From Candidatus Scalindua sp. (GTDB lineage Bacteria; Planctomycetota; Brocadiia; Brocadiales; Scalinduaceae): 32,000 nt of DNA. Positions within the stretch are counted from its first letter, which is position 1; each line of letters starts with the position of its first letter. The notes below the pieces were generated by a model. That model did not search any database and had not been told where the DNA came from. It saw nothing but the letters and a program-made list of their open reading frames with translations. The position numbers were made by a program, and so were the translations under genes. This document shows positions 1-32,000 of the stretch, piece by piece. The stretch lies in contig JALDRA010000001.1 of the NCBI GenBank assembly GCA_031316235.1, positions 3,570,001-3,602,000 of the forward strand. The letters run 5' to 3'.

Positions 1-233
1 TGGTTTTCAGTACTATACCGCTTTTGTCTGTTTTCATGGGTCTAAAATGATAAAACTCCTGCATCTGCTGCGTAGTGTTTACCAGCTACAATATACTGTT
101 GTCCTTTTTTGCGATTCAGTGATGGATGCATAAAAACAGCACCATTTATGAGTTGATATTTCCCTGACAGATTTTTGCGTACCTATCCATCTGCTATGGG
201 GTAAATGCCGGGTGATGTGCCTGATTACAGGTT

Positions 234-1175
234 TTAACTGGAGGCCTCTGCATACTGAAAAGGGGCAAACTTATGTAAAATGTTTTTTTGTAAAAAATGG
301 TCGTGTAACTTTTTACGCAGTTTTTGTGTGCCCTTCAGGTTAGGACAGAGTGACAGGGCCTTATTAAAATTTACCATTGATCCGTTCCAGTCACCAAGGG
401 TTAAATAACAATCTGCAATTTTTTTATATATCAGAGCCTCCTCGTTTTTATTGAGTCCAAGGGCAAAAACCTTCTTAAAATAGGTAATTGCTGCGCTGGG
501 TTGTATTGTTTTGAACAGTTTCTTGCATGACAATCGAATTATACGCTCCTTTATCTCCTGGCGGAGATGTCTGCGGTCAGGGTTTTTCTGGGCATTTGTG
601 TAAACGTGCTCGTACCATTTGAATGAAAGCTCATAGGCTCCCTGCCTTTCATACTCCTCTGCAAGAAGAAATATGCAATCTACATAATCTTTGATACCTA
701 ATAAGACCAGAAGATCGCACTCCTTGTTCTCAGCTCTCAAGCGTTCATAACTTTTGATAGCCTGTGATCCATGTTTGTTTAAAAGATCACTTAAGATCTG
801 TTTTACCTGAAACTTTATGCTGGAAGTATCATTCTTCGGAGCAAATCTGTCATTATCGACTCTTGCAGCCCTGTCTACCTGGAGTAATCTATCATAATGA
901 TCTCTTTTTTCAGCGTCTGTCAATGTCTTGTAGGCCTGGATCAGTAACTTGATCTGACCATCTGCGGAGACTCCATTGGTCTTATGCCTGTCAGGATGGT
1001 ATTGTTTTACAAGCTTTCGAAAAGAGTTCTTGATTACTTCGTCTTTTGCCCCTTCTTCTATTTGTAAAACATGGTAATAGTTAATCAGCTTTGATACCTC
1101 TTTCTCTATAAAGATTGAAACTTCTCTGCACGAGTCAAGTATATTGCACACATGAAACATGATGTTGAAATTCAT
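234..1175 (-). CDS. J-domain (DnaJ-like) co-chaperone with helical TPR-like C-terminal region
   Basis: 313-aa ORF. Residues ~33-95 form a J-domain (YYHVLQIEEGAKDEVIKNSFRKLVKQYHPDRH, HPD tripeptide present). The C-terminal ~200 aa look helical, with a TPR-like stretch (ALIYKKIADCYLTLGDWNGSMVNFNKALSLCPN). The J-domain begins ~30 aa from the annotated ATG, so the start codon is uncertain. Confidence 0.75.
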   Translation of the reverse strand: MNFNIMFHVCNILDSCREVSIFIEKEVSKLINYYHVLQIEEGAKDEVIKNSFRKLVKQYHPDRHKTNGVSADGQIKLLIQAYKTLTDAEKRDHYDRLLQVDRAARVDNDRFAPKNDTSSIKFQVKQILSDLLNKHGSQAIKSYERLRAENKECDLLVLLGIKDYVDCIFLLAEEYERQGAYELSFKWYEHVYTNAQKNPDRRHLRQEIKERIIRLSCKKLFKTIQPSAAITYFKKVFALGLNKNEEALIYKKIADCYLTLGDWNGSMVNFNKALSLCPNLKGTQKLRKKLHDHFLQKNILHKFAPFQYAEASS

Positions 1176-1188
1176 GTTTTATGAATGA

Positions 1189-1245
1189 TATACTCATCTC
1201 ATAATGGTTTCCGGTGAAACCGGAAACCAGATCGGTTTTAGTATA
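1189..1245 (+). repeat. Short (57-bp) internally deleted copy of the 112-bp TATACT...AGTATA MITE-like repeat
   Basis: Sequence is tatactcatctcataatggttt|ccggtgaaaccggaaaccagatcggttttagtata. The left ~22 nt and right ~35 nt of the full element (compare 23959-24070) are joined at the shared tggttt motif. It contains a perfect 11-bp hairpin tggtttccggt / accggaaacca. Confidence 0.75.
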
Positions 1246-1389
1246 GAATGGTAGCATTCGCATGAGGACAAGTCAACGATTTTCATGGTGTGTGTCAAGT
1301 TGGTGGTAAGCAGTATAACGACCCTGAAAGGAGAATGCATTGAACGCATAAGTGGAATTGAAACAAGCGGTACGGGCAAACGGTTTCAG

Positions 1390-2946
1390 CTACGTTGTTT
1401 TCATAATTACCGTGCCTTGGGTGATACCGTACTGTTCTATCTTAATATTAAGGCTTGCACGACTCATTCCCAAATTACGGGCAGAGATGGTTTTGTTCCA
1501 TTTTGACTTGTTCAGCTCGTTTTCAATTATCTCTTTTTCAACAGATCTTATTATATTTTTCAGCTTTGAATTGTGAAGACCCTTTTTTATTAATAAACCG
1601 GGAAAAGAGGTAATCTTTAATTGTGTACTGAGAAGATCGGCCTTTAGAGAACGTTCCTCGCCAGACATAATGACTAATCGCTCAACCACATTTTTTAGTT
1701 CCCGGATATTTCCCGGCCAATCATATGCTACGAGCATTCTGAATACATCCTGGTCTATCTCCTTTGTTTGTAAGTTCTGCATTTTTATATAAGATTCTAA
1801 AAAATGATAGACCAGTGGAATGATATCTTCCTTCCTGTTTCTCAGAGGAGGTACAAAGATCGGCAATGTGTTAATCCTGTAATAGAGGTCTTTGCGGAAC
1901 AAACCCTGTTTAACCATATCCTCCAGTTTCCTGTTAGTTGCTGCAATAATACGGACATTTACCTTTACTAATTTTGTTCCACCTAATCGATAAAAAGAAC
2001 CATTTTCCAATATCCGCAAGAGTTTTGCCTGGCTTTCAATATTCATTTCACCAATTTCATCCAGAAATAATGTGCCACCATCTGCGATCTGGAATAACCC
2101 TTTTTTCTCTGAAGCAGCACCGGTAAAAGAACCTTTTTCATGGCCAAATAATTCTGAAGTCAAAAGTGCATCATTAAAAGCAGAACAGTTCTGGATGATA
2201 AATACTTTGTCCTTGCGGGGACTGTTATAGTGAATGGCAGCCGCAAGCAATTCCTTTCCTGTGCCGGTTTCACCCTCAATCAAGACAGGTTTTTCGGTAT
2301 TTTCTATGAGATCCAGCAGATGGAAAACTTTTTTCATTACTGCGCTTACACCAATGATATCCTTATATTTTTCCTGATAGGTGTTGTTCAGCATTGATAC
2401 CCGTTTCCGGATAAGGAGTTCCTTATCTTGAAGCATTTTATAGTAAATCATTATATCCTGTGCTACCAGTTTCATAAAATCAAGTGCATACTCTTCGGAG
2501 TGTTGACTTAATAATTTGAGACTCTCAAAGCACTCTCTCGCTTGTGGTGTATCTAATCCGGGCTTTGAGAGATCTGTTGACTGAATCTGTTGTCCTGAAT
2601 ATTCGGCATTCGATAATTTCATTCCAGAACCGATCATTGCTCCGACACATTTCCCTTTAACAATGATTGGTACAACTATTCCATAGAGGCCTGTGTGGCA
2701 TTTGTATGTAAAAGGTTTCTGCTTTGAGTTGAATGGCAGAAGTTTATCATAAAACTGTCTGCATTTTTTTATACCGTCTTTTGATGAGTGCATTAAATTG
2801 CAGAACGGATTGGTTAGACACGTACCATCATCCACATGATTGCCGAATTCATCATAAATCTGTATATCCATAACCCACCACTTGTAACAAATTTGCTTAA
2901 AAGTATTGATTACGTAAGAGTCTAAAATTTTCTTCCAATCTATCAC
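1390..2946 (-). CDS. Sigma-54-dependent transcriptional activator (bEBP) with PocR-like N-terminal sensor domain and no receiver domain
   Basis: 518-aa ORF with a GTG start at 2946. The AAA+ core has Walker A GETGTGKE, ELFGHEKGSFTGA (GAFTGA-type sigma-54 contact loop) and Walker B LFLDEIGE. The C-terminal Fis-type HTH is NKTISARNLGMSRASLNIKIEQYGI. The N-terminus (FCNLMHSSKDGIKKCRQFY...YKCHTGLYGIVVPIIVKGKCVGAMIGSG) matches the PocR sensory-domain pattern. Confidence 0.9.
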   Translation of the reverse strand: MIDWKKILDSYVINTFKQICYKWWVMDIQIYDEFGNHVDDGTCLTNPFCNLMHSSKDGIKKCRQFYDKLLPFNSKQKPFTYKCHTGLYGIVVPIIVKGKCVGAMIGSGMKLSNAEYSGQQIQSTDLSKPGLDTPQARECFESLKLLSQHSEEYALDFMKLVAQDIMIYYKMLQDKELLIRKRVSMLNNTYQEKYKDIIGVSAVMKKVFHLLDLIENTEKPVLIEGETGTGKELLAAAIHYNSPRKDKVFIIQNCSAFNDALLTSELFGHEKGSFTGAASEKKGLFQIADGGTLFLDEIGEMNIESQAKLLRILENGSFYRLGGTKLVKVNVRIIAATNRKLEDMVKQGLFRKDLYYRINTLPIFVPPLRNRKEDIIPLVYHFLESYIKMQNLQTKEIDQDVFRMLVAYDWPGNIRELKNVVERLVIMSGEERSLKADLLSTQLKITSFPGLLIKKGLHNSKLKNIIRSVEKEIIENELNKSKWNKTISARNLGMSRASLNIKIEQYGITQGTVIMKTT

Positions 2947-3061
2947 TGGTTTTCATCCCATCCCAATTGGTAAAATTTTTCATCCAAGTAAAAATTCATA
3001 TTGTTTATATATATAAGACAAAATAAAGACTGAATGGACTGTGTAGAGCGGATTTTCATAA

Positions 3062-3090
3062 TTGACAGCACACAGGTATTTACCTAAAAT
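3062..3090 (+). promoter_or_regulatory. Candidate sigma-70 promoter (TTGACA-17 nt-TAAAAT)
   Basis: A perfect -35 TTGACA lies at 3062-3067. An exactly 17-nt spacer follows, then -10 TAAAAT at 3085-3090 (5/6 of TATAAT). It fires rightward, antisense to the small ORF 3084-3227 and toward the 911-aa gene ~740 nt away. This is motif evidence only. Confidence 0.3.
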
Positions 3091-3227
3091 TCCTCTTCAC
3101 TCTCGATTTCGTCTTTGGTGAGAATCTCGTGGAAGATATCTCCTGCAACGCTAAAGACCAGGGCAGCGGTTGCTCCTAATGCTAAAAAAATCAAAGAAAT
3201 CAGAAGACTGGTCACAATTTTTTTCAT
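3084..3227 (-). CDS. Small (47-aa) hydrophobic membrane peptide, below the ORF-track cutoff
   Basis: Hand translation gives MKKIVTSLLISLIFLALGATAALVFSVAGDIFHEILTKDEIESEEEF, with ATG at 3227 and TAG at 3086-3084. An AAGGA Shine-Dalgarno sits ~8 nt upstream (caaggaattattctATG). The peptide has one clear TM helix followed by an acidic tail. Confidence 0.45.
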   Translation of the reverse strand: MKKIVTSLLISLIFLALGATAALVFSVAGDIFHEILTKDEIESEEEF

Positions 3228-3828
3228 AGAATAATTCCTTGACTCATTTTAGAATTGCAGCATTAAATAATAGTGATCATGAAGAAACCTCCTCAACAGA
3301 ATCTTTATGTTCTGGAAGGTTCAAGTCCCTGGCAGGGATGTTGGTTTAATTAACAATTGTTGTACCGAAAACAGTCTCAGAATAAAAAAAAACTGTAAGG
3401 CAAGACTGTGATTATGCTTGGCAACGGTCTTTGAGGATCAAATTCCATCTGTTTTTTTCATTCAATGGTTTGTAAAAATCTGATGGAAAATGCCAAACAG
3501 GGGATTTGGGGTATAAGTGCCAACAGACAAATATGTTACGTTTGTTTTCTTTTGTTGCCCATTTTCAACAATAGTTGACTGAAGGGATCTCTTTTTTCAT
3601 AATCCCGTCGTCTTCTGGTGGATGTTGTTCATGGTTGGCGTATTTTGTCGGTGAGGGATTACCTAAGTAATGATGTTAATGAATTTATGCTTGCAATAGG
3701 TATAAAATGGTTGTAATCTTGTTTTTGTTGCTGAATCTGAATTTTGTTTACGTTTACCTTGTTGAATCTTTTTATGAACAGCGGGAAGGGTTCTAAGATT
3801 CCGGATAGATCGAAATTACTTGTAAGAG

Positions 3829-6564
3829 ATGAAGGCTAAGAAATTACTGATCCCAATTATCATCATATCTGTCTGTCTTGCCGCCTTTATCTGCGCATAT
3901 GTTTTACTGAAAATATATACTTCAGAGGATTCAATCAAATCAAAGATCACGACTGCACTGGAAGCTGCGACCGGTGGCGAATTAAAGATCAAAAATGCTC
4001 ATTTTGACCTGTTCAAGGGAATCCAATTGAACAAAATTGTTTTTTCAGGAAAAAAATCAGAAAATTTACGTATCGAAGTGGAAGAGATACTTATCAGACA
4101 TGAACCAATGGCATTGTTAAGAGGGGAGATTTTAATTGATAGAATTACGATTTTATCTCCCGAACTGTTTATCGTAAGGGAGAAAGATGCAATATGGAGG
4201 TTCCTTAACGGTATTAAGACCTTTGCAGATCATACGGAATTTGCTGTCCAATCTGATATGCTGAGAAACGGTGTTGTTGCAAAAAATGTCCATGTGCATG
4301 TTTTTGACGAGGATATATTCAGGGGAGGCAGTCTGGATATAGAAAACATGAATCTGTCTGCCCAGCCATTTGGTGGGTCATTAAGAGACATACATATAAA
4401 AGCAGTGGTTCATGACGGTTTGTGGAATGGGTTTGATATCAGCATTGATGCGAATCTTGCTGTTCCAGAATTAAAGGTTGTCTCTCAACTGAGAAATAAA
4501 TATATGACTGAAGAACTCATGAAAGAGCTTCCTGTTATTGGAGAGAAGTTCTGGGAGACATATTTACCGACAGGAACATTCGATTTCACCTGTTTCCTTA
4601 CCTTGAATAATAAAGACAACGGGCAGAAGGTAGACTACAACTTCAATCTTGATATTCATGATGCGGAGTTTACATACAAAAAGTGGCCGTTTTTGATAAA
4701 ACACGTCAATGGGTCACTGGAGCATTCCCCGAAGGGTCTGTTTCTTCGGAGCCTGAAGGGAAGTGTTCAGAATGAGATACATGAGTCACTCGGAGAAGTG
4801 GATGCTTACATAGGGATTGGTAATGCACGAAAGAGAATAGATATAAATATTCCGAATTTAAAAATTACGGAAAAACTCCTCAAAATGATTCCGGACAGAG
4901 GGGAGGAGATAAGGGTAAAGTATGACCCGAAAGGGGAAATCGACCTGCGACTGACCTATGAGAGTAATGAAGATAAATCTATGACGGGGTTTTCGGTGAA
5001 AGCGATGTGCAGGGGGGTTGAGGCGAATTATCCCAATTTTCCTTACCGTTTATCTCATATTTTTGGCCAATTAGAAATGAACGGTGAAAATGTATATTTC
5101 AGAGATGTCAGCGGTTCTTTTTTTGACGAAGAGAGAGTGAACCATTTTGCACTTGAGGGAGAAATGAACCTTGAGAGCCAGAAAAAGAGGTTTACCCTCT
5201 CGGCACCAAATCTGAATCTCACCGAACAGATCATCAAGTTCATACCGAACAAGGGAGAAGAAATATGGGAGAAAAACAAACCTGAGGGACAAGTGGACCT
5301 GATGCTTAACTATACGGGTTTTAAGGATAGAAGTGAAGATGAATATTTCATTACCGTTGACTGCAAGGGGAATGAAATTGAATACAGTACGTTACCGATT
5401 ACGGTATCTGATATCATCGGCAGGATAGTAATAGACAAGGAGAAGATTCAGTGTAAGAGTTTGAGGGGCTATGTGGTAACAGGCAAACAGTTATCACGGG
5501 CGACATGTAACGGGGTACTTGGACTGGGCAACGAAAACAAAAAGGCCTTTTTCAGTGTTCTGGGCTTACGGGTAACTGACGACCTGTTAGATAAATTTCA
5601 GAAATATTTTAAAAGCGAATGGGTGCATATTGAGCCGCAAGGTTGGGTAGATGTTGTTTTCGATTACGAGAGCAGTGATAAGGAACCGAAGGATAATTAT
5701 ACTGTCGTCTTGAATACAGAAGGCTGCGAACTGAGTTTTTCAAAATTCCCTTTTCGTGTTTCAGAAATACGTACTCGATTGAATATTGAAAATGGCTATT
5801 TTGTAAACAAGGAATTTAATGGCTCTTTTGGTGGTGGCAGGATCGTTGGAGCAGCTGAGATTGACAAAAACACATCAGACGGAGAGTATAAGGGGGTATT
5901 CAGATTTCGGGATATTGACCTGATTGATTTAGTCGAGCATCTGTTTAAGGAACCAAAAGAGCTATCTGGGATCTGTGATGGAAATGTTGAATTTCATGGC
6001 AGGGGTTCAGACATTAATAATTTTATTGCAAAGGGGAATGCTAAAATAAGTGATGCTTATATTACTGAAGTTCCCTTTATATTGAACATACTGAACCTTT
6101 TAAACCTCTCTATACCGACCAAAGATACATTTCATAGCGCACAGATAAAATACTCGGTGAAAGAGCAGATTGTACACATTGAAGAAATGAAGCTGATAAG
6201 TGATACCATTGAATTGGGAGGTGTCGGAACGGTGGGGCTGGATGGAAAACTTGATTTGATTGTGGTTGCTGGATTTAATAAAGACACATTTTCACAGATA
6301 CCTCTCATCGGCCAACTAATGGATTATGTCGTGGACGGGGTCAGCAAGAAACTTACCAAGGTGGCAGTGACAGGGACATTTTCACATCCGGTGAGTACCA
6401 TAGTAACATTGGAGCAGTTTAAGCACCCGATTAAGAGTATCTTTGATCTGTTATCAAGGGAGAGGGTGAAAAAAACGGGAAAAACAGAAAAGGGAAGTTA
6501 CAGGAATGAAGATAACAAAAATGAGGATATTGGGGATGACGTCAGAAGTCTGGGCATTTTCTGA
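3829..6564 (+). CDS. AsmA/TamB-like membrane-anchored envelope protein with four internal ~119-aa repeats
   Basis: 911-aa ORF. The N-terminal anchor and motif (LLIPIIIISVCLAAFICAYVLL...IKSKITTALEAATGGELKIKNAHFDLFKGIQLNKIVF) resemble AsmA N-termini. The C-terminal part (GNAKISDAYITEVPFILNILNLLNL...GGVGTVGLDGKLDLIVVAGF) resembles the AsmA-like C-terminal region. The central repeats are described in the findings. The coding call is firm. The family assignment is moderate. Confidence 0.65.
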   Translation: MKAKKLLIPIIIISVCLAAFICAYVLLKIYTSEDSIKSKITTALEAATGGELKIKNAHFDLFKGIQLNKIVFSGKKSENLRIEVEEILIRHEPMALLRGEILIDRITILSPELFIVREKDAIWRFLNGIKTFADHTEFAVQSDMLRNGVVAKNVHVHVFDEDIFRGGSLDIENMNLSAQPFGGSLRDIHIKAVVHDGLWNGFDISIDANLAVPELKVVSQLRNKYMTEELMKELPVIGEKFWETYLPTGTFDFTCFLTLNNKDNGQKVDYNFNLDIHDAEFTYKKWPFLIKHVNGSLEHSPKGLFLRSLKGSVQNEIHESLGEVDAYIGIGNARKRIDINIPNLKITEKLLKMIPDRGEEIRVKYDPKGEIDLRLTYESNEDKSMTGFSVKAMCRGVEANYPNFPYRLSHIFGQLEMNGENVYFRDVSGSFFDEERVNHFALEGEMNLESQKKRFTLSAPNLNLTEQIIKFIPNKGEEIWEKNKPEGQVDLMLNYTGFKDRSEDEYFITVDCKGNEIEYSTLPITVSDIIGRIVIDKEKIQCKSLRGYVVTGKQLSRATCNGVLGLGNENKKAFFSVLGLRVTDDLLDKFQKYFKSEWVHIEPQGWVDVVFDYESSDKEPKDNYTVVLNTEGCELSFSKFPFRVSEIRTRLNIENGYFVNKEFNGSFGGGRIVGAAEIDKNTSDGEYKGVFRFRDIDLIDLVEHLFKEPKELSGICDGNVEFHGRGSDINNFIAKGNAKISDAYITEVPFILNILNLLNLSIPTKDTFHSAQIKYSVKEQIVHIEEMKLISDTIELGGVGTVGLDGKLDLIVVAGFNKDTFSQIPLIGQLMDYVVDGVSKKLTKVAVTGTFSHPVSTIVTLEQFKHPIKSIFDLLSRERVKKTGKTEKGSYRNEDNKNEDIGDDVRSLGIF

Positions 6565-6731
6565 TTTTACATTCCTGCTCGTTTGAATCTGAAATAGAGC
6601 GTGTTTTTGTTTTCAATTTCTGTATAATATGTATTTCTCTGGTCGAGAGGACCAAACGTGTCTTTTACTTAATAAAGAGCGTATTATTATAATCTACCAC
6701 TCAAAAGACTGGTATAAATAAAGGTATTGTT

Positions 6732-8615
6732 ATGAAAGAACCGGAAAAGAAATTTTCAAAGCCTTTTTCAAAAAATCAATTAAAATCTCCATTTTTTATT
6801 ATTATTCTTGTAGCCATCATCCTTGCTACTTTTCAAATTTATACCGTCGGGCCTGTTACAAAAAACATATCATATAGTGAATTCAAGATGTTTCTCAAAG
6901 ACGGCAGAGTTGATACATGCCAGGTTACCTCCAGCCTTATAAGGGGTAATTTGAAAAATGAAGACAATTTCAATGCCCAAAAGGGCTTTGTTACTGCCAG
7001 GGTTGAAGATCCTGATCTTGTGAAAGAGCTTGAGACACAGGGTGTGAAATTTTCTGGTGAATATGAAAGCCCATGGATACAGACCTTGTTGTTTACCTGG
7101 ATAATCCCAATTGCCGTCTTCTTTCTTATCTGGCGGTTTGTATTAAAGGGAATGGGCCCTGCAGGCGGTGTTATGTCATTTGGTAAGAGCAAGGGAAAAT
7201 TATATGCCCAGGAAGATTTGAAATTTACCTTTAAAGATGTTGCAGGTATAGATGAGGCAAAGACGGAATTGTCCGAAGTGGTTGAGTTTTTAAAGACACC
7301 TCATAAATTCACGAGCCTCGGTGGCAAGATCCCGAAAGGAGTACTGCTTGTCGGAGCACCTGGTACCGGGAAGACCCTGCTTGCCAAAGCTGTTGCTGGA
7401 GAGGCAGGAGTCCCTTTTTTTGGCATCAGTGGTTCTGAATTTGTTGAGATGTTTGTCGGAGTTGGAGCGGCTAGAGTAAGGGACATGTTTAGTCAGGCAG
7501 ATCAGAAAGCACCTTGTATCATCTTCATTGACGAACTTGATGCCCTTGGTAAGACAAGGGGAATTAATCCGATGGGGGGGCATGACGAAAGAGAGCAAAC
7601 ACTCAATCAGTTGCTGGTAGAGATGGATGGTTTCGATTCTAATAAAGGTGTCATTATTATGAGCGCAACGAACAGGCCCGAGATTCTTGATCCAGCCCTT
7701 ATGAGGCCTGGGAGGTTTGACAGACAAGTTGTTGTTGACAGGCCGGATTTGAATGGTCGAGAGGCGATCTTGGATATTCATGTAAAAGGGGTAAAACTTT
7801 GCAAGGATGTCGATAAGAGAGCCATTGCTGCTATGACGCCCGGTTTTGTTGGTGCTGATTTGGCAAACATAGTGAATGAGGCAGCCTTGCTTGCAGCAAG
7901 ACGTGAAAAAAAAGCTGTTGAAATGGCTGATTTTGAAGAGGCAATAGAAAGAATCATGGCCGGACTTGAGAAGAAGAAAAGGCTCATAAACAAACGTGAG
8001 AAAAAAATAGTGGCCTATCATGAATGTGGACATGCGCTTATCGCAACGTTTCTTCCAACTACTGACGAAGTAAAGAAGATTTCAATTATACCGAGAGGAG
8101 TTGCTGCATTGGGTTATACCCTGCAATTGCCAACTGAGGACAGATATCTGATGACCCAGAAGGAGCTCGAAGACAGAATATCGGTACTCCTGGGTGGAAG
8201 AGCTGCGGAGAGCCTGATTTTTGGCGAAGTATCAACAGGGGCTCAAAATGATCTTGAAAAGGCAACTGAAATAGCAAAAAAAATGGTGAAGTTTTATGGG
8301 ATGAGTGAAAAACTGGGCATCGTTACCTTTGAACAGGAGAACCGCTCTGCTTTTTTCCCGGGGTATGGTGGTACAAAGAATGATTATAGCGAAGAAACTT
8401 CAAGAGAGATAGACCTTGAAGTGAGAAGGATTATCGATGAAACATTTGTGAAAACCAATGAACTTTTAGAAGAAAAGAAGGATTTGCTCATCAAGATTGC
8501 GGAAATCTTGATGGAAAAAGAGGTGATAGACAGAAAAGAGTTGCTGGAGATACTTGGCAGGGAAAATGAGGAGGCTACCTCTGCGGATGGGGAGGAACTG
8601 GATGGGAAGATCTAG
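6732..8615 (+). CDS. ftsH: ATP-dependent zinc metalloprotease FtsH
   Basis: 627 aa with two N-terminal TM helices. Motifs are Walker A GAPGTGKT, Walker [30 protein letters not shown] and zinc site HECGHAL. Confidence 0.96.
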
Positions 8616-8644
8616 CAGGTGCATCGACGGAAACAGTCCGTCTG

Positions 8645-8740
8645 CTGCATTACTCTGATAATTCCGTAATCCTCAGGTACAGTGGTAAATTACGGTTACG
8701 AGATCGGCTCACCTTGTATCCGGGAAGTTCCGGTTGAACT
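8645..8740 (+). repeat. Copy 1 of a ~95-nt degenerate intergenic repeat family (family 2)
   Basis: ctgcattactctgataattccgtaatcctcaggtacagtggtaaattacgg...caccttgtatccggg...ggttgaac aligns with 24431-24526. Shared blocks are gcatt, ctgat, ttccgtaatc, gtacag, ttacgg, caccttgtatccgg and ggtt-aac. A conserved hairpin ccgtaa(t)/(a)ttacgg is present. Confidence 0.6.
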
Positions 8741-8820
8741 GCCCGCTGATCTTTGTCTTCTCCAATTTGTGTAAGGTATGTCTACTGTTCCTGTATACAG
8801 GGTTTTGAAAGTAAGAAAAA

Positions 8821-9354
8821 TTGGAAAATAAGCCTTTTGAAGAGATAAAAAGAATTGTTGAGGCGTTGTTGTTTGCCGTTCATGAACCAATTCCGATTCG
8901 GAAGCTGGTTGAAATTGTGGAAGGCTCTGACCAGAAACAGATTAAAGAGGCGATATCTCAATTAGGTAGGGAATACGATTCATACGACAGGGCATTTCAG
9001 ATCGAAGAGATAGCCAATGGATTTCAGCTGCTTTCAAGGCCTGAATATCATGAGTGGGTATCGAAGCTTATAAAAAAGAGCCACGATGCAAAGTTGTCAC
9101 AATCAAGTCTTGAGACCCTGGCAATCATTGCTTATAAACAACCCATAATTCGAGCAGATATAGAGGCGATACGTGGTGTTCAGTCCGGTCAGATTATCAG
9201 GACCTTAATCGAGAAAGATCTCGTTAAAATTGCGGGACGTGATGAGGTACTGGGGCGCCCACTCCTTTATGGAACCACGAAGAAATTTCTTGAACATTTC
9301 AGCTTGAATTCAATCAGGGACCTTCCAAAGGTTGAAGAGCTTGAAATGCCGTAA
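8821..9354 (+). CDS. scpB: Segregation and condensation protein B (ScpB)
   Basis: 177 aa with a TTG start. The N-terminal IVEALLFAVHEPIPIRKL motif and tandem winged-helix layout (SQSSLETLAIIAYKQPIIRADIEAIRGV) are typical of ScpB. Confidence 0.85.
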   Translation: MENKPFEEIKRIVEALLFAVHEPIPIRKLVEIVEGSDQKQIKEAISQLGREYDSYDRAFQIEEIANGFQLLSRPEYHEWVSKLIKKSHDAKLSQSSLETLAIIAYKQPIIRADIEAIRGVQSGQIIRTLIEKDLVKIAGRDEVLGRPLLYGTTKKFLEHFSLNSIRDLPKVEELEMP

Positions 9355-9524
9355 CCGGATACAGGCAGAGAGCAATTCTCATTTTTACCGCCTGTGAATT
9401 AGTAGGGCACCGTTTCCGTTACTGTATGGCATATCTCCCTAATCAGCAGCCCTATTAAAAAAGGTTTGCCAGAATAGTGCCAGGTTTATCGTTACGCAAT
9501 AGCAGGGTTCTTGAACAATAAACC

Positions 9525-12500
9525 TCAAGCCTCCGGGTCCCAGGTTGCCATATGTTTGAGCAGTTTCCACCGCCTCATGATATTTGCCTTTGCTTTTTTC
9601 ATAAGCTCTTTTGCCATTTCAGGATTGCTTGCCCTCAATGCCTTGTAACGGTTTTCACGATAGGCGTACTCCTCAAAAGGAGTTGATGGATCTTTGCTGT
9701 TGATAACAAGGGGATTTTTCCCCTGCGCCTCAAGTTCCGGGTTGTATCGATAGAGGGGCCAGTAACCGCTTGAGACGGCTTTTTTCATAGCCTCTACTCC
9801 CTTACTCATGTCCATACCATGCGCAATACAATTCGAATAGGCAATAATTAATGCCGGGCCATCATATGCATCTGCCTCTATGAATGCCTTGAGTGTCTGG
9901 GCCGGGTTTGCACCAAAAGCCACCTGGGCTATGTATACATTGCCGTAGGTACTCATGATCATACCGATGTTCTTCTTGGGAGTCCTCTTTCCGCCAGCTG
10001 CAAACTGGGCTATTGCTCCCAGGGGTGTGGCCTTGGACATTTGACCTCCGGTATTTGAATATACCTCAGTATCCATAATCAATAACTTGATATTCTCTCC
10101 CGTTGCCAGTACGTGATCAACACCTCCATAGCCAATATCATACCCCCAGCCATCCCCACCTATAGCCCATACACATTTTTTCACGATGTAGTCCGCCAGT
10201 GAGAGCAGATTCCTTGCTTCAGGAGAACCGTTTGCGGAGAGCTTTTTCTTCAGTTCAGCAACGCGGCCCCTCTGCTCTTCTATACCCTCTTGTGATGATG
10301 TGTCCGCATTCTTGATTGCCACAAACAAATCTTTTAAATCAGCATATGCAGGGTTTGCAGAGAAAATGTCCATTAATTCCATGGCCTGAGTATGGAACTT
10401 ATCCATTGTCTGTCTCATGCCGAGACCAAACTCTGCAGTGTCTTCAAACAGAGAATTTGACCAGGCGGGTCCCCTGCCGTCTTCCCTTGTCGTGTAAGGG
10501 GTTGTTGGTAGATTTCCACCATAGATAGAGCTGCAGCCTGTCGCATTCGCAATAATCAACCGGTCCCCAAACAGCTGCGTCATTAGCTTTATATAAGGTG
10601 TTTCTCCGCATCCTAGGCAGGCACCACTGTACTCAAAGAGTGGTTTTACAAACTGACTGCCCTTCACATTGGTAACCTTAAATCTGGACCGGTCGGTTTC
10701 CGGAAGATTGAGAAAAAAATCGTAGTTTTCAGCCTCTTCCTTGCGAAACGTCTCTTGAGTTTTCATGTTGATGGCCTTAATACCCTCAATTTTATTTCCA
10801 TCGGCATCCTTCTTCTGTCCAGGGCAGTTAAAGACACATGATCCACAGCCTGTACAGTCTTCGGGAGCAACCTGCACCGTAAACTTGAGGCCCTTAAGAT
10901 CTTTACCTGTTGCATCGATGGATTTAAATGCAGAAGGCGCACCATTTAGTTCTGATGGTTCATATGCCTTTACCCTGATGCTTGCATGCGGACAGACAAA
11001 CGAGCACTGTGCACACTGAATACAGGCATCAGGCTCCCAGATTGGTATATTAATGCCGATATTCCTCTTTTCATATTGAGTAGTACCAGTGGGCCAGGTA
11101 CCGTCAGAGGGGATTGCTGATACGGGGAGAGAGTCTCCGTTATTGGCAAGTATCTTGGCCGTTACCTTCTTTACAAATGCTGGTGCATTGTCCGGGACAG
11201 GGGGGCGCATACGGATAGTGCTGGTTGCCTTGTCCGGTACAGGTACCTCAACTATATTCTGCAATGCATAATCAACTGCCTTATAATTCAAATTGACAAT
11301 ATCCTCACCCTTCCTCATGTAAGTCTTTTTGATTTCAGTTTTTATGGATTTTACGGCATCTTCTTTGGGAATGATTCCCGAAATAACAAAAAATGCCGTT
11401 TGCATGATCATATTTATCCTTGCACCAAGACCAATCTCTTCAGCAAGGGAAATAGCATCAACAATAAAGAATTTCATCTTTTTGGATATAAGTTGCTCCT
11501 GCACTTCAACAGGCAGCGTATCCCAGACATCATCTTTTTTGTGTGATGTGGTGAGAAGGAATGTTGCTCCCTCTTCTGCATTTGAAAGCATGTCTATCTT
11601 GTCCGGAAACGAAGGATTGTGACATGCTATGAAGTTTGCCTTTTTGATGAGATATGGCTTATGGATTCTATCTTTTCCGAATCGAAGGTGAGAAACGGTA
11701 GTCGCACCTGATTTCTTCGAATCATACACGAAATATGCCTGTGAATAATTGTCTGTTTCATCCCCGATAATCTTAATGGTATTTTTATTTGCACCTACAG
11801 TACCGTCAGCTCCCAGACCGTAAAAGAGTGAACGGAATTCATTTTTGTCTCCAACATCAAAAGATTCATCATAATCAAGGCTGGTGCCGCAAACGTCGTC
11901 TTTAATGCCGATCGTAAAGTGGTTCTTTGGCTTTTCAGAAGAGAGATTATCGAATACTGCCTTGACCATGGCAGGGGTAAAGTCTTTTGAACCGAGACCA
12001 TAACGGCCACCAATTACTTTTGGATATACGGTTAATTTTGATGTGCCCCTGTCCATCATCTCTCCAATGGCAGTCCTCACATCAAGATATAATGGTTCAC
12101 CGATTGCACCGGGCTCTTTGGTGCGGTCAAGCACCGCAATTGATTTTACGGTTGCTGGTAAACTGTCAGTAAAAGCCTCTATATCAAACGGTCTGTAAAG
12201 CCTTACGAGAACGATTCCAAGCTTTTCTCCTTTTGCATTGAGCGTGTTAACCGTATTCAGTGCAACCTCACCTGCTGAGCCCATAACGACAATTACCCGC
12301 TCAGCCTCAGGATTACCGAGGTAGTCAAACAGCTTGTACTGACGGCCGACTATGCCGGCAAACTTATCCATGGCCTTTTGAACGATTTCAGGTGCTGCTT
12401 CATAATACTTGTTTACCGTTTCTCTTCCCTGAAAATAGACATCCGGGTTCTGTGATGTACCGCGGATGCTTGGCCGGTCCGGAGTCAGACCTCGTCCTCG

Positions 12501-13109
12501 ATGGGCAATCACAAGATCATTGTTAATCATGGCACGCATATCATCAAAACTGACTTCCTCAATTTTTTGAACCTCATGTGATGTTCTGAAACCGTCAAAG
12601 AAGTGCATGAATGGAATCCTCGATTCAAGTGTTGCCGCTTGAGCGATGAGGGCAAAATCCATTGATTCCTGTACGTTTTGAGAGCACAGCATGGCAAATC
12701 CTGTAGAGCGGGCAGCCATTACGTCTGAATGATCTCCAAAAATGGATAATCCCTGGGCGGCAAGGGAACGGGCGGTTATATGAAAGACAGTTGGCGTTAA
12801 TTCACCCGCTATCTTGTACATATTTGGAATAATAAGCAGAAGGCCTTGAGAGGCTGAAATAGTTGTAGCTAAAGCACCGGTAGTAAGAGAACCGTGTACT
12901 GCTCCGGCAACACCTGCTTCTGACTGCATCTGGCTAACCTTTGGCACAGACCCCCATATATTTACTTCTCCTTTTGCCGACTTTGCATCACAAATTTCTG
13001 CAATGGCTGATGAAGGTGTTATGGGGTAAATGGTAATAATCTCATTTGTTGCATGTACAACGTGGGCACATGCAGCGCATCCATCCACAATTACGGTATT
13101 TCGACTCAT
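9525..13109 (-). CDS. nifJ: Pyruvate:ferredoxin (flavodoxin) oxidoreductase, single-polypeptide type
   Basis: There are two ferredoxin-type clusters, CIQCAQCSFVCP and CTGCGSCVFNCP. The TPP-binding motif is GGDGWGYDIGYGG. The ORF track starts at TTG 13124. I prefer ATG 13109 (MSRNTVIVDG) because GAAGGAG lies ~7 nt upstream of it. Confidence 0.95.
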   Translation of the reverse strand: MSRNTVIVDGCAACAHVVHATNEIITIYPITPSSAIAEICDAKSAKGEVNIWGSVPKVSQMQSEAGVAGAVHGSLTTGALATTISASQGLLLIIPNMYKIAGELTPTVFHITARSLAAQGLSIFGDHSDVMAARSTGFAMLCSQNVQESMDFALIAQAATLESRIPFMHFFDGFRTSHEVQKIEEVSFDDMRAMINNDLVIAHRGRGLTPDRPSIRGTSQNPDVYFQGRETVNKYYEAAPEIVQKAMDKFAGIVGRQYKLFDYLGNPEAERVIVVMGSAGEVALNTVNTLNAKGEKLGIVLVRLYRPFDIEAFTDSLPATVKSIAVLDRTKEPGAIGEPLYLDVRTAIGEMMDRGTSKLTVYPKVIGGRYGLGSKDFTPAMVKAVFDNLSSEKPKNHFTIGIKDDVCGTSLDYDESFDVGDKNEFRSLFYGLGADGTVGANKNTIKIIGDETDNYSQAYFVYDSKKSGATTVSHLRFGKDRIHKPYLIKKANFIACHNPSFPDKIDMLSNAEEGATFLLTTSHKKDDVWDTLPVEVQEQLISKKMKFFIVDAISLAEEIGLGARINMIMQTAFFVISGIIPKEDAVKSIKTEIKKTYMRKGEDIVNLNYKAVDYALQNIVEVPVPDKATSTIRMRPPVPDNAPAFVKKVTAKILANNGDSLPVSAIPSDGTWPTGTTQYEKRNIGINIPIWEPDACIQCAQCSFVCPHASIRVKAYEPSELNGAPSAFKSIDATGKDLKGLKFTVQVAPEDCTGCGSCVFNCPGQKKDADGNKIEGIKAINMKTQETFRKEEAENYDFFLNLPETDRSRFKVTNVKGSQFVKPLFEYSGACLGCGETPYIKLMTQLFGDRLIIANATGCSSIYGGNLPTTPYTTREDGRGPAWSNSLFEDTAEFGLGMRQTMDKFHTQAMELMDIFSANPAYADLKDLFVAIKNADTSSQEGIEEQRGRVAELKKKLSANGSPEARNLLSLADYIVKKCVWAIGGDGWGYDIGYGGVDHVLATGENIKLLIMDTEVYSNTGGQMSKATPLGAIAQFAAGGKRTPKKNIGMIMSTYGNVYIAQVAFGANPAQTLKAFIEADAYDGPALIIAYSNCIAHGMDMSKGVEAMKKAVSSGYWPLYRYNPELEAQGKNPLVINSKDPSTPFEEYAYRENRYKALRASNPEMAKELMKKAKANIMRRWKLLKHMATWDPEA

Positions 13110-13134
13110 AAGTTTCTCCTTCAATTAGCGAACC

Positions 13135-13150
13135 TGGCAAGCAAGGTGCA
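13135..13150 (+). promoter_or_regulatory. Sigma-54-type -24/-12 promoter-like motif
   Basis: TGGCAAgcaagGTGCA has GG at 13136-13137 and GC at 13148-13149, which is the canonical spacing of TGGCAC-N5-TTGCA. Two non-core mismatches are present. It points rightward, away from nifJ and into the IS, with no ORF immediately downstream. Confidence 0.25.
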
Positions 13151-13321
13151 GGTGTTTTATAAAAAACATTTTTAACTAGTATGTTTAAAAGATTTTATGT
13201 GTGACTTATCTATAATATGCAGCTTTATACGCTACGAAAGCATGGAGTATAAATATAATGTTTTTATTAAGAAAGTAAACATAAAACTTTGGAGCTGACA
13301 AAACGGAAGTGAAGAGAGAAC

Positions 13322-13342
13322 TATAGAGCCTCCGCATAAACT
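13322..13342 (+). repeat. IS terminal inverted repeat (transposase-distal end)
   Basis: tatagagcctccgcataaact matches the reverse complement of 15331-15351 at 18/21 positions. Confidence 0.7.
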
Positions 13343-13501
13343 CGAACGAAAAGTGTTCAACGCAAAATTTTTTTTACTCGTATTTCAAAATCAAGTAAAA
13401 AGCAAACAGAAAGAAATAGCACAGCACCAATAATGGAGGTAATTTGCAAATTTGGAAACACCTCTCCCATGGTCTTTTATTTTGCTTCCAGAAACATCAA
13501 T

Positions 13502-15106
13502 TTAATTCTGTAACAAGAGGTGAAAAGCAATCATCGTCTTATCCAGGTATGCCTGAAATGAGAGATTCCCTCTCTTGCTTAAACGATCATCACCACTATC
13601 ACACTTCAGCCGCTTTATCATCCGCTCAACTGAAGGGCGACGTGTCATTATCGCCTTAAATCTCTTTGCCATCGGAGGGTCTTCTGTGTCTATGTGGGAT
13701 AACAATCCAAATGATATATTAATCATCCTGCCGGTTAGCGAATTGGGGCAACACTCTACCTGATGCCGGCATGTTGAACACACCGATCCTCCATCTGTAT
13801 CCGTTGGCGCATGATAAATGAATTTCTCTCGTTCATAACGCATTCCTTTGTAATCCATCTCATGGCCCCCATTGCAAATTACGACACCATACGGCGTTAT
13901 CTTCTCCATACCACGCGGCAACCCAACTGTTACTTCCCTCTGACGCCTTGGATTTAAAGATGCCTTTAATTCCAGCCCAAGTTTGTCCATAAACTTATCT
14001 TTCAAATCTTTGCTGTCACACGCACTATCATACAATGCTCTTTTAACCGATTCTTTAATTACCGGATAGGTATCAAATACTTCTTCTATATGCGGAAGAA
14101 ATGTCTCTCCATCATGGGTCGGTCCATCCAACACCGCCCTTGCATCCAAAGGCACCCCTTGGCGGGGAAAACCGACAATGCTTGCTTTGTGGCCCCAATA
14201 CATCTTTGTTATGGATTTCACGATTGTTCCCGCTCCTTCATCTGCCAGTACCCAGTCATGTTCACACTTGTCTCTGTCTTGACAGCGACACTTCTTGGTT
14301 AACTTTGATTGCGACTTCCTCTGCTCCTTGCCGTCTTTGTCTTTATACTTTACTGTCTCAAACCCTGAATACGCATAATAGTGGGTTGTATCTCCGACTA
14401 CTTCTTTCTCTATTTTAATCGCACCTGTCTCTATGTTTTCAGTCACCAGCATAATCTTCATCTTATCCCATAGCCCCCATTCACTCATGATCTGGTCAAA
14501 CTGCTGCAGTTTACGCTCACTCGGGATATGCCTGCTGCAATACTCATCCCTTTCTCCTTTCGGCGCAAATCCACATACTCGGACAAAACTCGGATTACTC
14601 TTTAATAACATGGACACCTTTTCCGGTTCGCACGGAAATCCCATGAGCGCTGTACCCAAAAAACTCTTCAACAACGCAAAAAAACACTTTGGCCTCTTAC
14701 CTCCCAATCGAAATGGTACTACCCCGGGAGATATCCTAAAGGGATTTACCATCTGGACTTTGGATTCAGCCTTTACTTCATAAAGTACTCTACTTTTTTT
14801 CTCCTTATCAACCTGCATGGTTACTCTATCAAATAAAAGCAGCTGCCTTCTATCTTCTTTGCTCTGAGACAATACAACGTTCTTTTGGAGTTTACTCTCT
14901 TGCCTCTTTCTCTCTTCTCGCTTATTAAATTCATAAAGCGCATCATAATACTCAGCACCAAAAACACGGTGTTTCTCCCAGGGAAAATAATATAAAACCC
15001 TAAACCACTCTGCATCTGGCGTATTAAGCAGTACCTTGTCGTCTTCGTGAACGGTGTGAATGAGAAGTGGTTTTTGGTTGCTTTCAATTTGTGATAATGG
15101 TAGCAT
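13502..15106 (-). CDS. DDE transposase (IS4/IS5 superfamily, family not assigned)
   Basis: 534 aa. The candidate catalytic triad is VVGDTTHY, ALYDSACDS and RPSVERMIKRLK. The last motif fits R-x3-E-x6-K of the IS4-type YREK signature. Cys-rich inserts are CRCQDRDKCEH and CSTCRHQVECC. Confidence 0.85.
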   Translation of the reverse strand: MLPLSQIESNQKPLLIHTVHEDDKVLLNTPDAEWFRVLYYFPWEKHRVFGAEYYDALYEFNKREERKRQESKLQKNVVLSQSKEDRRQLLLFDRVTMQVDKEKKSRVLYEVKAESKVQMVNPFRISPGVVPFRLGGKRPKCFFALLKSFLGTALMGFPCEPEKVSMLLKSNPSFVRVCGFAPKGERDEYCSRHIPSERKLQQFDQIMSEWGLWDKMKIMLVTENIETGAIKIEKEVVGDTTHYYAYSGFETVKYKDKDGKEQRKSQSKLTKKCRCQDRDKCEHDWVLADEGAGTIVKSITKMYWGHKASIVGFPRQGVPLDARAVLDGPTHDGETFLPHIEEVFDTYPVIKESVKRALYDSACDSKDLKDKFMDKLGLELKASLNPRRQREVTVGLPRGMEKITPYGVVICNGGHEMDYKGMRYEREKFIYHAPTDTDGGSVCSTCRHQVECCPNSLTGRMINISFGLLSHIDTEDPPMAKRFKAIMTRRPSVERMIKRLKCDSGDDRLSKRGNLSFQAYLDKTMIAFHLLLQN

Positions 15107-15330
15107 TCTTGTGTGTCCTTTCTTGTATAGTAGTTTGTGTTGTTGTGTGACTTCTATTATACAAGTTGGGCACCGTATTTTGTAATTTTACTTTTGCATT
15201 TTGTAAATTATTTTGCAAAACCCTTTAAAATACGGCATCCTGACTCGTTGGTACATTCTTCTTGTCACTCTTTTTACAAAAAACTACCACTAACGTTTCC
15301 CATAACTTATTTACTAACAAAAGCTTTGTA

Positions 15331-15351
15331 AGTTTATGCGTCTGCTCTATA
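15331..15351 (-). repeat. IS terminal inverted repeat (transposase-proximal end)
   Basis: agtttatgcgtctgctctata. See the partner repeat at 13322-13342. Confidence 0.7.
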
Positions 15352-15505
15352 AATATATCCGGCAGTAACCGGGAAAAAGAGGGTCGTGTTTTGAGGGCAT
15401 AGGTTTCATTATGAGAAGGTGTCTTCTGGGTTGAAGTATGTATGCATTTCAGTTAACTGCAGAGTTTGCAGATGAAAGTGTTCGGATGTGTCAGTGCAGT
15501 GGTAA

Positions 15506-15618
15506 TATACTCATCTCATACTGGATTTCGGATAAAATCCGAGATACAATTGAGCGAGTATACCAGCAACCAAGATCTGGTTTCCGGTAAAACCGAAAAC
15601 CAGATAGATTTCAGTATA
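15506..15618 (+). repeat. Full-length (113-bp) divergent copy of the TATACT...AGTATA MITE-like repeat
   Basis: tatactcatctcatactggatttcggataaaatccgagatacaattgagcgagtataccagcaaccaagatctggtttccggtaaaaccgaaaaccagatagatttcagtata is colinear with 23959-24070. Confidence 0.85.
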
Positions 15619-15655
15619 TCAAAATTATTTTTGATTAATTAACTTATTTTGATAT

Positions 15656-15829
15656 TTTTCAGTAGTGTCCGGTTAGGTTTTTGCGTATGTAATTTATTGC
15701 CCAAAAACTGTCATTCCCGCATGTTTTTAGCGGGAATCTATGATGAAACGAGTCTCTGGATACCCGATAAAGACGTTCGGGTATGACAAAAGCAGTCTAC
15801 GCAAAAACCTAACCGGACACTGTTGAAAA
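15656..15829. repeat. 174-bp palindromic MITE-like element with 32-bp terminal inverted repeats
   Basis: The left arm ttttcagtagtgtccggttaggtttttgcgta (15656-15687) matches the reverse complement of 15798-15829 at 30/32 positions, with the inner 24 bp perfect. The interior holds two hairpins, attcccgc/gcgggaat and atacccg/cgggtat, clamped by tgtcat/atgaca. Confidence 0.8.
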
Positions 15830-15931
15830 CCAATATATGATGAGTATAGGAAGACAATGCCGGAAATTTTTTTTATTTAAAGTGAAAAGAAGGAACTTTA
15901 TTATTGTCAGAATTGTTGTAAAATACGATGA

Positions 15932-16513
15932 ATGAAGAGATTTGGGGACCCAGAAGAGAAAACAAATGAGCTAGAGCTGGCTGCATTGGAGTATATGGAT
16001 ACACTCTATAGCTTTGCTGTGAGGATGTCAGGAAACAAGGAGGACGCTGAGGACCTTGTTCAGGAGACATATCTGAAAATGCACAGGTTCTTACATACGT
16101 TTGATGAAGGCTCAAACATGAAGGCGTGGCTCTTCAAGATATTGAGAAATACTTTCATTAATAAATATAGAAAAAAGTTGAGAGAACCTCAGGAGGTCCA
16201 TGATAATAACGAGGACTTTTCTCTATACGACAAAATTGCCGGTGAAGATGGTTACGACCCATACGGGAAGAGCAGCTTCACTATTGAAGAGTTTGTAGAT
16301 GATGAGGTGAAAGAGGCCTTGGAAAATCTACCGCTGGTTTTTAAGGAGGTTATTTTCTATTCGGATCTTGAGGGGCTCACCTATGAGGAGATATCGGACG
16401 TGATAGGGTGCCCTGTTGGTACGGTTAAATCGAGGCTTTATAGATCAAGGAAATTATTACAGAAACAATTATGGGAATATGCGAAGAAAAAAGGGTATTT
16501 GAAGGGGAAATAG
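15932..16513 (+). CDS. ECF-type RNA polymerase sigma factor (sigma-70 family, RpoE-like)
   Basis: 193 aa. Region 2 is DAEDLVQETYLKMHRFLHTFDEGSNMKAWLFKILRNTFINKYRK. Region 4 is LEGLTYEEISDVIGCPVGTVKSRLYRSRKLLQ. Confidence 0.9.
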   Translation: MKRFGDPEEKTNELELAALEYMDTLYSFAVRMSGNKEDAEDLVQETYLKMHRFLHTFDEGSNMKAWLFKILRNTFINKYRKKLREPQEVHDNNEDFSLYDKIAGEDGYDPYGKSSFTIEEFVDDEVKEALENLPLVFKEVIFYSDLEGLTYEEISDVIGCPVGTVKSRLYRSRKLLQKQLWEYAKKKGYLKGK

Positions 16514-16529
16514 TGGGAGAATCAGATAA

Positions 16530-17420
16530 ATGACTTGCAATGAAGCGAAAGAAAAACTTTATGACTATGTGGATAATGAGATTGGACGGGATAACTATCT
16601 ACAGATCAGGCACCATCTCGACGGGTGCCGCAAGTGTTCTGAGGAATTTAAGTTTGAGCAATCTCTTAAAAAACTTATACAGGATAGATCTCATAAATAC
16701 ACCATATCAAAGACCATAAAAGAAAGCATAATCGAAAGATTATCTCAAATGAGGGAAGCCCGTGAGGGCGGCATTGGACGTGAAAGAGGAAAATCAAATG
16801 AAGACAGGGGCCTGCGTATTATCAGACTATTTGCAAAAAGGCCTGCTTATGCAATGGCGGCGGCCTTTATTCCGTTTATTGTTTCAGGATTAGCTGTTTA
16901 TTTTGCATTTTTCAGATCAACACCCCATTCCCCTATTATTCGAGAGATTGCCGAGTGTCACGATCAGCATGTGCATGGTAACGCTGCATTTGGTCTGGTG
17001 AGTTCAGATCAAAATGAGTTAATACGAAATTTTAACAAGTCCCGTGATTTTAATTTTGCTGTAGCTGCTTCAGATTCTAATGACCATGAAACCAGATTTC
17101 TCGGCTGTAGGGATTGTTACCTGGGTGGAAGGAAAAGTGTGCACGTAGAGCTGGAAAGAAAACTTGACAGGAAGTTCTCTTTAGAGATAATTGATGGCTC
17201 AGGGATGAACATAAAAAATTTGAATCAGGAGTTTGTTGACGGCAGGGTATACTATTTCGGGACACACAAAGGTTATAATGTCGTTCTCTGGAGGGAAGGG
17301 GACACTGTGTATAGTTTAACTTCTGAAGCCCGCAAGAATGAGCTTATCCGTGTCGCCAGGGAAGGGATACGGATGCGAAGAGGTATAACGCCTCAAACTT
17401 TTCTGCCGGTGAGAGATTAG
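16530..17420 (+). CDS. Anti-sigma factor (zf-HC2 type) with one TM helix and ~170-aa extracytoplasmic domain
   Basis: 296 aa, starting 16 nt after the sigma gene with a GGGAGA SD. The N-terminal H-x3-C-x2-C motif is HLDGCRKC. The TM helix is AYAMAAAFIPFIVSGLAVYFAFF. Confidence 0.75.
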   Translation: MTCNEAKEKLYDYVDNEIGRDNYLQIRHHLDGCRKCSEEFKFEQSLKKLIQDRSHKYTISKTIKESIIERLSQMREAREGGIGRERGKSNEDRGLRIIRLFAKRPAYAMAAAFIPFIVSGLAVYFAFFRSTPHSPIIREIAECHDQHVHGNAAFGLVSSDQNELIRNFNKSRDFNFAVAASDSNDHETRFLGCRDCYLGGRKSVHVELERKLDRKFSLEIIDGSGMNIKNLNQEFVDGRVYYFGTHKGYNVVLWREGDTVYSLTSEARKNELIRVAREGIRMRRGITPQTFLPVRD

Positions 17421-17470
17421 TTTTGGTTCAACCACTGTTCAGGCATGACCCCCTTTCCTTGATACGTAAG

Positions 17471-17525
17471 TATACTCATTTCATAATGGTTTTCGGATAA
17501 AATCCGGGAAAAAACGGAGCGAGTA
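17471..17525 (+). repeat. Left-half fragment of the TATACT...AGTATA MITE-like repeat
   Basis: tatactcatttcataatggttttcggataaaatccgggaaaaaacggagcgagta matches the left ~55 nt of the full element and then diverges. Confidence 0.7.
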
Positions 17526-17579
17526 AAGTCCTTTTGCCCTTTCTGTTTTGCCTCGACCTGACCAGCTTGAGAGTGTGTA

Positions 17580-18182
17580 ATGATACAGTTTCTTAGGCAA
17601 AAAAAAATTCTTTTCTGTCTCTGCCTGGTTTTTGCGGGGTGTGCGGCCCCGCCATACAAGTATAACTTTTCACTTGTTGAATCTCAGAATGGCTCAATGG
17701 GCTTTGAGGACAGTGAAATCGGGTTCAGATTTTTTCCCTCTCATGAGAAGATTCAGGTTACAATTGCGAACAAAACAGATAAAAAGATACATCTTGTCAG
17801 AGATGAGTCCGAGTATATTGATCATACAGGGAAAACTCGTCGGATGCATTATGGTTATGATTATGTGCAAGAGGTCAGGAATTTTAACCAGAACGGACAT
17901 TCATATGTTTCTCCAATGCGGATTGATCCGAAGTCGGAAGTTTCAGGGTCTCTCTGGATAAACAACTGGCCTGATTTCTGTGTAGGGGAGGACAGATACT
18001 CCCTCTCTTCCCAGCGGATAGACTATCTCATGGAGCCATTTTTTCCAAAAAACAAGTATCAGGGTAGTGGAGATGAGTTGAAGGATACTACGTTTACCTT
18101 GATATTGCCGATTGATTTTGATGGATACATCACTCATTATTCATTTCACTTTCGAATTGATGATGTGAGCGGTTCGTATTGA
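17580..18182 (+). CDS. Hypothetical lipoprotein
   Basis: 200 aa with a signal peptide and lipobox-like LVFAGC. No recognisable family. It sits directly downstream of the ECF/anti-sigma pair. Confidence 0.65.
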   Translation: MIQFLRQKKILFCLCLVFAGCAAPPYKYNFSLVESQNGSMGFEDSEIGFRFFPSHEKIQVTIANKTDKKIHLVRDESEYIDHTGKTRRMHYGYDYVQEVRNFNQNGHSYVSPMRIDPKSEVSGSLWINNWPDFCVGEDRYSLSSQRIDYLMEPFFPKNKYQGSGDELKDTTFTLILPIDFDGYITHYSFHFRIDDVSGSY

Positions 18183-18306
18183 ATTCAGGAGGAATTAGGT
18201 GTGAAAGCAGGAATCTGACTTCTTTCCCGCATAGGACCTGTTTCTGCAAAAGCAGGAATTTCCAAAGTTCCCGGAGGAAAGAACCCTTCATTCCATTGCC
18301 AATAGT

Positions 18307-18999
18307 ATGGATACCTCTCTCATCATGTTTGCCAGGGAACCTGTTTCCGGCAAAGTAAAAACACGGCTCAGTCCCCACATCAGCTCCGAAAAAGCCGCAG
18401 ATCTCTATAAGGCGTTCATCGTTGATATTGTAAATAATCTCAAGAAGCTGAAAGGGCAGGATCTAACTATTGCCTATGCTCCTGTATCCGGTGATGCAGA
18501 TGCAGTCTTTCATGAATTAGTTGGAGAGTCGATCCCATTATTTCCTCAAAAAGGAGATACCCTTGGTGAAAGGTTGAAAAATGCTTTTCAGGACTCTTTT
18601 TGTAAAGAGATAAAAAGGATCGTCATTATCGGTGCGGACAGTCCCACCCTTCCAATATCTTATATCAAACAAGCATTTCATGCCTTACGCGATACCCCTG
18701 TTGTGATTGGACCTGCGTATGATGGGGGATATTATCTCATAGGTCTTTCTGGATTTACAGGGGAAATATTTGATGGTATTGAGTGGGGGTCTCCACAGGT
18801 ATTCAGTCAAACAATCGAGCGGATAAAGGAGTTGAACCAGCAGTTGCATCTCCTGCCTCCCTGGTATGACATTGACACACCAAGCGATTTATCTTTTTTG
18901 CGATCGCACCTGGTGGCCATGAAATTAAGTGGCAGTAGAGAGATCCCACATAATACTGCTCAATTCCTCGAAAATTTTATAGAGAATAGTTCATTTTAA
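18307..18999 (+). CDS. DUF2064 / TIGR04282-type glycosyltransferase-like (CofC-like nucleotidyltransferase fold) protein
   Basis: 230 aa. The N-terminus IMFAREPVSGKVKTRLSP...AADLYKAFIVDI, the central IVIIGADSPTL and YDGGYYLIGL fit the DUF2064 family pattern as I recall it. Confidence 0.7.
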   Translation: MDTSLIMFAREPVSGKVKTRLSPHISSEKAADLYKAFIVDIVNNLKKLKGQDLTIAYAPVSGDADAVFHELVGESIPLFPQKGDTLGERLKNAFQDSFCKEIKRIVIIGADSPTLPISYIKQAFHALRDTPVVIGPAYDGGYYLIGLSGFTGEIFDGIEWGSPQVFSQTIERIKELNQQLHLLPPWYDIDTPSDLSFLRSHLVAMKLSGSREIPHNTAQFLENFIENSSF

Positions 19000-19872
19000 A
19001 TGACAAAAGCCTCTTTTTTCAAAGTCGGTTTCATCGTATTTCTTTCTGTGGCTGTTTTTCATGGGAGATATTCATTTTCTGACATATTTGAAAAACAGAC
19101 CGCTCTGAAATCCACTACCTCATCTTCCCTCACAGAGAAAGGTAAAAAAAACAGCACGAGATTGAAATTTGAAGATGAATTTCTTAAATACACTATTAGT
19201 TTCTGGTTCCTTAAGAGAATTGGAGTGGTTACCCTTCAATGTAAAAGAGAAAAAAACGTCTTTACTATCACAATTGATGGCTTTACTACAGGGCTTATTG
19301 ATAAGATTGTTCATAGGCACAATATCTACAGAACCACAATGGTCTTCGACAGAGAGACAAAGAGACTGAAACCCTTAAGTTCATATGAAAAAAAAATTAA
19401 GGGTCACGAAGAGAGGGTTAAGGTTACGCATTATGACTATCCCAAGAATGTGCGCAAGTTCACAATATGGAGAAACGGAGCTTTTCGCCGGGAAAAAGAG
19501 ATCGCTCTTGATGAAGTTTCAAATGATGATGGCATTACGGCATTTTATAATCTCCGGAACGAATCGTATGGAAGAGTGAGTGATGGTGCTCACTTTTCGA
19601 TCCAGACCGTACATAAAGAGCGAGTTACAGAAACAAAAATCCATGTTCGTTCAATAGAAGATTCCGAGGATTTTTCCAGATGGAAGGGCGGAATACTTGA
19701 TGCGGAACTCATGGCTGAAATTACCCTGGATCCTGAAATGATTGATTCGGAAAATGGCAAAATCGAAGTATTGTTAACCCGTGATTTTGTACCTGTCGGG
19801 TTTGTTGCAAGAGATGTTGTCGGTTTCGGTGATTTGTATGGAATCCTGGAACAGGAGGGAAACATGGATTAG
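19000..19872 (+). CDS. Secreted or anchored protein, DUF3108-like
   Basis: 290 aa. The ATG abuts the upstream TAA (tttTAAATGaca), indicating translational coupling. It has an N-terminal hydrophobic signal. FLKYTISFWFLKRIGVVTL and DDGITAFYNLRNESYG resemble DUF3108 motifs. The family call is tentative. Confidence 0.55.
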   Translation: MTKASFFKVGFIVFLSVAVFHGRYSFSDIFEKQTALKSTTSSSLTEKGKKNSTRLKFEDEFLKYTISFWFLKRIGVVTLQCKREKNVFTITIDGFTTGLIDKIVHRHNIYRTTMVFDRETKRLKPLSSYEKKIKGHEERVKVTHYDYPKNVRKFTIWRNGAFRREKEIALDEVSNDDGITAFYNLRNESYGRVSDGAHFSIQTVHKERVTETKIHVRSIEDSEDFSRWKGGILDAELMAEITLDPEMIDSENGKIEVLLTRDFVPVGFVARDVVGFGDLYGILEQEGNMD

Positions 19873-19890
19873 CCAGTTGAATTACGTAAC

Positions 19891-20937
19891 TTAATTGTCT
19901 GGTGGGAGGTATGGAGGGACGTAAAGTTTTCCTGATTCCGGGTTTAATTCCCCTTTTGAAGTTTCTGCAATTGCCCATTCAAGCCTTGAGAGGAGAAACA
20001 AACCGGCAGCTGTCCAGATGAGCTCTCGAAATCTTCTCAGTATGCAGAACGTTATTGCAATACTTGCGCTTAATTTCATACAGGAAAAAATCATAATGAT
20101 ACCACCCTCTTGACCGCCAACACTGCCGGGAATAAATGATGTTATACCTTTTGCAACCGTTGAAAGAGATTCAATGATATAGGTTGGAAGAAACCCTGCA
20201 GGATATCCTGTAAAATAGAGGACGAGGGAGACCTCGATCAGCCCTGCCATCCAACCGAGAAAATAAAAGGTAATAGAGAGACAAAAGTTTTTTTTATAAT
20301 TACGGTAAAAGTCTAAAATGTTTTCGTCAAGCACCCTCAGTCTCTCCACATTCTCTTCAAGATAGCGTATCTTAATCTTGAAGAGACGTAAAAGTCCCAG
20401 CAGGGAAGAAAAAATTCCCCGTTTCTGAGTAAACAGAATAAGGATTATTACGGGTATGCCCAATAACGTCATTGCGATGATACCGATAAGCCGGGATACT
20501 GAAACGTTTAATTGAAAAAGCAGGAATCCAACACCGACCATGACAAATACGATTTGAGATATAGTCATGAGGGCCTTTGAAATAACTACTGATGCAATTC
20601 CTTCAACCATGGATACATTATGCTTTTTAAGCAAGTAAGCTTTTACCGGTTCTCCTGCAAGATTAGCCGATGGGATGATCATATTGATTGCTTCACCTGC
20701 GAGCCGAATGGAAAACAGATCTCTAAAGCGGATGTTTGTCTCTTTGAATGAGTATTTCCATCCAAGGGTATCAAGGACGGAGACGACGCTGAAAGGTAAT
20801 AGAAAAAATAATATTTTCCATTTCAGAAGAGAGAGATGTTGATAGATATTGGAAAGCCCGACTTTGTAAATTAAAACACAAAAGATTGAGAAACCAACAA
20901 GGAGTAATAGTATTTTGAATCTTTTTTTCTGTATCAT
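19891..20937 (-). CDS. Flippase-like / lysylphosphatidylglycerol-synthase-TM-domain (UPF0104) family membrane protein
   Basis: 348 aa with ~8 predicted TM segments. The conserved-looking IPGSVGGQEGG motif lies near the C-terminal helices, as in the TIGR00374/LPG_synthase_TM family. Confidence 0.7.
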   Translation of the reverse strand: MIQKKRFKILLLLVGFSIFCVLIYKVGLSNIYQHLSLLKWKILFFLLPFSVVSVLDTLGWKYSFKETNIRFRDLFSIRLAGEAINMIIPSANLAGEPVKAYLLKKHNVSMVEGIASVVISKALMTISQIVFVMVGVGFLLFQLNVSVSRLIGIIAMTLLGIPVIILILFTQKRGIFSSLLGLLRLFKIKIRYLEENVERLRVLDENILDFYRNYKKNFCLSITFYFLGWMAGLIEVSLVLYFTGYPAGFLPTYIIESLSTVAKGITSFIPGSVGGQEGGIIMIFSCMKLSASIAITFCILRRFRELIWTAAGLFLLSRLEWAIAETSKGELNPESGKLYVPPYLPPDN

Positions 20938-21124
20938 TTCAGATGGAATAGGATTAGATAATCATCGATACGTATTCTCTGGGCACTGTCTTTCTACACA
21001 TTAGTTCATTTTGGTATCGAGATTATGGATGAGTTCCTCTTTTACTATGAAAAAAATATCCTTGGACCTGCCCGGGCAACCTTATCCAGGCGGGTGGATG
21101 AAGAGAGGCATAGTCGGGATGATA

Positions 21125-21178
21125 TATACTAAAACCGATATGGTTTTAGATTTTTCTGAAAACGAAAGCCTGGTTGCT
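21125..21178 (-). repeat. Degenerate right-half fragment of the MITE-like repeat
   Basis: tatactaaaaccgatatggttttagatttttctgaaaacgaaagcctggttgc aligns with the first ~55 nt of the minus-oriented copy at 28055. The first 15 nt are identical, and identity is about 75% after that. Confidence 0.45.
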
Positions 21179-21193
21179 GGTATCCCCGGACTG

Positions 21194-22684
21194 TTAGAGA
21201 TACTTATGGGCGTAGAGTTCCGATAATTCCTTAAATAATTGTTCCGATTCGTGATCACTACCTTCACACTTCTTTATTCTGGGCCATTCACTCTTCGGAA
21301 ACCTGACGTACAAAGGGAAGGTTCTCTGAAGTCCCATAAGCTCCTCACGGGAAAGCTGTGGCATATTTAAGACCGTCTCAGACCGGTAATCACCAGCATG
21401 GGAATCTTTCTGCATCAAACCTTTCTCATCACAATATTCTCTCAGGGCGGTGCCTTTATAAGGATTGTAAAGAGAAACCATTACACCTGGTACATTTATT
21501 TTTCTGTTTAACTCGATAGTCTCGAAAATCTGTTCTCTGGTTTCGGTGGGGAAACCAATAATATTATTGGCACTCACCCTCAGTCTGGACTTTTCGAGAA
21601 TCTTAAATGCCTTTAAGATTGTTTCATCCGACATATTTCTGCCAAGGAGGTTTTTTCTCAGGTTTAAATTTCCGCTTTCTATACCAAGACTGATTCCTTC
21701 ACAGCCGGAAGACTCAAGAAGCTTAATATTCTCCTGGTTGATTGATTCAGGCCTCGCCTCTATCCAGAATGGTATGTTCACCTCTTTATACCGTTCAATG
21801 AATTCTGTTATCCTCTCCCGCTTTGTTGTAAGAAAGCTCTCTGCAACCAGATATGCAAATTTCAGATTGTATCTCTCTTTTTTCTCCTTCATCTCGTCAA
21901 TGAGTCTTTTTATGCTTTTTTCTCTATAATACCCTCCGTTATCAGCATACAGTTTGTTGAGTCCGTAATCACTGCAGAATCGGCAGCTGTAGGGACAGCC
22001 TCTATTCATTTCAAATGTGCCGGTCATGGAGATTTTTCCACCCATGGGTTTGTAAAATCTTCTTGGCTCGAATATTGTCCAATCCTGAAACGGCAACTCA
22101 TCCAGGTTGACGGGTGTTCTGATCCCATTTTTATATATCCTCCTCTCCTGCTTGATCCACATATTTTGTACCGAGGTTATGTCCTGTTTTTCCCTCATCT
22201 TTGTACAGAGCTCTACTAGCGCATACTCTCCTTCACCCACACACACCATATCGACACAATCTTCGGCAATAATTTCAGCCGGAGCAAACGTGGCGAAAAT
22301 GCCGCCCACAATCATGGGGGCAGAATAATATTCTCTTATACTCTTGAGCATCTCTATTCCAAGTTCGTACGTGCACTCTATACAGGACAGGCCGATTATG
22401 TTCGGCTTGTCCTCTTCTACCATTCTCTTAAGATCATCAAAGAGATCTGTATCTTTATATACCAATCCGAATTCCTCACGATTTGTTTTCCGCACCTGAA
22501 GATTTTTGGTTCTTGCTTCGTCACCGGTCTCTTCAGCTGTTTTATAGAAAGTGGTATCAAACAGCTTAACCTGAATGCCCTTTTCCTTTAAACAGGCAGA
22601 AATTAATGATAGTCCTACGGGTAGCAGAACATCCATCATCGTATTACAGTTGATCAATAAAACCTTGAAATTGTTATTTTTCAT
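21194..22684 (-). CDS. B12-binding domain radical SAM enzyme (class B rSAM)
   Basis: 496 aa. The N-terminal Rossmann-like cobalamin-binding region is KVLLINCNTM...IIGLSCIECTYE...VCVGEGE. The radical SAM cluster motif is NRGCPYSCRFC (CxxxCxxC). Confidence 0.9.
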   Translation of the reverse strand: MKNNNFKVLLINCNTMMDVLLPVGLSLISACLKEKGIQVKLFDTTFYKTAEETGDEARTKNLQVRKTNREEFGLVYKDTDLFDDLKRMVEEDKPNIIGLSCIECTYELGIEMLKSIREYYSAPMIVGGIFATFAPAEIIAEDCVDMVCVGEGEYALVELCTKMREKQDITSVQNMWIKQERRIYKNGIRTPVNLDELPFQDWTIFEPRRFYKPMGGKISMTGTFEMNRGCPYSCRFCSDYGLNKLYADNGGYYREKSIKRLIDEMKEKKERYNLKFAYLVAESFLTTKRERITEFIERYKEVNIPFWIEARPESINQENIKLLESSGCEGISLGIESGNLNLRKNLLGRNMSDETILKAFKILEKSRLRVSANNIIGFPTETREQIFETIELNRKINVPGVMVSLYNPYKGTALREYCDEKGLMQKDSHAGDYRSETVLNMPQLSREELMGLQRTFPLYVRFPKSEWPRIKKCEGSDHESEQLFKELSELYAHKYL

Positions 22685-22781
22685 ACTCGTTTTTTTATAT
22701 AATAAATTAACGCAAAGAGCGCAAATATTTTATGAGTGTACATTTTTTTCTTCATGTGCTCAGACTCTGTACGCTTCACTT

Positions 22782-23588
22782 TTATCTTCCCGCTATGTTT
22801 CTTACCCAATCCATACCCTCTTTTACCTTTTTTGGTATATTGTCGAAATAGGTGTGGTTGTATTCAAATACTATTTTACAGTCTTTATTATGATCGAGAA
22901 TTATTTCAAGTGTCTTTTGTATGTCTACCCAGCCATCACCTGTTTTTTGTGAAGGATGAACGGGTACGTGATGATGTTTCCTGCTGTGATCCAGTCCTTT
23001 TGTATTCCATACATGTACAGATTTTGTTTGCGGTGCCAGAGTTTCTACGTCTTTAAGAAAATTACGATTTCGAGCCTTTGATATAAGGAATGTGTGACCT
23101 ATATCGATACAGATGCCTAACAAGGGGTTATCAGAAACAAACTCTACAAACTGTTCTGGTTCGTGAAAGTGTCCGGAATAACCGCCAAATTCAACATTGA
23201 TGGGGATGTTGTACGTATCAGATAATTCACAGAATCTTGATTTCGTGTTACTGACAAGCTTCATTACTTTCCTTCTGTTTTTTGAATCTTCTTTCCAGAC
23301 TAGATGCGTCACGACAAAGTCAGCTCTCCACCCCTTCGCATAATGGAGTGTACTCTTTATTAATTGGAAAGAAAGTTCTCTCCTCTTCGGGGCGTCATTG
23401 AGAAAAAAGGTTGAAACTCCGGTATGGGGAAAATAAGCAGGCCTAAAAAATGGTACATGAAAGCTGAAAGGTCGTTTCCTGGCCTTCAGGAATGTTTTGA
23501 GTTTTCCCAGTCTATCGCCTTGAAAATCAAAAACCTCGTACCTGTCCAGTCCTGTATGTAAAAGGCCAGATGCCTTAACTCTCTCCAT
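22782..23588 (-). CDS. Xylose-isomerase-like TIM-barrel protein (sugar phosphate isomerase/epimerase family), possibly 5'-truncated by a frameshift
   Basis: 268 aa with beta-strand-end motifs FSFHVPF, VVTHL, INVEFGG, ICIDIGHTF, SVHVWN and IVFEYNH, typical of the AP_endonuc_2 fold. An upstream 28-codon reading frame (23671-23588) appears to supply the missing first strand. See findings. Confidence 0.8.
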   Translation of the reverse strand: MERVKASGLLHTGLDRYEVFDFQGDRLGKLKTFLKARKRPFSFHVPFFRPAYFPHTGVSTFFLNDAPKRRELSFQLIKSTLHYAKGWRADFVVTHLVWKEDSKNRRKVMKLVSNTKSRFCELSDTYNIPINVEFGGYSGHFHEPEQFVEFVSDNPLLGICIDIGHTFLISKARNRNFLKDVETLAPQTKSVHVWNTKGLDHSRKHHHVPVHPSQKTGDGWVDIQKTLEIILDHNKDCKIVFEYNHTYFDNIPKKVKEGMDWVRNIAGR

Positions 23589-23958
23589 TTTGCCAAGTGT
23601 ACGCCTTTGCCAGAAACGTCGCCGGATCCTTTTACTCGTGGATGAACGGAAATTCTGTAATTATGGTTCATCCACTGACTATTGAAACGGCATGCTCTGT
23701 TGTGTATTGCAAAAATCTCTTTTTCCTACGGTAGTTTCTCTGGTTTTCAGCTGAGAGACAGTATACATGTTTTGTGCTGAGTGGTAAATATTTTTATTAT
23801 TTTAGCATGAAAAGGCCGATCTTTATTCGCCGAATTCTCAACGGAGCAGAATCCGCTCTTGTGGTTCGGATCAATTACTGCACGGCCCAATCCGAACTGA
23901 GCCCGGGTGTCATGAACGTTAACGTTGTTTTTCGAATCCTGAAGCCTGCGAGCCGGGA

Positions 23959-24070
23959 TATACTCATCTCATAATGGTTTTCGGATAAAATCCGAGATAA
24001 AATTGAGCGGATATACCTTCACCAAGATTTGGTTTCCGGTAAAACCGAAAACCAAATCGGTTTTAGTATA
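23959..24070 (+). repeat. Full-length (112-bp) reference copy of the TATACT...AGTATA MITE-like repeat
   Basis: tatactcatctcataatggttttcggataaaatccgagataaaattgagcggatataccttcaccaagatttggtttccggtaaaaccgaaaaccaaatcggttttagtata differs from copy 30563-30674 at only 4 positions by hand alignment. Confidence 0.9.
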
Positions 24071-24076
24071 AATCAA

Positions 24077-24385
24077 TTACCTCTGGTTAATCTTTACCCA
24101 CTCTTCCATGGGTAAAACCGGGCGAAAAGAGCCCGTCTGAGTGGGTACGAGCGGGAGGAAAAATTTTACCAATTCGGAATAATCTTCTGCCTGAACGATG
24201 ATATAGTAATCGTGTTCCGTAACGGTTACGTATGATCCCAGGAACTTGATTCCTCTCTTTGCCGCCTCTTCCCGGCTGTCCCAGAAATCGGCAAGCATCT
24301 TTGCTCCCTCCTTGCTCCTGCCTGGGCAATTTTCCGGGGTGTGTGTCCAATGTGCGACATAAATGGTGCCTTCATTGTTAGCCAT
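24077..24385 (-). CDS. Small (102-aa) cytoplasmic protein of unknown function (possibly DUF3303-like alpha+beta fold)
   Basis: A perfect AAGGAG SD lies 8 nt upstream of the ATG. The sequence is non-repetitive and globular-looking (IYVAHWTHTPENCPG...YYIIVQAEDYSELVKFF). The family guess is weak. Confidence 0.65.
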   Translation of the reverse strand: MANNEGTIYVAHWTHTPENCPGRSKEGAKMLADFWDSREEAAKRGIKFLGSYVTVTEHDYYIIVQAEDYSELVKFFLPLVPTQTGSFRPVLPMEEWVKINQR

Positions 24386-24430
24386 ACAAATTTCTCCTTA
24401 TAGAGCGATTGAGCGAAAACTATCCATCTA

Positions 24431-24526
24431 CCGCATTGCGCTGATTTCCGTAATCATCAAGTACAGAAGTATGTTACGGTCAGAAAATTGTTACGCACCT
24501 TGTATCCGGACTGTTTTGGTTCAACC
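24431..24526 (+). repeat. Copy 2 of the ~95-nt degenerate intergenic repeat family (family 2)
   Basis: ccgcattgcgctgatttccgtaatcatcaagtacagaagtatgttacgg...caccttgtatccggactgttttggttcaacc aligns with 8645-8740. Its 3' end gttttggttcaaccac recurs exactly at 17420-17435. Confidence 0.6.
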
Positions 24527-24764
24527 ACAGGGGTTTCTTTACAGCACGACATAAAATAAACAGATTCATGGTAAAAACTATATCTTTCAGTCAAAAGAGG
24601 TAATACTACAAAAAATTATCATACTTTTCCATACATTTAAATTGAAGAAGAATTTTCTTTTAGTCACGAAAATAGAGAGAACACTTTTTGCTTGATTCTT
24701 GAGCGAATTAACCTGACAATAGGGGAATTAAAAATTCACTATAAACTTATTATCTCTACATGCC

Positions 24765-26240
24765 ATGCGATCAAAATTTTTCCCCATTGTTTCAGGATGT
24801 TTTGGCCTGGCGATTTCAATTCCGCTCTTTTTATTCTCAATAACCGCTCCAGCCCGGATTACCACGTTCCCTGAATCACTTTTGGCCGCCTTAAGTCCTG
24901 GAAGCGTGAAAGTCTCAATGTTACCGGCAGCTCAATCCGGACAAGGGACGTTTCATTTCTTGACCAAAAAGCCGGTGTTCTCCACACTTATCTACCCTGA
25001 AACAGAGCAAAAGGCCATGAGCATGCTTAAGGCAAAGGGGCATTCTTTTTACCAGCAACTCTGCAGCTGGCAGGAAGGGCGCAAGGCACAGCTCCTGTAC
25101 CCACTGAGTGATTTGAGAGGCAGTCCGACGAAGATACTCTTTCTCCTGTTTTCAATTCTGCTGGAAACGGGAGACATCTCTTTAGAGTTGAAAAATAATC
25201 TTGAAAAAGAGATGATTCAAGCTCCGGAAAAAGAGTGGGGATCCTTCGAGAAATCTGCGCTGAGTCTTCTGTACTTATCCAGGCGGCTCTCACTGGAAGA
25301 TCTTGGCATGTTCGTGCGTTTATCAGATCAAAGCGCTTCCCTGGGCACATTTGCCGCTTTCTTACAGAAAATGCCAGACCAATCTGCAGATCTTTTAAGA
25401 ATTGCACAACAGCTTAATCCTGAAACAGTAGCAGGTTTCTTCAATTATCTCGCCAGATGGGAAACAACAGGAATCAACACTCTTTTGCAGGCTCATAAAC
25501 TGAGCCCTGAGGCGTTTACGTTCTTGCTGGAACATCAAAGAGGTATTGGTGCAGACTGGCCACGGTTTTTATCAAATGAGTATTATCCCATTGCATGGTT
25601 TAATACTATCCATGCAGCTGATCCCAACTACGCTTTTGGTTTAAAGTCCTTGTTCACGTTTGTTTCAATCTTCCTCTTCCTTTTTTCAGTTTCTATCCTG
25701 ACTGTTCGATTACAAGTCAGTTACTGTTTACTGTTTGTGAGTAATGCTGTTTTGTGTACCCTTATTTTATCGCTTGGATTTGAAAGGGGGCCGCTGATCG
25801 AGCCCGATCTTCCTGTCTTAAGGCTGAGTAATGCTGTTTCGGATAATCTCTTTAATTCTGCATCATCCATAAAAGGAGCTACCGGTATGAATTTTATTTC
25901 ACTTGCATTCACGATCTTTTTTTTCTTTATTCAGATGTTCTTTTATTTTCTGGGAAGGAACACTATTGACAAAATTAAAAAAATGGCCGCGGATGCATCT
26001 ACTAAAATTAAGCTTTTAGACAATGAGGATCACCTGTTTGATTTCGGACTCTACGTAGGATTAAGCGGTACGGTCCTGTCACTGATTGTGATTACCATGG
26101 GGTGGTCGGACATTGGGTTAATGAGCGCCTATACATCTACACTTTTCGGCATCATCGAAGTGGCACTCTTAAAACTCATTTCGCTGAGGCCATACAAGAA
26201 AATGCTCATTCTTGAAATCTGTGCCTTAGAGAAAGCATAA
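24765..26240 (+). CDS. Polytopic membrane protein with C-terminal MotA/ExbB/TolQ-like three-helix module
   Basis: 491 aa. It has an N-terminal signal or anchor, a ~270-aa helical soluble region and TM helices from ~residue 295. The last ~117 aa have TolQ/ExbB topology and motifs (GLYVGLSGTVLSL; AYTSTLFGIIEVALLKLI). The coding call is firm. The homology call rests on motifs only. Confidence 0.55.
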   Translation: MRSKFFPIVSGCFGLAISIPLFLFSITAPARITTFPESLLAALSPGSVKVSMLPAAQSGQGTFHFLTKKPVFSTLIYPETEQKAMSMLKAKGHSFYQQLCSWQEGRKAQLLYPLSDLRGSPTKILFLLFSILLETGDISLELKNNLEKEMIQAPEKEWGSFEKSALSLLYLSRRLSLEDLGMFVRLSDQSASLGTFAAFLQKMPDQSADLLRIAQQLNPETVAGFFNYLARWETTGINTLLQAHKLSPEAFTFLLEHQRGIGADWPRFLSNEYYPIAWFNTIHAADPNYAFGLKSLFTFVSIFLFLFSVSILTVRLQVSYCLLFVSNAVLCTLILSLGFERGPLIEPDLPVLRLSNAVSDNLFNSASSIKGATGMNFISLAFTIFFFFIQMFFYFLGRNTIDKIKKMAADASTKIKLLDNEDHLFDFGLYVGLSGTVLSLIVITMGWSDIGLMSAYTSTLFGIIEVALLKLISLRPYKKMLILEICALEKA

Positions 26241-26243
26241 AAA

Positions 26244-27824
26244 ATGAACAGAACACTTTTGATTGTCGTTTGTGATTTTTTAATTATCAGCATCCTGTCA
26301 TTAGGAAATTACTCGGATTTTTTGTCCGGAAGAAATCAGGGGGTGGCTGGAAATGGGGGGGAGACCGTTCAGTCAGATATTCTTGACTCACTGGCGACAA
26401 CACTTGAGATTGAAAAGGATATGTACGCAAAACTGCAGGCATCTATTGAGGAAAAAGAAGAGGAGTTACAGAAAGAGAGCGGTATAAAAAGAGAGATTGA
26501 GGAAGAGCTGAAAGAGTTGCACAAAGAGAGTGCACAACTGGACAAACTCCTTCATATGGAAAAGGGAGAACTAGCAAAAATGGCCTCACACATGGATGCT
26601 ATAGAGGCCGAACTATCTGAAAAAAACAGGTTGAATACGTTGCTGAAGGGACAATTTGAACGGGAGCAGGAGAAGTCGGAGACCATTGAAAAAAGTCTCA
26701 AGGAAAAAACACAGAGACTTGAAATCGCGCAGGCAGAATTGCATACAGCCTTGCATAGTATAGAGTCCTTAAGCAGTGAGATGGCGGGTTCAAAAGAGTA
26801 TTTCAAGAGATTGGAAAAGCAGGCAACAGAACAGATGGAGAATCTTTCTCAAGTTCAGACTGCTTATTCCGTCATGCAGGAGCAATTGAAAACTCGCTCT
26901 CAGGAAAGAGATGAACTGGCGTACCAGAAACGGAGATTGGAGCAGCAGGCACGTGATATGGAAAAGGAGATCGATGAGAAGAATGAAGACTTGGCAAAAG
27001 CCAGGGAACATTCACTTCTCCAGGAGTTGGCAAAGAATAAAGAGCTGGCGGAACGGGAGAAGACCCTGGCGGTTCAGGAAAAACAGATTGAGACAATGGA
27101 ATTACAGCTTCTGAACTACTCAAACAACGAACTGTTTCAACGGTTTTTAGACAGGAGATGTGAAATTACCCTTGAAGCGGAGGCGAAAGGCCTTTTCTCA
27201 CCGGTTGCTTATCTCAATAAAATGGAGGCGGTTCTCGTAAATACGCCAGACCAAACCGGACTTCTGATACATTATAAGGATTCTCCCCTCAACTGGTCCA
27301 ATTTCAAAAGAGACCTGGAAACTTTTTCGCTTGATATTCTGCTCAAAGGTCAGAGTGCCCGGACTTCATTATCTTCTCTCTGCGCTTTAGAGGCAGACCC
27401 TCGAATCCTGTTATTAAAACTAACTAATCCGATTCCCGTACCTGATGTTTTGTTTGAAATAGAGACAGAAATTTTCCGATTCGACGACGCGCTTTTGATT
27501 CGAGGGAATGAGGGGAAGTATGGTACATTTAAAATGAAGCTTATCCATGGCAGGCCCAATTACTTCCAGGTGCCCTCTTCTCTTAAGACCAGGCTTTTTG
27601 GCTCATTTTCACCAAGGCCCGGTGATCTGGTCTTCAGCCGCAACGGGAAGTTGCTGGGAATCATGGTCTCAACAAGAGAGGCCCTGAGGCTCAGCAGCCT
27701 TAGCTGTGTTGAAACATTTCGAACTGGAAAACCACAAGATCAGGTAACCCATCAAGAGACATACCAGAAATGGGAAAACAGGTTGAATTCTGATGCTTTC
27801 TCATTACCCGAAGAGAGTAATTAA
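26244..27824 (+). CDS. Single-pass membrane protein: TM helix with buried Asp, ~250-aa coiled coil, C-terminal degenerate trypsin-like beta-barrel
   Basis: 526 aa starting 3 nt after the upstream stop. The N-terminus is MNRTLLIVVCDFLIISILSL. Residues ~45-295 are heptad-rich and E/K/Q/L-dominated. The C-terminus contains DPRILLLKLTNPIP and RPGDLVFSRNGKLLGIMVS, which resemble the Asp and Ser-region motifs of S1/DegP-type proteases, but with no Ser. Confidence 0.55.
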   Translation: MNRTLLIVVCDFLIISILSLGNYSDFLSGRNQGVAGNGGETVQSDILDSLATTLEIEKDMYAKLQASIEEKEEELQKESGIKREIEEELKELHKESAQLDKLLHMEKGELAKMASHMDAIEAELSEKNRLNTLLKGQFEREQEKSETIEKSLKEKTQRLEIAQAELHTALHSIESLSSEMAGSKEYFKRLEKQATEQMENLSQVQTAYSVMQEQLKTRSQERDELAYQKRRLEQQARDMEKEIDEKNEDLAKAREHSLLQELAKNKELAEREKTLAVQEKQIETMELQLLNYSNNELFQRFLDRRCEITLEAEAKGLFSPVAYLNKMEAVLVNTPDQTGLLIHYKDSPLNWSNFKRDLETFSLDILLKGQSARTSLSSLCALEADPRILLLKLTNPIPVPDVLFEIETEIFRFDDALLIRGNEGKYGTFKMKLIHGRPNYFQVPSSLKTRLFGSFSPRPGDLVFSRNGKLLGIMVSTREALRLSSLSCVETFRTGKPQDQVTHQETYQKWENRLNSDAFSLPEESN

Positions 27825-27926
27825 TGGTGGTTGAGGCCAAACTTTCATCTACTGTGTTACGGTAATAATTTTGTAATCCTCTCGTTCGGTATATAGTACG
27901 TTCAGGTTTCCGAATTTATCAGGCGT

Positions 27927-27958
27927 CCTGTGTCTGAACAGTTTTTGTTCAGACAGGG
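27927..27958 (+). terminator. Candidate intrinsic terminator or stable hairpin downstream of the 24765-27824 pair
   Basis: A perfect 10-bp stem tgtctgaaca (27931-27940) / tgttcagaca (27946-27955) closes a 5-nt loop. Flanking CC/GG pairs extend it. It is followed by only a short T tract (gggtttccgtt). Confidence 0.35.
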
Positions 27959-28054
27959 TTTCCGTTCAAGCACTGATGTGATGAGGGATTTCAATATCCG
28001 GCACACTTCGACTCCCGGCCCGAACATGCGGAATTGAGGAACCTGGCTTGACAG

Positions 28055-28167
28055 TATACTAAAACCGATTTGATTTTCGGTTTTACCGGAAACCAAATCT
28101 TGGTTGCAGTCATACTCGCGCAAATTTATCTCGGATTTTATCCGAAAACCATTATGAGATGAGTATA
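28055..28167 (-). repeat. Full-length (113-bp) copy of the MITE-like repeat, inverted orientation
   Basis: The reverse complement reads tatactcatctcataatggttttcggataaaatccgagataaatttgcgcgagtatgactgcaaccaagatttggtttccggtaaaaccgaaaatcaaatcggttttagtata. Confidence 0.9.
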
Positions 28168-28272
28168 TCATGTTCAAACTAAACGAAGAATATGGTTTTC
28201 GTGCTCAGGGATCAGGTGGATAATGATAACGAAATTGTGCTGAAATCTTTTTCCTGCTTTCCTGAGTCCAAG

Positions 28273-29790
28273 TCAGGCCGTATGTTTCAACCTCAGGCCC
28301 TTTGGCACAAGGAACCTCTCCATGATCTCAAAACAACCTTGTACGATAAGGGCAAGTACTGCTGCCGGAACTGCCCCCTGAAGGATAAGAGACATATTAT
28401 CCAGCCTGATACCGGTAAGGATCAGTTGTCCATAACCACCAGCACCGATAAGCGCACCCAATGTTGCGGTTCCAACGTTAATGACAGCGGAAGTCTTGAT
28501 GCCTGCCAGAATAGAGCGTGACACTATTGGCAACTCGACCAATCTGAGCCTTGCTCCCGGCGGGAGTCCAAGCGCTTCTGCAGACTCCCGTATCTGTGGA
28601 CGAATATCATGAATGCCTGTATAGGTATTCCTTACAATTGGTAAGAGACTGTAGAGAAAAAGCGCCGCAATTGCCGGAGGCCCGCCAATACCCAGTAACG
28701 GAATCATGAAAACAAGAAGGGCTATTGAGGGAATGGTCTGGATGACACCAACTATGCCCAGGATAACCTGTCCCAATTTCGGTCTCTTTGCCGAAAGGAT
28801 ACCCAGCGGTATTGAGATCAGGATAGCGGCTGATAATGAGATTGCGACCAGATAAAGATGTTCTCCTGTATGATGGAACAGACGGCCAATAGCGCTCTCT
28901 TCAATAAAACCGGTCTCCAGAGAGAGACTTTCGGACAGAAAGTCAGAGGCTATCCGGGTTTCCGGTACCATTTCCAGGTTTGCACGGGAATTCATTTTGA
29001 TCATTTCCGATTCAGAAATTCTACTCTCAAGCTTTTTGAGAACAGCTACTACATGAGGAGCATGTTCTTCCAAATCTGACCGATACAGGATTACGGCATT
29101 GTACACGGGAAAATGATCCAGATCGTCCTCCAGTATCCGCAGATTATAATACCGGATCTTGGCGTCGGTTGAATAGATATCAATCGCGTCAATAGTGCCT
29201 TTGTTGAGACCCCGATAGGCAAGATCATGATCCAGGCCTCGTACATCCTGCTGAGGTAAATTGTAATTTTTACGCAGGATTCGCCAGCCGTCTCCCCGAT
29301 CCATGAACTCATTACCGAAACCGAATTTTAAATCAGGATGGTGGCGCAGGTCTGAGATTTTCTGAATTTTCAACTTTTCCGCAACTTCCTCTTTCATACC
29401 AATGGCGTAGGTATTGGTAAAACCCAATGTCTTTGTCATCTTAATACCATGATTACTCAGGGCCTGCCGGATCTCCTCACCACTCTGAACTCCCTCATCC
29501 GCCAGGATTTCCTCGCTGATTGTGCCTGTATATTCAGGGTAAATATCAATCTCACCTTTTATTAAGGCATTCCACAGTACACGTGTACCTCCCAGTTCCC
29601 GCTTATAAACAGGCTGTGCCCCGGTACTCTTTATCAGATGAGTCACTATCTCACCCAGAATTACAGATTCAGTAAACTTCTTAGAGCCAATCCTGATCTC
29701 CGGTGGTGCACTCTGTACAACAGGAGGAAAGAAATGTGCAATGAAAATATTGCATGCAAACACGTATATGGTAAAAAGATATGTTTTCAC
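28273..29790 (-). CDS. Fused substrate-binding / permease subunit of a glycine betaine/choline/carnitine-type (OpuC/OpuB-like) ABC transporter
   Basis: 505 aa with a GTG start overlapping the upstream stop (GTGA). The N-terminal signal plus OpuAC-type binding domain reads IRIGSKKFTESVILGEI...YPEYTG. The C-terminal permease has the EAA-like loop ESAEALGLPPGARLRLVELP. Confidence 0.88.
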   Translation of the reverse strand: MKTYLFTIYVFACNIFIAHFFPPVVQSAPPEIRIGSKKFTESVILGEIVTHLIKSTGAQPVYKRELGGTRVLWNALIKGEIDIYPEYTGTISEEILADEGVQSGEEIRQALSNHGIKMTKTLGFTNTYAIGMKEEVAEKLKIQKISDLRHHPDLKFGFGNEFMDRGDGWRILRKNYNLPQQDVRGLDHDLAYRGLNKGTIDAIDIYSTDAKIRYYNLRILEDDLDHFPVYNAVILYRSDLEEHAPHVVAVLKKLESRISESEMIKMNSRANLEMVPETRIASDFLSESLSLETGFIEESAIGRLFHHTGEHLYLVAISLSAAILISIPLGILSAKRPKLGQVILGIVGVIQTIPSIALLVFMIPLLGIGGPPAIAALFLYSLLPIVRNTYTGIHDIRPQIRESAEALGLPPGARLRLVELPIVSRSILAGIKTSAVINVGTATLGALIGAGGYGQLILTGIRLDNMSLILQGAVPAAVLALIVQGCFEIMERFLVPKGLRLKHTA

Positions 29791-30539
29791 CCGGAATCCT
29801 TCCTCGTGCCGTCTAATGACCTCCTCTGGGCATTGATGAAGCAGGTAACAAACGGATCAGCCGGTGAGTGTATGAGCTCTTCCAGTGTGCCCTGCTGCAG
29901 AACCCTTCCATCCCTCAGCAGAGTAATACTATCCCCGAAGAAACCGGCTTCCGCTATATCGTGGGTTACCAGGACAACTGTTTTGCCAAGTGTCTGGAAG
30001 ATCATTTTCAGATCCACCTGAAGATCGGCCCTTATCATCGGATCAAGGGCACCGAGGGGTTCATCCAGAAGGAGCACGTCCGGGTCTAACATGAGGGCAC
30101 GCATCAGGCTTACCCGCTGTTGCTGACCACCTGAAAGCTGCACGGGGAAACGTCCAAGACCTTCAGATGGAAAATGCGTCAATTCGGTTAACTCATCCAG
30201 GCGTTCTTTAATCCGTTCAACACTCCAGCCCAGATAGCGTGCCATCAGTGTCACGTTGCCATACGCGGTCAGATGAGGGAAAAGGCCTCCCTCCTGGATA
30301 ACATAACCCATCTTTCGCCTTAAAGAGATTACAGCATCAGGAGTGACCATGGTTCCTTCGACAGAAACAGATCCACTGTCTGCCTCTATAAGGCCGATGA
30401 TGAGACGGAGTATAGTTGATTTTCCACAGCCGCTCTGGCCGATGAACACCGTTGTCCGACCGGTTGGAATGGTTAAATCGATGGATTTAAGTGCCCTGGT
30501 TTTACCATAGATTTTGGAAACATCCTGCATTTTAATCAC
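29787..30539 (-). CDS. ABC transporter ATP-binding subunit (OpuCA/ProV-like, no CBS domains)
   Basis: 250 aa. Motifs are Walker A GQSGCGKST, signature LSGGQQQRV, Walker B LLLDEP and H-loop VTHD. The GTG start has AGGA ~8 nt upstream. Confidence 0.92.
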   Translation of the reverse strand: MIKMQDVSKIYGKTRALKSIDLTIPTGRTTVFIGQSGCGKSTILRLIIGLIEADSGSVSVEGTMVTPDAVISLRRKMGYVIQEGGLFPHLTAYGNVTLMARYLGWSVERIKERLDELTELTHFPSEGLGRFPVQLSGGQQQRVSLMRALMLDPDVLLLDEPLGALDPMIRADLQVDLKMIFQTLGKTVVLVTHDIAEAGFFGDSITLLRDGRVLQQGTLEELIHSPADPFVTCFINAQRRSLDGTRKDSG

Positions 30540-30562
30540 GTCAGAATCCTTTTTTTATTGGT

Positions 30563-30674
30563 TATACTCATCTCATAATGGTTTTCGGATAAAATCCGAG
30601 ATAAAATTGAGCGAGTATACCTTCACCAAGATTTGGTTTCCAGAAAAACCGAAAACCAAATCGGTTTTAGTATA
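30563..30674 (+). repeat. Full-length (112-bp) copy of the MITE-like repeat
   Basis: tatactcatctcataatggttttcggataaaatccgagataaaattgagcgagtataccttcaccaagatttggtttccagaaaaaccgaaaaccaaatcggttttagtata lies 24 nt upstream of the ABC ATPase start. Confidence 0.9.
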
Positions 30675-30680
30675 GTACTC

Positions 30681-30960
30681 CCACCTGAACCAGATAGTCG
30701 GGCCAGACCTGGATAGATTCATCAGGGCGGCCGGGTACCTAGAATGGCGCTGAGCAACAACAGGGAAGTAGTTGCCCGCCTCGACTACCTGAAGTCCGGC
30801 CCGGGGAAGGGGATGGTAGCTGTTTTGAAAGAGATGCACCTTTCTGCGTGCAGAAGCAGAGGCAGCCAGGTTGCGCTAAACTCGACCTGCATCATACCTG
30901 CGTTCTTTGGATGTAAGTTACTTCCGCCTTATAATGCGGGCGGCGTTTGTCTTTTGAATT
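30681..30960. other. GC-rich (~54% by hand count) unannotated intergenic patch: candidate structured RNA or gene remnant
   Basis: My hand count gives 152 G+C in 280 nt, against clearly AT-richer flanks. The patch has many short GC stems. A small GC hairpin (CCGCC 30924-30928 / GGCGG 30939-30943) followed by tttgtcttttg lies on the + strand. I could not assign a known RNA family. Confidence 0.25.
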
Positions 30961-30961
30961 A

Positions 30962-31762
30962 TTAAATACTCTCTTTTCTCAAAATTTCCCCGATCTTCCG
31001 GTAAATGGCTTGTGCGGTATTCGGGGTTATCTGAGCATTTATGGTAATTGCCGGGAACATCCCGATGCCACGTTCTCTGGCATGTTGCCGGTCTTTGGCA
31101 ATCTGGGCATCAACATCGAATAAGTTGATAGATGCCTGTGTTTGTTTCTGAGTTTGACCATTTCTGGCAGCGAGTTGAATGAGTGTATCCCAATTCCAGG
31201 GGCCCTGATGGTTGATCAGGGTTTCTTGTATGATGCTGTATTTTCCATCCAACCGGGCAGACTCAACGAGTTTAAGTGCACGGAGAGCTTCCCGTGTCAA
31301 ACCCGGTGCTCTGAGAATAACCCGAAACTGATGAAGCTCTTTAGAGACCTTTTTGACCATTTGCCATATTTGCGGTAAATGTGGATCTGTATAGTCGGCA
31401 AAGACATCTATGATGATCGGACTATTCAGGTCCATGATAATCTCATGCGGTTTTTTTCCTGCTTCAAGGCTTTCCAGGACATAGGAAATCTCATTTTTCC
31501 CGGCACTGCATCCAAAACAGGCTGGTGAATTGAGACTTCCCGGTAAAAATCTTCCACACCGGCATGGGCAAGAACGCTCAGCCAGGATTTCATCTGCCAT
31601 TTTCATGATTTCTTGAAGATCATCTTCGACTGTTTCCGCTTCACACGCACGAAAACTAGAATATAATCCGAAAATTCCAGAAATAAGTATGGTAAAACAG
31701 ATAAAAGATAAAAACCTGCTGACAATTTCTCTCTCTTCTGCACAATTTTTTCTACTCAGCAT
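30962..31762 (-). CDS. Membrane-anchored DsbA-like thioredoxin-fold protein lacking the CxxC active site, with Cys-rich N-terminal module
   Basis: 266 aa. The TM anchor is FLSFICFTILISGIFGLYS. The Cys-rich segment is CPCRCGRFLPGSLNSPACFGCS. The DsbA-like body has DVFADYTDPHLPQIW where the family has DY-x-CP-x-C, and a C-terminal GIGMFPAITINAQ resembling the G-x-P-T-x-x-x-N-G motif. Confidence 0.6.
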   Translation of the reverse strand: MLSRKNCAEEREIVSRFLSFICFTILISGIFGLYSSFRACEAETVEDDLQEIMKMADEILAERSCPCRCGRFLPGSLNSPACFGCSAGKNEISYVLESLEAGKKPHEIIMDLNSPIIIDVFADYTDPHLPQIWQMVKKVSKELHQFRVILRAPGLTREALRALKLVESARLDGKYSIIQETLINHQGPWNWDTLIQLAARNGQTQKQTQASINLFDVDAQIAKDRQHARERGIGMFPAITINAQITPNTAQAIYRKIGEILRKESI

Positions 31763-32000
31763 CTTTTCATGACCTAATAATGATGATAAATTGCAATATA
31801 AAGTTTTTTTACCCTGAACTCAGAGGTTTGGTAAACCTGAGCCTCAGGGTTTGCTCCTCTTCTCACATTCGTCCATAACGTTAATGTGAGGGCGGTACAT
31901 GGTAATACAGAAAGTATCATATCATATGATTGCATCCATTTAAAACCTATTTTGATTCTGTCAATCAACGATGTGCTGTAAGATGTCACCAAAGCCAATC

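Follow-up and report, generated by a model that had tools for sequence, protein, structure and literature searches.

Locus and gene pair

Two genuine adjoining genes, ORF1 and ORF2, lie on the forward strand of a genome of Candidatus Scalindua (a marine anammox bacterium), within the window analysed here (the whole stretch of 32,000 nucleotides).

24765..26240, + strand: ORF1, putative A-like subunit (491 aa; from the ORF listing)
26238..26246, + strand: ORF1/ORF2 junction, TAA-aaa-ATG (3-nt spacer)
26244..27824, + strand: ORF2, putative B-like subunit (526 aa; from the ORF listing)
27919..27937, + strand: terminator-like hairpin with downstream T-run (about 95 nt past the ORF2 stop)

An earlier note, made from the letters alone, had described the genes as a translationally coupled, stator-like pair, and all of its sequence-level statements held when the ORFs, the junction and the segments were re-read. 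The junction reads ...GCA TAA AAA ATG AAC..., with the stop at 26238-26240 and the start at 26244, and such a 3-nt spacing makes translational coupling of the two genes probable. The hairpin possibly marks the end of a two-gene operon, although it is suggestive by its position alone, since the number of sites of this type does not exceed the expectation from shuffling.

The C-terminal core of ORF1 defines a large family (504 clusters at 50% identity; at least 541 species-genome matches, chiefly in Verrucomicrobiota, where members are usually 550-570 aa long), for which model scans returned no matching Pfam, NCBIfam or PADLOC family. Across Scalindua and Verrucomicrobiota, the survey of synteny proposed by the note placed an ORF2-type partner directly downstream of the A-like gene in 63 of 78 genomes, while no partner was found within 6 kb of it in about 15. 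In 25 of the 62 related genomes, the end of the A-like gene and the start of its partner share 1 or 4 nt, and the pair is near-universal within whole Verrucomicrobiota orders. The flanking genes are housekeeping genes that differ from lineage to lineage, and the pair is thus a self-contained two-gene module. The description of the pair as an orphan is borne out, as Pfam scans of the window's 19 other large ORFs showed no Ton, Tol, flagellar, gliding or Zorya genes.

Architecture of ORF1

Six TM helices are predicted in ORF1, and its AlphaFold2 model has a pLDDT of 84.5.

24777..24845, + strand: TM1, N-in signal-anchor helix (residues 5-27)
24846..25622, + strand: all-alpha soluble domain, predicted periplasmic (residues 28-286; helices at pLDDT of about 90)
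25623..25892, + strand: TM2-TM3 hairpin (residues 287-338) and acidic, disordered periplasmic linker (residues 339-376)
25893..26042, + strand: TMa (residues 377-398) and 28-residue cytoplasmic loop
26043..26174, + strand: TMb-TMc hairpin, a core resembling TM2-TM3 of TolQ/ExbB (residues 427-470)
26175..26240, + strand: basic cytoplasmic tail (residues 471-491; conserved R475-P476) and stop TAA

TM1 is indicated by a modelled helix (2-27), a hydropathy peak and an N-terminus rich in K/R. A public record that is 100% identical to ORF1 gives a product of 407 aa, which falls 84 residues short of the present reading and therefore lacks TM1; the 491-aa reading is better, because TM1 is kept across the family and is confidently modelled, as is P29, which at least 90% of members share. 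The soluble domain that follows, placed in the periplasm by positive-inside analysis, has no significant PDB match by Foldseek and resembles no known fold. TM2 and TM3 correspond to modelled helices 287-313 and 319-338; the acidity of the subsequent linker comes from loop-charge analysis, and its pLDDT falls below 50 at residues 355-374.

Conservation concentrates in the C-terminal module, i.e. the last ~120 residues, which comprises TMa, a short cytoplasmic loop and the TMb-TMc hairpin. The segments on which the note had based its TolQ/ExbB-like topology are all present (MNFISLAFTIFFFFIQMFFYFLG at 375-397, the charged loop at 398-427, GLYVGLSGTVLSL at 428-440 and GLMSAYTSTLFGIIEVALLKLI at 451-472). 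In alignment A4 (126 sequences of the ORF1 family), the invariant residues are F386, Q390, N420, E421, F425, L429, G432, G435, Y456, S458, G462, K470 and R475. Two of these (F386 and Q390) lie in TMa, and the loop keeps the motif K414-x2-L417-L418-x-N420-E421-x3-F425-D426, of which N420, E421 and F425 are invariant in alignments A1, A4 and A5 and the remaining residues are conserved in at least 90% of sequences. The hairpin carries GLYVGLSG-T436 in TMb (T436 codon 26070-26072) and AYTS-T459-LFG in TMc (T459 codon 26139-26141); G432, G435, Y456, S458 and G462 are invariant here, and both threonines occur in at least 90% of sequences. Charge analysis places the TMa-TMb loop, with 5.0 K+R on average in the family, and the C-tail, with 4.2, in the cytoplasm and the TMb-TMc turn in the periplasm, in agreement with TM2-TM3 of TolQ.

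Architecture of ORF2

The AlphaFold2 model of ORF2 (pLDDT 78) consists of a TM helix (3-20), a single long helix (42-290) and a beta domain (305-495), i.e. proportions similar to those of TolA (TM, ~250-residue helix, globular head).

26253..26303, + strand: TM helix with invariant Asp11 (residues 4-20)
26367..27113, + strand: coiled-coil stalk (residues 42-290, about 250 residues)
27141..27734, + strand: trypsin/HtrA-like double beta-barrel (residues ~300-497)

The protein starts with MNRTLLIVVCDFLIISILSL, and D11 is encoded by GAT at 26274-26276. Its most conserved stretch is the 13-residue N-terminal motif M-N-[KR]-x-L-L-x3-x-D-F-L, in which M1, N2, L6, D11, F12 and L13 are invariant (alignment A2). 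The buried Asp singled out in the note is conserved without exception, both in the full-length homologues from protein search (35/35) and in the partners read from genomes (Asp at position 11 in 62/62). An invariant D11 and such strong conservation of these 13 residues would not be expected of a plain signal peptide. The helix is oriented N-in/C-out by charge analysis, and, with membrane depth read from sequence, D11 and the ORF1 threonines T436 and T459 are each separated from the cytoplasmic side of the membrane by 8-11 residues. The ORF2 N-terminal helix and the ORF1 C-terminal module are the best-conserved parts of two families whose genes are adjacent in dozens of genomes.

The long coiled coil and the protease-like barrel described in the note are both recovered. 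The stalk is modelled as helices 42-209 and 211-290 with a low-confidence break near 203-214, and its profile matches are solely to myosin, tropomyosin and SMC coiled coils. With the barrel, Foldseek matches Deg9, DegS, Deg2, HtrA1 and DegQ (E 4e-5 to 1e-3, probability 1.0) as well as MamO (5hma); the HtrA matches span ~200 residues at ~12% identity. The fold of residues ~300-497 is thus shared with HtrA/DegS/DegQ and with the degenerate protease domain of MamO, whereas ORF2 has no PDZ domain.

A fold match to HtrA, DegS and DegQ at a probability of 1.0 suggests a membrane-tethered HtrA-type protease that serves regulated proteolysis or the quality control of the envelope, in which ORF2 would be active or substrate-activated and ORF1 would serve as a regulator or substrate gate. 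His, Asp and Ser do occupy the aligned catalytic columns (set by DegS His96 and Ser201) in 62 of 96 family members, but the full triad is absent in 35% of the family. In the Scalindua clade the nucleophile column holds Arg, Lys or Glu instead of Ser; the residue here is Arg458 (alignment to DegS, DegP and DegQ), and the head of this protein is therefore a pseudoprotease-type domain. Furthermore, P-S/R-R/P-G-D replaces the ‘GNSGG’ oxyanion loop, Trypsin_2 and other Pfam protease models are unmatched in the Pfam scan, and the invariant residues of the barrel are D385-P-R387 and G460-D461 rather than the triad. As a protease would also leave the invariant D11 and the conserved ORF1 module unaccounted for, this explanation is improbable.

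Possible relationship to ion-driven motors

The similarity of ORF1 to MotA/ExbB/TolQ claimed in the note stands in part. An hhalign comparison of the ORF1 module with a TolQ/ExbB profile (75 sequences) gives a score of 31.2 (E 5e-4, probability 31.5%) over 42 columns, an overlap dominated by two short motifs. ORF1 429-471 is paired with TolQ 138-189 (TM2-TM3), such that G435-T436 falls on G144-T145, T459 on T178 and G462 on G181, and E. coli ExbB alone gives the same register. Reversed profiles score 16-17 and none of the 180 column shuffles reaches 31.2 (maximum 28.2), while 272 unrelated multi-TM decoy ORFs score 13.7 +/- 2.7 (maximum 21.9) and the 75 TolQ/ExbB sequences 24.8 +/- 1.9, with 74 of the 75 above the decoy maximum. 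Judged from sequence, the resemblance may be one of convergence.

The similarity does not extend to HMMER-level or fold-level searches. The Pfam models MotA_ExbB (PF01618), ExbD, MotB and OmpA are found in neither ORF; PF01618 touches only 2 of 60 ORF1-family modules (best E 1.7), fewer than are touched by unrelated TM families, DUF2231 for example (13 of 60). NCBIfam and PADLOC scans of both ORFs returned nothing relevant, PDB sequences searched with the family profiles yielded no motor chain, and with the reciprocal TolQ/ExbB HMM the family members stay at or below the decoy maximum. Foldseek with the confident ORF1 model retrieved no ExbB, TolQ, MotA, GldL or ZorA chain, and E. coli MotA gave no alignment with the ORF1 module. 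The parallel drawn between the ORF2 helix and those of TolR, ExbD and MotB likewise finds no counterpart in sequence similarity.

These negative results, together with a short ORF1 cytoplasmic loop that leaves little space for an ExbB/TolQ/MotA-type cytoplasmic domain, favour a static envelope scaffold, in which ORF2 would be a membrane-anchored coiled-coil tether in the periplasm with a peptide-binding pseudo-HtrA head and ORF1 its polytopic partner, with no ion flow. D11 would then be an intramembrane polar contact holding the proteins together, for example with Q390, S458, T436 or T459; buried Asp/Thr/Gln contacts are a frequent means of TM-helix assembly, and strict co-inheritance suits any obligate complex. 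Nevertheless, a scaffold leaves unexplained the specificity for TolQ/ExbB TM2-TM3, with the threonines in register and the score above all shuffles and decoys. Moreover, the arrangement of ORF2 and ORF1, in which a single-pass N-terminal helix has an acidic residue that never varies and is encoded next to a multi-TM gene, is a hallmark of ion-coupled B subunits (PMC12204202), and the scaffold is considered rather unlikely.

The preferred reading, to which a probability of about 0.5 is assigned, is that the pair forms an ion-driven motor, TolQ/ExbB-like but divergent, in whose B subunit an Asp helix of the TolR type is joined to a stalk like that of TolA. Going by weak sequence signals, the family may be a remote and rebuilt relative of the TolQR/ExbBD envelope motors, which are driven by protons. 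As in TolQ-TolR(-TolA) and ExbB-ExbD(-TonB) (PF01618/PF02472), the A and B genes are adjacent and coupled, the ORF1 hairpin has the predicted topology of TolQ TM2-TM3 and aligns with it with both conserved pore threonines in register, and ORF2 shares with TolR/ExbD a lone N-in helix in which an Asp is invariant, and with TolA the proportions of stalk and head. The differences are considerable: neither protein matches the Pfam models, the cytoplasmic loop has 28 residues (TMa-TMb) as against ~100 in TolQ/ExbB, and ORF1 carries ~370 extra N-terminal residues (three TMs and the periplasmic helical domain). Similarly, the Asp helix of ORF2 has a 3-residue cytoplasmic stub, its head has an HtrA fold, the ExbD/TolR periplasmic fold is absent, and the pair has no separate TolA/TonB gene.

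A conceptual precedent is available in the predicted TPH-vWA proteins, which join an Asp-bearing transpore helix to a non-canonical periplasmic domain alongside a TolQ-like pentamer without tolR, and such predicted TPH-vWA/TolQ-like pairs have been reported from Verrucomicrobia too (PMC12204202, section 8). The shared concept is an Asp transpore helix fused to a non-canonical periplasmic effector, with an A-type partner and no tolR/exbD. In those systems, however, the tolQ homologue is recognisable and the pairs are often heterologous, whereas ORF1 is invisible to Pfam; the effector is a vWA domain there and a coiled coil with an HtrA-like barrel in ORF2.

GldL-GldM of type IX secretion and gliding is also a two-gene motor, in which the GldM dimer carries force to the outer membrane, and ORF2 shares with GldM the single TM helix at the N-terminus and a long body, which in GldM spans the periplasm. 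The key charged residues of GldLM (an acidic residue on GldL and an Arg on GldM, according to the literature) are arranged otherwise than in ORF1/ORF2, the periplasmic part of GldM consists of globular domains instead of a coiled coil, and the GldL and GldM Pfam models match neither ORF at E <= 10.

Zorya (ZorA-ZorB) has a MotAB-like 5:2 unit together with a coiled coil of great length, and one homologous locus (L009) lies near Mrr-type and DruA-domain genes; both observations would suit a module for defence against phages, Zorya-like or other, with a MotAB-like sensor in the membrane as its basis. In Zorya, however, the coiled coil belongs to the A subunit ZorA, whose cytoplasmic tail it forms, while in the present pair it lies on the B-like, periplasmic side, and ZorB bears a peptidoglycan-binding domain. 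The pair has no zorC/D-like or nuclease partners, and the PADLOC ZorA/ZorB models are unmatched (nothing for ORF1; coiled-coil noise alone for ORF2, ZorA3 E 2.8). As the flanks are housekeeping and lineage-variable, and as presence throughout whole Verrucomicrobiota orders is at odds with the patchiness of defence islands, a role in defence is very improbable.

ORF1 and ORF2 would most likely form a two-component inner-membrane machine that works in the manner of the TolQR/ExbBD-type 5:2 motors with very divergent parts. Several copies of ORF1 would surround two ORF2 helices, and protonation and deprotonation of D11 against a ring of threonines would allow a flow of protons (or Na+) that drives a rotary or piston-like movement of the ORF2 dimer. 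The coiled coil of this dimer would form a stalk across the periplasm, and the pseudo-protease head may grip a target, either a peptide or a protein, at the outer membrane or the peptidoglycan, by which grip the ion-motive force would reach the outer envelope. A single ORF2 chain would accordingly unite the role of TolR (ion-coupling helix) with that of TolA/TonB (stalk and binding head), while the extra periplasmic domain of ORF1 may have a regulatory or anchoring role specific to this family.

The gene pair and the extent of its families

The known 5:2 ion-driven motors (MotAB, ExbBD, TolQR, GldLM, AglRQS and ZorAB) drive flagella and nutrient import, sustain outer-membrane integrity, underlie gliding and secretion, and serve in phage defence. 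With every family added, a further means of using ion-motive force beyond the cytoplasmic membrane has come to light. ORF1 (A-like, i.e. TolQ/ExbB-like) and ORF2 (B-like) define a large and wholly unannotated family, whose carriers (Verrucomicrobiota and anammox Planctomycetota) have a poorly understood envelope biology. Both reading frames were recovered exactly as the earlier note had placed them, with the junction TAA-aaa-ATG between them.

Features of the gene pair (nucleotide positions in the window; residue ranges from the AlphaFold2 models)
24765-26240 (+): ORF1, A-like protein, 491 aa (whole model: pLDDT 84.5)
ORF1 residues 2-27: transmembrane (TM) helix TM1
ORF1 residues about 30-285: all-alpha domain
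ORF1 residues 287-313 and 319-338: TM2 and TM3
ORF1 residues 355-374: disordered linker
ORF1 residues 377-406, 411-425 (short), 427-444 and 448-490: helices of the C-terminal module
26244-27824 (+): ORF2, B-like protein, 526 aa (whole model: pLDDT 78)
ORF2 residues 3-20: TM helix
ORF2 residues 42-290: nearly continuous helix
ORF2 residues 305-495: beta-rich domain
About 95 nt 3' of ORF2: terminator-like hairpin

Database entries 100% identical to the two proteins belong to Candidatus Scalindua sp. and carry adjacent locus tags (MRK01_15100 and MRK01_15105). The public ORF1 entry (MRK01_15100) is of 407 aa and starts 84 residues downstream, leaving out residues 1-84 (window 24765-25016). As these residues include a TM helix that is family-conserved and confidently modelled, the 491-aa reading is preferred, and the deposited start is probably a start-site miscall.

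Single-sequence scans of both proteins against Pfam, NCBIfam and PADLOC gave no family match beyond coiled-coil noise, and a literature search found no paper describing the family. Close homologues of ORF1 are present in Scalindua and Brocadiaceae (71-86% identity) and more distant ones in Verrucomicrobiota (about 28-32% identity, 550-580 aa), with conservation concentrated in the last ~120 residues, termed the module here. Among 1.84 billion representatives, a profile of this module matched 504 clusters at 50% identity (246 at E <= 1e-30), always at the C-terminus. All 150 matches listed from the representative-protein search were true family members (E < 1e-37), and this list, saturated with such members, left no room for a bridge to PF01618 proteins to show. 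Species-representative genomes yielded at least 541 relatives; of the 80 listed, almost all belong to Verrucomicrobiota (Opitutales, Puniceicoccaceae, Coraliomargarita, Lentimonas, Pedosphaera, Limisphaerales, Verrucomicrobiaceae and the cultured Cerasicoccus frondis). The family is near-universal in several Verrucomicrobiota orders and is also present in marine anammox Scalindua.

The expectation that the two genes would be syntenic was borne out: the partner (an ORF2-type gene) adjoins the A-like gene in 63 of 78 evaluable genomes, starting -4 to +134 nt from its stop and overlapping it by 1 or 4 nt in 25 of the 63. Adjacency was also seen in every lineage inspected by hand, while the flanking genes vary between lineages. 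An exception is formed by some 15 genomes of one subclade, largely animal-gut Opitutales (including Candidatus Merdousia, a Hadza gut MAG and Puniceicoccaceae Marseille-Q1082), in which no partner lies within 6 kb and lpxA-like and pdxA-like genes directly follow the A-like gene. These partnerless modules retain all conserved residues; the partner may have moved elsewhere, or the A-like protein may be able to work with something else.

Partnerless loci (position within each fetched locus)
L114, L117, L118, L131, L134, L136, L146, L148, L150, L170 and L172, about 6300-8100: A-like gene without an adjacent partner

Two short contigs assigned to other phyla, from a Polaribacter sp. MAG (L111, Bacteroidota) and a Leisingera sp. 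MAG (L168, alphaproteobacterial), carry verrucomicrobial-type members with 47-60% identity to the module, most likely reflecting mis-binning rather than a genuine presence beyond the PVC group. In a metagenomic genome of 4.9 Mb (L009), the pair is flanked by an Mrr-type restriction gene (5379-6221) and a DruA/transposase-domain gene (12816-15116), which is the sole defence-like context among the inspected loci.

The C-terminal module of ORF1

Positive-inside counts over 126 sequences predict a cytoplasmic location for the N-terminus, the TM2-TM3 loop, the loop between TMa and TMb of the module (5.0 K+R) and the C-terminal tail (4.2 K+R), and a periplasmic one for the large helical domain and the acidic linker preceding TMa. 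So placed, the TMb-TMc hairpin is predicted to enter from and return to the cytoplasm, like TM2-TM3 of TolQ/ExbB, and ORF1 would have the motor topology of an out-to-in TM helix (TMa) followed by a hairpin. In contrast to TolQ/ExbB, where the cytoplasmic domain is of ~100 aa, and to MotA, where it is larger, ORF1 has no sizeable domain of this kind, the TMa-TMb loop being of 28 residues (399-426) with one short helix.

A profile-level match of ORF1 to MotA_ExbB, as anticipated in the earlier note, was not obtained by HMMER, PF01618 being absent at E <= 10. When run against 60 diverse modules one by one, PF01618 matched 2/60 with a best E of 1.7, which is noise level and rarer than chance matches to unrelated TM families. 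The reciprocal search with a TolQ/ExbB HMM did not place family members above multi-TM decoys (a separation of no use), and searches of all PDB sequences with ORF1 family profiles, both full length and module alone, returned no motor chain. Foldseek with the full 491-aa model gave no PDB match at E < 0.6, which is a weak test for a small helical module within a large query.

Profile-profile comparison yielded a different picture. Searching for homologues of E. coli TolQ gave nothing beyond orthologues of >= 82% identity, too uniform for a diverse profile. TolQ sequences were drawn from a metagenome scan (yielding 73 TolQ and 56 TolR sequences; a viral-contig scan for TolQ relatives yielded none), and the 73 TolQ together with E. 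coli TolQ and ExbB constituted the TolQ/ExbB profile (n=75). Against it, hhalign placed ORF1 429-471 of the 60-sequence module profile on TolQ 138-189 (score 31.2, pairwise E 5e-4, probability 31.5%), with G435-T436 on TolQ G144-T145, T459 on T178 and G462 on G181. These positions are the two pore-lining threonine motifs that had been flagged from the sequence; we take the conserved Thr of the TM2-TM3 hairpin to be T145/T178 in TolQ and T148/T181 in ExbB, with the signature G-x-G-T / A-x3-T-x2-G. E. coli ExbB alone gave the same register (E 0.011), and E. coli MotA gave no hhalign signal with the module.

As controls, reversed profiles scored 16-17, and 180 column-shuffled queries averaged 13.5-16.5 with a maximum of 28.2, none reaching 31.2. 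With the module profile, a small decoy set of 272 unrelated multi-TM ORFs, drawn from 1.3 Mb of fetched loci, scored 13.7 +/- 2.7 (maximum 21.9), and the 75 individual TolQ/ExbB sequences, which are non-independent, scored 24.8 +/- 1.9; 74 of the latter exceeded the decoy maximum, and in 74/75 the G-T motif fell inside the alignment. The claimed likeness to the TolQ/ExbB motifs accordingly stands at profile-profile level, with both Thr motifs in register, and fails in every HMMER-level test, so that the Thr-bearing hairpin of ORF1 is recognised at motif and profile-profile level only. The signal is consistent and specific, if modest, and falls short of proof of homology; within a small database, TolQ/ExbB ranks first among the families, and the functional residues align in register.

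The N-terminal helix, stalk and head of ORF2

ORF2 is predicted by charge to be N-in/C-out, and its family hallmark is the N-terminal stretch M-N-[KR]-x-L-L-x-x-x-x-D-F-L, the best-conserved of the whole protein. The buried Asp proposed as the ion-coupling residue (D11) is invariant in all full-length ORF2 homologues, with Asp at position 11 in 62/62 genome partners. ORF2 combines the single N-terminal TM helix, the conserved Asp and the adjacency to an A gene that characterise B subunits. Given such conservation of the segment and its Asp, a mere cleavable signal peptide was rejected, and so was a lipobox at C10 (VVC is no lipobox, and C10 varies to V, I, S or T). The suggested similarity of residues 1-40 to TolR/ExbD and MotB profiles did not materialise in hhalign, where little is to be expected from ~20 residues, and ORF2 has no Pfam or NCBIfam match to ExbD/TolR (PF02472) or MotB (PF13677 plus OmpA PF00691).

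The coiled coil and protease-like barrel read from the sequence were both seen in the AlphaFold2 model and by Foldseek; in their place, known B subunits carry the ExbD/TolR periplasmic fold or an OmpA-like peptidoglycan-binding domain. Searched against all PDB sequences, the ORF2 family profile retrieved myosin and tropomyosin only, and no motor chain. Residues 4-176 (window 26253-26771), starting at the TM helix, weakly match NCBIfam NF006543 (PRK09039 'peptidoglycan-binding protein'; E 2.6e-4, 20.9 bits, cut-off 305), which may reflect TM plus coiled-coil composition or may point to another TM-plus-coiled-coil envelope family. In verrucomicrobial homologues (L001:11834-13429 and L003:11783-13375), the coiled coil ends in tandem 'L-G-A-G-V-x-Q' heptads (for example, ELGAGVNQLGAGVNQLGQGV); some sources label such homologues 'X-X-X-Leu-X-X-Gly heptad repeat protein', and the Scalindua ORF2 lacks the repeat.

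The C-terminal head has a double beta-barrel chymotrypsin fold, matching Deg9, DegS, Deg2, HtrA1 and DegQ in the PDB (Foldseek E 4e-5 to 1e-3, probability 1.0, about 200-230 aligned columns) and also the degenerate MamO domain. A weak HH alignment (probability 1.2%) to E. coli DegS, DegP and DegQ tentatively places H343 on the catalytic His and Arg458 in the column of DegS S201, a column occupied by R/K/E in all Scalindua homologues; in these tentative columns, H-D-S is present in 62/96 family members. In this ORF2, the oxyanion loop differs from that of HtrA (P-R-P-G-D instead of G-N/D-S-G-G) and the catalytic triad appears incomplete; the invariant residues of the head are D385-P-R387 and G460-D461. 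The head is read as a pseudoprotease-type binding domain, in Scalindua at least, where an active HtrA protease was rejected because the tentative nucleophile column holds no Ser. That the pair is a tethered protease or regulatory system, as the fold and the H-D-S members might suggest, is considered improbable beside the replaced nucleophile and altered loop.

Placing of the pair and its genomic setting

The pair is read, with a probability of about one half, as an ion-driven TolQ/ExbB-like motor, in which the pseudo-HtrA head would hold a target and the ORF2 coiled coil would transmit force to it. None of the alternatives formulated suits the combination of features as well as the TolQR/ExbBD class does. 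The Asp, invariant and mid-membrane, sits on an N-in helix that crosses the membrane once, next to a co-inherited multi-TM partner; the terminal hairpin of this partner resembles TolQ/ExbB TM2-TM3 with one Thr per helix at about the membrane depth of the Asp; the topology matches, and the Asp-bearing subunit has a periplasmic stalk-plus-head. The gene pair, its conservation and synteny, the soluble-part folds, the predicted topology and the profile-level resemblance are shown by the analysis, and the oligomeric state, ion flow, movement and target are the inferred part of this reading. ORF2 resembles a TolR coupling helix fused to a TolA-like body. An analogous fusion is offered by the predicted 'TPH-vWA' proteins, also present in Verrucomicrobia, in which an Asp helix would enter the pore of a TolQ-like pentamer and tolR is lacking (PMC12204202). 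A survey of MotAB relatives divides them into two clades, the flagellar stators (FIT) and ExbBD/TolQR-like generic ion transporters (GIT) (PMC12505986).

Like PF01618/PF02472 motors, the pair has an Asp helix and a hairpin bearing Thr residues, with a corresponding topology and operon arrangement, and yet it is not fileable under these families because it lacks the HMM match, the cytoplasmic domain and the periplasmic B-domain. A static envelope scaffold, in which D11 would be no more than an assembly contact, is held to be the next most probable reading, clearly behind the motor; the small share of probability left over by these two, by the tethered protease and by phage defence falls to something else. 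With slightly less confidence than the motor reading itself, the pair may be assigned to an unrecognised, Pfam-invisible 5:2-type motor family, with the Asp helix, a periplasm-spanning coiled-coil stalk and a pseudo-HtrA gripping head in the B subunit, energising an outer-envelope process in PVC bacteria. If so, two genes would suffice for both motor and force transducer, the TolQ/ExbB core could shrink to ~120 residues with hardly any cytoplasmic domain, the roles of TolR and TolA could fuse in one chain, and the HtrA fold would be reusable as a force-bearing binding head. If the pair is no motor, it would still be a conserved phylum-wide envelope complex that deserves the family definition it lacks. 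Carriers in culture (Cerasicoccus frondis, Coraliomargarita and Lentimonas) make the hypothesis directly testable.

By Pfam, the 19 other large ORFs of the window constitute a miscellaneous housekeeping neighbourhood (DnaJ-TPR, a sigma-54 activator, an AsmA-like protein, FtsH, ScpB, PFOR, an ECF sigma/anti-sigma pair, a B12 radical-SAM enzyme and an OpuA-type ABC transporter, among others), and the same neighbours are present in another Scalindua genome. In agreement with the earlier note, no Ton, Tol, flagellar, gliding or Zorya genes are among these 19 ORFs. A role in phage defence, as for ZorAB, is very improbable: no zorC/D-type partners were found among the window neighbours, and PADLOC ZorA/ZorB models gave nothing for ORF1 and a ZorA3 match at E 2.8 on the ORF2 coiled coil alone, and a defence system was rejected on these two grounds. 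Neither the Rfam scan nor the tRNA scan of the window gave a match.

Three neighbours merit mention in their own right. Between PFOR and the ECF sigma factor, a 534-aa ORF (13502-15106, minus strand) with a weak DDE_Tnp_1_6 transposase match (E 8e-4, below cut-off) is flanked by gaps at 13125-13501 and 15107-15931 (the latter an 825-nt gene-free stretch) and may be a degenerate or novel insertion element. Directly upstream of ftsH, a 911-aa protein (3829-6564, plus strand), whose sole similarity is N-terminal and AsmA/YhdP-like (AsmA E 3e-8), is a possible bridge-like lipid-transport protein, of divergent sequence, from an anammox organism. Finally, an OpuAC glycine-betaine-binding domain and an ABC permease domain are fused in one 505-aa ORF (28273-29790, minus strand), whose start overlaps the upstream ATPase gene (29787-30539) by 4 nt.
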